Assembly: GCA_053919585.1 (NCBI GenBank)
Contig: CM132802.1
DNA: 64,000 bases
Reading direction: 5' to 3' (one strand)
DNA from: Euprymna scolopes
Lineage: Eukaryota
Shown here: one piece after another, positions 1 through 64,000 of the stretch
Position numbering within the stretch: position 1 is the stretch's first letter
Layout of the letters: every line of letters starts with the position of its first letter
The notes under the pieces: model-generated
What the model was told of the DNA's origin: nothing
Database searches by the model: none
Seen by the model: the letters and a program-made list of their open reading frames with translations, nothing else
Translations under genes and position numbers: made by a program

Positions 1-90
1 GAAGGCGAAACAGCCAAGTTCATAGTAAACGTCAGTGGATATCCTCGACCTCGGGTCACTTGGTGGATTAATGGCAGCCTTGTTGTTGCT
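1..90 (+). CDS. sls: Exon 1 (5' truncated by window), Ig1 N-half
   Basis: EGETAKFIVNVSGYPRPRVTWWINGSLVVA then GTAAGT donor at 91, phase 0. Confidence 0.9.
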
Positions 91-678
91 GTAAGTATTG
101 AAAATCTGGATGCATAAAAATATTTTTTAAGGTGTTGACATAAAAGTTCAAATACAAATCCTGTTTTAAATCTGTTTGCATATTATGATAGAAATTTTTA
201 ATAATATCTGTTGTTGTGGCTTTGAAGGGTCAGTAATAATGAAGACAAACACAGTGGTATGATTAACAAAAGTATATTAACAAAAATATGTTTCAGAAAA
301 TATGTGTCTGATTCTGTGGCTATAACTACCACAAAGCTTAGTCATAACTGTATTTATTGTGTCTATGTAAGTTCATTTATTCTTGAAATAGGTAGATCAA
401 CCTACATCATAACATTTATTAGTAATGAATATAAAGTATCTGTATGTCTGAAGCCAAAACTACACTATTTCAGATTGCTGTGCATTATTTTTCAGATAAT
501 AAAAATTTGATAACTGTCTGTCTGAAGCTGTAACTATGTCACTACTTGCATCACTATTTTTCCTAATTTTTTAAACTTCAGATAATTTATCTGTAAATAT
601 TACACCATTCATCAATATAAATTTCAATTCATGAAAAATGGAGAAACCCGACATAGATGCATACTTCAGCCAGTATCG

Positions 679-679
<1 letters not shown>

Positions 680-734
<55 letters not shown>

Positions 735-1300
735 CGTTTTCTCTGCTAGTTGCAGAACATACATTAACATAGATAAGTGTCCTCCAAGCTTTACGATCTT
801 GGGCCAAGATGTTCGCTCGGTTTATGTTCACGTTCGTCCATTCACAAACGTTGTTTATCCATTTTTACTTTTGTCTATCTTTCACTGGCTTCCTTGGATT
901 ATTCCTTCAACACATATGTTGCGTAGCTCTAGACTAAAACACTTAATGTGACTAAACAATCTCAAGACATTGCATTTTATGACAGAATATTGATGTGATG
1001 CCAATGAGATTTTGCAACTCTGCAATACTCATGTGATCAGATAGTTTTATGATCAGTAATGAAGCGCATTATTTGGTTTGGAAAATTTCTACTTTTGGAC
1101 ATAGTTTTACACTTCAGTTGATACATTCACGTTCATGTAAGACAACAGGAAGGAAATATGTGTTATAGATTTTCACTTCGATTTTGTATGATATCTGTTT
1201 AGAAGTTAGTACGTTTTCTTTGTTCTTATGAAGGCTGTCCAACCTAAAGCTGATTCTGTGGTTTACAGCTGTTTGCCCGGCATTAGATGAAGTCAACTTG
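680..1300 (-). mobile_element. RTE-clade LINE 3' fragment with (TAA)n/(TTA)n tail
   Basis: Minus-strand remnants VEGIIQGS..., AQDRKAWRTLI running into the trinucleotide microsatellite at 680-731. Confidence 0.55.
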
Positions 1301-2382
1301 TGCTAAAAAAACAAAAAACAAAAACACTCTGTAACTTGTTCGATTTGTTGGCCATTGATGCCGATGTTAAGAGGGTTTTTTTTTATCAGTGATCATGCAT
1401 TTAGTCTTGGGCATGTTAATAGAAAAACCAACTTCTTTCCAGTACGTCATAAACTTACCCAGGAATAACTGCAAAGAATAGCTCAGATCAGATTAGACAA
1501 AAGATGGCCGCCAATTAAAAAAAAATACAGAGCTATATTGTTTTGTTTCGAATAACTGCTGCCATAATAACACAGAATAGGAGTGCTGAAAATACATCAT
1601 CTTGCTTTATATCCTTGAGGAACTATATATAGAAAGCATTTAATAATTAGTTATTTTAATTTAGGTTCATTTTAACATGTACAGACAAGTATGTTTTACA
1701 GTAAATCTACCCGTTTTTGGTTATTTAATATGAAGCCCAATATTTATTGTAAACAATTCGTTTTACATTATTAATATATTTATAGCTTTTTTAAACACTT
1801 TATTTCACCCGAAACAAGGCATATTGCCACTGAGATATAAGAGGTCACTGTGATTAGAGGCCAAAATTATGGTGTGCAACCTAAATGAACTAGTATTAAA
1901 TAATTATTATTACTACTATTAAATAATTTTAATTTTTCTTTTGCTATAAAAATTTTAAAATTCATAGCTTTCTCAATTATAGATTTGTAACAATTTCTTC
2001 TCCTTCTTCTTCTTCTTCTTCTAGACAGGTATATTAACTAGTAATAAATAAATAAATAAAATAGTAGTTAATTAAAAATATCAATAAACAAACTTATACA
2101 ATTATTACTTTGTATGAATAATGAAAAAAAAACTGTATTAAAAGTATACCATTTAAAAAAGATAATGTAAAATAACATAATTAAAATTTTTTTTTCTTTT
2201 TTCTCTTCCTTTTTCTTCTTCATCATAGACGGGAAATTTAGCTCGTAATTAGCCAAACAATAATCATAAAAAATAATAAATGAACCACACTAATCTTATG
2301 AGATGTGTGAACATAATTCCATTAAAGACCATGAAAATTATTAACATGATTTCAAAAAAAAATTTTTTCTTCTTCTTCACAG

Positions 2383-2569
2383 GGAAGTCGTTTCAGAGTT
2401 AGATACGACGGAATGATCCATTATCTTGAGATTCCTAGAGTCAGAGAGTATGATACTGGTCAGATTCGAATTTTTGCCAAAAATCAACAAGGCGAAGCTG
2501 AAGCAATTACAGTCCTGAAAGTGATACCCAAAGAAGACTGGCGCTCTCGTCTGAGACATGCTCCTCAAG
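2383..2569 (+). CDS. sls: Exon 2, Ig1 C-half
   Basis: ttcttcacAG acceptor; GSRFRVRYDGMIHYLEIPRVREYDTGQIRIFAKNQQGEAEA...RHAPQ; G|gtaaat; phases 0-1. Confidence 0.92.
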
Positions 2570-3470
2570 GTAAATTATTGACTCCTCTGTTATAGATTGA
2601 AGCAATTTGTATTTACACAGGAATTTATGTTGCTCTAAAAAATTGCCCTAGCATATTATTATATAGGTAATAATACACTCGGGCAATTTCAGGCGCATAA
2701 TATTATCAATAGCAAAGCAACAATTCCAATAACTTCCCTCGTTCAGAAACAATTACCAATTCTTAAAAAAAACTCTAAATATTTAATTATAGAGTTGTTT
2801 TTTTTTTTTTTTTTAAATTTTAATTACCATAAAAACCTGTGTAATATGTGCATATATTTTCGCAAAAGTACACGTAGACTTCTGGGAGGGGATGATCTAT
2901 AAATTTTACTTTCATTGGTAGTTTAAAATTAATAAATATTTAACATTTTATCATTAGTACCAGTAATAAGAAATAAAGTTTTAAACAAAAACATGCAAAA
3001 CAAAAGATTTTTAAATCGATTTCAGTGTCAGAATCTGAAAAAATTGTAGGGCCCAATCTGCTATTAAGTGTTAGGCCGTCCACTGTTTTTCGGATGTGAA
3101 AACAAGCAAATCAGTATCTAAATGGGAGTAGGGCTAAGGGGAATGTGTTTTTTGCCTATTAGTATAGTCTTATGTTATTTTTTTATGAAATAGTACATCA
3201 AAGCAAGTAACTGCTACACTAGCATATCACTAAACAAAGTATTTAAACAAAGTCCACAGGGCTGCGAATAAACAAAAATACCACAAAGTAAAAAAAAATA
3301 TAATATTTACTAAATATGCTAATGTCGCTAAAAGTTACATATTAGTTACAGGTATAGAGATTTTCCTCCTTTTTCAATATAGTGCATATATTATTAATAT
3401 GTAAATGTCGTTTGACTGCTATTATAAAACAGGATTAAAATTCTCATAAAAAAATACTTCTATTTTGTAG

Positions 3471-3587
3471 AAGATCTACAGGTTGAGTTGGAACGTCGAA
3501 AACGAGTGGAGCTTCGTAGTGCGGAGCTAAAAACAGCCCAAGTGAAAAGCACCTTATCAGCCTTTGAGTTGAGCATGCTCACACATG
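3471..3587 (+). CDS. sls: Exon 3, linker
   Basis: tattttgtAG; EDLQVELERRKRVELRSAELKTAQVKSTLSAFELSMLTH; G|gtaagg; 117 nt, phases 1-1. Confidence 0.8.
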
Positions 3588-5027
3588 GTAAGGACATAAT
3601 GGTTTTCATTATTTTTTTTTATATACAGAACATTTGCTTAATCTGATTAATTCTGTATCAACTGTTATCTTAATCAATGATAATCTTTTTTATACATGTG
3701 ACAATTATTAATTCAAAATAAATGTTAAAAAAGTAGCATTGAATAAAAAATTTAAAAAGCATAAGGATAAAACCAAAGGCAAAAAGAATTTCTTGAGAAT
3801 AAACACAAAAATAGAGAAGCTTTGACGTCTTTCTTTTGCATTTGAAATGTGGCTGTCAAAATGGCCTAACAGTAAGAAGTTTGAAATGGATTTACTTGGG
3901 TACAGGTACAGGTTAGTGGATTTGCTTGGGTAAGGCGTTCCAAGCTTGGACTAGTGGTACACTTACATCAATCACACTGAGAATTTTTATTAAAAATATA
4001 ACTTATATGTTTGTAGTTCTTAGCTATTTGAATGACTCAGCAATTTTACACAGCAGTGAATGTAAACAAAGTACCAAAACCTTATTAGCGTTATCTGATG
4101 AATCTCTCATGGCATGAAACTAGTGGTCATGACTGAATAAAAAAAATAGATAATTTATTTGATTAATATGATATATATGAGCATGAAATACTAGTGTCTG
4201 TAGGTATAGAAATAATAATTACTATTTATAATTATTAGCCTCTTTAAGATTATTACAGTTGAGCACTGTCTGAGAAATAAAAACAAAAAGCAGTCAACTA
4301 GTGTTATGCAACGTTCATGATTTCTGCTTATTTGAACCATCTTGACTGTTTATTGTTGTGCCTGCATTTGGCATTTATAGGTGTTAAATTTCCCTTAATT
4401 CCATGGCAATTGTTAGTGGCTCAGAAGTAATATCTTAGCAAGTGAAGTTAAAGGAGACTTTGTAGCTGGATTCAAATCTTCCGACCAGTAGGAATTGTCA
4501 CTTCCTATACTGATGATTGTGAAAGCATGAAAGACTAATGTCTGTAGGTCTAAAAATAATTTGGATGCATTTGGATTTTAGATAGGCTTATTGCCATTCA
4601 AATTCCAGAAAAGACTAATTGTTAAACAGCTGTGCTATAATGAAAAATGATTTATAATAGTTATTAAAAAATGTGTGGAGCACTGCACCTTAGACTAACA
4701 CAAATTTCGCAGGAAAAGTGGAGTCTGTTTTTCAGCCACTAACTAAAGAGAAGTAACTTTGATGTTTTTCAAGGATTTAATTTCACTTCCTTGAAAACTC
4801 TATATAAGGAGGAGTTGTGTGTGTGTCGAGAGAGAGGAGTGGACTAGGTAAAGAAGAAAAAGAAATGGGAGGAGAAAAACGGGAGAGGGGGAAAGAGAGA
4901 AAGATAGAGAAGAGATAGAAGTCTTAATAGAAATATATTACATTTTATTCTCGGCAATGCTGGGTAGCTCTACTATTATATATTGATAATGTTGGGATGT
5001 AATGTTTATACTGTTTTCTTTTAACAG

Positions 5028-5250
5028 AATCAACTTTCCGAAAGGACACAAGCGATGTGCATCTCCAAAAACTCCTTGTTGAAGAAGAAGAAGAAAGAAA
5101 GAAAAGGCAAACATTTACCACAACAAAACAAATCGAGTTTATTGAGAAAGAGATAAGCGAGCCAAGTCATTTACCTGCAACAAAGGAAGAACCACCGGTT
5201 TTCATTACTCCTCTCTGCCCAACCAAAGTTCCAGAGGGCAAACCTGTTAG
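5028..5250 (+). CDS. sls: Exon 4, linker plus start of Ig2
   Basis: ttttaacAG; ESTFRKDTSDVHLQK...EEPPVFITPLCPTKVPEGKPV; AG|gtattg; phases 1-2. Confidence 0.88.
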
Positions 5251-5309
5251 GTATTGGTTAACTTGATTATATATGTGTAATAATTATTACTAACCAGCAC
5301 AGCGTTACC

Positions 5310-6222
5310 AGTGTTGGCAAAGAGAAGAGTCTATAAGACATGTGCATGCAGTGTGATGAGATGTGAATGTAAAACCAGGCGAGCGAGGGTTGAAAACATG
5401 CGTTGCATGGAGATAAATGATATGAAATAATATGTTGGATGTGTAATGGGCTGAGGACATGCGAGAAAATTTGATACGAGAATGATAAGTTATAAGGATA
5501 AGCACAGATCTGATGAACTCAGAGGAGAATTAAATCTGGACAGTATAGAGAGATGCATGCAAAAGAGTAGACTTTGATGGTATGGTCAGGTAGAAATAGT
5601 GCATTTGATCAATAAATGTAGACAGTTGAGGTAGCAGGGTCAGTTCACATAGGAAGGTTAAGAAAAACATGGGAAAAAGTGATAAAAATGGACTTTTAAT
5701 TTCTGTGGAATATTTTAAAGAGATTTTAGATAAAATAATAAAGGTATAACCTTCCATTGAAAATTCAAATATTTCAGATTCACATTACATTTGATCCATA
5801 GTCATTAGATTTAAATTAAACAAGATTCCCTAAACTTTAATTTCTTCTAAAGATTTCTTATGGTTAAATCTTAAATCAAAATCATGTTATGGATTTTGAT
5901 CAAAATTGGAATAAGTTGTCTAGACATAAGGTTTAGTTGGACAGACAAGGGAGATGCATATAGAACAAGAGGCTTCAATGGCATTGCCGTGTTGAAAGAC
6001 TGGATGATTGTGCTTGGATTAGCACACATAGAACAGTTAAGGTAGTATGTTTAGTTCACAAGGAAAAGCCAAGAAACATGGGAGGAAGTGATAAGGATGG
6101 GATTGAGAGAAAGGAGGATAAATAGAGATCTGGCCAGAGATAGATTAGTTTGTAAGTCGATTTCTTAAAGATATCCAACATATGGAAGCATGTAAAATGG
6201 GTGTTATGATGATGATGATGAT
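5310..6222 (+). mobile_element. RTE-like LINE 3' fragments (two adjacent) with (GAT)n tail
   Basis: Similar to 46995-47430 and 7500-7760 (WMCN...ELRGELNLDSIERCMQ...WYG). Confidence 0.55.
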
Positions 6223-7499
6223 TGTAACAATCGGTGGCCAAACACATATGGATGTATATGATGCCTTTCTTGATAATGAAGCTACTTGGGTGACATGTTG
6301 AATGTTGCTGGTGGTTGAACATTCTCTAACAATACAACAGCAAGTAATGATAATCCACTCACAAACACTACCAATTGAATGCTGGTGGTGGTTGCGAATG
6401 TGCTTTTACTTCTCAGTGTTGTGCTGCTTAAGGGAAGGTTCAAGAATCTGCTGCCAATCTTTTCATCTTAACATTTTCTTCAAGATTATGAAGCAAAGTC
6501 TTTTCAGCCTATGTTTGCGCTACCATCTTGGCAGCGTAGTGAAATATATATCAAATATCAAATCAAATACATCTGATCTGCACTGATTTGATGTAACGAC
6601 CATATTATGATCAGAAGCTGAATGTGTGCAAAAAAAATATCCCATCAACTGTGTTTTATCATAAACTTGGTATTTTGTGTGATTAACAACAACAGGTTAA
6701 GATGGGAAGAAGCTCACAAAAGTTGCCTCATGCAGTTCGCACATGCAAGATCAAATTTAATTATCATTGCCTAACACTAGAAGAGTGCATTCTCCGTTGG
6801 TAAGTAAAGCTCATGAGAGATAATTTGGATCTGGTCCTAGAGAGATAACTCCAAAACTGCCAAAAATGATATGCACTTTGGTGCTGTGGTTTATTTATTA
6901 TTACTTCTTAATTGCTTTTTGACTTGACTTAAATAACTCCAAAAAGATGGTGCAGCAATAAATTAGAAGAAAAAAATTCCTTCAGCTAGGCTCTATTAAA
7001 AGTTTGGTATTGAAGAGATTAAGTATGCTTACATGCTCAGTATTTCTAATGGTTTTGCCATGTACAGCGTGCCATGTCTTATATCAACTTCCTTGGATAC
7101 CATAGACACTAAGAAATGTGGCAGACCAAAGAAGACCTGTAAGAAGGGATTTTACTGCATGCAGCATGATTGATATCAATCCTTTGCACGGACCACATGG
7201 AAAGCAGGAGAGAGATGTTTCCTGGCGTTGCCCCACCCTGAAATTCTGGGACACTAGTAGCACCTCTATGTACCAAAAACAGATGATAATAATGATAATT
7301 AAAGTTAAAAACTTTTCAACTTAATTTTTACATTTGCTTTTAAGTTTTGTTATCTTGTTGATGACATTAAAGCTTAGGCAGAGTCATGTGTTAGTGTGGT
7401 TGCAAGAGTTAAGAGTGAATATTTTCAGTTCAAGAACTTCTGCCATTACTGACCAATAGAGCATTACCCCTCTCAACCAAGAGAAGAGTTTATCAGACT

Positions 7500-7760
7500 T
7501 GTATATGCAATGTAATGATGCATAAAAGTGAAATCTGGTTAGTTACAGTAAAGGATCTACTTTGTTATGAGAGAAATGAGATGAGACTGATATGATGGAT
7601 GTGTAATGTGAATCTTAAAGACAGATTTAAATCTTGTGACTTCAGAGAAAGTTTAAATCTGAACAGTATAAAAAGATGTGTATAGAACAGGAGACTTCTA
7701 TAATATGACCATGTGGAAAGTGGATGAAAGTTCTTCGGCTAGTAGATGTGAGTCAGTTTA
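7500..7760 (+). mobile_element. RTE-like LINE fragment
   Basis: RNEMRLI*WMCNVNLKDRFKSCDFRESLNLNSIKRCV*NRRL remnant. Confidence 0.55.
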
Positions 7761-7800
7761 ACACTAATGACCTACCTTGGAGTATCTGCAAGATGTATTT

Positions 7801-7851
<51 letters not shown>

Positions 7852-8356
7852 CAGCAGTTTATTATTTTTACATATTTTAAAATTAAAATTTAGTTTTTAG
7901 TTGTTCTGCTGACAAATGATTTTCTTTTTATTAAAAATTTGTGCTGAATAAAAATGTTCACGGTTATAAAATGTACTTTAATAATTTTAAATTACTATTA
8001 TTTCTATAATTTCTTTTAATAAGATTCAATTCTTATGACATAACTAAAATAAGATTTTCGAAATTTCAAAATTAGTAAAAATGTGAATACAGTAAACACA
8101 ACTAATAATTGTAACTGTAAAGCCAGAAATAATTGTCCATGAAATAATAATTTCATGAAAAATTATGTACTTTATGGATGCGTTTTTAAATCAAATAATG
8201 ATAATAATGATAACACTAGATTATTATTGATTACATAAGAGGACATACTATTTAAATAAGGATCGATTAGTTTACAAAATGCCAGTAACAGACATGCATT
8301 AAATTAATTTTGATTATAAAGTAATTGGTATAAATTTAAAAACTTACTTATTTCAG

Positions 8357-8444
8357 CCTTGAAGTGAAATTCAGTGGCAATCCTCCTCCAATTCTGACAT
8401 GGTACCGAGATGATTTTGAAATCCATTCATCATGGGATTTCCAG
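8357..8444 (+). CDS. sls: Exon 5, Ig2 middle
   Basis: tatttcAG; SLEVKFSGNPPPILTWYRDDFEIHSSWDFQ; CAG|gtaaaa; phases 2-0. Confidence 0.9.
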
Positions 8445-9476
8445 GTAAAAATGATTTATATTATTTTTTCTATCATTTTAATAACAAACTAAAAAAATAA
8501 TCAATGGACGAAGTATAAAACACATTTATTAAAGAAAGTTACAGATTAGAAAATGACGTAGAAGCTGCTGGATTGTAAAATGATAATGTCCATATTTGTG
8601 AGGCATATTAGTTTATCTCTAATGGTCATCTTATTCCAAGGGCAGATAATTCTCTCTTCATGGGTGTAAAGAAAATAACTCTACTTTTGCATATTGTTTC
8701 AGACTGAGCGCCTAACAACAGATTTTGTGAAAGCTATTTTGTATAAACTTATTATAAAATTGAAAACTTAACCTCAAACTTTTTTATAATTCATCTTCAT
8801 TATTGGCATAAATTAGTGAAATTTTTTAAATGATTCTATTAAATATATTTTTGAACAATGTGTAAGTAATTTATAACATTTAAAAATCTTGTCTATTTCA
8901 AATGAACTAGTTAATACCTGCTTCTTGAGTGTTGTTTATATAGTACCTGGGTATGTCAATTTCCATCCATTGTATAGGATTTGCTACCCTACATAAAAGA
9001 ATAGTTGCGGCTTTCTTATAAATCAGCTGTCAGAAAGACAATATATAGGTTTGTGATCTGAATTCATATCCATATAAATTTATACCAGTCAAAGATACGT
9101 CTCCAACAATCAGTCCGACTGACCCTGCTCTCTCGGACTAAAGTATTTGTTCTGAGTCCACCCAACCAGGACTTCCCTTCTCTCTTTGAGAAAGGGGTTG
9201 GTTTATTGCCAATTGCCTAAGACCTTTCTACCAGAATGTTGATGGAGTTGCTCAGGCATTTTTTGCAGGGCCTGAATGTGCTACCCTATAATCTCCACCT
9301 CTCAGGTCTTATGTCACAGCTCACTAATTTTTAGTTACAATTTTTAGTTCTATATTTTTAAAATAAATATTCTCCTCGGGTGGCCCTTGGTTTTGATAAG
9401 CGATGACCTTCTAGTAAAAATAAATGAACTTTTGTTGTAAAACAATTTCATCATGACTTTTGAAATTTATTTTCAG

Positions 9477-9606
9477 ATTCGAATCACTGAGACAAGCAGT
9501 ACTCTTCACATTTCTGAGGCCTTTCCTGAAGATACTGGCATGTATACTGTGAAGGCCTATAATAAATATGGCATGACCCAGTGTAAAGCCAAACTGACTG
9601 TATTAG
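9477..9606 (+). CDS. sls: Exon 6, Ig2 C-part
   Basis: ttttcAG; IRITETSSTLHISEAFPEDTGMYTVKAYNKYGMTQCKAKLTVL; G|gtaaga; phases 0-1. Confidence 0.92.
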
Positions 9607-10020
9607 GTAAGAACAAATATAATTTATTATAATTTTTTACGTTGGGTTTATTTTATTGTTTCTCTAGAGTATGGTGTGGTTTGGGTGCACCCTACCCCCT
9701 CCTAATGGTAAAGTTTACAAAAATAAAAATAATGTGACCATTTTACTCACTGTTTCCTATATTACTAACACTTGTGTGAATCGACCCAGTTAAAATTTTA
9801 TTATGTAACTCAAAATTTGATGCAGAGCAATTCTTTTTTCTGTTAAACTTTCTATACCTTTTTTATTTTAAAAATTGTTTTGTGTAGGGAAGAGGTGAGT
9901 TAGGGGAGTACAACCTATAAATGATAAAGTTTATAAAAGACAAATGTGCTCATGTTACTCATCGTGTTACCTGGAACATATATTCTATAATTAGTCATAA
10001 TCAGTACATTACTTTAAGAG

Positions 10021-10164
10021 NNNNNNNNNNNNNNNNNNNNNNNNNNNNNNNNNNNNNNNNNNNNNNNNNNNNNNNNNNNNNNNNNNNNNNNNNNNNNNNN
10101 NNNNNNNNNNNNNNNNNNNNNNNNNNNNNNNNNNNNNNNNNNNNNNNNNNNNNNNNNNNNNNNN
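10021..10164. other. Assembly gap
   Basis: N run. Confidence 1.
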
Positions 10165-10424
10165 TATATAAATATAAATAAACATTGTAGCCTATGCAGA
10201 TTGATCAATGTTTCAACATTTTCATGTCTTGTCAGGACTCCAAGTGAATCTCGAGTGAATTTCACAGTCAGAAAATAAAAATAAAATTTTACCAGAAATC
10301 CCTTTATATAATTCTATTTATATAAAAAGCTCTATACTCGTATTAAGCACTTTTGAAAAAAAAATTGTTTTTTGTTCATGTTAACAATATACCTGAACTT
10401 AATCAATTACATATATATGTATAT

Positions 10425-10625
10425 GTAGAACCCCGGGATACAGCATACAGCATTAAAAATTAGTAAACAAAATACAGTACATATGTATATAATCAAATAA
10501 CAGTATAAATAACAGCGTAAGGTGGGGCAAATACCGTAACCAGGGGCCGGAAAAACATCGTATTCCACATCGTAACCTGAAAAAAAAAACATATCCTAGG
10601 GCCACCGTATTTTGGGGTCCGACTG
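10425..10625. mobile_element. MITE, copy 1
   Basis: TIR GTAGAACCCCGGGATAC / GTATTTTGGGGTCCGACTG; homologous to 29804-29992. Confidence 0.7.
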
Positions 10626-10894
10626 CATATATATATTTAGAGGCTCACCCCTAAATGATAAAGTTTACAAAAAATGCATACCTATGTAACTATGTAACTG
10701 TTTCCTATAATCTATATTTTATTATTCATAATGATTGGTCTATCAATTTAAAAGTGAATCCTGTATATAAAAATAAATATAAAACATACACACATACTTA
10801 CGTTTATATATAGAAAGTAGACATAATTTTTTTTTTTTTTTTTTTACATTTATCTATGAAATAATTGCATCTTGAACATTAATTTCATTAACAG

Positions 10895-11031
10895 AAGAAG
10901 TTGATACTGTTCGAGAAGTTTCTCCAGAGTTTCGCAACTTGCTTCGCGATACCAAAGTTGTGGTTGGTGAACCTGCAACATTTGATTGTGAGGTTACTGG
11001 TAAACCAAAGCCGGAAGTTTATTGGCAAAAG
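10895..11031 (+). CDS. sls: Exon 7, Ig3 N-half
   Basis: ttaacAG; EEVDTVREVSPEFRNLLRDTKVVVGEPATFDCEVTGKPKPEVYWQK; AAG|gtaagc; phases 1-0. Confidence 0.92.
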
Positions 11032-11269
11032 GTAAGCAACATTTTAAATCTGACAGATGTGGATTGATAATTTAGATCATGCGGAATATTTTTCTTATCT
11101 TGGTCATTATATTGACAACGTTTCGACTGATAAACTACAATCTTCTTCAGGAGCATTCTTTCGAACATGGGAACATTCTAGTTAAACTTGATTATGTTTA
11201 TGCTAAATTTTAGAAGCAGCACAGAATTTCCAACTGTACCCTCTAGTTAATTCGTGGAGGTAAATTGTT

Positions 11270-11800
11270 ATCATAATTTTGTTAATTTAAATTGTTCTTA
11301 GTTATTATTAGTGTTAATTAATGCTAATTTATTATTCTCAATTTTCATGTGTTAATTTATGTTATTCTTAGTGATTTTTAGTATTGATTTAAATTATCCC
11401 TTGTTATTATTAGTGTTAATTTAAGTTTTCCATTAGTTATTATTAGTGTTAATGTATGTTATTCTAATTATTATTAATGTTAATTTAATCAATTCTTAGT
11501 TATTATTAGTGTTAATTTAAGTTTTCCATTAGTTATTATTAGTGTTAATGTATGTATTGATGTATGTTATTCTAATTATTATTAATGTTAATTTAATCAA
11601 TTCTTAGTTATTATTAGTGTTAAGGTATGATTTAATTCATTATTCTTGTTAGTTGTGTAAATTTAAGTGATTATTCATTATTTGTGTTTATGTGTTAAGT
11701 TATTCTAATTATTATTATTGTTAGTTTATGCATTATTTCAAGTAATTCTTAGTTATTATTAATTTATGTGTTAAATTATATTATTCATAACTATTATTGC
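11270..11800. repeat. AT-rich minisatellite
   Basis: Repeating TTAGTTATTATTAGTGTTAATTTA-like units. Confidence 0.8.
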
Positions 11801-12011
11801 CTATATTAATGATTGAAGAGTAGTTTTAACAACAAGTTCTAAGTGATAATCTTCTGGAGGTTGCAGGTTCAATCCTTACTAAAATTAAAAATCTGATAAT
11901 ATATTTGTCCACTGAGAATGATATTACTGTATTATAATTTCTGTTCAATGATTACCAAGTTTATCTTAGCCTTTTCTTTATAATATAAATTTTCTTTGTT
12001 TTTTTTCATAG

Positions 12012-12177
12012 AATGGCAAAAATATGCCCGAAAGTCCCAGATGGAAATTTATCCATGAAGATAATCACTACACACTTCTCATCTTTGAAGTACAACCTGA
12101 AGATGCAGGGACATATGCATGTGTTAGCATTAATGCAAGTGGTAAATCTACTTGCACTGCCAAGCTTTTGGTTGATG
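12012..12177 (+). CDS. sls: Exon 8, Ig3 C-half
   Basis: tttcatAG; NGKNMPESPRWKFIHEDNHYTLLIFEVQPEDAGTYACVSINASGKSTCTAKLLVD; G|gtaagt; phases 0-1. Confidence 0.92.
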
Positions 12178-12208
12178 GTAAGTTGGAAAGATTTTGTTTA
12201 TATTTTTT

Positions 12209-12269
<61 letters not shown>

Positions 12270-12645
12270 TTGTAAGAAGATATACTGTAGTAACAGGTTT
12301 TTCAATATAGTAAGAATAATGAAATCAATAAGATTTGGATATTTTCTAATAATATTTTAAATATTTGTAATGAACAAATTTCGTTTTATTGCGATTTTGG
12401 AACAATTCATTTTTAAATGGGTAAAGCTGAATTTTTACTTTAGTGATAAAGAGTTGTATGTCATTTTTTTGTGTGTGTGTTTCACTTTATTTTATTTTTT
12501 TTGGCAATCAAATGATTGATCTCATTTTTAATAAGGTGTGGAATGTTATAACATCCGTGCAAACATTGATTATATTTTTTTTTTATTTCATAATTATTTA
12601 AACAATTTTATTTTGATAACCATTGTTATTTTTATTTTAATGTAG

Positions 12646-12795
12646 AAACATTAGTGAAGAAGGAATCTCATGCTTCACTCAAACTGGCCAAGAAGATACA
12701 AGTCAAGATTCCATCTGTACTGGAAGTTCCAGAAAATAGGACTGTGCCAGAAAGTGAAAGCGTAACATTCAGATGCAAAATTGTTGGAACACCAG
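12646..12795 (+). CDS. sls: Exon 9, Ig4 N-part
   Basis: aatgtAG; ETLVKKESHASLK...PSVLEVPENRTVPESESVTFRCKIVGTP; G|gtaatc; phases 1-1. Confidence 0.88.
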
Positions 12796-12989
12796 GTAAT
12801 CATTTTTATTTTATATAATAAGTATTTTTAAATCTTTAATATATTAACTGGTTATGGTTTAACCATAATCAATGGATTATAACATTATTAGCAGATTAAA
12901 AATATTTTACATTTTTATTTATTATGCAATACAATAGGAAACGAATTTTATCTAGCTGATAAATTCAATATTCCTGATGTAAGAAACAT

Positions 12990-13590
12990 AATTCACGATC
13001 ACTTTCACTGATAGCGTTTCTCTAGTAATGTACATATTTACTGTTTCACCGTTTTTTTTTTTTTGGTTGATATTTACATTACATTTTTCATATTCTTTTT
13101 TCGTTACATTATATGCATAAATATTGCTTGTCCCAAAATTTATTTACCTTTAAACAAATACCGATTATTTCACACTTTGATTAATACTTAAATAAAAATC
13201 CGTCTAACATATGTGGTAACGAACAATATCGTTTTACCCATTACTACAGTTCTGGGCTACCATACACCTTTCACCTATTATTAAGAAGATTTGAATAAAT
13301 GTTTATAAAAATAAAATTCCTACAATTTTAACATCAATTTTATTTTGTATTAACCTTCATTTTCCTAAAATAATCAATAAAATCTTTAGCCTCTTCCATT
13401 AGACTTTTTTTAATTGGCCATCCAAAACAAAACAGTTTCTAGTTGCTTAATTATCACATTTTTATATTTGATTAAGTAAATTTGAATATATATTAAAACA
13501 GTTATCTATATTTTGGAAGTTATATGGTTTTAAAGTTCATCCTGTTATTATAATCCCGTGTATTCTTGGTATCAGCAGCACACACACTTA
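12990..13590. repeat. Unclassified dispersed repeat, second copy ~17190-17755
   Basis: Collinear shared blocks (AAATATTGCTT, AAACAAATA.CGATTATTT, GCTACCATACACCTT, AACATCAATTTTA, CTCTTCCA). Confidence 0.6.
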
Positions 13591-13598
13591 TTTATGCA

Positions 13599-13648
<50 letters not shown>

Positions 13649-13729
13649 CACATGTATACATACGCACAATATAAATATATAAACATGTATGTATAGACAC
13701 ATGCATACATATGTATACATAAATATATG

Positions 13730-13775
<46 letters not shown>

Positions 13776-13802
13776 TGTATGCATAACTATATATATATAC
13801 AT

Positions 13803-13989
13803 NNNNNNNNNNNNNNNNNNNNNNNNNNNNNNNNNNNNNNNNNNNNNNNNNNNNNNNNNNNNNNNNNNNNNNNNNNNNNNNNNNNNNNNNNNNNNNNNNN
13901 NNNNNNNNNNNNNNNNNNNNNNNNNNNNNNNNNNNNNNNNNNNNNNNNNNNNNNNNNNNNNNNNNNNNNNNNNNNNNNNNNNNNNNNNN
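13803..13989. other. Assembly gap
   Basis: N run next to (TA)n. Confidence 1.
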
Positions 13990-14572
13990 AATTTACAATT
14001 TCCAATTCTTGTCATGGAAGAGGTATTTCCTTTTAATGTATTAATACCGACAACGATTTGTTTGTATCAAAATCATAATTTTATTTTCTGTTCGGTTATA
14101 TTTTAGATGACCAAACAGTCCTCGGACATTTGTAAAAAATAAAATCTTATCTCGATGTTCAGTCTGTCTTTCTGCCAGACTCTTCTTTCGCAGGATTCTA
14201 GAGTCCTCTCTGTTCTATAATATTTGCTTGCATAAATTTACATTAGTTCTCTCAGTATTTATTTTTGCCCTAATTTCTAACCACATTTCATTCAAAATAG
14301 TATTTATTTCGTTGTCCATTGTTTCTACTACAAAGGAACGTGCTGCTTTCCAATCTCTCTCAAATATAATTTTATTTTTTTCAATTTTTGACATGAAGTA
14401 TTACTTTTTTATACATAGTCTGAAGGCGAAATGCTTTTGTCTGGGTTTCTAATATTTCTATATTGTCACTTCTACTTCAATTATGCATCTATTTATAAGA
14501 GCTAGATATAATTCAGTATTCTTTGGAAGCATATTTGGAGAATTTACTGACATTGCTATTTGATTATTTCAG

Positions 14573-14764
14573 CTCCTATAGTATCTTGGTACTATAATAA
14601 CCACTTGGTGAAACCATCAAAATACTTCAAGATGACATCCACGCAAGATGGCGTTCATACTTTGACTTTGTTGGAGGCATTCCCTGAAGACAGTGGCCAA
14701 TATAGATGTGTGGCTAGAAATAAAGCCGGAGAAACATCTTGTGTTTGCAATCTCGTTGTTGTTG
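14573..14764 (+). CDS. sls: Exon 10, Ig4 C-part
   Basis: tatttcAG; APIVSWYYNNHLVKPSKYFKM...EAFPEDSGQYRCVARNKAGETSCVCNLVVV; G|gtaaat; phases 1-1. Confidence 0.92.
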
Positions 14765-15229
14765 GTAAATATTTTCATTTTTTTTCTCAAATTATTATTT
14801 TTTTAACTTCTAAGGTTACTACTTATCAAGGCTAGAAGACACTTGAGCATAAGGGTTAATGAGATGGAAATGATTGCTAGCCAAAGGAATTTTTCACTCC
14901 AGCGCCAACTTGTGGTCTCCATTAGGGCACAGCTAAGGATGTGCCACAGGTATTGCATTCTCTTTAAAAGAAAGGCAGCCTTCTCTGTTCATGTTTCTGC
15001 CAGAAGTAGTGATGATGTCTATCATATCCAGATTTAAAATCGTCTTGGACAAAACATTCAAACAATATATAGACGTATACATTTGCTAACAGTCCTTTTA
15101 TATGATTTGGACTTTGCTATTTTTGCATAATAACAAGATAAGGATAATTTTATTTAAATATCTCAATAGTGGAACACTATTGAAGTACTAATATCGATCA
15201 ATGATATCAACTGTGTTTGATTATTTATG

Positions 15230-15920
15230 AAGAAGTTCGCTACAAAATTTGTTAATTACCAAGTTGTATTCAGCAGGAAAGTAGCCCTCCACTATCATAT
15301 TTAACAGATTTAAAGCTCTTACAATGAATCTGTGTCCATAGAAATTCCACCTGATGAAGGCATATGAAGGAAGAAAGGAAAATCTTTTTTTATTGTGGCG
15401 AAAAGTTGAGGTCTTACAATGTATCACCAAAGATTGGAGCTCAGTCAAGCATCTTCCATGGAAATAACGATATAGTAGAGAGAGGCTAGCAATGTCTCGT
15501 CCATGAGCAATGGATTGTAGGGTTAAGAAGAAATCTCCCCATACTAGATTTTAAGGTCGGTTTTGTATTATAAGATTCAAACTTTTTTGGTTTTTACTAA
15601 CAATACATTATTTATTAAGGCCCAAAAGCCACTCAGGAACAAGGGTTAATTGGTTTGTGTCCGGTGGATGGATAGGCAAACACATTGAGAATTGCAGATG
15701 ATGGTTTGATCTCGGCAGAATTTTATTTAAGAGGACAGCCTAACAAGAATTTTTTACATTGAACTTGAAAATGACCACGTTGTAGTCAGTTGGGAAGCAG
15801 CCACATGGCATTGCATTCAACAAGTCAAGTTTTTGCAAAGGAACTGCTCATGGAAATTCAATTTAGCTCTAGGTATACAGAGAAAGAAAGGAATATTTTT
15901 TTACACTGGGTGTAACTAGA
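15230..15920 (-). mobile_element. CR1-group LINE 3' fragments
   Basis: Minus-strand LQSIAHGRDIASLSLLYRYFHGRCLTEL; family 3' end also at ~14820, 15610, 45225, 47500, 49227 and (plus strand) 34850. Confidence 0.55.
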
Positions 15921-16115
15921 GGAGTTCTTTTATTTTAAGATTTTGTACATCTATACAATAATAAACTGAACTGAAACCAATATTTCATTCACAAGCATTC
16001 TATTTCATATTCATGATGACTTAAAACTGTTATAAATACAGTTCTTTGCTTTTTATCATTTCCATTTTTTAGTATTTTTAACAGTTAAGAAATTAAAAAC
16101 AAACTTTTTTTTCAG

Positions 16116-16309
16116 GAATGGAAAGTGAACCTGAACCTGCTGCTCCTGAGACTGTGGTTCAACCACCAAGTTTCATCAAGCCTATATCGAATATCGTTAT
16201 TGATGAAGGCTCTCCAACTTGCTTTGAAGCCATATTTGCTGGTGTACCTGAGCCAGAAATTACTTGGCTCCGTAATGGAGAACCAATTCAAAATACAAGA
16301 GATTTCAAG
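16116..16309 (+). CDS. sls: Exon 11, Ig5 N-half
   Basis: ttttcAG; GMESEPEP...PPSFIKPISNIVIDEGSPTCFEAIFAGVPEPEITWLRNGEPIQNTRDFK; AAG|gttagt; phases 1-0. Confidence 0.92.
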
Positions 16310-16607
16310 GTTAGTTTTCCTTTTTCATCCTCCTTCACTTCCTCTTCCTCTTTACATTGCATGCTCAAAACAAAATTATGTACCATATCTTATTTTATTT
16401 TCATCATAGTTTGCCTCATAAATATCATGGTATATATTTTTAATAAAGGAGTTTAAGGAAAAATGAATAATTCTTTGTGAAAATTTACTGATTACTAAAT
16501 AAAATTCACACTGTTTGTTTATAACATTTCATTGGGAAGTTTTCATTTGCACAAAATAAATGTAAATAATTCATATATATATATATATTTTTATTGAACA
16601 CTTTCAG

Positions 16608-16737
16608 ATTGACAGAGTTGGTAATATGACATTGTTGGCCATTAAAGAAGCTTTCCCAGAAGACAGTGGCCTCATCACTTGCCGTGCCAGAAATTGCGCC
16701 GGTGTCGCTGAATGTTCTGCTGAATTTTATGTTCAAG
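16608..16737 (+). CDS. sls: Exon 12, Ig5 C-half
   Basis: ctttcAG; IDRVGNMTLLAIKEAFPEDSGLITCRARNCAGVAECSAEFYVQ; G|gtatga; phases 0-1. Confidence 0.92.
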
Positions 16738-18609
16738 GTATGATCACTATAGATATCATTCTAACCTCTTCTGTTTTGTGTCTTTAAAGATTTGCATCTA
16801 ATATTTTCCTGCATGGTACTAGATATACACATATAATAATATTTATGTTTGTTTTTTGTATTGTTTGCATAACAATATAGCAAAAGCATTCTATAAGAGT
16901 TTACAATATTTGGTCATCTTATTTATAAACTAAAGTGACGTTTTCCCCTATTCCATCGACCACAATCGTCCTATAAACAAAAGCTGCATACACAAATCTG
17001 CTTCTGCATCAGTTTAGATCTATAATGGATACATGTTTCATATCAGTTTCTTCCATACAATTTCATTTATTTCTATTTTTTGTCCAATTCAACAATTTCT
17101 CTTCAGATAATCATGCATAAAAAAACAATCCGAGTAATTTTCAATTTCTCTTTCTTATGTACACCTCCCCTCTATCACTTTCACCATCAGCATTTCTCTA
17201 GTAAGGTACGTTTATCGGTGAACATTTACATGACATTCTTTCACATTCCTTTTCATTATCTTATACGAATAAATATTGCTTTCCTCAATATTTACTTACC
17301 TTCAAACAAATAGCGATTATTTCATACTCTTTAATTCATACTTAACTCAAAATACATCTAACATAATATATACACAACAGACAGTATTCTTTCATCTATT
17401 ATTACAGTTTTATGCTACCATATACTTTTAATCTATTATTACAGTTCCGTGCTACCATACACCTTCCACCTATAATACAGAATATTTTTATAAATGCTAG
17501 CAAAAGAAAACTCGTTTTTAAATGCTACAATTGATAACATCAATTTTACTCTGTATCAATATTCGTTGTTCATAAAATAGTTAAGATAATCTTTAAGCTC
17601 TTCCACTTGACTTTTTAATTGCAAGGCAGTTTTCGTTGTTACTTAATTATCCCTCTAATATTTGAGTAAGTGGATTTGAGATCTTTAAATAAAATTATCC
17701 TTATCTTGTTATTATTATCCTGAGTATTTTCGGCATAAGCATTACACACAAACATATATGATTGAAGGAAAAAATAAGATAAAACCATAAGTTTATGTTT
17801 CATTTGTAATTATGTCAAAGACTATTTCATTTACATTTTTCACAGTTTTGTAAGTAAAAAAAAATTAGACTTTACAAAACTTCCAAATGAAATCATTTAA
17901 ATCCATTAGAACAAAGTTATTTTTTTCTCAGTGCCCGTTTCAATTTGAATTTTAAAACACAACGCAGAAATAAACTATTGAAAAAGTATTTTATATTTTG
18001 AAAATAGAAACTAAAAAATATCACAATTGCTTAAATTAAAAAATGATGATTTATATTATGAAATAAATAATAAGCAACAACAGAGCAACGCTTATCATAC
18101 TGCACCAAGAAGTAAAAATTAATTATAAAAAAATAAAAACAGGAAATCATTGATGAATGGAGTATCTTTGCCGAGAAAATTTAGTTTCAATCATAGTTTG
18201 TAAAAAATGTCAAGAATGTCTATCCCGTGAATACTCAGAATAATCAATAAATATCACACTAATTATTATATAATAAAAAGCACTAATTTGTGTACATATT
18301 TAACATGCTTGATAAATATTTTTTAGATTTTATTTACTAATTTTATATTTTTGTGTTTTTATGATTGAAATTAAATTTCAACAAACCTCGGAACGCTTTT
18401 TATTTATTTTGCTTTTTTTATTGTGATTTATTAAAACAAATCCTTATATTTAACGGTTTGGCAAATACCTTGTGTATTTCTGTGCCTTTTGCCGACCTAT
18501 TTAATAAAGGCTTTTTTTATAAAATGATTGTAAAATAAATAATGTTTTCTTTTCTTTTCTTTTTCACTTTGAAAGCTAAATTTAAAGCCATTTTGCATCT
18601 GTGAATTGT

Positions 18610-18686
<77 letters not shown>

Positions 18687-19948
18687 GAAACAGAGATATA
18701 GATTTATTATTTGAATTACTTTTACATAGAAAGTAGATTGAAATCCCAATATTACTAACATTACTAAAGATCTAAATATAATTTTTTTCTGTGTTTAAAA
18801 TTAATACGATTGTTTCTACTGTTTTAAACGTACATTTTTCTTAACAAGAAACAATTCAATTTATTCTTTAAAGTTTTCATTGAAAAAAGTATTGGATTAA
18901 TTAAGATGTGTATGGCAAATATTTATGATTTAACAAAAGTATATCAAAATACTCCTCACCTCTTTTTATTGTCTTCTTCCTCAGTCATTTTTAATGTGTA
19001 TAAATGCAATCAATTTATGTTATTTTAATATTTTTAATCCTGTTTGCAGTTTAAAAACTAAAGCATGGTTTTCTTTTTTTTAATTCTTTTGTATTTTTAT
19101 TAAATCTTCGAGGAATTTTCATCTTAAATAATGCATGAATAATTTCTAAAAATAGTTGAAATTTTTTTGAGTTTATGCACAAATACATCTTGCTTGATGG
19201 CTGCTTTGGTATTATGTCATGAATACTGCTGCATGTAATTGTAAGTATTTCTTGTATATATTTTTTATCAATGTTTCTGTAATTCATTTTAAAAATTATT
19301 TTGTGATTAAATTTAGTGTTGACATTGTCTAAAATTAAAGTTTTAAATATTGGAAAAAATTCTCAAAACTTTTCTTTGAATTGTTGTACATATTTTAAAA
19401 ACATAAATACTACGAAAGTCTTATGATTTAAATATGTAACAAACACTTTTGAAGACTGTTTCTTATACTTTTAATTTGTATCATGAAAGTATGCGTGTGT
19501 GTTAGGAAAATTTCAGTTTGAATCATGAGTGAGATCTATATAATTTTTGAAAACAATGTAGATATTTTATACAAATGATATGTTTCAATGCTGCAGTTGA
19601 GCATAAGCTCAATAGTTAACAAATTATATCATTCGAAATATTCACAAGATTATTTATCATTTCAAATATTAAAAAAACAAAATACCCTTACAACGTTCTA
19701 TATATGTATGCACGTTTCTTTATTTATCATTATCAAAATTACATTTTTGTAAAATCCCGATAGATAAAGAATTTTTCTCATAAGCATATTGGAATATTTT
19801 TTAATCAAAATTCAGAATTTATTAAAAATGTCATTTTTATAGTGACTAAAACTTTAATCTAGGAAACGTGTAGAAGAAGATTGATGGAATATTAATTTAG
19901 GGAATTCGATTTGAATATTTAAAACTTAATGTAGGCATATACATATCC

Positions 19949-19999
<51 letters not shown>

Positions 20000-20158
20000 T
20001 GGAAGTTTCTTTAAAACCTTTAAAACTCTTAAAAAAAATGTGTCTTTCGTTGAAACATTATATTGTAAGCCAATTGATCTCCCATGTAGCTGAATAGTTT
20101 TACTTATATGAACAAACAAAAGTATCAATGTTCTTAAAGGGATCATCAGTTGTTTACC

Positions 20159-20235
<77 letters not shown>

Positions 20236-20239
20236 TAGT

Positions 20240-20562
20240 AAGTTATATTTCATTGACGAAAGAACCGAATCAATCCACAATCATAATTTTGTAATTAAAA
20301 ATAAAATTATTTATAATATAGGCGATGCATATATTTTTGCTGTTAATGCCTTACACGTGTTTCGCTGTGTTGTTATTGTTCAATAAAATAAAAAATATTT
20401 AAAAGTAATAAATAATAAACAAATATTACGATTATAGATTGATTCTGTTGTTTTGTCATTTGAATGTAACTTACCAGTATATATGCTTTGAAACCGGAAA
20501 TATATCTTCATTGAGCTGATTATTTGTAACAATTTGGACTATATTATAAAGAATATATGCGT

Positions 20563-20621
<59 letters not shown>

Positions 20622-20997
20622 GCATATACCTATTCGTATATATAAGCTTCTATAAAATATATATACTTTTAAGTATATATTACTTATAGTATAGTTCAAA
20701 TTGTTACAAATAATAAGCTCAATGAAGATATATTTTCGGTTTCAGATCATATATACTGGGAAATTACATTCAAATGACCAAAGAATAGAATCAATCTACA
20801 ATCGTAATATTTGTTTATTATTTATTACTTTTAAATATTTGTTTATTTTATTACATCATGACAATGCATCGAAACGCGTGTTCGACAATATCAGCAAAAA
20901 TATAGGCATCACCTATATTATAAGTATATTTTTTTCAAATTACAAAAATTAGGATTGTGGATTGATTCGGTTCTTTGGTCAGCGGAATGTAACTTAT
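20240..20997. repeat. Long foldback: ~320-bp inverted arms around a (TA)n spacer
   Basis: 20240-20558 is the imperfect reverse complement of 20675-20997; each arm also has its own ~45-bp terminal inverted repeats. Confidence 0.85.
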
Positions 20998-21085
20998 ATA
21001 TATATAATCATTAAATGCATGAATATAATGTTTTCCAGTAATCGTTAAGTACATCTAATATTGAATTTTCTTATTTCATTTTCAG

Positions 21086-21209
21086 AAGAACAAGAGCAAC
21101 CCGATGATAAGGTATCCAAAACTGGAATTCGTCTTGTTCAACCGAAATTGCCAGTATTCAGAAGGTCACTACCACAAACTTATAAGGTGAAAGTTGGTCA
21201 AACAGCTAG
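21086..21209 (+). CDS. sls: Exon 13, Ig6 N-part
   Basis: ttttcAG; EEQEQPDDKVSK...LPVFRRSLPQTYKVKVGQTA; AG|gtatgt; phases 1-2. Confidence 0.88.
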
Positions 21210-22547
21210 GTATGTCTATATTAATTCTATTAATTACAAATGATTATACTCACATGAAAATTTCACAACTGTTTTTACAATATTTTCATCATTTAATAAT
21301 AATTAATAACAATATTCCTTTTGAAATAAATGCCTGTCAGGGTCTATAGTGTTAGGAAAAAATTACTCTTTTTCTTTTCTTCCACAAAAATGATTGTCAT
21401 CGTCAAGTAAATATTTTTCAGATCAATAAAACAAATGTATCTCCTATTTGCTTATTAATTTAATTAAAATTGTAGCAATTTTATTCTTTTCTTTTTAAAC
21501 AATAAATATTCTTCGTCTTCTTACCATAAAAACAATTGTCAACTAAATATTCAACAAATCATTAAAACGAATGAAACTTTTAGAAATTTATTTAAAATTG
21601 TAGTTTTACTGTATTGGCGACCACATAATTTTGGAACAGTTCGTTTAAAAAATGAGTAATGTGTTTTTTTACCTTAGAGACATTAGATTAATCATTAATT
21701 AACGTTAATCTAATATTTTAATATGTGTGAAAGGTGATAATGTACGAACGAACATAAAATGCCTCAGTAGGTTATTATATAGATTCTATTCCTCCACATT
21801 CCATAGTTCATGACCTCTGTTCAATTTGGAGAGGCAATGGATACCCTCTGTAAGGGTACCTGTATGTGTAAATATGAAGCAAAGGTGATGAAATCTCCAA
21901 CCACACCTCTCCTGCTTGATTCCAGGACGATTAGAAACATTAATGAGATAAGTGTTACAAACATGGTTATATAGATTTTATCATCATCCAGGAATAAACT
22001 TACATATAAGAGCATTTCAATTAAATATGTATGAAAGGTGATAACGTACGAACGAATATGAAATGCTTCATTATTATTTATTTGTAATTAACAAGCACTG
22101 AACTGTTATCCTCATCTTAGTAGTAATATTCACAATTTTTCGACTGGTGTGACATGTTCCTTCTTCTGGTATGCAATTGTGGTCCATTTGTGTCCACATC
22201 TGTATAATAATACACTAAGGTTCTGGTGACAACATGTCATGGAAAAAGGAATGTTTTTATTCCTGATAAGGATATATAATGTTGAAAGATTGTTGGTGTT
22301 AAAAATAAGTAGATTTAAAGTCAGCTAAGTTTCACCATTTATTTAAAAATAAAATTGCATTGTTTTCATTTAATATGCTCTAATTTTGATGATTATAAAA
22401 ATATACACCGATAAGAAACGAACATATGCATGAGTGGATGGTCAACCTCATTATGAATTCAAGATGGCCGCCATCACAATATGCAAATTTTACAATTGAT
22501 TTCGATAGTCCTATTTATATGCTACAAATATTGTCTACATTGAGTAT

Positions 22548-22938
22548 ATCAGCTACCTTGGCCTTCGGGACAAGATCAAAGTGTAGTATCTGTTCCGGCA
22601 GATGCTGCACTTAAGATAATTTGTGCCAGTCAGTGGAGGGGAAACCCTCTATACTGGGACAATTATTATTTTTGGTAACCAGAGTGCCCCCTTTTTGCCT
22701 ACTTTTAGGGGAGCTGGTTTTTACCTCACATTAAAAACGGCCTTGTGCCTAATTTGCTCAGTGGGGGAGCAAATAAATACCATCTGTTCTTCAGATGCTG
22801 CACTTCTATTTCTTGTTCTCTTTCGGTGGAGGAGAAATCCTTCACGACTGAGACAATTTTTATTTTTGTACCTTTTCTCCACGTTAAAAAACGTCCCTGG
22901 TGTCTAACTCTGTCCCGTGGGGAGGCATAGTAAATAGG
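22548..22938 (+). mobile_element. U2 snRNA-headed short retroposon, dimer (monomer A 22548-22781, 5'-truncated monomer B 22782-22938)
   Basis: Starts ATCAGCTACCTTGGCCTTCGGGACAAGATCAAAGTGTAGTATCTGTTC, like the U2 5' end; Sm-like ATTTTTGG at 22668; flanked by TACATTGAGTATA / TACATTGGGTATA (13-bp TSD, 1 mismatch). Confidence 0.75.
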
Positions 22939-23093
22939 TACATTGGGTATACAATGAAAGGTTATGGTTACAGTCATTTTAAAAACTTGGTATAAAAATG
23001 ATTTAAAAAAAAAATAGCTCTCAAGTGTTAAATAACCCGTTGCATAATGATTAATATTAACAATGTGTTATTTGTATCAATTGTTTTATTCAG

Positions 23094-23311
23094 GTTGGAA
23101 GCCCAAATTGATGCCTATCCACCACCTTTGACCAAATGGTATGTCAATGGTGTCGAGATTGTAACCTCTGAACATTACCAAATGATCCAAGAAGGAAACA
23201 CTGTTGTCTTGATTATATTCCGCATCACAAAACAAGATGCAGGAGAATATATTCTCCGAGTTGGAAATGAACTTGGTGAAGCTACATGTAGAACAACTAT
23301 TGTCATTGAAG
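23094..23311 (+). CDS. sls: Exon 14, Ig6 C-part
   Basis: ttattcAG; LEAQIDAYPPPLTKWYVNG...QDAGEYILRVGNELGEATCRTTIVIE; G|gtaggt; phases 2-1. Confidence 0.92.
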
Positions 23312-23355
23312 GTAGGTTTTTCAAAAATTAAATTTTTCAATATTTTTTAATGCGA

Positions 23356-24060
23356 TCTTCTATAATATAAAGAAAAGTTGTAATTCTGTGTGCCCAGCTA
23401 AAAGTCAGAAACTACGAAAGATACATGCACAAACCTTACATCATTGGATTCAGTGTGGGATAAAAATTACTTTTTTTCCATTCTAACTGGTCGTTTGGAA
23501 AATAACTGAAATTATGTCAAATAATTAATTTTTCTTTGTTTTCTTTCTAGTCTTTGTTTTATTATATTGAACCAATTGTCAAGGAGAGAGTGGGCGAGGT
23601 GGTGCGACAGTCGGAAAGGGGTAAAAAGAGAGGAAATTTGTTAAAAGAAAGATGTTACACATTTTTGTTATCTATGCCCCCCAGATAACGTTGTGTATCC
23701 CTGCTAGTACTAATACAACATCAATACATTAGAAGGTGTATTTTAGTTATTGCATTGAGGATAGAAACAAATACTTTTTCATTCTAATTGGTGGTTGTTT
23801 GGAAAATAGCACTGAAACTAGGTCAAACATTTAATTAACTTTTTACTTTTTCTTTCTTTCTCTTTCTTTATTATATTGAACAAATTGCCAGAGAGAGATA
23901 GAGAGAAAGAGAGAAGGGGATGAAGAGAAAGGTAGTTGGGGTAATTGAAAGGAGAGGTAGAACAGAAAGGAACTAAAAAAAGGTTGTTGCACACACTTTA
24001 AAATATTCTTTTATTTTGTTATCCATAAGTCCAGGTTACGCAGTGTGTCACTGCTGATAC
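23356..24060 (+). mobile_element. Helitron-like non-autonomous element with partial tandem duplicate
   Basis: TC..TATAATATAAAG start, subterminal hairpin-like sequence and CTGCTAG end at 23707; 23745-24060 repeats its 3' part; related sequence near 4795-4975 and 34940-35230. Confidence 0.4.
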
Positions 24061-25120
24061 TAATACTGCATCACTACTTTGAAGGAAAGTGTATTTTGAA
24101 AATAAGATATACTTTTATTAAATATTTTTCTATCATGAAATACATTGGTTTATAAAAATTTTAATTTTATTAAATGTACTATATTGTAAAATTGTTTTCA
24201 AAACTAAATATATTTTCTTTTAATTTATTTTGACATTTGCATATAATCAAAATTTAGAATATAGCAAATTAAAAGATAAATGTCTATGCTTAATTCCCAA
24301 GGTAAATCATCAGGCTAATTGCTCTACTAAGCTCCATTCACATACTGAACACTTTAAAATAAATTTGATGAACCTTTAAAAATAAATATAAATAAATGAA
24401 CTTATATATATTAAAAATACATGAATGTTTATATATGTTCTGTATTTACTACTTATTTTCAAACGTTTCTTCGAGCTTCCTAAATGTAATAAAAGGTATG
24501 TGGTGGTAGTAGCAGAGTAAGAAAGGGTATAGCCAATGGGATGAAGAAATGTTTACATGTGAGCATATAAGCATTTTCATATCTAAAGGGATTGGTAACT
24601 TACTTGGCATTCTAACATTTCTCCAAAACCTAATTGGACCATAAAATGTTGGAGTGTACCCATACACACACACTCATACATATGTATATGTAAACATGCA
24701 CATACATACATATACACACATACATAAACTTAGATGCATGCATAAATACACACACACAGACACAAAATTAGAGTACAATTTCTATAAAAACGACTAGGAA
24801 ACTTATCCTTTGCCAGTGTTCACATTAATATATAAGATAATGATTTTTTTTTTAACTTACCATTTTGTGACGTTTTCCTTTCTTTTTTTTCTTATAATTT
24901 TATGGATGGAAATGTTATTTTCTATGAATATTAGGACACAAACGGCATATTTTTTCATGTCATTTTATATATTGAAAAATTCTTTTAATAACTAAATATA
25001 TTTTCTCTTAATTCAAATAATTTGTTTATAATTGCAAAGCGATAAGTCGATAATATCATACGTTTTGTTTCTTCACTAATGGTTCTACTTTTACTGATTG
25101 AGATATTATTTCATTTATAG

Positions 25121-25283
25121 GTAAAAAGAAAGAGGTCAGTGTCCCCGATGTGCCAGAAACGGTCACTGTTAAAATGATTGAAAAACAAGAGAAAACTGTT
25201 ACAACACAGATAAGAAAAGTGAAACCCGTCTTTGTTGAGCCAATTCAACGTGAGATATGCATACGTGAACGTGGAATTGCAAG
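25121..25283 (+). CDS. sls: Exon 15, Ig7 N-part
   Basis: catttatAG; GKKKEVSVPDVPE...KPVFVEPIQREICIRERGIA; AG|gtgagt; phases 1-2. Confidence 0.85.
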
Positions 25284-26662
25284 GTGAGTTACGCTACTTG
25301 TACAAGTTTAAAAGTTATAGACATTCTAAAAAAAACCATGCCGCAGGTGCATCGAGAGTATTGTAATCCTTCTCTCATCACCATCTAATGTCAACCTTAG
25401 GCTCGTATCTTATTTCTTAACCAAACATCTATAAAACAAAAAAAAACCCATGCAATACACCTTGCCACTGTATGACAAACTCCGATCCCAATTAAAGTAT
25501 CACTTATTTTTATTGCATTTCATCCATGTTTCCATTTTTTATTTTCCTTTTCTTTTTTCCTTTCTACTCCCCTTTTTCCCAATTAATGTCGTTGTCACTA
25601 GCGCTACATACTTTTTCAAATAGTTATGCACATGCCAAAAACATCCCGTTTCATGTCTTCCTTTTCCTATGTCTTTTTTGTTTCATAAATTTCGAATCTT
25701 CAATTTTTCTGAAGGCGTTTGTTGATCCAAACAAAATCACTTAATCTTTGCCTGGAATATATATTCCAAAATTCATAATGATTCGTCCATTAATTCAGAA
25801 AAAAAATATATATATCTGGTGACAATTTACTTGTTTCTGAGTATAGTCACATATCAATGTAATATTAGTGTAAACCCTCTCAGTGAAAGATATGCATATG
25901 GCTTTTTAGATCTGCTAGACTTTTACAGACCTTTTACATAGAAGTGGCAAGTGTTGTGATGATCTAATGGGATGCCAATATCTTAAGTAACTTCTGTGTT
26001 GCACATATACTCCTTGGTGATTCACCAAACCGACACAGACATGATTAGCAAATTGCAAGCTTAGCACATTCGCTGTAGTTATCACACCACCATATCTCAA
26101 TAGGTTTATGATGCAACAAGTTGCACATACAGTTGATATCTACATAAAAATAACAAGTGCGAGCACAGCAATAGTATTATAGTGACACGACGACCACTCT
26201 CTGAGTATCGGTAACTATGAATCTGTTGACAGACAAAAAGTTTGATGACTAGTCAATCGTAGGTGTTATATCTGAGTTTTCCTTCTCTTACATGCATTCC
26301 TTCATGAAGGCTAAGAATGAATCTCTCCTGGTATACAACTTGAGATATATATATCTATTTATGATGTTTGCTTTTAATAATCAAAAGTTAAAAAAATAAG
26401 AGATACAATTGAATAAAAAGTAAACAAATCTAATAGCATATACCTAACTTTATGTGCAAAGAAGCATACACATACCTAACCTTATATAAAGAGAGATATA
26501 CGTATAGGTAACTTTATATATAAAGAACTATACATATATCTAACTTTATATATAGAGAGAAAGATGCCCATATTGAACTATAAAATAATATATATACTTT
26601 GCTATTTAACAATATAATAATATATATACTTTGTTATTTATCCCATCTTTATTTTGTTACAG

Positions 26663-26880
26663 ACTTGAATGCACAGTTGAAGCTCATCCACCTCCGGTCA
26701 TAACTTGGTATATCAATGGAATGGAGATCAAACCATCTCCGCATTATGAAATGTTTTATGAATCCGGCAAGAGTTTGCTGTTGATCATTGATGTTGGTCC
26801 TGAAGATACTGGTGAATATACCTGCCGTGCCGTCTCAGAAATCGGAGAAGCTATGTGCAGTACAACTCTTTATGTACAAG
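26663..26880 (+). CDS. sls: Exon 16, Ig7 C-part
   Basis: ttgttacAG; LECTVEAHPPPVITWYING...PEDTGEYTCRAVSEIGEAMCSTTLYVQ; G|gtaata; phases 2-1. Confidence 0.92.
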
Positions 26881-27404
26881 GTAATACTTTTAAAGCATTA
26901 AAAAAAAAGAGATTTGTTTAAGATATTTACACTTTTCCTTTTGACTCTGTGTTTACAAGATTGAAACATTTAATAAAAAATCTCAATAAAAGTAAGGATT
27001 TAGAGCTGCTAAACCTTAAGATAGTGTGATAATGATGGGTCACCATTTAGCTGTTAATAAATTGACCTTTGTTGTTAAATCATTCTGCTAGCTTGAGGAT
27101 AGTCAATGTCCAGAGGCACCTGTGTGACATGCACAATCTATCAGTACAGACTTGCCTGGGGCAAGTTTCAAAAGCTTTTCCATTCTTGCTCAATAAGGGC
27201 ATATCCTTACATAACCCTGGTATGGTGTTCTGTAAATATGCCTACAAAACAATGTTACATGCCAACGAGTGTTGACCTCTCAGAGTCAGGGACAGGTAAC
27301 GACTTCTGTGTAATGAATGAGGAATGCTTTGCTAGATATGGCATACGAAGGTAACAGAGCATGTATGAAGGTAACAGAGCATGTCAGTAACTCTGTTCTT
27401 TATA

Positions 27405-28664
27405 CGAGGGGCGTGTAATAAGTAATTCCATGACCTACTTCCAGTTGTCTGATCTAGCTGAAATTTTGCATGTGCAATGATTTATATCTCTACGGGTTAT
27501 GTGACAAATTACAGCTCTGAACTAATTGTGGTTTCTGTTTTACAGGTGTTTGAACTGAGTCAGGTGTGAAATGGAGCCTGTTGAATGTCGAGCAGTGATC
27601 CAGTCTTTGTATTTGAAAGGACGCACACCACAGGAGACTTTTGATGAAATGAAAGAAACTTATGGTGATAATGCCCCATCACATGACCTTGTAAAACGCT
27701 GGTATCATGAATTCAAACATGGCGGGAAGTCTGTGGAAACAGCTCCCAGAACTGGTTGCCCCCCCCTTCTGCCATTGATGAGGCATCTGTCCGTCAAGTT
27801 GAGGCTGCCATTTTGGAAGATTAGCGCATTACTATTCGCCAAATAGCCCAAGATGTCAGTACAGGGTCTGTGGAAACTATCATTCATAACCATTTGCATA
27901 TGCATAAGGTGTCTGCCAGATGGATTCTCACGTTGCTCACACCATTCCAGAAGCGAGAACACGTCAAGTGCTCGAGGATGAATTTGGAGATATGCCAAGA
28001 AGACGAGTCAAAGTTTTTCAAAAGACTGATTACACAGGATAAAACCTGGGTCTATCACTATGATCCAGAGACCAAAGCTCAGTCAATACAGTGGAAGCAC
28101 TTGGACTCACCACCTCCAAAGAAGGCAAGGGTGCAGCCCTCTGCTGGCAAGGTCATGCTCACAGTCTTCTGGGACCAGGATGGAGTAGTGATGACAAATT
28201 TCCTGGCAAAGGGTACCACGATTACAGGAGCCTATTATGCTTCACTTTTGAGGAAATTAAGGGAAGCTATCAAAATCAAGAGGCGGAGCAAGATCAGCAA
28301 AGGTACCTTCCTCCTGCAGGACAACGCTCCGGTCCACAACTCGCATGTCGCCAGATCAGAAGCATGGCATCCTCTCTACTCTCCTGACCTTGTACTCTCT
28401 GACTTTCACCTCTTCCCAGCTATGAAGTTGTTTTTGAAAGGAAAGCGTTTCCCAGATGATGCAGCCTTAATTTCTGAAGTCACATCATGGTTGGAGGACC
28501 TGAGGTGTTTTACAAAAACAGTCTCCAGAGCTGCATCAAACGATGGGAGAAATGCATAACTCTGGATGGTTCCTATGTAGAGAAAGACTAATAACTGTGC
28601 CAAGTTTCCTTGCTCTACTGCTATGGGAAGTGGGTCAGGGGCATTACTTATTGCACGCCCCTCG
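27405..28664 (+). mobile_element. Mariner DNA transposon (irritans-like), full length, inactive
   Basis: TA-flanked TIRs CGAGGGGCGTGYAATAAGTAAT; 1260 bp; transposase motifs TQDKTW, SAGKVMLTVFWD, QDNAPVH, YSPDL..SD. Confidence 0.92.
27571..28580 (+). pseudogene. Mariner transposase pseudogene
   Basis: Split across ORFs 27571 and 27870 by a frameshift; only 26 residues between the second and third catalytic D instead of 34; C-terminus also appears frameshifted. Confidence 0.88.
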
Positions 28665-29597
28665 TAGAAAACTAAATCCCACCTCAATGCTATGTGAGAA
28701 GCGTCTCCGCAGATTTGATCATGTCAAACGCAATGGTGAGTAAATAAATAGTCTACATCATGAAAGTTGATGGTTTGTCTGGCATTGACTACCCACAGAA
28801 GATCTAGGCTGCAACTATCAAGGAGGATTTGGAACCTTGGCAACTTTATGATGAGGGATACAATATATCAAACTAAATGACGAACATACACCCTAACAGC
28901 CTCCATCTGTGCAAGCCATGAAAACCTGTCTACACTGGATAAGAAGAAGAATAAGAAGTTTTGTTAAGATGGATGATGAGACATAAACAACTGTTGTGTC
29001 TTTTGATGTATCAAAATTTTGTAGTTGAAAAGTTTTTTTTTATCATTATTAAAGGAAAGGAGCGTTGTCTTAGTAGCATTAAATGTTACTATCCATTTAC
29101 AATCCCCATTCAATTACAAACTAGGGGTAATTTTTTAAGCTACTTATTGGATAGATTCAGCTATTGCATTGGATATATGTTCGTTTTATCCACATGTAAC
29201 AAAATTAATTCTGTTTCTGAATTTTGAGATGAAGATTGATAATTTGTATTATATGGATTATTCGATTTACTGTTCTCACAACAGAACGACAGCGTGTTAT
29301 CTCTCATGAATTAAATAAAGGGTTCCCTTTCATATTCTGTGCAGATTCCTGATTTTGACAGAAAGGTTCCCAAGTTCAACAAAATACACCTGAAAAAGGT
29401 TAAAGGTTACATCGTCTGAAAGGTTGTGAGAATAACACTCAAGATGAGAATAGCAGTCCAAATAACCTTTAAACTTAAGTCTTAAATTTTAGACATTTTC
29501 TAAAATTAAAATCATGAAACAGATTTTTTTCATCAAAATTGGAATACGAATGTAAACATAAGGTTTAGTAGCATATATAATTTTCAGAATATGGAAA

Positions 29598-29639
<42 letters not shown>

Positions 29640-29803
29640 CTCAATATGGCAGATTTAAATAGGAGAGGCTTCCATCAATGTGTTGAATAGAAAAACAAGA
29701 AAAAAAACTGTGCGTATTGATAAAATGACAATAGAAAAAGATGGAGTGAAGGGAAAAAATGAGAAAAGGACCGAGTGAAAAAGTCTAGAATATGACATTG
29801 ATA

Positions 29804-29992
29804 CAATAGAACCCCGGGATACGGCATTAAAAATTAGTAACAAAATACAGTACAGTATATAATCAAATAACATTGTAAATAACGCCGTAAGGTGGGGCAA
29901 ATAGCATAATCAGGAGCTGGAAAAATATTGTATTCCATATCGTAACCTAAAAAAAACGTATCCTAGGACCACTGTATCTTGAGGTTCTACTG
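29804..29992. mobile_element. MITE, copy 2
   Basis: TIR CAATAGAACCCCGGGATACGG / CTGTATCTTGAGGTTCTACTG. Confidence 0.7.
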
Positions 29993-30187
29993 CATATTTT
30001 ATACATATACCCTTATTGCCACAGTAAGTTTTCCTATCATTAGACTAGGCTAGTGTTCATGAAAATTGGATAAATGTACAAGATTGTTTTATTATTTATT
30101 ATAATTTTTCCGTTTCTTTTATTTCTCCTGTTTTCTTTATAATTATGAATTAGTTAATTAGATATTTTTCTTTTAAATTTATTACAG

Positions 30188-30895
30188 AACCAGCTATGGC
30201 CGAAATGTCACCTCCCCCAGAGGATCTTACCCAGGTGGAACCATCTCCAGCTGAGAAAGTGTATCCACCTTATTTTGTTGAGAATCTCCAGTCTACCCAA
30301 GTATTTGATGGTCACGCAATTAAATTGATCTGTAGAGTCGAGGGCAAGCCTATCCCTAAAATTTCATGGTTCCACAATGGAACTAACATTGATAATAATG
30401 ATGAATACGTTATCAGTTATAATCCGGATACAGGGTGCGTTTGTTTGCATATTGTTGAAGCTCTTCCTGAAGATCAGGGAACGTACGTTTGCAAGGCAAC
30501 AAACCTCGCTGGACAAGCAACTACTTCTGCTACACTGACCGTCCTCGTTCCCACAAAAGAAACTGTCACTGCGGTCAGGAGAGAAGGTGAGAAAGCCAAG
30601 CCTGCTGCCATCCCTCCTACTTTTGTAGAAACCCTGCAACCCCAGACCGTCCAAGATGGTAGTCAAGTTGTTTTAACTTGCAGAATTAATGCCTATCCTC
30701 AACCCAAAGTTACCTGGTACAAAGATGAAATCCAAATTGTGCCTAGTAACGATTTCCATATCACCTTTGAAATAGAATCTGGCAGATGTTCTCTGATAAT
30801 ATCTGAGGTTTATCCAGAAGACGCTGGAGATTATTCTTGTCATGCCATCAATATTTACGGAGAATCTGTAACTACTACGACTATTACTGTAGAAA
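30188..30895 (+). CDS. sls: Exon 17, Ig8 and Ig9
   Basis: attacAG; ORF 30196 encodes two complete I-set domains (PEDQGTYVC, PEDAGDYSC); A|gtaagt; 708 nt, phases 1-1. Confidence 0.95.
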
Positions 30896-31159
30896 GTAAG
30901 TATTTCCATGTATGACATTGGCTATTTTATTGAAATATATAAATATAAAAATCAGTTTACTTTCTTGCCAAATTCTTGCATGCTTACTCCTATGGCCTTC
31001 CATACCTTTTTATCCACAGACCTTACAATTATCTACCCATTATAGCAGTTGATTTATTTTATTTTACTTTTTGATTCTGCTTATATTTCAGTTTTTTCTT
31101 TAACATTTCAATATTTATATGCAAGCACTTTCAAAATGCATAGAATAGACTTGATTTAT

Positions 31160-31560
31160 TTGCATACTCTCGAGAGCTTCGTCACATGCTGGAGAACAAA
31201 ATTTCACGATTTATGATCTTGGGTTAGTTTTTAAGCTGTCAGAAGTAGAACCCGTCTCAACCATTATCTGTTCAGCTCATCTCATGGTTGATCATCTTCT
31301 TGACTTTTCTTTAATGAAATTTTCTTTATAAGATTTCTTTACATAGCTGGAGTCTGGTAGCAGCGAAACATATCCAAACCATGTTAATTTCTTTTTAGCT
31401 TTTTTCTGATATCTGCATTTTTTCATTTATCTCACAAAGTTACTCCATGGATAGTTCTGGAACATTTCATTTGACTTCCTCTCATGTTCTGCCAATACAG
31501 TCCATGTTTCTCTTGCATATACAACAATAGGAACTATCAATGCATTATAAAGTTTTAACT
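31160..31560 (-). mobile_element. RTE-like LINE fragment
   Basis: Minus-strand KKLTWFGYVS remnant of the RTE C-terminal motif. Confidence 0.45.
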
Positions 31561-32349
31561 TTAGAGGCGTTGATATATATTTCTTGCTCCATACCTTTTT
31601 TGTTAGACGTTCAAATGCAGAAGTTGCGATTCATTTTCTTCTGCTAATGTCAGATGAGAATCTCGGAACTAATAAGCCAAAAAAATATAAAATATATATT
31701 TTTTGCAACCATTTACTGATTGTGGTTATTATGTTTTTAGTTGATTTTTTGTTTGTGTACAACCTAGCATCTACATTGCAACCAATCGTCAACAAACTTG
31801 ATCAAAATATCGATTATGGTCTAATTTAATTTTGGCTATCTGTGTCAAAGGTCAAGATCACGAAAACGGTGATAGTTACATGTTTGATGATAACTTCGTT
31901 TCTGTTCATCATAGTGACTTGTTAGTTGGTCCATATTGTAGCCAATGAAGTCCTGCATTTTATATGACCTTCGTCTTGAAAAGTTTGATTATGATCAAAA
32001 TTTTGACAGAATTTCAACTTCCGATTTTTCCCAATTTGATGTATGGATCTAGTACCATCTAGAACCACCATGCGAAATTTAAGCCTGATCAGACAAATAA
32101 TTTTAAATTATTGATGTTTTCATGGCATAAATTTAGAAATACTGCATACAATATGGAGAAGTAAGGCTCAGATTAGACTTTAGCCCATCCTTGCCTTGTC
32201 AGATAGATGTATTCAGTGTCACGACTGAATTATAGAATCTTGAATCATAGAATGCATAGAATCTTATGATTTAAATTTTCATAAACTCATTTTCATTATT
32301 AGATTTAAAATGTCATGTTCCTATGTTAAACGTTTTGAAATTATTTTAG

Positions 32350-32479
32350 CCACAGAAACAACTACAGAGACATACACAGATGAAATGATCCGATTGGTGG
32401 ATGAACGCTACTTAACCAGAGTTGAAATGTCTCCACAATATACATTACCAAAAGATGTTCAAGAAGGACGACCAGTCAG
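32350..32479 (+). CDS. sls: Exon 18, Ig10 N-part (alternative in-frame start at 32356)
   Basis: tattttAG|ccacAG; TTETTTETYTDEMIRLVDERYLTRVEMSPQYTLPKDVQEGRPV; AG|gtaact; phases 1-2. Confidence 0.8.
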
Positions 32480-34304
32480 GTAACTACCTAATATTTTATT
32501 ATTTAAAACAAGTTTTTTTTGTTTTATTTTTTTTATACAGCGATAATTTAATGAATGTAAAAATAACACTAACTCTGCATACACAGTCAGTAAAAAAAAA
32601 TAAGGTTAAAAGTAAATTTAAGAATTCAATTAATAACTACAAATAATGATTAATTAATAAAATTTCATTTTTTAAAACAAATATGCAAAGATTAGGAAGT
32701 TTAATTGGATTATCTACTGGCTTGGCAGGCCGAGAGTAGACTAAAAGTGTTTCTATGAATAGTGGCGATCAAGAGGCGCTCATATAATCTCCAGTGTGCT
32801 TCATAATTGATAGATCAAGGCTGTGGTGTGATGTGGTTTGGTCTATCGCTTCACTTGTCTGCACAATGATCGGTTGGAATTGAAAACATTTACATATTAG
32901 AAGAACTCTGTGGAATTTTCTTCATTTTTCTGTCAAAGTTATTGTTAATGATATTTCTCTTGAAATAATAAATATAAGGCTTCATAATTTATTTTGTTGT
33001 TGCTGACAATCGTCTGTAGACAATGGTGTAACAGTGGAGTTACATAGCCTGGGCAGGGTGATATGGGAGGATAGCTGTTGCCCGTGCAGACGTTCCCCCC
33101 ACTTGCCACAAAGCCAGAGGATTCAAGGGAAAGACAGAGTTGATACATCTTGGCCCTAACTGTGCCGCAGGAGTTGCCGGTAATGATAATTTAAAGTCTG
33201 GTCGCCTTAGGGACTCCGTTTCCGGATTTTCTGTTGGGGTTTACTCCCTTAGGCTTTCCCTTGAGGGGGTAATCTCACAAGACAGCAGAGGTCTTGAATC
33301 CAAGTTGCCTTCTTCTAGGTGAGCTACCATCCAAAGTTGATAAGCCCTAACTGCCCAAAGTGATTGGTTTTAAGGTGCCAGTGGACCGCCTTTGCCTTTT
33401 CTCCAAGTTAGTATAAACAGTTTCGCCGGGCTTATTAGCTAAAGCACACGAAAAGGCCAGGAACTGGATTTGGTTGTCAAAGGCTATTTGAGACGCACAC
33501 AATGAGGGCATTTTTTATTAGTGAGAGGGAGCTTATACTTACTACCACACTTAGTTGTGACAATCTTTGAAACTTCATAATTTATACACCATTAAAAATG
33601 TTTTTGAAGTTTGTTTGTACACAAATATAAACACATGATGTGTTGGAAATAAAGGCATAGGAAAAAGGAGTACACACTGCTAAGGCAATAGTTTTTATGT
33701 TGTCAATATCCGAGTTGGAATCTCACATAAGTCTAAAAGATTTTTTTTGTTAATACGAGTTATACAAATTTAAAGAAAATAACAAAATATACAAAAAAAG
33801 AACATTAAATCAATATATTTTGAAAAACAAGAGATAACTTTCTATTCGACAGTTTAAATGATTCGATTATTAAAACATGATAAGCAGACTTCACATTATT
33901 AAGACACTAGTTTTTATGATATCAATACCTGAGTCCGAATCTCATATGATATAAATATGCTGAAATGATCGCTTAAAAAATAAGTTTTCATACCAGCAGA
34001 AGTTACTGATTATTTCAGCATATATACACATTCCAAGTGTGTTCTTTTTAATATTACAAGTATAATATGAAATAGATTTTAATAGAAACGACACCTCATT
34101 TATTAATATTTAATAAAAATAAGATCAAATAATTTATTGAACAATATTTATCGCTTGTACACAATTTTTCAATGCATTATGCACTAATGGACTAAACATA
34201 ATGGACTAAACTTGGGTTTTACCGAATCTTATGTTTGTTGTGTTTCCATTTTTGTTGTGATTTATTTTGTCAATTATTTAGGATGAAATATTGTCTTTCC
34301 ACAG

Positions 34305-34519
34305 ATTGATTTGTAAATTGACGGGTAAACCAAACGTTTCTTGGTATATCAACGAGGTTGAAATTCAACCATCGTCAAACAGAAGAATGTACACAGAACA
34401 CAACACATCAATATTATTGATTGTCTGTGCATCATATGAAGATACCGGTGAATATGTTTGCCGCGTGGAAAATAAAGAAGGCGTTTCAATCAGCAAAGCC
34501 TCATTGAATGTGATGAAAC
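34305..34519 (+). CDS. sls: Exon 19, Ig10 C-part
   Basis: ttccacAG; LICKLTGKPNVSWYINE...YEDTGEYVCRVENKEGVSISKASLNVMK; C|gtaagt; phases 2-1. Confidence 0.9.
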
Positions 34520-35868
34520 GTAAGTATTTGAAGTTTATTAAAGCTTCCGTTTTTTCTTTCAATACTTTCAATCTATGCCCCACCCATAAAAATTCTCATC
34601 AAGCTACAACCACTGTCAAAAATTCTCCTTACTCTCTTCTTGTGCCTAAAACTAAATGAAAATTCCATGCATAAAGTTTATTTCCTAGAACTACCTGTCT
34701 ATAGAACACAATACCACAGGACTGCTCTCCAACTGAATATAGCAGGATCGTTTTCAAGTCGAATGTAAATAAGTTCTTATTGAACCATCCTCTTAAATAA
34801 TCAAATTATATTCATCTTTATCACGGTATTGTTTTACCAGCCATCTGACACTCATTAACCCTTATCCTCAAGTGTCTTTTGGGACTTGCTAAGTGGTGAG
34901 CCCCTAGTAATATATAATTTTTAATATTAATGAGTAAACTAACAGAGCTACCTGGCGTTTCCAGGGACAAAACCGTAACATATTTATATTAAAACTTTAT
35001 CTCTCTACCTCTCTCCTTTCTCTTTGACACCCCCTTTCTGTTTTCAGCCTTTACACTCTCTAACTGTCTTCTCAAAACCCAACTCGGTTGATTCCCCAAA
35101 GAATGATTTTTTTGTTTTAATATAGATATTATTTACCCAAAGCAACGAAATCTATTAACTGTGTAGCTATTTGTTTCGTCCTTTTTTTTTTTTTAAATAG
35201 ACTTACACACAATTGCCTTTTATATAATAGATTGGTCCAATATGGTATTTATTTCTATACTAGATCTACTGTGATCATTGTTACCTAATATATGAGCTGC
35301 TTCTTTGAGGCGTCATATTCTCCACTGTCTATAATTTTTATTTAATCCCATAAGATTCTAAGAATTTACTTAAGACTTTTACTTATCTATCGCTGGCAGA
35401 ACGAGAGCAGTCTATTACAAATATGTTCCTATTGATCCCCAAAACTAGTCAGTGTTGAAAAAGGATCTATAAGCTTTTTGACCATGTCTCTTGTAGTATT
35501 TGACTCTTTTAGTTGAACACACACACAGATAACTTTCATTCATATAATAGATAATGGTCTAATCTACTATCATAATTGATTTTTCCCATATTGCATCACA
35601 CTCTATACTAGGTCTGTTGTCGCCCAACATATACACTGCTGTTTTGCGGCATTTAGCTCTCCATCATTCTTTTCTGTCTATAATTATTACTTTGCCCTAT
35701 AAGCACAGAAGATTATCGTATCTAGCATCAGCATCCTCTTAATATTTTCTCGCTATAAAAATATGCCAAAATATTTCAAGATAAAATCATGTTTAGAAAG
35801 TTAATTCAAGAAAATGTCTATCTTCAAATGATAAATTTCTCTTCACATTTCCATAATTGTAATTTCAG

Positions 35869-36180
35869 AAATTGAGGCACCACTTCAAGAAACCTCCTCA
35901 CCAGATTTTACACAACTTCTCCAGCCACAGACAGTTCGTGATGGCGAAAGAGTTGAGTTTAAAGTCCGTTTTACTGGTGTGCCTAGGCCCAGAATTACTT
36001 GGTTCCATAATGGCAGTGTCATCCAATCTACAAATGACATCAAGATTATCATCGATTACGAACGTGGTGAAAGTATGCTCATTATAGTTGAGATCTTCCC
36101 AGAGGATGAAGGCGAATACACCTGTTCTGCTTCCAATGAATATGGTGAAATCATAACAACGTGTAAACTCACAGTCATTT
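35869..36180 (+). CDS. sls: Exon 20, Ig11
   Basis: aatttcAG; QIEAPLQETSSPDFTQLLQPQTVRDGERVEFKVRFTGVPRPRITWFHNG...PEDEGEYTC; T|gtaagt; 312 nt, phases 1-1. Confidence 0.93.
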
Positions 36181-37260
36181 GTAAGTACAAATTAATTACA
36201 CTTTTTTTTTGCTTGTATCTTTTTCCGTTCTGCAACCATTTGGAATTTTTTCCTTGAAATATTTGTTTTCTGGAATCCAATACTAATGGTTGATATACGT
36301 TTTCAATATGAATATTATTTTTGGATAATGATTCTCCAATCCTGTATTATTCAACACAGACAGGTTTACTTTCCCTTATTAACCGTTTTATATTTTCCTT
36401 GATTGTTCATCCTGTTTTTAAATCAATGATCCTTTTAAAAAAAAAATTATTCTATGTTGTTTCCCTATAAATTTGAAAATATGCTAGCATGTTTTTTTAA
36501 TCTCCAGAATAGATGTGTATAGTTTGGATCATTTGAACTACAGTTCTCATTTCAATGTTATTCTCTCAACGTTTCGGCTGATGTAAATTCCAACCATTTT
36601 TTCCCCATCTCTTTCTCTCTCTATCTATCTATCTAGCTAGCTACATGTGTCAAATGTTCTAACTTAAGATGAAAGAGTTTTCCTTGATGATCATTTCACC
36701 CTGTTGTATTTTAAAGTTTAAAATTCTTTCTGTTTATTGGTCATTGAAATACAGCTCAATATTGTCTACATATACAAAATCAATATAAAAAATATATAAA
36801 TGTTTATATCTCTTTTCAATTTATTTTGTCTTTGTTCACATACAGGATTACAAAATGTCTTTCAAAATATCTTCGGCCTTCCTCAGTATATATATAAGTA
36901 GTAATACTACATATCTAAAACAAGATTAGATTTAAAGCTCACAAAATTCACAGAGACACATAGCACAACGGATAAATGTGTTAAGTAATAATCAGTTGTA
37001 AGTAAAAATCTTCTGGGGATTGAAGGCATATACTTTTTATTTATAGTTATTATCTAAGACTTCTATTCGTTAATGACTGATGGAACAAGAATAATCTACC
37101 ATCGTGGATTAAATAAAGGGTTAAATTCGAAATTATATACAGATTTCAACATGATGATTCTTGAATTTAACAAGATACACATAGGTGGTTACATCGGCTG
37201 AAACGTTGTGAGAATAACATCTAAGATGAGAGTGGTAGTTTGAGTAATCCAAATTATACC

Positions 37261-37331
37261 ATTTATCAATCATCATATATAAAATTTATCAATCATCATA
37301 TATAAAATTTATCAATCATCATATATAAAAT
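37261..37331. repeat. 23-bp tandem repeat x3
   Basis: ATTTATCAATCATCATATATAAA x3. Confidence 0.9.
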
Positions 37332-37617
37332 TCGAAAATAGATATTTAACAAATAAGTTCACTAGCAAATGAATTTAGTGCAAGGATCTAAAATAACTAT
37401 TTTTCTTCAAGAAGTTTAGAGATTAGTTTATATAAATTTTTATTTGATAATTTCATTCTCTTAAGATTTTGTTAAACGGTTATATACACAAAAAGCAAAC
37501 AATTTTTGTTTCTTTTAAAATCCAAGTTGAATTGCGAATATTAATAATAATATGGTGTGATGTTGATCTATCCTATTTTGGAAATAGATGCACTATGAAT
37601 AGAGTGACAACTAAGTA

Positions 37618-37812
37618 TCATGACTAGGGCTAGGACAACAGCATATTCTTTTCATTGTTTCGACTCTTGAATGTGTATCTGTTGATATCTTATATGCTTT
37701 TATATAGAGTGATGTGGTTCTCGGTTGATTAACTGTGTCTAACTGTGTCGGATATATACTCGAGAGTCAAAACAATGATAAGAATATTCTGCTGTTAAAG
37801 CCCTAGTCATGA
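37618..37812. mobile_element. Hairpin MITE-like element
   Basis: TCATGACTAGGGCT...AGCCCTAGTCATGA termini with ~65-bp imperfect inverted arms. Confidence 0.65.
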
Positions 37813-39254
37813 CAGTCATAGAGACAGTCATTTGCAGGCTGTGTTGGTATTTATTTAGTTGAAGGTCCGAGCTCAGCAGTCGGTTTGGCAAAAACTGGGT
37901 CATTTCAGTGGCTTTTCATCTGCCAGACTGAAGTAGTCATTCTGTGTAATCATAGAAGGTGCAGCTTCTCAGGCCTGGCTCCCACTTTTTATTTATGGAA
38001 ATTATTCCAGACAAGACATAAAGCCACTTGATATAAGGAGCTAATAAAAAAACCACTTTAACAATAAGGATTAGATGGATAGATTCCGACTCAGAAAACA
38101 GCAATTTTTCCCCTTTATCAAAAACATTGCTCATGTGATTGCAATGTGAAGACTAAAAAACAAAATAAGCGAAACCAGAGTTATGAGACTACCAGTGAAG
38201 TGGAGTTAGTTTACTGCTAACTGCCTGATTGGACAATGCCAACAAGGCCACTATTTTTAGGAGGCCATGGTACCTTTTCTTTATAAACACTGGCTTAATT
38301 CTCCCCACCTTCCGGTCTTGTGTCACATCTTTTTGTAGTGGGAAGGAAGTTAATATTGTCATTGGTGGGAGTCATAGCCACAGTATCGGACACAGATTTT
38401 CTGTAACATACTGTTTCTGTACTTCTATAAATGTATTCTTGTAAGAACACCAATGTGTTGTCTTCACGGTCAAAACAAGTACTAAATTCTGTTATAAATA
38501 TTTGTCATTTAATGATCAAGTTAGATATGTCGTATAACAAGTATGTTTCTTTTGTAAAGGTGAAACAGTACATTTCGTGACGGATGATGGTGTCTATTTC
38601 GAATTCATAACTGTAATCCGCCACCAATTAGACTCTTTCTTTTTTGACCAAAAATTAATAAACAACGTTTAAAGTTTTAATCCAGGCGGTTTCATAGTAA
38701 TATAAAGGGTTGCACATTAACAAAAATTAAAACAAAAACTCAATTTTTTTAAAATTCGAATTATTTGATTGTTTTCAGTAAAATTTCCATTTTTACTTGC
38801 TATTTAATTTTCATAAAAAAGGTAATACTAGGAAGTTTTCATAAATTTTAATTGTAAAATTTTACCTGAAAATATGATTTTTTTTTTCTTAAAAAAAAAG
38901 TTATGACCATTTGATAAAAGATAAACCGTTTTATTTGATACGGTTATGAATTCAGAATAGACGTCGTTAGCTGCTACTAAGTAGTTTCACTCTTATCGTT
39001 TTTTTATATACTTATTTGATAACAATTCTCTTTAGTTTTTGTATAAGGATTATGTTAACAAATATGATCAATTAAGATACTTTGAATCACAAATCTACGT
39101 TTTATTTTTTTATATATATTAGGCATCAATTCTTTTTAGATTTTGTTAAAGTTTTATATTTACAAATCTAATCAATTCAGATAGTTTGTATAACAAATCT
39201 GTTTTTTTTTATACCTATAAAAATATATTTTGCTTCATCTTTAATTCCTTTCAG

Positions 39255-40385
39255 CTTCATCTGATAGTGAGGCAATTGAATCTGATGAAACCCATAAAGA
39301 AACAATTGTAGTTGACCATCCTCAAATAGTTGAACTTCCAGATGAACCGACATATTCGGAAAATGTTCTTGTTCTACATGAACCAAGGAGACAATCAGAA
39401 GTCGAAATGTTTTATGATGCACCAGATGAATTTGAACAGACCGAAGAAATCCGAACAATCTCCACAACTACAAAATATTTTGAGCAAACAGAACCGCAAC
39501 CGGATATTAAAAGCAAAGAAACACATAGTACTGTTCTTACTGTTGAGAAAGAAGAAGAACCAAGGCCAGTAGAACTTCGATTCCAAGTGCCACGACCATC
39601 GATAGAAACTGTTACAGAGATCCACGAATCAACTTGTATAACTACTGAAGAAATTCCCATGAAAAAAGAGGAAGAGTTAGTGATAGAATCTGAAGATATC
39701 CATAAGGAAACTATTGAAATCATCAACCGAAAAGAACCGGAAGTTGAAGTAGTGGAATCTAAACAGCCAATTTCTCATCCACCAGTTCAACGAATTGAAG
39801 TCGAAGTTAAAGAACATGTGATGAAGACGAGGCAACAAGATATCCAAGTGATTCAGCTAACCAAAAATATCGATAAACCACCATCAGAAGATGTGGTTGA
39901 AGTTCCGAGTCAAATCACAGAAACAATATCCATCACTCGCGACACAATCCAAGTTAAAAAGGAAACACCACTTGAAAAGGTTGGCTTAGATATTCCAATT
40001 CTCCCCAAAGAAGCTGAACCTGAAAAGAGCGAGATGAAGATACCTATAAAAGAAGAACCAGAAAAAATAACGCCGGAAGAAGTTGTCGAATCTGTTGGTA
40101 AAGCACCAGAATTTACTTGGAGTCTAATGTCATTAAAAGTAATGGATGGAGAAGAAGTGAAGTTTCATTGCGATGTGACTGGCCAGCCGATGCCGGAGAT
40201 TTCTTGGTACCATGATGATAAAGAAATCTCAGAGAACCAAGACTTCAAGATAACATATAATAAAGAAACAGGAGCCTGTACTTTGCTTATTGTCGAAGTA
40301 TTCCCACAGGATGCTGGAGAGTATAGATGTGAAGCTACCAATCCATTCGGTAGTGCAGTTAGCAGGGCTGATCTGGAAATAGAAT
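39255..40385 (+). CDS. sls: Exon 21, acidic PEVK-like linker plus Ig12
   Basis: ctttcAG; open frame continuous with ORF 39407; ends APEFTWSL...PQDAGEYRC...LEIE; T|gtaagt; 1131 nt, phases 1-1. Confidence 0.93.
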
Positions 40386-41499
40386 GTAAGTGCATCTAAA
40401 CATGTAAATGCATCCTGCAGAAGGAAAGCTCTAGAAGATTTGTGCATCAACATGTCTAGTTCTAATGCTTCAACTCACGCGCTATAGTAGATTCATAATC
40501 TGCACCAACTTTGCTGAATTGTATTTCTATGCAATATCCTCTAATTTGATTATATTCTTTTAGCATTTGCTTTTTATATGTATTTCTTGTATAAATCTGT
40601 CTATTATTGCTAACCATCTTTTTTATTGTTGTCACTAAAATTACTAATCACTCTCAATATATAAAGTTATGTATGTGTATTTGTTTATCTAAATGAATAA
40701 ATGCAAAAGTTTCCTCCCTCTGTTCTAACTATATTAGCATCAAACCAGGTTGTACTTAATTCATTTCAAACACCTTTAACTTTTCTTAATTTGCATATTT
40801 ATTTGATAAACAGCTTCTACTAATATTCTGTAATATACATTTTAATTTGCACTATCATAGTTTCCTATATATACGCAATGTTTTTTCATTGACAATAAAG
40901 CGTCTGATGTCACTGAATGCTAAGAACAGATACTACATTTTGAGCTATTTATTTTCATAAAATCTAAAAACAGTTACATTTTAATATTTTAAATAAATTA
41001 GGCGTAAGGTCATTCAAAAGTGTGGTCAAATGGGTGTCCTTGGTCATCCTTTGTCACCATGACTAGAAAATGTCTATCCTACTCTTAGCTAGAATCATCA
41101 ACCACCATAATACCATTTACTCTAGGGGACGTCCTACTTAAAACAAATTCCCAAATGGTTCAAAAAGTTTTATTGAAAGTAAATACATCTATATACAATT
41201 ACACTTTGTTTTTATAGCTATGTATTTCACTCTGTGGTAATTCTTGTTGTTATTAATTCATTACATTATTTTAAAAATGTCATTAAAATTAAAGTTATAA
41301 ATTTAATTTTATTCAAAAAGAAAGTCAACTTCGTAATTTGAAAATAAATAAAATAGCTATTTAATTTATTAGCTTTAATTGATATAAAAAAATAATGATT
41401 CCCTAAAAACTGAATCTGAATAGACTGCACACAGCAAGCATGTCTTTCTTTTACTGGCTAAAAGCATACTTGCATAAAAATAGCATACAATTATGCATT

Positions 41500-41862
41500 A
41501 TTAAGGGTTGTAAGAAAAAAATTCAAAACAAGACGATCCTTTTTTTTCTTAAATAAATCTGACATTTTTCCAGCCCTCCTCGATCACAACAGAGTTTTGT
41601 GTTATTCTGAAATTTCACACTATTTTGAGGATATCACCCCTTTGTCAAGTGTTTCTATTTCTCTGTCACAAGGCCTTATTTTTGTATTTGTCGGCTGTGA
41701 AATTGCAATTGCCACAAAGCTGAATGCAAAAAAACAATAACTCTTAAGCAAGATATGTGGAAGCCAATTTTGCAGCCGACAATAAAAACAACAAAACAAT
41801 AATAATAATATTTAAAAAAAAAAAGAGGATTGCTTTGTTTGGAGTTTTCTTTCTTACACCTC
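41500..41862. mobile_element. MITE-like element
   Basis: Imperfect inverted ends GTTGTAAGAAAAAAATTCAAAACAAG / CTTTGTTTGGAGTTTTCTTTCTTACACC and an inner inverted pair GTCGGCTG / CAGCCGAC. Confidence 0.45.
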
Positions 41863-42448
41863 CTCCCCCCCTGTATATTTCCACATTGTTATAGTTTTCT
41901 AATCGACTATCTCTACTTTTTCTATTATTTTTATAAAATTAGCTATGTGTACATGTTTGTATTTTGTATATATAGGATTCACTCTTAAACTAATTATAAT
42001 TAACCAATCATTATGCAATTTGAACCAGAGCTGCTAGGTGTAAAGGTGGGTAATGCAAAGTGAATAAAGAATTCATATACTTCTAATTTTTGTGAAATGT
42101 TAACACTGGGTATTAGATGTTAATTAATAATTATTTCCAAATTTCAGTTTCTTTGGAGCATTTTTTAGAGTTTTTAATGGGCTTAATATGGGCATAATCT
42201 CAAATATTGTAAATTTGATCTATAGTTATTAGACATTAATTTAGTAGGCTTCTCTGAATTTCAACTTCTTAAGATCCCTTAAGCTTTAGTCTTAAATTTT
42301 CTAGAATCAAAAGTAATACATTTTGATCAAAGTTAGTATAAGGATTCTAGACATAAGGATTCATTATATTGTGATTTTAATCTTTGTAATGAGACATAAA
42401 ATTATTGAAAAACTGTCATATTTAAGGGATTAATTTTACCTGCCTTGA

Positions 42449-42810
42449 ACTATATGCACATATTACAATTAATGTTTCAATTAAACTATGTGTGCATATT
42501 ACAAATGATGCTTCAATTAAACTATGTGTACATATTACAAATAATGCTTCAATTAAACTATATGTACATATTATAAATAATGTTTTAATTAAACTATGTC
42601 ACTTAGACATTATTAGATTTAGTGTGCACTTTTAATCTTTTATTTTATAGTCATGTTATCACTAATATTTTCTCCTTTTATTTCGCTTATGCATTCTTTT
42701 AGCACTCTCTTAACTTTGCTCATGAATTCTTTTAGCATTCTTTTTACTATGTTTATGCATTCTATTAGCATTCACTTTACTTTGCTTATGCATTCTTTTA
42801 GCATTCCATT
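42449..42810. repeat. Two adjacent minisatellites
   Basis: ~36-bp AACTATGTGTACATATTACAAATAATGCTTCAATTA units, then ~31-bp TTATGCATTCTTTTAGCA units. Confidence 0.75.
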
Positions 42811-43082
42811 TATTATTCCTCTGGCATAGGATTTATGTGCAACATCTTTATTCTGAATGATTAACTTTTATTTTTGGCATGCATAAATTCTGATTCAACT
42901 TATTTGTATTTCAAACTGTTATTGAATGTTGTTAACCAATTATTTTTTATTTTGCTAAAGTAGGTTATTTATGTTTCAGAAGACAATGCTATAAATCTTT
43001 GAGTATTTCCTTCTATTTGTAAAATATATGAGATTATGCAAATTTACATTTTATATTATAACCAAGACCTGTGAATATTAAT

Positions 43083-44262
43083 TACTGGGCAACAATTTTT
43101 ACTTTTTGAATGTTGTCTACATTTACTTCAACTGATTTAGGGTATTTTCGCACTACTGAACCAAGAAATGGCATCCGTTTCTCGCCATCAGCTCAGGTTT
43201 TTGTGCTAAGTTGATTCGGAAAAAAAAATAAATCAGATCTTGTGGCAAAATCGATTAAAAACAAAATTGCCATATTGATTTCCTGCAAACTGAATAAAAG
43301 TAAGTACATATAAATTGCATGTTGCTTCACTATTGTTCAAACTTCAGGGCTTGAATTTCATTTCTTTGAACTCCTGGAATGTTCAGCGACCAGGAGGTCT
43401 CTCTTCAGATTCCAACAGTAGTCAGCTATCATGACTATGTCCCAGCGACTCTGATACCTCTACTCCATCTCTTTTAGGTCCTGATGGAATCTGTCCCCCT
43501 GCTCGTCACATTGAATCCAGGTTCTCCAGAAACTGGTTCATATGTGAAAATAGTGCATCTTGATACTCATGTTGCAGCCCAGGTTATTGAAAGCAGTCAG
43601 CATGTTGTTGACAAGTTCTGAATAGTTTGTGACCTTTTTGTTGCCAAGAAAGTTCTTCACTACCAGAACAAATGTCTTGTACACTTCCAGTTCCACTTTG
43701 TTCATTGAATTTTCAAACTGGATCTGATAAGCTGCTGGACCTAAGGACTGTCAAAGGTGCTAGCTTTCAACTTTTCCATGGTCAATCTTGGAAAAGTCTG
43801 GCACAAGTAAGTGAAGCAGTCACTATCCTTGTCCAGAAACTTGGTGAATAGCTTTATTGCAGAAGGTCAGTGATGACGTTTCATTCTTTGCAAGGCACCA
43901 ATTCCTCCTGCACAGACCAATCCTTTTTTGTGTATGCTGAGCACTCATTTGTGGAAGATTTTGAGGCTTTATAACTTCAAACTGATCTCTTTTTGACATA
44001 ATAACCTAGAACTATTAGATCTGAATACTTTTTGTCATTAAAATAATCAGTTCCAATCAAAACAGTTATACAACATGGCATTTAAGCCCCACCAACTTCT
44101 TCTAAAATGCTTCACAATGTGAACAAAATGTAAAAAAATGACACGTGGCCATAGCTCATTAACTTGATCTGACTGAGCAAAGCCAATGTGATCTTTGGAT
44201 TCAGCGTATCAGATTCGTCCTAAATCAGCTAAAAAAACATAGACATTTATTGTTGACCAGTG
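43083..44262 (-). mobile_element. Chapaev3-like (CMC superfamily) DNA transposon, internally deleted
   Basis: Termini ACTGGGCAACAAT / ATTGTTGACCAGTG with adjacent TTA; minus-strand remnant NLGCNMSIKMH...DEQGDRFHQDLKEME*RYQSRWDIVMIADYCWNLKR. Confidence 0.75.
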
Positions 44263-44332
44263 TTATTAAATACTAGAAAAAGTATCAGCCGTTAAAGCAC
44301 CAGTTGAACTATAGTTGGAATTTTGAATAAAA

Positions 44333-44566
44333 NNNNNNNNNNNNNNNNNNNNNNNNNNNNNNNNNNNNNNNNNNNNNNNNNNNNNNNNNNNNNNNNNNNN
44401 NNNNNNNNNNNNNNNNNNNNNNNNNNNNNNNNNNNNNNNNNNNNNNNNNNNNNNNNNNNNNNNNNNNNNNNNNNNNNNNNNNNNNNNNNNNNNNNNNNNN
44501 NNNNNNNNNNNNNNNNNNNNNNNNNNNNNNNNNNNNNNNNNNNNNNNNNNNNNNNNNNNNNNNNNN
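44333..44566. other. Assembly gap
   Basis: N run. Confidence 1.
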
Positions 44567-44570
44567 TTGC

Positions 44571-44794
44571 TTTATATAAGCATTAATATGTCACTACACA
44601 TTCATGAGCATGTTTTGGTTAGCCAGTTATAAGTAACTAGAGACCTCTTCAGGCGATTTAGCTTATACAAAAGTTTAGTCCATAGATTTATGAACTAAAT
44701 TTTTGTATAAGCAATATTACTTACATGGGTCTCTAGATACTTGTAATTAGCTGACTGAAACACGTTCATGAATGTGTAGTAACATGCTTATATA
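44571..44794. mobile_element. Hairpin MITE-like element
   Basis: Near end-to-end imperfect palindrome centred on ~44687 (GCTTATACAAAA...TTTTGTATAAGC). Confidence 0.65.
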
Positions 44795-45705
44795 AAATAA
44801 ACAAAAAAAGTACTTTGGTATTGAGTATTCTTTATTGGTTGCTTTACCTCTGAAAAATATTAACCTGAAATTATATATACATGCACTTAAATTACCTATT
44901 TCGAGCTTCTCAACACACACACACACATATGCACTTAAATTACATATTTTGATCTTCATACCACACACACACACATATATTTGATGGATTATAACACACG
45001 ATATTAAAATTTTAAATATTGTAATGAAGCTTCAAAACTCAACTCTTAAAAATGTTTATCCATATGCACGTGCCCTTCATAAAAAACACTTTATTGCATC
45101 AGAATAAAGTTTGAAAAATCATTTATGATTTTACTCATCAGCATATAAACTTTATCAATTGCAATTCAGAAAATTTCTAGTGAATATATCTGCAATCAGT
45201 TCGATTTTGTTTTTACAAAGGAGGCACCACTTATCAAGGCCCAGATGCCACTCGAGGATAAGGGTACATGAGTGTACAGTGATCAAGGAGAACATGTCGT
45301 AGTCATCGTCAGCAGTGGAAATAATCAAGGGATGTTCGAATAGAAGTACCAAATTAAACAAATTTTTTTTTAAAAATGAAGAAAAGCAAAAAATGAAATT
45401 CACAAACACATTTCAGAGCAGAATAAAAAAAAAAGAACAACAATTATATGCAAATCCTGTTTTAATCGATTATTTTCCCTTATTTCATAAAGTCTTTTAT
45501 TGAGTCATAATTCTAAAGCTTGTTTAACCCTGAATGTTCTGTTAATTTTTGTGTATGTTAAAAGAATTATTAAAAAAGTATTCTTAAATGAATTTGAATG
45601 ATGGTTCTACTTATAATTTATAAAACAATCTAAGAAATCCCTTCTTTTTTTGTCCATGAATGTTAAATATTATAATATAAAACATCCCTTCATTTTGTTT
45701 TTCAG

Positions 45706-46746
45706 CCTATGAATATGTACCAGATAGTGAAGAAGCCTCATCTCAAGAAGCTCCATCTCCTAAACCTGCTTTGGACGAAGTCGATCTGAAACCTCTGACA
45801 TACGAGGAAGTGAAACAACTAGTTAAGGAGGAACAATCTCAGGCCCAAGTCTTTGCTGAAACAGTTGAAGTGAATGTTGCGCAAAAACGCGAACAAGTAC
45901 TTTCAAAATCGGTGATAACCGAAATAAGTAAGCAGGTAGAGTCTGCAATGGTTATTCAAAAACAACCTGAAATAACTACTCAGATGAGACGAGTTGCACA
46001 AGAGACACAAAGACCTGATGAAGGGTTCCCGAAACTCAGCAAAATTCTACCTCTTCAAGAAGTTACAGAAACAGCAACTACTTCGCTTCTGAAAGAGCAT
46101 GTTCAAGAAATGACAACTACTCAAGAGATTGCTAAGATCCAAGAGACTCATGAAAGAAAATATGGCCAAGAATCTAAAGTTTCCGAAATAGAGGCAGTTC
46201 TTGAACAACCTAATGTCATACAAATTGCTGGGAAATCTGAGCAAAAACTTTCGACGATTGAAATCAAACCATTAAAAGAGGAAGTATCACAAATTGCTAC
46301 TCACCATGAACGTTCTATTAGTAAAACGGCTCTTTCTGAAGAATTGACCCAGGAAGAAAGAATAGCTGATATCAAACTGTTAACTACCGAAAGTGGTGCC
46401 ATTACAAGTGTACCATTTGAATCCCTTCAAGCAGAATGCAAAGATGCTCCACAAATCCTTGAGACATTAGAAATGCCAAAGTTTGAAACTGAACTGAGAA
46501 ACATTTCTGTGGTTGAGAACAATGTTCTCCATTTGGAAGTATTTGTGAGTGGCGCAACTGTACCTATAAAATGGTACATGGATAATGTTGAATTGGGACC
46601 ATCACCTGGTGTGATTATCAGGGAAGAAGGCGGACATTCCGAGTACATAATTGAAGAGTGTTATCCTGAAGACGAAGGCCGATACACAGCTGTTGCTACC
46701 AATAAATTTGGAACTGTCAAGTCTTCCGCAAACATCACCATCCAAT
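45706..46746 (+). CDS. sls: Exon 22, acidic linker plus Ig13
   Basis: tttttcAG; SYEYVPDSEE... continuous with ORF 45771; ends PEDEGRYTAVATNKFG; T|gtaagt; 1041 nt, phases 1-1. Confidence 0.93.
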
Positions 46747-46994
46747 GTAAGTATTAAATTTGTATTTCCCTCTAAGATATAACAATTATATAACAATTAT
46801 AATTCATTTTTTATTATTTTTCTAGAGTTAATTTGCTTATGAATTTCTTATATAATTTAATATTCTTAATGTTGAGATTGATATTCACTCATTATCAAAG
46901 TTTTTTTTTTTTCATGTTGTAAATAGCCATAAGATTCTTTTATATTGTAATTTATTCTGTTTTCTTAAAGATGATTATATTTGTTCCAGCCTAA

Positions 46995-47430
46995 GTTGAC
47001 AGGTGAGACATAGAGATGATGATGTATGAAAATGAAACCTAGCTGGTGAGGGTTGCATGGAGAAAAATGATATAAAAATGATGCGAGGCATGTGTAATAT
47101 AAATCTTGAAGATAGGGTTAGACTTGATGACCTCAGAGAAAGATTAAATCTAAACACTATAGGTAAATATGCGCAGAACAGGAGACATTGATGGTATGGC
47201 CATGTTGAAAGAATGGATGAGAGCTTTTAGTAGATGAAGGACAGTTAGGACAGTCATTGCACAGAGGAAGATTAAGAAAAACATGAGAGGAAGTGATAAG
47301 TATCTATTTGAGAGAAAAAGTGATGAAGACATGGCCAGAGATGGGTTCGTCTAGAAGTCAATTTCTAAAAACTGTCAAACACATGCCAGATGTAAAACGA
47401 ATATTAAACCGAATATTATGATGATGACAA
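46995..47430 (+). mobile_element. RTE-like LINE 3' fragment
   Basis: EKNDIKMMRGMCNINLEDRVRLDDLRERLNLNTIGKYAQNRRH*WYGHVERMDE, followed by an (ATG)n tail. Confidence 0.65.
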
Positions 47431-48025
47431 TGATCTCAACTATTAACTCATTAGCTAAGCTTTTTTCTTTTTTTTTTTTTTTTTTTTTACTATTGGAGTC
47501 ACCATTTATTAAGGCCAAGAGCCACTTAAGGATAAGGGTTAATGAGACGGGAATAATTGCTAGTCAAAAGATGAGAATCACTATGGGAGTACTAACATTG
47601 ATTAATGGTATGAATTGCATTTAATTGTTTATGGAGTGGTCTATTATAAGAGTTTGTTAATATTGGTAAAATTGTAATCAGTAGGGAAGCAGTCTTATGG
47701 AAATGTGTTCCCCAAACGAGAAGCTTTTGGAAATTAGTTCTGTCCAGCAAAATTTGCTTAAATTTAAGCATGAAGATCTTATACACATAAAATTGGGAAT
47801 ATATGTATTATGAAGTTTTTAATTTAAGGGCTGAAACCCTTGTTTATAAAAATATGAGAGGATTTATTTGTGCTTATAAGTAATGCATCAAAATATATAA
47901 ATATATAAAAAAAAATGACTTACCAAAATGTTTAAAGATCTTATATCAACAGCCCATTCACAGAACTGATCCGGATAGAGAGGTGACTAACTGTATGTTA
48001 CAGCTGGTCTGGACAAATAAGAGTA

Positions 48026-48205
48026 CCTATTTACTATGCCTCCCCACGGGACAGAGTTAGACACCAGGGTCGTTTTTTAACGTGGAGAAAAGGTACAAAA
48101 ATAAAAATTGTCTCAGTCGTGAAGGATTTCTCCTCCACCGAAAGAGAACAAGAAATAGAAGTGCAGCATCTGAAGAACAGATACTACACTTTGATCTTAA
48201 CGTAA
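48026..48205 (-). mobile_element. U2 snRNA-headed short retroposon, B-type monomer, 5' truncated
   Basis: 156/157 identity to 22782-22938; carries TAAGATCAAAGTGTAGTATCTGTTCTT on the minus strand; perfect 13-bp TSD ACAAATAAGAGTA at 48013-48025 and 48206-48218. Confidence 0.8.
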
Positions 48206-48369
48206 ACAAATAAGAGTAGTGAACAAATTATATTATCAGTGTGATAGCTAAACTGAAAAGAACAAAAGAGGAAGTAAACTTCCAAGTCAGAACTTTTATA
48301 GTGTTAAACACGTGGCTAAATCAACCAATGAGTAACTGTTCTAATATCATGTGATCTTAGACTCCAACA

Positions 48370-48656
48370 CATGTAAAGGTCCTGGATATGACCTTAAACT
48401 ATATCCAGTAGTGAGGCCCCAGCTTGTGGGCTTTGGGGAGTGTGGAGCCACCCTTTAATTACCATTGCTCCCAGGTCCACTCTGACCTGGAATGGTAGTA
48501 CCTGTTAGGGTCCCAACTATGGGTTAAATAGAAACCGACGTGAAAACAACAAATATATTCTATCAAAAAATTTTTTCTTCAAAATCTTTGGATTCGGCAT
48601 TAAATAACCCAAAAAGGGTTGATATGCCGTAAAACAAAAACAACCAACCAACCAAC
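48370..48656 (+). mobile_element. SINE-like repeat with (CAAC)n tail
   Basis: GC-richer block in AT-rich intron ending GATATGCCGTAAAACAAAAACAACCAACCAACC. Confidence 0.4.
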
Positions 48657-49226
48657 GCATGTAAAATAGATGTTAAACAAAATAGAATGATGAAAGAATG
48701 AATGAGAGTTAATAGATGTAGAACAACTAACTTTATTTTTGTTGTATCAAATCAGTTTTTTTTATAGGAAATTATTGTTTTATTTTGAACTTATATTCAC
48801 CCCAAACAAGGTACATAAGACAGAAGAGGCTGCTGTGAATTAAGTATCTGATTAATAGAGGCATTCTAAGTAGGGAGTTGTGCAATGTCACGGTTGTTCA
48901 GAATACACTGAAATTGCTTCCTAGTGATATAGTCGAGGGAAACAGGAAGCAGGGAGGGAATTCTTAAGGTAAGCAGTTTGAGGAAAGAAACTATTAGAAT
49001 AGAAAGCTTTCTGACATAGTAAAGGGATGGGATTTAGTTGATTCTCGAGTTAATTGGAAGTATTTATGCTGTGGTAGGCGACACAAATGCGGCAAGTTTG
49101 TTGGATTACAATTTACTGGAAATGGCTTCATTTATATTGTATAGTATCAAGCGTTACTTGTATAAAATGCTAAATATATCCAACAAATAAAAGTAGATCA
49201 AGATATTTTTTTCTTTTCACTAATGA

Positions 49227-49830
49227 GTCACCGCTTATCAAGGCCTAAAGGCAACTTGAGGATAAAAAGTACAAAGACTGCCAGCTAGACAATGAAAACC
49301 ACCATGAGAGGATTGGAAACTATGGGTGAAATGATTAAATTTAATTATTTAGTTGAACAGTTTCATAAGATTTTGTCAACATTGGACTTGAAAATGATCA
49401 TGTTGTAGTCAGTTAGAAAGCAGTCCCATGGTATTTTGTTCCACAGGTGGTAAGTTCTGGAAAGGAAACTGTTCATGGAAACTCAGTTTGATTTTAGTTA
49501 TAGAGAGAGAAAAGAAAATTCATTGCTGTGGTTATAGCTAGACAAGTTCTTGCTATGAATGTTTTATAGAGGGATGTAGAAATTTGAGCTCAGTCGAGCA
49601 CCTACTATGAAAATAACGATGGATAGAGAGAGGCTAGCAATGTCTTTTCTATGAGAAAGGGACTGTAGAGAAGAGATCATGCCCCACTATATTGCAAAGT
49701 CGATTTTATACCCTGTTAAGGCAAAAAAAGGTGATCCGAGTAGCACCTTTCGAGATGTGGCAACAGCACTTCATCAAAGGATTATCTGACTTTCATACAA
49801 GTACAGACTTGCGTCAGAATTGAAGTCAAA
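49227..49830 (-). mobile_element. CR1-group LINE 3' fragment
   Basis: Minus-strand LQSLSHRKDIASLSL and the same 3' end as the 15.6 kb and 47.5 kb copies. Confidence 0.55.
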
Positions 49831-49989
49831 GGAAACAATTATTTATTGATTAAGAGAAATTGTTTTGGTTAACGTTAAAATTAATGTTTTGCTATGTTTC
49901 AGATGCAAAAAATTCATATTTTAACCTTATTCTATGTAAACTTGTGTCTGAATAGATTTGTATAAAGTTCTTTTATTCATTTATTCCAA

Positions 49990-50235
49990 GTTTCATTGAA
50001 ATGGATTGAATGGTTTAAAATTCACTAAAAATTGATTTGAATTTTATTGAAAATAGTTTTAATGGTTTAAAACTCATTGCAAATGATTTTAATGGTTTGA
50101 ATTTCATTGAAAATAATTTTAATGGTTTAAAACTCATTGAAAATAATTTTAATGGTTTGAATTTCATTGAAAATGAATTGAATGGCTTAAAATTCATTGT
50201 TTTATTTTATTGAAAGTAGATTGGATGGTTTAAAT
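49990..50235. repeat. ~30-bp minisatellite
   Basis: TTCATTGAAAATAATTTTAATGGTTTAAAA-like units. Confidence 0.85.
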
Positions 50236-50241
50236 TATGCA

Positions 50242-50316
50242 TTTTTTTGTTGAGCTATGATAGTTTTCTTAAATTTAGTATTAATTTAAGAAAACTATCA
50301 TAGCTCAACAAAAAAA
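50242..50316. repeat. Perfect 34-bp inverted repeat with 7-nt loop
   Basis: TTTTTTTGTTGAGCTATGATAGTTTTCTTAAATT-tagtatt-reverse complement. Confidence 0.95.
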
Positions 50317-50611
50317 GTGAAATGATTTTTTTACTTTGAACTTATAAAAAATTACCTATTGATCATTTTTTCATAAACAAAGACAATATAACTTTTCAAA
50401 TTTCAGGTTTTGTATGTTAGCTTTATTTTTCAGCTTATGGACAACAACTTAATTTGAAAATAATGTATAAAGTTTTAGCTTGGTTCTAAACTTAAGTAGC
50501 TGTTTCTAAATCTCTAGTGCTATCAATTAACTGATCATCAATTATATTTTCTAAAAATATATTTTATCTAATGAGAGGGTGACATAATTTGGTTGAAACT
50601 TTGTGTGTAAC

Positions 50612-50659
<48 letters not shown>

Positions 50660-52739
50660 AGAGAGAGAGATAGAGAGAGAGACAGAGAGAGAATTTATAT
50701 GCGGCTATTAACAATGCAGAAATAAGCTGGGTAGATTATATAAAGAAGACTGAAAACAAAATGAAGGTAAAAGTAAAAATAAGCTTCTTTGTTTTGTTTT
50801 AATTTAATTATTTATTTATTTTATATAAATCTTACTTACATTCAGTGCCACTTCATTCACTGGAGATGTACATATGGAAGCTGTATATCACGATATTTCA
50901 GAAAAAGATTTCCTCCTCAGGTGTTATTATTTCATTCAAATTTTGTAGCTATAACAATTGTGCCTGTAATGTTAGAGAATAATGTTGGCAACAAATGCAC
51001 ATTGTAAGATAGACGTATCTATTTGAATTGATGTGTTGACTCATTTTGAATTTTTTTTATTATTTATATTAATTGTGGCTATTTACTTTACTTGCACCCA
51101 AATCCCGACATAAGGACAGATATGGAACATAGACAAGCTTATCTTGCAAAAACAATTATAATCATGTCATTTATAGATTTTTCCCCTTTAACAATGCGAA
51201 AATATACTGGATTAATAGAAGGAATAAAAGTGAGATGAAAATAAAAGTAAAAAAAAAAAAAAAATAAGCCGCCATTATTGTTGTATAAATAGTGGCACTT
51301 CAGGAGAGGATATTTTCTTTAAATGTTGTGCTATACGGGCTTCACACGTACATCTCTAGTAAACATAACAATAAAAGCAAATAAGATTTCTAATAACAAA
51401 ATATGAAAAAAAAAATAAACAAAAATAAATAAAACAGATAAATTAATTTTCACTCTTTCAAATCTTTAGTACATTCAGAGCAATGTAGTATTTGCATATT
51501 AGATAAAATCCTCAACAGTTTCTTTCAGCTAATCAGAAGTGAAAATATATTCGGTGCTGAAATTCAGCATAAACAAACACAGTGTTTTTATGCCTCTTTT
51601 CTGTTCTCAATGAAAATTGCTCCAGACAAGGTATAAAGCCACTTGATGTAAGGAGTAAAAAAAAAAAAAAAAAAATTCATGTTTAAAAATCAGTCAGCGA
51701 TAAGTGTAAAAGGGATAGATTCTTACCCAGAAAACAGCAATTTTCCCCACCTTATTAGAAACATCACTCATGGAATGTGAGGACTAGAAGACCAAATAAG
51801 AAAAGCAAAACTTATGAGACTGCTAAAAGTAAAATCAAAATCTACATTCTACTCTCTTTGAAGAGACAGCACAAGTGTGTATGCTATAATCATGCCTATT
51901 CCCTTTGGGGAGAGGCGAAGGGATTCTTCAAAAGCAACAAGACTTTCATAAATCACTAAACACAACGACCAGTAAAGTACACACACGTGTCAGTCAATGA
52001 ATGCACATATACACAAGCTTGTAGGTAGATACACTCTCTCATAAGATGCACCCTACTAGATGAACACATGCACAGATAAGTCACGCACACTGAGACACTA
52101 GCAAGACAAAGGCATGCTAATACACACACACGTGCGCACACACAAACACACATCTCCATGCTTATTTATTTACAAACATATAAAAGTGCTGAAACAAACA
52201 TGTGTACTCAATTTCTCTAATTTACTCTGAAAAATCTATTTCACTCATGAACGTTCTTTGGATACTTTAGTTGGGAGTTAAACTAAAAAGGATAAAAGAG
52301 GCTGGAGCTTGGTAGACATCGTGGGGCCTTTTAGATTAAAGACTCTTTTTGGACCTTGTCTAAGAGGAAGAAACTAGTTGTTGATGCACTAGTCCAGATA
52401 TGGCAACAATACTCCACGCATAGGCCAATGGTGATTTTGTAGTTTTGTAGGAATATAGAATGCTGGCCAGTGAGAGCAGATTTTGTCTATTTTGAATCCA
52501 ATATTATTATATGCCACCAAAAAAAAAAAAAAAAAAACGCTTCACTATCTTATTTCCAATCTTTCTCCTATCTTCCTCAGAATATTTTTGCATTGTTAAA
52601 AGCCATGTATATATTGTTTATAAATATCTTTTACCTATTTCTGAGAAAATCCTCTTAAGGTATCATTTTTTTAAATACATATTACTTAGATTATTTCTCT
52701 GGTGTCATAAAAAGTAATCACAGAAACTAATATATCTTT

Positions 52740-53210
52740 GTATTATTTGGATCATTCGGAATATTGTTCTCATCTTGAGTGTTATTCTCACAATGTCTCA
52801 GTCAATGTAACCTCCAACTTTCTTCTCGTGTCGAACTTTGGAATCTTTACAGGATTTTGAATGGCAACCTCCATTTAATCAATGAGGGAAACTTACTTTT
52901 ATTCCGTCAGTGATGACCGGATAAAAAGTGCTAAGTAATTAACAGTTCTAACAGTCTTCCAGAGGTTGAAGGTTCAATCTTCAGTACGGGCGATACTAAA
53001 AATGCAATTACAAATTACTTTAGATTTCTATCGACTCGTGGCTGATGGAATGAGAGTATGTTACCCCCATGGATTAAATAAAAGTTTCATTCGAAATTCC
53101 AAAAATTTCAACAAGGCACACCTAAAGAATGGTAGCAGTCACATCGGCCGGAACGGTGTGAGAATATAATCCAAGATTAAAGCAGTAGTCTGAATAATCC
53201 AAATACAAAA
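52740..53210. mobile_element. Penelope-like terminal repeat pair in inverted orientation
   Basis: 52745-52880 and 53070-53205 are imperfect inverted copies of a family also at ~11090-11170, 29310-29470, 36525-36600 and 37105-37260 (GAAACGTTGTGAGAATAAC..AAGATGAGA). Confidence 0.5.
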
Positions 53211-53973
53211 TAAAAATTATTTTCACTTTCGCCTTCATCTCGTTTTCTGTCCTCTTTCTATTATATCGCCATATTTCTACATTGTTAAAAGACCTATATA
53301 CGAGAACCTGTCTATGGATATCTCTTACCTATTTCTTAGAAAATCCTTTAAAAGTATCATTTTAGTAATACTTATTACGGTAAATGATGAGATCCGTCCT
53401 AAACAGAATGTGGTAAAAATAGTTTTATGTTATTTTCTTTTGTTGTTGTTGTTGTTGTTAAGATTATTACATGATAAAGAAGTATCCCGAATTAAAATCT
53501 ATTACACATGAAGTTTGAAGAAAAACTTGTTTAAAATTAGTCAATTGCTGACATAAGCGAAGTTTTTATGAGATGGCTTCATATTGAAACCGGAAGTAGG
53601 TTAAAAGTCAGATTAATTTTATGTTATTTGAAATGAAGTAAGCACTTTCATTAATGGAAAGAAATTTTAATAATTCCCAGAATAGTATTTAAGAATGATT
53701 ACTGCTGCTAAAATGCGTTTAGGAGGTGTTTTTTTTTTTAAAAAAAGGTTGTGAAACAAATATTTTTATAAATACATTTAATTTTTAATAAATTATTTTT
53801 TATAATTCAATACAAGACTTTACTTCGTTTTATTGCACATTAATTACGTTCCAGATTTTTGCATTGCTCATGATTTTTTTTTGTATCACTCAAAACAAAA
53901 AAGTGTTAAAACGTACTATTTTTCTTCCTATTACTGCATAATATTAAACTGAGTTTATATATATATATATATA

Positions 53974-55608
53974 CAATAGTGACAAAAAGATGGTCTGCAC
54001 TCGTTATTTTTTTCAAAAACTGTAAATTTAAGCTAAATTTAATGTAACCATTTAAAAAAGTTTACCTCATTTGATTCGCTTTTTATTTCTCTATAATTTT
54101 ACCTGTTCATATCTGACGTTTAATGGAAGTATCCTAATGTTCATGTCAATTCAAAAAATTAACTTCAAATCGAGAAGGTAAAAAAGAATCTCCACAGCAA
54201 CAAATTAGCTTAAAACCAGCTTAAAATATCCACAAAGAGGCAACAAATAATCTCTAATCGTAATCGTTGTTGTTCCAGATTATACAACGTAACGTTTAGT
54301 CCATATACCTCGATTTTCTCTTAGTGATCGTCAGGAGCTCATTAATCTCCACCTTTCTGGTTTATCTAATCGAGAAATCGACCGCAGATTGAAATGTGAT
54401 GAGAAAACAGTATAAATGACTGTACAAAAGCACCAAAACACTGGCAGTGTTCATGATGCCTCTAAATCTGGTCGTCCCAGAGTTACTTTATACAGAGAAG
54501 ACAATGCTATCAAGATTCACAGCCTCAGAAACAGATCTGAAAGGGCCTCCCAAATTCAAATACAGTGCAATCTTGTTAAAAAGTGCTCTCTTTCTACAGT
54601 TAAGAATAGATTGAAGGAATTTAATTTGCGAGGCTGTGTTGCAGAACGCAAGCCAATGATTTCTGTAAAGAACAGACAGCCCTGTTTGGACTTCGTCAGA
54701 TGCAATGAAAATCATTACTCTTCATATTAGTTGAAAGTGATTTTTAGCAATGAAAGCAAGTTCAATAGGCTAGGCAGTGATGGTAGGCAGTACATTTGTC
54801 AAAAGAAGGATGAAGAATTTAACCTTAGGTGCACAGTTTCAATGCTGCAAGGTGGTGGAGGTTCAGTTTTAGTGTGGGGCGTTAATATTGCCAATGGTTC
54901 AGGGACTATGGTTTGCTTGCAAGGAATTAATTCGAACAAGTACATTAATATGTTTACTGAGCATTTTCTACCCTACTTTGGCTGAGATTTGGATGATAAT
55001 CTCATCTTTATGCAGGATAATGCTCCCATTCATACAGCCGGCAATGTCAAGAAGTTCCTTGAAGAGCATGATATTCCGTGTTTGGATTCGTTCGCCTACA
55101 CAATCTCCAGACCTCAATCCTATCGAAAACGTATGGCATTACATCAAGTAACAGCTATGCAATGATAAAATTTCAAATCTAAAAGAACTTTGGACGAAAA
55201 TTAAAGAGAAGTGGGATGCCCTTTCATCAGAGTATTGCCGCAGACTAATTCAAGGAATGCCCAAAAGATTGCAGGCTGTCAAATTGCAGAAAGACTATGC
55301 TACTAAATATTAACTAGTTTATTGTGCTCCTGTTATATTTATGTTGCATTAATGTTCTAAAGTTACATTTAAATAACAATTTTCCATTGGGTGGAGTTTC
55401 CTTTTGCCTTCTATATTTGAAGTTAATTTTTTAAATTGACATGAACACTAGGATACTTCAATTAAACGTCAAATATAAACAGGTAAAATAGAGGAATAAG
55501 AGGCGAATCAAATGAGGTATAGGTTGTTTAAACAGGTATATTCAATTTAGTTTAAATTTGCGGTTTTTGAAAACATGACAAGTACAGACTTTTTTTTGGG
55601 CGCCACTG
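53974..55608 (+). mobile_element. Tc1-like (DD34E-type) transposon with long (~210 bp) TIRs, inactive
   Basis: TA-flanked; 53974-54185 is the imperfect reverse complement of ~55400-55608; internal transposase remnant. Confidence 0.9.
54305..55313 (+). pseudogene. Tc1 transposase pseudogene
   Basis: HTH (GLSNREIDRRLKC), SGRPR, VIFSNESKFN (first D mutated to N), GGGSVLVWG, FMQDNAPIH, SPDLNPIENVW, ends ATKY*; several stops and frameshifts; probable start codon reads ATA. Confidence 0.88.
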
Positions 55609-55921
55609 TATATAACTTATCGCCTATATATAATTTCATCCAAATTTTCAAAGAAACTGTTTAGGACAGTGATCTCATCATTTGCCCATGGAGTCATGAT
55701 TGTTTTTGTTTCGCTCAAGACAAAAAGAAAGTATTAAAAAGTTCTTTTGTTTTTTATTACTATGTAATATTGAATTAATTTTAACTCCAAAACATTCATC
55801 ATATCATAATCTTAAAATATATAAATATATAGCCTATATACTATTTTTACCTGAATTTTCAAAGAAACTAGTTAGGACGGTCATCTCATCATTTACTTTA
55901 ATTATTTAGGTTATTTTACTG

Positions 55922-55987
<66 letters not shown>

Positions 55988-56087
55988 CAATGACGTTTTC
56001 CCATGTCAAATAAAATGATTCTGTTTACGTTTATCATGTTGCATGTTAGCATCAACTTAACAAATTTACTGTAAAATTTCTTTTCAG

Positions 56088-59000
56088 CTCCACCTGGCCC
56101 TGAAATTCAAAAGGGGGATAGTTTTGAAAGTGAAGATACGTTTGAAGAATGTATAGAGCCAGTTATTTCTGATGATACTGATGATTTTGAAGAGTGTATA
56201 CAAGATGTAGAATCTAAAGTAACCACAGAACAGCATATTGATAAGGATGTAGTAATTCATAAAGTAGGTTATTCTCTTAAGGGGGTAGATTCGACTCAGT
56301 TTAAATCAGAAATTGTTATGTCGCCAGAATTAGAAAAACAGGAAATACATTTTGCAGTTTCACCAGAAACAGTAGTGCAGGAAGAAATCTGTATGTCAGA
56401 AAGAAGTGAGGAAATTCCTTATACTGATACAATTACTTTAGAAGTCGATAAACAAAAAGAAGAGATAGTCAAGATGGAGTTTTCTACGGATGTCTTAGCA
56501 GATTCCAGTTTCAAGAATGTTTTGATGCTGGAGCCAACAAATATTATGGTTGCTATAGATGAAGTCGATGCCGCCACAAAAGAAAAGGCACAAATTTATC
56601 TTGCAGAAGAAGGAAAAGAAATAATAGACGAAGAAAGTTCTTCAGATTTCAAGATTGGATCCGATATAATAGAGGCACAGATTTCTGAGAATTTAGCTGT
56701 TGAAAAATCAGAAATAATGAAGCAAAAAGAAGTCTGTTCTGAACAAATCCCAGAAAGTCTGAATGAAGAATATTCCATTGATTTATCGAGGGAGGCATCT
56801 CCTCTTGAAGTTGCATTGGAAATTATTAAACCTACTGATGAGCATCATAAGTTTGTGGAACAAGAAACTCAAAAGGTTGATCAAATACCGGAAGAGTTAG
56901 CTGAAGAAAATATAGATTTGTTCCCTAGGGAACCGTCTCCAATTGAACCTACACCTGAAGTTGTTGAATCTAAAGGTGTAGAGCAATATGGAGTCATGGA
57001 GAAAGGTATTCAAAAGGTTGACATGTTACCAGAGGATCTGGAGGCAGAACATACAGATTTGTTCCCAAGGGAACCGTCTCCAATTGAGTCTACACCTGAA
57101 GTTGTTGAGTCTAAGGGTGTAGAGCAATATGGAGTAATGGAAAAAGGAATTCAAAAAGTGGATCAAGTCCCAGAAGAGCTTGAAGCAGAAATGACAGACG
57201 TATTTAAGAAGGAACCTTCACCAATTGAGCCTGCACCGGAAGTTGTCAAACCTGAAGACACTGAACAGCATAGTGTTACTGAGAAAGGCGTTCAGAAGGT
57301 TGATCAAGTTCCAGAGGAGCTTGAAGCAGAAAATACAGACTTGTTCCCTAGGGAACCATCTCCAATTGAGCCTACACCTGAAGTGGTCAAACACGAAGAC
57401 ACTGAACAGCATGGAGTTACTGAGAAAGGTGTTCAGAAGGTTGATCAGGTTCCAGAGGAGCTTGAAGCAGAAAATACCGAATTGTTTCCCAGGGAACCGT
57501 CTCCAATTGAGCCTACACCTGAAGTGGTAAAACATGAAGACACAGAACAGCATGGAGTTACTGAGAAAGGTGTTCAGAAGGTTGATCAAGTTCCAGAGGA
57601 GCTTGAAGCAGAAAATACCGAATTGTTCCCCAGGGAACCATCACCTATTGAACCCACACCTGAAGTTGTCAAACATGAAGATACAGAACAGCATGATGTT
57701 ACCGAGAAAGGTGTTCAGAAGGTTGATCAAGTTCCAGAAGAGCTTGAAGCAGAAAATACAGACTTGTTCCCCAGAGAACCATCTCCAATTGAGCCTACAC
57801 CTGAACTGGTCCAACATGAAGATACTGAACAGCATGGTGTTACAGAGAAAGGCATTCAGAAGGTTGATCAGGTTCCAGAAGAGCTTGAAGCAGAAAATAC
57901 AGACTTGTTCCCCAGAGAACCGTCTCCAATTGAACCTACACCTGAACTGGTCCAACATGAAGATACCGAACAGCATGGTGTTACTGAGAAAGGCATTCAG
58001 AAAGTTGATCAAGTTCCAGAGGAGCTTGAAGCAGAAAATACAGACTTGTTCCCTAGGGAACCATCTCCAATTGAGCCTACACCTGAAGTTGTCAAACATG
58101 AAGATACCGAACAGCATGGTGTTACAGAGAAAGGTATTCAGAAGGTTGATCAAGTTCCAGAGGAACTTGAAGCAGAAAATACAGACTTATTTCCCAGGGA
58201 ACCGTCTCCAATTGAGCCTACACCTGAAGTTGTCCAACATGAAGATACCGAACAGCATGGTGTTACAGAGAAAGGTGTTCAGAAGGTTGATCAGGTTCCA
58301 GAGGAGCTTGAAGCAGAAAATACAGACTTGTTCCCCAGAGAACCGTCTCCAATTGAGCCTACACCTGAAGTTGTCAAACATGAAGATACCGAACAGCATG
58401 GTGTTACTGAGAAAGGCATTCAGAAGGTTGATCAGGTTCCAGAGGAGCTTGAAGCAGAAAATACCGAATTGTTCCCCAGGGAACCATCACCTATTGAGCC
58501 TACACCTGAAGTTGTCAAACATGAAGATACAGAACAGCATGATGTTACTGAGAAAGGTGTTCAGAAGGTTGATCAGGTTCCAGAGGAGCTTGAAGCAGAA
58601 AATACCGAATTGTTCCCCAGAGAACCGTCTCCAATTGAGCCTACACCTGAACTGGTCCAACATGAAGATACCGAACAGCATGGTGTTACAGAGAAAGGCA
58701 TTCAGAAGGTTGATCAGGTTCCAGAGGAGCTTGAAGCAGAAAATACAGACTTGTTCCCTAGGGAACCATCACCTATTGAGCCTACACCTGAAGTGGTCAA
58801 ACATAAAGATACAAAACAGCATGGTGTTACTGAGAAAGGCATTCAGAAGGTTGATCAGGTTCCAGAGGAGCTTGAAGCAGAAAATACAGACTTGTTCCCT
58901 AGGGAACCATCACCTATTGAGCCTACACCTGAAGTGGTCAAACATGAAGATACAGAACAGCATGGTGTTACTGAGAAAGGTGTTCAGAAAGTTGATCAAG

Positions 59001-62000
59001 TTCCAGAGGAGCTTGAAGCAGAAAATACAGACTTGTTCCCTAGGGAACCATCTCCAATTGAGCCTACACCTGAAGTAGTTAAGCATGAAGATACCGAACA
59101 GCATGATGTTACTGAGAAAGGTGTTCAGAAAGTTGATCAAATCCCAGAAGAGCTTGAAGCAGAAAATACAGACTTGTTTCCCAGGGAACCATCTCCAATT
59201 GAGCCCACACCTGAAGTGGTCAAATCTGAAGACACTGAACAACATGGAGTTACTGAGAAAGGTGTTCAGAAAGTTGATCAGGTTCCAGAGGAGCTTGAAG
59301 CAGAAAATACAGATTTGTTCCCTAGAGAGCCATCTCCAATTGAGCCCACACCTGAAGTTGTTCCATCTGAAGATATTGAGCGACATGGTATTACTGATAA
59401 GGAAGTTCAGAAGGTGGATCAAATACCTGAAGATCTTAAGGCAGAAAGTACAGAATTGGTTCAGAGAGAACCATCTCCAACTGAACCTATACGTGATATT
59501 ACTAAGTCGGAAGACACTGAGCATCATGATGTAACTGAGAAAGGCGTTCAAAAAGTCGATCAGATTCCAGAAATTCTTAAAGAAGAAGACACAGAGTTGT
59601 TTCCACGAGAAACTTCACCAATTGAGCCAGCAACTGATGTTGTTCAATCTCTGTGCACTGAACAGATCGATTCATCTGAACAACAAGAAATAAATGTTGA
59701 CCATGTCTCTGAAGATATGATCTTAGAAATTCTCGCTGTTGTTCCACGAGAAGAATCTCCTACCAAGCCTTCTGAAGAATTTGATCAATCAGAAAGTGTC
59801 AAAGAACATATATCAGTTGATATAACCGAGATAAAGGTTGATGCAATTGCGGGCGATGTTGAATCGGAGACTTTGCAGACGGTCATTAAAGAACTTAACC
59901 CTATTACTCCTATGTCGGAAATTGTGAAATCACCAAGCACAGAAATACTTGCTATCAGTCAAGGGTCTATTTGTACTGAAGAACTACCAGAAACAACCGA
60001 GATGGATAGATTGTTAATTGTTCCAAAAGAACATTCTCCTGGTTTAGCAGAACTTGTAATTGATGATTCTTCAGAAATTGTAATTGCAGCTGTTGAAGAA
60101 ACGACAATTAAAATGGCACCAGAGGAAATTGAAGAATTTGAAGATGCATATGAAGCATCCAGTGAAAGTTCTGAGGATTTTGCAGAATGTGAAGTATACG
60201 TTGATGTTCAGAAAGTTGAAAGAGGTATTTCAGTCTCCGAAGTTCAAAAACATGATATCACCTTAGCGGAACATGTACCAGTCGTTATGGAAATTGAAGA
60301 GCAATTTAAGAGCGAATTAAACATCCAGCCAGAAAGAAGAGTAAAAAGCAACATTGACATTAATGTAAATGAGGTTACACATCATGATATTGCAATTGTG
60401 GAACCAACCAGGAAAACTGAACAAATCCAAATAGTAAGTGCAGAATCTGTACAAAAGGTTTCTGAAAAAGTCCAATTGGATATCTGTTTAGAGAAGAAAG
60501 AAACTAAAGTAACAGAAGTGGCAGCAAAGAAAACTTACAAACAAACGGCAGAGGTAGCACCAAAGACTAAGCTGGAAGAAGTTCATTTAGAGATCGAACC
60601 AAGCAAAGAAATCGAAATCACAAAGAAAGAGACAGTTGTTAAAGAAATTGTAACAAAAGAAGAAAAACCCGTTGAAGAAACTTCTGTATTTAGGGAAGGA
60701 CTTGAAATTGCTCCCAAACCAGTTTTTGAGGAAGTTCATTTTGAGATAAAACCGCAACCAGAAATTTCAGTTACAAGGAAGGAGAAGATCGTTGAAGAAG
60801 TTATAAGTAAAGAAGAAGAAACATATGCTGAACAAACTCCTGTATTTAAAGAAGGAGTTAAAATAACGCCTAAAAAAGTATTTAAAGAAGTTCATTTTGA
60901 GATTGAACCAGAAAAGGAAATTGAAATTACTAAGAAAGAGAAAGTCGTCCAGGAAATTGTAACGAAGGAAGAAGAAAAACCTGTTGAAGAAACTGTTATA
61001 TTTAGGGAAGCGGTTGAAATTGCCCCCAAGCCAGTTTTTGAAGAAGTTCACTTTCAGATTGCTCCTGAAAAAGAAATTGAAATTACTAAGAAAGATAAAG
61101 TTGTCCAGGAAATTGTAACAAAAGAAGAAAAATCCGTTGAAGAAACTGCTGTATTCAGGGAGGGACTGGAAATTGCCCCCAAACCAGTTTTTGAGGAAGT
61201 TCATTTTGAAATTGCTCCTCAAAAGGAAATTGAAATTACTAAGAAAGAAAAAGTCATTAAAGAAATTGTAACAAAAGAAGAAGAAAAACCCGTTGAAGAA
61301 ACTGCTATGTTCAGGGAGGGACTTGAAATTGCCCCCAAACCGGTTTTTGAGGAAGTTCATTTTGAAATTGCTCCTCAAAAAGAAATTGAAATTACTAAGA
61401 AAGAGAAAGTTATTCAAGAAATTGTAACAAAAGAAGAAGAAAAACCTGTTGAAGAAACTGCTGTATTCAGGGAGGGACTTGAAATTGCCCCCAAACCAGT
61501 TTTTGAAGAAGTTCACTTTCAGATTGCTCCTGAAAAAGAAATTGAAATTACTAAGAAAGAGAAAGTCGTTAAAACAATTGTAACGAAAGAAGAAGCTGGT
61601 GTTCCTACCACAGGTCTCTTTAAGGAAGGAATAAGTTTTGATACAAAACCAACTTTTGAAGAAGTACAGCTTGATTTAAGTTTGGATGCAATACTCACTG
61701 AAAATATTACTCGAGAAGTAGTGTCTATTGAGGAAATTACTGACAGAGATGTTTCAGTCTCATCTTCTCAAGCATACACAGTTACTGAAAGTGATGTTAA
61801 AGAAGTTGAAAGTGAAGTCGTTAAAAGTCCAGACGTTTTTGAAATAAAACAAAGAGAAACAATATCAATTGAAACTATTGATAAACTTCCACTGGAAAAA
61901 CCCACGAAAGAGCCTGAACCAGCAACATTTGAGAAAGAAATCAAATTTACTCGTAAACCTCCTATTGAAGGTGTTCAGTTAGATATTTCTGTTAGTGAGC

Positions 62001-62423
62001 CAAGTATTACAGTTGTTAAGAAAGAGGTTGTTACTGAAAGCCAATCAATTGTCGTTAGTGAGGAGGTACTTAGTGCTGATAAACCTAGAGAAATCCAGGA
62101 GAAACTTCCGGTCGTGGAAGTATCTACAAAATATAAGGAAACAATAAGGTTAAACATAGTAAAAGATTTTAACGATATATGCACCTGGGCGGGTGACAGG
62201 TTTACTCTTGAGATCGTATTTGATGCATATCCTGCACCTCGAATTTCATGGTTCTTCGAGGATGAGCCAATTGAATCCACTGAAGAATTCAAGATTGTCA
62301 TTGAAGAAACGAGAACAATGATTATTGTGAAACAAGCAATCCTGGAAGATGAGGGTGAATACAGGGTCAAGATTGAGAATGAAGCTGGCTCTCTTATATC
62401 AACTGCATATGTAACAGTTCTGC
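56088..62423 (+). CDS. sls: Exon 23, giant PEVK-like repeat exon plus Ig14
   Basis: tcttttcAG; open frame from 56088 continuous with the 2037-aa ORF; ends EDEGEYRVKIENEAG...VTVL; C|gtaagt; 6336 nt, phases 1-1. Confidence 0.95.
56870..59689 (+). repeat. Coding tandem array: 20 x 141 bp (47 aa)
   Basis: Unit QKVDQVPEELEAENTDLFPREPSPIEPTPEVVKHEDTEQHGVTEKGV; first QKVD at 56870 and last at 59549, exactly 19 x 141 apart; degenerate units on both flanks. Confidence 0.95.
60551..61680 (+). repeat. Coding tandem array: about 7 x 153-159 bp (~52 aa)
   Basis: Unit EIAPKPVFEEVHFEIAPQKEIEITKKEKVIKEIVTKEEEKPVEETAVFREGL. Confidence 0.9.
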
Positions 62424-63234
62424 GTAAGTAACAAAAAGGAAAACTATAAATATAAAATCGGGCTTTTCTAATATATATTAGCAGCTTTGTCTTAATGTTA
62501 ACTCTGAAAGAATGTGCTGTTGCCCAGACAAAAAAGAACTTCCTACCAGAATTCCATTGTGCTTTGCTAATGCTGTTTTCTTGCTTGTATGATTTGGCTC
62601 TGTTAGATTATTATTTAAAATATTTACTATTAATTTAGATAATTAATTAATATAAATATATTGTACTTGATTTCAACAGAATATTTAGCCTTTTATTCTT
62701 TTAAATATTCAGGTTTTCATGGTACTATTCTGTTGATATCTCAATACGAAACATCTTAAGAACAAATCATACCCTAAATTATTCTAAGAAAATGGTTTGT
62801 TCTGAGACAACATAAAAATTCAATCGTTGTTTTTCCTCTTTTATTTTGCTGATGTATTGCGGCTTGCTTTTCTCACTGTTATAATATTGATGATAAATGT
62901 GTAGTAAGTGGTACGCATATTTTTTTAAGTAATACTAGTTAATATTTATATTTGATGTAGAATTCTAAATGCCTTCATCCTTGTGATTAAAAATACCAAT
63001 ACTTCGAAAACAAAAAATGTATGTAATTTTAGATTCTAAATTATAAAGATATTATTTCTTTATTTTCTTATTTCGTTGATTGTTATAGTTTTTAATTTTA
63101 CAAATGCTTAAATAATGTATTGATAGATTTGTATTATCATGTGAACTTCAGGGCCTTAATGTTGTCAGAATTGAATATTAAATAATATATTTTTTACAAA
63201 TCATTGTAGTTATTATTTCCGATTTAAATAAATA

Positions 63235-63490
63235 GGAACTTAGTTTCAATAAACAGTTACATACTTTAAATATATAGTTATATAGTTACAAATATTTATC
63301 TAATTTCAATAAACAGTTTCATAGTTTCAATAAACAGAAACCTAGTTTCAATATTTAATTACCTAATTTCAATAAATAGTTACCTAATTTCAATAAACAG
63401 TTACATAGCTTTAATTAAGTACCCTGTTTCAATAAACAGTTACTTACTTTCAAAATTAGGTACTTAGTTTCAATATGAAATTACCCAGTT
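63235..63490. repeat. ~22-bp minisatellite
   Basis: TAGTTTCAATAAACAGTTAC-like units. Confidence 0.8.
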
Positions 63491-63920
63491 TAAATAATTT
63501 CATTACGCATTAGCTGGATGCCCGGCATTGCCTGGTCGTACAGTATGCTTAAATATTATATTTTAATTTATGCAGATTGTGTATGTATTACTAGAGAATC
63601 AATCCTTTATTCAATATTATATATTACGCGGAATAATTTGCCTGGTCGACTAATTTGCAAAAAATAAATAAATAAATAAATAAATAAATTTTAATAATAA
63701 TAATAATGTCATTCATCAAATTCCATCTGTGTTTACAATATCTCGTCAGCTGATATTTGGGCTTGACGATGAATGCCCTGGAAAAGTCACTTCTGATTAA
63801 TGTTTAGTTTTAAAATATGCAAACAAAGAAATGATTTGTGGCAATTTTAAATGGTACTTTTCTTTTACCATAAATTGAACTCATTAATAAGAAAAAATTA
63901 AAATAAAATAATGAGCTACT

Positions 63921-63959
63921 CATTCGATCTGTAGTCGAATGCTCTACCACCGAGCTATA
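63921..63959 (-). pseudogene. tRNA-Cys-like 5' half fragment (pseudogene or SINE head)
   Basis: Minus strand TATAGCTCGGTGGTAGAGCATTCGACTACAGATCGAATG: D-arm plus anticodon stem-loop (ACA); no T-arm or acceptor stem. Confidence 0.6.
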
Positions 63960-64000
63960 TATACAGATGTTGATAAATCTGTTTTGTTTTTTTTTTCTAA

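What the first reader, a model, noticed from the sequence alone, without database searches (positions are those of the whole stretch)
22536..22951. U2 snRNA-headed, structured, recently mobile retroposon family (candidate new snRNA-derived SINE)
Seen: the element begins at a U2-like 5' end with the branch-point recognition region AAGATCAAAGTGTAGTATCTGTTC (GTGTAGTA at 22581-22588). It then diverges from canonical U2 but keeps an Sm-like ATTTTTG(G) (22668, 22862). It is flanked by a 13-bp TSD. A second insertion at 48026-48205 has its own 13-bp TSD, is 5' truncated, ends at the same TAAATAGG|TAC junction and differs from monomer B at 1 of 157 nt. Known: variable TSDs with 5' truncation mark LINE-mediated retroposition; U1/U2-derived SINEs (SINEU) are described from crocodilians; Keno and Utopia are U2-targeting LINEs. 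Inference: this is an independent invertebrate U2-derived SINE, or retrocopies of a highly divergent U2-like snRNA, with at least two subfamilies and recent activity.
Basis: partly seen in the sequence, partly recalled or inferred. Interest (0 to 1): 0.9.

Follow-up and report, generated by a model that had tools for sequence, protein, structure and literature searches.

The report
U2-headed SINE with LINE partner
The stretch is one copy of a very abundant, young family of short non-coding retroposons in a large mollusc genome; its first ~48 letters come from U2 spliceosomal RNA, and a 7-kb LINE in the same genome carries the same leader, an arrangement published so far only for crocodilians.

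Summary
Window 22549-22938 is a TSD-flanked element: a U2-like head of ~48 nt, unit A, then unit B. Window 48026-48205 (-) is a TSD-flanked head+B monomer. The two B units differ at 1 of 157 positions.

It is not the species' U2 gene. Rfam U2 gives 27 bits against a threshold of 46, while a canonical U2 elsewhere in the genome scores 162 bits. Only the head is demonstrably U2-derived; the rest is no more U2-like than shuffled sequence.

The head motif occurs 59,408 times in the 5.9-Gb genome and the B tail 29,182 times. The usual form is the ~180-nt monomer. Longer copies are head-(A/C units)n-B.

Copies have 8-19 bp TSDs, no poly(A), and insert at TAC(AAT) sites.

The same head starts a ~6.9-kb L1-superfamily LINE (APE, RT, zf-RVT). 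This LINE has thousands of copies, some intact and in tandem arrays. Its 3' end is collinear with the SINE's C-unit tail, so it is the likely partner.

No Pol III promoter, tRNA or ribozyme was found. Poly(A) RNA data show only passive, two-stranded coverage.

Verdict: a SINEU-like family in a mollusc, a new variant of a known kind. Two earlier follow-ups of this scan reached a similar reading on other DNA of this genome.

The parts
22536..22548 (+). 5' target-site duplication of the dimer (TACATTGAGTATA)
   Evidence: Matches 22939-22951 at 12 of 13 positions.
22548..22595 (+). U2 snRNA-derived head: a stem-loop I-like CTTGGCC-TTCG-GGACAAG, then AAGATC, then the branch-point recognition sequence GTGTAGTA and ATCTGTTC
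   Evidence: Aligns to positions 1-47 of the genome's own canonical U2, L033. Rfam U2 gives 26.6 bits, E 0.0024, carried by this part. This copy has one of the longest heads among the 30 dimers sampled.
22599..22612 (+). 3' strand of the head hairpin (CAGATGCTGCACTT), which pairs with AAGTGTAGTATCTG at 22579-22592
   Evidence: A 14-bp stem appears in the minimum-energy and centroid folds, z -5.2 and -4.4. It is kept in 13 aligned copies, mostly through G-U/A-U changes. Differently sequenced complementary strands occur in C units and in LINE leaders.
22596..22781 (+). Unit A, an internal unit. Its 5' half is B-like and includes the Sm-like TTATTTTTGG at 22665-22675. Its 3' half is C-like and ends GGCCTTGTGCCTAA...GCAAATAAATACC
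   Evidence: Self-alignment of A against B. The A tail is shared with C units. It is followed in register by CC+ATCTGTTC, as in 64 of 99 A/C tails.
22782..22938 (+). Unit B, the terminal unit, ending ...GGCATAGTAAATAGG with no poly(A)
   Evidence: The B tail motif occurs 29,182 times in the genome. B is the last unit in every multi-unit copy sampled whose 3' end lies inside the locus.
22939..22951 (+). 3' target-site duplication (TACATTGGGTATA)
   Evidence: It begins TAC, as do 38 of 47 B-tail flanks.
48026..48205 (-). Head+B monomer, the commonest form of the family, starting TTACGTTAAGATC...
   Evidence: In genome listings the head-to-B-tail spacing is about 149 nt. Many reads skip unit A: joint 22587>22782, 156 reads.
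48013..48025 (-). 3' TSD of the monomer (TACTCTTATTTGT read on the minus strand)
   Evidence: 13 of 13 with 48206-48218.
48206..48218 (-). 5' TSD of the monomer

Best explanation
This is a non-autonomous, LINE-dependent retroposon of the SINEU type.

Anatomy. An RNA of ~180 nt (head+B), or longer forms head-(A/C)n-B, starts with ~48 nt copied from the 5' end of U2 snRNA. These 48 nt cover stem-loop I, the helix-I region and the branch-point recognition sequence. In the element the recognition sequence is paired into a 14-bp hairpin with the following CAGATGCTGCACTT. The RNA ends in a structured tail related to the 3' end of an L1-superfamily (Tx1-like) LINE of the same genome, and that LINE carries the same leader at its own 5' end.

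Mechanism. The LINE's endonuclease and reverse transcriptase copy the SINE RNA into the genome by target-primed reverse transcription, at sites beginning TAC(AAT). This makes 8-19 bp duplications and leaves no poly(A).

Longer forms. Extra internal units arise in two ways: by in-register joining at ATCTGTTC, and by tail-to-head joining. The cause may be template switching or homing of new copies onto existing heads. Unit number also changes afterwards at the DNA level.

Shown: the anatomy, copy number, TSDs, target bias, shared head, tail similarity and thermodynamic structure.

Inferred: which LINE does the work, how the RNA is transcribed (probably Pol II or read-through, not Pol III), and what the hairpin does.
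For: **Family and mobility**
- 1,579 first-look candidates for the dimer; the 40 scored are 93-100% identical.
- 59,408 heads and 29,182 B tails genome-wide; reversed controls give 0.
- TSDs of 8-19 bp in independent copies.
- 38 of 47 B-tail flanks begin TAC, with consensus TACAAT, against a trinucleotide background of 1.3%.

**U2 origin of the head**
- It aligns to the genome's own canonical U2.
- Rfam U2 scores 26.6 and 27.1 bits.
- Older subfamilies carry the canonical GATCAAGTGTAGTA.

**Not a Pol III SINE**
- No tRNA.
- No 5S, 7SL or tRNA hit in the element.
- T5 runs lie inside the units.

**Partner LINE**
- The head is the 5' end of a ~6.9-kb element with APE, RVT_1 and zf-RVT domains.
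- At least 1,224 (5' part) and 2,498 (3' part) first-look candidates; nearly all scored copies start within the first few bases of the head.
- One copy has an intact ORF1 of 862 aa and ORF2 of 1,161 aa.
- The nearest solved relative is human L1 ORF2p at 1.6e-61, against R2 at 5e-19.
- The LINE's last 150 nt are collinear with the C unit: z 4.1, 2 of 500 shuffles reach the score.
- LINE 3' ends are likewise followed by (A)TAC....

**Structure**
- Folding z-scores are -4.4 and -5.2.

**Precedent**
- SINEU and Tx1 LINEs sharing U1/U2 heads in crocodilians (PMC4494074).
Against: - No transcript with defined ends was seen. Poly(A) and single-cell RNA data cover both strands about equally, and no start or end places were called. 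These libraries would not capture a small non-polyadenylated RNA in any case.
- The tail similarity to the LINE is moderate for C units (z 4.1) and not significant for the B unit directly (z 1.6). The LINE subfamily that drives B may therefore be a different one from those sampled.
- The LINE copies read in full sit at a specific repeated target, or in tandem arrays, whereas SINE copies are dispersed.
- Covariation support for the RNA structure is weak: the covariation term is about 0, and 2 of 39 pairs are compensatory among 13 recent copies.
- Assignment of the LINE to the Tx1 clade was not tested by phylogeny.
Confidence: 0.8

Rival explanations
1. The family is an internally deleted derivative of the U2-headed LINE (a 'mini-LINE' like Bov-A), not a SINE born from a retroposed U2 RNA. 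On this view the U2 leader was acquired once by the LINE, for example by co-transcription with or homing into U2 sequence, and the short elements inherited both ends. This concerns origin and classification only. The mobilisation mechanism is the same as in the best explanation.
For: - The head equals the LINE 5' end.
- The C-unit body is collinear with the last ~140 nt of the LINE.
- In L082, SINE units sit between a leader and a LINE body, joined in register at ATCTGTTC.
- LINE 3' ends abut U2-like or canonical U2 5' ends in several places.
Against: - Many SINE copies carry a fuller U2 5' end (ATCAGCTACCTTGGCCTTCGGGAC, GGCCTTTTGGCT) than the LINE leaders sampled, which have a different U1-like start. 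This points to separate or repeated contacts with genuine U2.
- The ~70-nt middle of units A and B has no counterpart in the LINE.
Confidence: 0.3
2. These are genes, or direct retropseudogenes, of a divergent U2-like snRNA that acts in splicing.
For: - U2-like 5' end, an Sm-like AUUUUUG between stem-loops, and an overall length near that of U2 (~195 nt).
- Strong predicted structure.
Against: - Below the Rfam threshold: 27 bits against 46.
- The body is no more U2-like than shuffled sequence, z -0.1.
- The branch-point recognition sequence is sequestered in a 14-bp hairpin.
- Tens of thousands of dispersed, TSD-flanked copies lack a shared upstream promoter.
- C units lack the Sm-like motif.
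- A normal U2 exists in the genome.
Confidence: 0.03
3. The repeats spread mainly at the DNA level, as a satellite or through segmental duplication, and the TSD-like repeats are incidental.
For: - Tandem arrays of units exist: L015, L047, L055, L057.
- Four copies of one host repeat carry head-B, head-C-B or head-C-C-B at the same site, so unit number does change in place.
Against: - Independent dispersed copies have different flanks and clean TSDs of variable length.
- The 3' end is sharp and the target-site bias is strong.
- The window copies lie in unrelated unique intron sequence.
Confidence: 0.05
4. The head is not derived from U2. It is a hairpin-forming leader that resembles U2 by chance or convergence.
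For: Only ~48 nt are similar, and Rfam scores are sub-threshold.
Against: - The similarity covers three consecutive U2 features in the right order and spacing: stem-loop I with a tetraloop, AAGATC, and GTGTAGTATCTGTTCTT.
- Variant heads carry GGCCTTTTGGCT, identical to the genome's U2.
- Older subfamilies have the canonical GATCAAGTG.
- LINE 3' ends abut a full canonical U2 in L038.
- There is a published precedent (PMC4494074).
Confidence: 0.04

Closest known systems
SINEU (SINEU-1/-2/-3) of crocodilians and their Tx1-Mar partner LINEs (Kojima 2015, PMC4494074)
   Same: - A short non-autonomous retroposon whose 5' head is a piece of U2 (or U1) snRNA.
- No recognisable Pol III promoter, and oligo-T runs inside.
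- Multi-part and dimeric subfamilies built by repeated 5' additions.
- An L1/Tx1-type LINE in the same genome carrying the same snRNA-derived head.
- The LINE shows target-site specificity.
   Different: - No poly(A) tail: it ends ...TAAATAGG at TAC sites.
- The tail is related to the LINE 3' end; none was found for SINEU-1.
- Variable numbers of ~190-210-nt internal units.
- The U2 recognition sequence is locked in a hairpin.
- Far higher copy number and very recent activity.
- The host is a mollusc, not a reptile.
- Dispersed insertion, rather than into one DNA transposon.
Keno (Tx1 group) and Utopia, the U2 snRNA gene-targeting LINEs
   Same: - A LINE physically associated with U2 sequence.
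- Here the LINE starts with U2 nt ~22-52.
- Some LINE 3' ends abut U2 or U2-like 5' ends.
   Different: - The window elements are short, non-coding and complete.
- The LINE copies read in full are not inside U2 genes. They lie in another repeated target or in LINE tandem arrays.
- Utopia has a restriction-like endonuclease, whereas this LINE has an APE-type one.
- Clade membership was not tested.
Ceph-SINEs and other cephalopod SINEs (tRNA-headed; Akasaki 2010, cited in PMC4758252 and PMC5786205)
   Same: Short LINE-dependent retroposons of cephalopod molluscs with LINE-derived tails.
   Different: Those have tRNA-derived Pol III heads and a Ceph/CORE central domain. Here there is no tRNA and the head is U2-derived.
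SVA-type composite retroposons of hominids (knowledge; mentioned in PMC4494074)
   Same: - A non-autonomous, probably Pol II-transcribed composite element.
- An internal block of variable unit number, flanked by fixed 5' and 3' modules.
   Different: Unrelated sequences; SVA has poly(A) and is L1-driven, with a VNTR of 35-50 bp units.

Membership tests
SINEU (snRNA-headed SINE, Kojima 2015) | Short (<~500 bp) non-coding retroposon in many dispersed copies with TSDs | tested here: met
   - Forms of 180 and 392 bp.
- 59,408 heads and 29,182 B tails.
- TSDs of 8-19 bp.
SINEU (snRNA-headed SINE, Kojima 2015) | 5' head derived from U1 or U2 snRNA | tested here: met
   About 48 nt align to the genome's own U2. 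Rfam U2 is the only family hit, at 26.6/27.1 bits, sub-threshold.
SINEU (snRNA-headed SINE, Kojima 2015) | 3' poly(A) tail (all described SINEU groups have one) | tested here: not met
   Copies end ...GTAAATAGG directly at the TSD.
SINEU (snRNA-headed SINE, Kojima 2015) | Tx1-group LINE in the same genome sharing the snRNA head and target preference | tested here: inconclusive
   - A LINE with the same head was found; it has APE, RT and zf-RVT and is closest to L1 ORF2p.
- LINE and SINE share the TAC start of flanks.
- Tx1 clade placement by phylogeny was not done.
U2 spliceosomal RNA gene (Rfam RF00004) | Reaches the family's gathering score with stem-loops IIa, IIb, III and IV | tested here: not met
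   - No hit at gathering threshold in the window.
- 26.6/27.1 bits against 46.
- The genome's real U2 scores 161.7.
- Post-head similarity has z -0.1.
tRNA-, 5S- or 7SL-headed SINE (SINE2, SINE3, SINE1) | Head derived from a Pol III gene with an internal promoter | tested here: not met
   ARAGORN finds no tRNA. No tRNA, 5S or 7SL hit at E up to 10 in the element. T5 runs lie inside the units.
5' end of a long U2-targeting LINE (Keno/Utopia) | The stretch continues into LINE coding sequence | tested here: not met
   Both window copies are bounded by TSDs at 392 and 180 bp. The same head does start a 6.9-kb LINE elsewhere.
Retrozyme or ribozyme-bearing tandem repeat | Self-cleaving ribozyme in each unit | tested here: not met
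   No ribozyme family at E up to 0.1 in four multi-unit loci, nor at E up to 10 in the window element apart from a weak RAGATH-13 match at E 3.9.

The most novel reading that the evidence does not exclude
The U2-derived hairpin leader is a functional module, not a fossil. By mimicking the 5' domain of a spliceosomal snRNA it may give the RNAs of both LINE and SINE something they need. Candidates are snRNA-type Pol II transcription and 3' processing, cap hypermethylation with nuclear re-import, or recognition by the LINE proteins. It may also serve as the landing site that makes units and LINEs pile up head-to-tail. Its separate presence in L1/Tx1-type LINE-SINE pairs of crocodilians and of a mollusc would then reflect a general and possibly ancient alliance between this LINE group and spliceosomal snRNAs.
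Probability: 0.25. Interest if true: 0.8.

Novelty: new variant of a known kind. Interest (0 to 1): 0.6.

Why it matters
snRNA-headed SINEs are the rarest SINE class. In the literature searched here they are described only from crocodilians, as old and inactive families (PMC4494074).

This case is young and very abundant, with at least 59,000 heads. It sits in a mollusc together with apparently intact copies of a LINE that bears the same leader. That makes several open questions about SINEU testable:
- how such elements are transcribed without a Pol III promoter;
- why L1/Tx1-type LINEs acquire snRNA leaders;
- how multi-unit elements grow.

It also bears on annotation. Decapodiform cephalopods are reported as SINE-poor (PMC8967140). 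A family with no tRNA head would be left unclassified by standard pipelines. At roughly 15 Mb, though, this family would still be well under 1% of the genome.

Antisense copies in introns carry a near-perfect complement of the U2 branch-point recognition sequence. That could matter for splicing of host genes; this is inference and was not tested.

Tried and rejected
- **Ordinary U2 gene:** rejected.
- **tRNA or other Pol III head:** rejected.
- **Ribozyme or retrozyme origin of the tandem units:** no ribozyme found.
- **U2 origin of the whole body (Sm site, stem-loops IIb/III):** local alignment of the post-head parts gives z -0.1 against dinucleotide shuffles. The Rfam alignment across these parts adds little beyond the head.
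- **A 'promoter-like' 5' extension (TGACGT, CCGGAAGT, TGAGTCA) upstream of four copies:** this is the flank of a larger host repeat with a Helitron-like ORF downstream, not part of the SINE.
- **The poly(A)-like run in the LINE as its 3' end:** rejected. It is internal, and the element runs ~390 nt further to ...CTAAATA.
- **Direct BLAST of the dimer against the first LINE copy:** found only the head. The tail relation appeared only with the true LINE 3' end.
- **Expression:** the single read-laying run used poly(A) and single-cell libraries. It shows two-stranded passive coverage and no defined ends, so it neither supports nor excludes a dedicated transcript.
- **Rfam family search of the whole genome:** failed twice for technical reasons and was replaced by a pattern search.
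- **Names for LINE relatives:** none given by the protein database.
- **U1 by Rfam in the LINE leader:** not detected. The U1 likeness rests on a 14-nt identity recalled from knowledge and may partly be target-derived.
Full report
**1. The observation**

At 22548-22595 the + strand carries a 48-nt stretch that lines up with the 5' end of U2 snRNA. It holds a stem-loop I-like CTTGGCC-TTCG-GGACAAG, then AAGATC, then GTGTAGTA (22581-22588) and ATCTGTTC.

The element runs to ...GTAAATAGG at 22938. It is flanked by TACATTGAGTATA and TACATTGGGTATA (12 of 13).

A second element at 48026-48205 on the minus strand has perfect 13-bp duplications. Its last 157 nt differ from 22782-22938 at one position, 22894. 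At that position essentially all public reads carry the other base, so the T is private to this copy.

The dimer consists of two homologous units, A (22596-22781) and B (22782-22938). Both begin at ATCTGTTC, and A has an extra stem-loop.

**2. It is not the U2 gene**

No Rfam family reaches its threshold in the window. In permissive mode U2 is the only meaningful hit, at 26.6 and 27.1 bits against a threshold of 46.

A pattern search of the window's own genome found canonical U2 copies, the best at 161.7 bits (L033). The genome has 5.9 Gb in 925 contigs.

Aligned to that U2, the element matches only over the first ~47-52 positions. Beyond the head, a local alignment of U2 against unit B scores no better than dinucleotide shuffles (z -0.1).

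The Sm-like AUUUUUG is present in A and B. It is absent from the related C units, so it is not a family-wide feature.

ARAGORN finds no tRNA, and the units contain T5 runs. A Pol III SINE head is therefore excluded.

**3. A very large, young family**

- The 392-bp dimer has 1,579 first-look candidates. All 40 scored are 93-100% identical.
- Whole-genome pattern counts give 59,408 heads with at most 1 mismatch and 29,182 B tails. Reversed-pattern controls give 0.
- Head-to-tail spacing in those listings is mostly about 149 nt, so the commonest form is the ~180-nt head+B monomer, like the second window copy.
- Public reads agree: 156 reads join 22587 to 22782 and skip unit A.
- Fourteen monomers with distinct flanks are a median 3.2% from their consensus, with a minimum of 0.6%.
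- Runs filed under at least five organism labels hold 60-100% of the monomer's sampled 31-mers. Some runs are labelled 'mollusc metagenome'.
- The genome size and at least 46 large sequences suggest a decapodiform cephalopod. This is inference.

**4. Retroposition signature**

Independent copies have TSDs of 8-19 bp and variable 5' ends. There is no poly(A).

Of 47 distinct B-tail ends, 38 are followed by TAC, and the consensus is TACAAT. In clear cases TAC, or in older copies CAC or AAC, is also present in the 5' copy of the duplication. It is therefore target sequence or primer-template microhomology, not element sequence.

**5. Architecture**

An unbiased sample of 30 head-bearing loci and the dimer-derived loci show the scheme head-(A or C units)n-B.

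- n runs from 0 to more than 8, and B is always the last unit.
- Of 99 A/C-type tails, 64 are followed in register by CC+ATCTGTTC, i.e. the next unit without a head.
- Another 15 are followed by a few bases and then a nearly full U2-like head.
- Four copies of one larger host repeat share flanks on both sides and have a Helitron-like ORF downstream. They carry head-B, head-C-B or head-C-C-B at the same site. Unit number therefore also changes after insertion.
- No ribozyme is present in the arrays.

The same head is also joined to other bodies, including one ending in poly(A).

**6. The LINE**

One sampled head (L049) is followed by a long ORF. Extending the locus revealed APE endonuclease, RVT_1 and zf-RVT domains.

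The family has at least 1,224 and 2,498 first-look candidates for its 5' and 3' parts. Nearly all scored copies start within the first few bases of the head.

Five further loci were read. They showed the following.

- **Intact copy.** One copy has an ORF1 of 862 aa and an ORF2 of 1,161 aa. Its closest solved relative is human L1 ORF2p at 1.6e-61, against 5e-19 for R2.
- **Tandem arrays.** Arrays with a 7,458-bp period lie on contig C46. A 62%-identical relative in another assembly shows a comparable array.
- **True 5' end.** The element starts ~30-45 nt upstream of the U2-like motif with ATACTT(A/C)CCTGG. In one subfamily this equals the first 14 nt of U1 snRNA (the U1 sequence is from knowledge, and Rfam did not call it).
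- **True 3' end.** The element ends ...GGCCTTTGTGCCTAAGC...CTAAATA, about 390 nt beyond an internal A-run.

The last 150 nt of the LINE are collinear with the SINE C unit, through the blocks CTAGCTAAGGACTAGAAAAGACC, TTTTCCCC..CCCC, GGCCTTTGTGCCTAA and GCTAAATA. The score has z 4.1, and 2 of 500 shuffles reach it. Units A and B share that tail by descent, although B against the LINE directly is not significant (z 1.6).

Three full copies (L081-L083) are followed by the same repeated sequence, and further LINE 3' ends listed end the same way. In L082, where both junctions are readable, a 16-bp duplication flanks the composite insertion of leader, SINE units and LINE body.

A genome-wide listing of what follows LINE 3' ends shows:
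- (A/C)ATACTT in about 20 of 25 copies of one subfamily;
- the fixed ...AACCTAGCTTGCTAGTC in another subfamily;
- several cases where a U2-like 5' end (ATCAGCTTGG..., ATTTGGCCTTCGGGAC) follows directly.

In L038 a full canonical U2 (129 bits) follows the LINE end directly.

Thus the LINE and the SINE share a leader, a tail type and a TAC start of the downstream flank. This LINE family, or a close subfamily, is the best candidate partner.

**7. RNA structure and expression**

The monomer and unit A fold far better than shuffles, with z -4.4 and -5.2.

The dominant feature is a 14-bp hairpin. In it the U2 branch-point recognition sequence AAGUGUAGUAUCUG pairs with CAGAUGCUGCACUU. C units and LINE leaders have differently sequenced complementary strands.

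Across 13 B copies the structure is kept mostly by one-sided G-U/A-U changes. The covariation term is about 0, and only 2 of 39 pairs show double changes. Selection on structure is therefore plausible but not shown.

Poly(A) and single-cell RNA runs contain the family at high summed depth on both strands about equally, and no start or end places were called. This is what embedded copies in pre-mRNAs would give, and these libraries would miss a small non-polyadenylated RNA.

**8. Comparison with what is known**

Kojima (2015, PMC4494074) defined SINEU as follows:
- crocodilian SINEs with U1/U2-derived heads;
- no Pol III promoter, and oligo-T runs inside;
- poly(A) tails;
- recurrent 5' additions of snRNA pieces;
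- Tx1-Mar LINEs, some of which carry the same heads.

The present family matches that design point for point except for four things: the tail (no poly(A), LINE-related, TAC sites), the variable internal units, its youth and abundance, and the host phylum.

Full-text searches found no report of snRNA-headed SINEs in molluscs or cephalopods. One paper describes decapodiform cephalopods as SINE-poor and lists L1-Tx1 among coleoid LINEs (PMC8967140). Repbase and Dfam could not be searched.

Two earlier follow-ups of this scan, on other DNA of the same genome, reached a similar reading: a U2-headed SINE with a U2-homing, Keno-type LINE partner. I confirmed the shared leader independently. For 'homing into U2' I found partial support: LINE ends abutting U2 or U2-like 5' ends, and in-register joins at ATCTGTTC. 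The full-length copies I read, however, lie in another repeated target or in LINE arrays.

**9. Verdict**

It is best filed as a new variant of the SINEU kind, with an identified candidate partner LINE.

Still open: the transcription mechanism, the role of the hairpin leader, whether the short elements descend from the LINE or from retroposed U2, and whether multi-unit growth comes from homing or from template switching.

Noticed in passing
L080 (G000:C46:193138500-193148499); also C46 150-215 Mb, C3:168.45 Mb, C20:53.05 Mb, C31:12.50 Mb: Full-length copies of the U2-headed LINE stand in head-to-tail tandem arrays. The periods are about 7.46 kb, 7.16 kb and 4.28 kb. Each LINE 3' end (...CTAAATAT) is followed after one base by the next leader (ATACTTACCTGG...). 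One array copy has an intact ORF1 (862 aa) and ORF2 (1,161 aa). A 62%-identical relative in another public assembly is arrayed in the same way.
   Followed up: partly
L038:1364-1676: The LINE 3' end (...GGCTAAATATC) is directly followed by a full-length canonical U2 sequence (129 bits). That U2's downstream flank resembles the flank of the best U2 copy (L033). This is either a LINE insertion exactly at a U2 gene's first base or a template-switch product.
   Followed up: partly
L043, L065, L066, L068 (four loci on C25 and C1): These are four copies of a larger repeat with a Helitron-like N-terminal ORF downstream (MPPKRSRNESEEER...). A cluster of CRE, ETS and AP-1-like sites lies just upstream of an embedded SINE. 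The embedded SINE is head-B, head-C-B or head-C-C-B in different copies.
   Followed up: partly
window 40890-40950 (-): An isolated ~32-nt U2-head fragment (CAAAATGTAGTATCTGTTCTTAGCATTCAGTGA). It matches another U2-headed family (L031/L041 type, TTAGCAT after the head), not the A/B/C family.
   Followed up: partly
L046:1738-1854 (+): A 5S rRNA-like sequence (Rfam 66.6 bits, threshold 38) lies next to a multi-unit SINE. It could be a 5S gene or a 5S-derived repeat.
   Followed up: no
L035:~1440-1560: Two U2-like heads lie in inverted, head-to-head orientation around a GGCCTTCAGGCC centre. Each continues into an older A-type body.
   Followed up: no
The SINE dimer lies in the intron about 150 nt upstream of its acceptor, in the sense orientation.
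   Followed up: no
L033, L038, L039, L032 (canonical U2 copies): The genome's canonical U2 copies read GAUCGCGUGUAGUA where most animals have GAUCAAGUGUAGUA. The retroposon heads have GATCAAAG (young) or GATCAAG (older).
   Followed up: no
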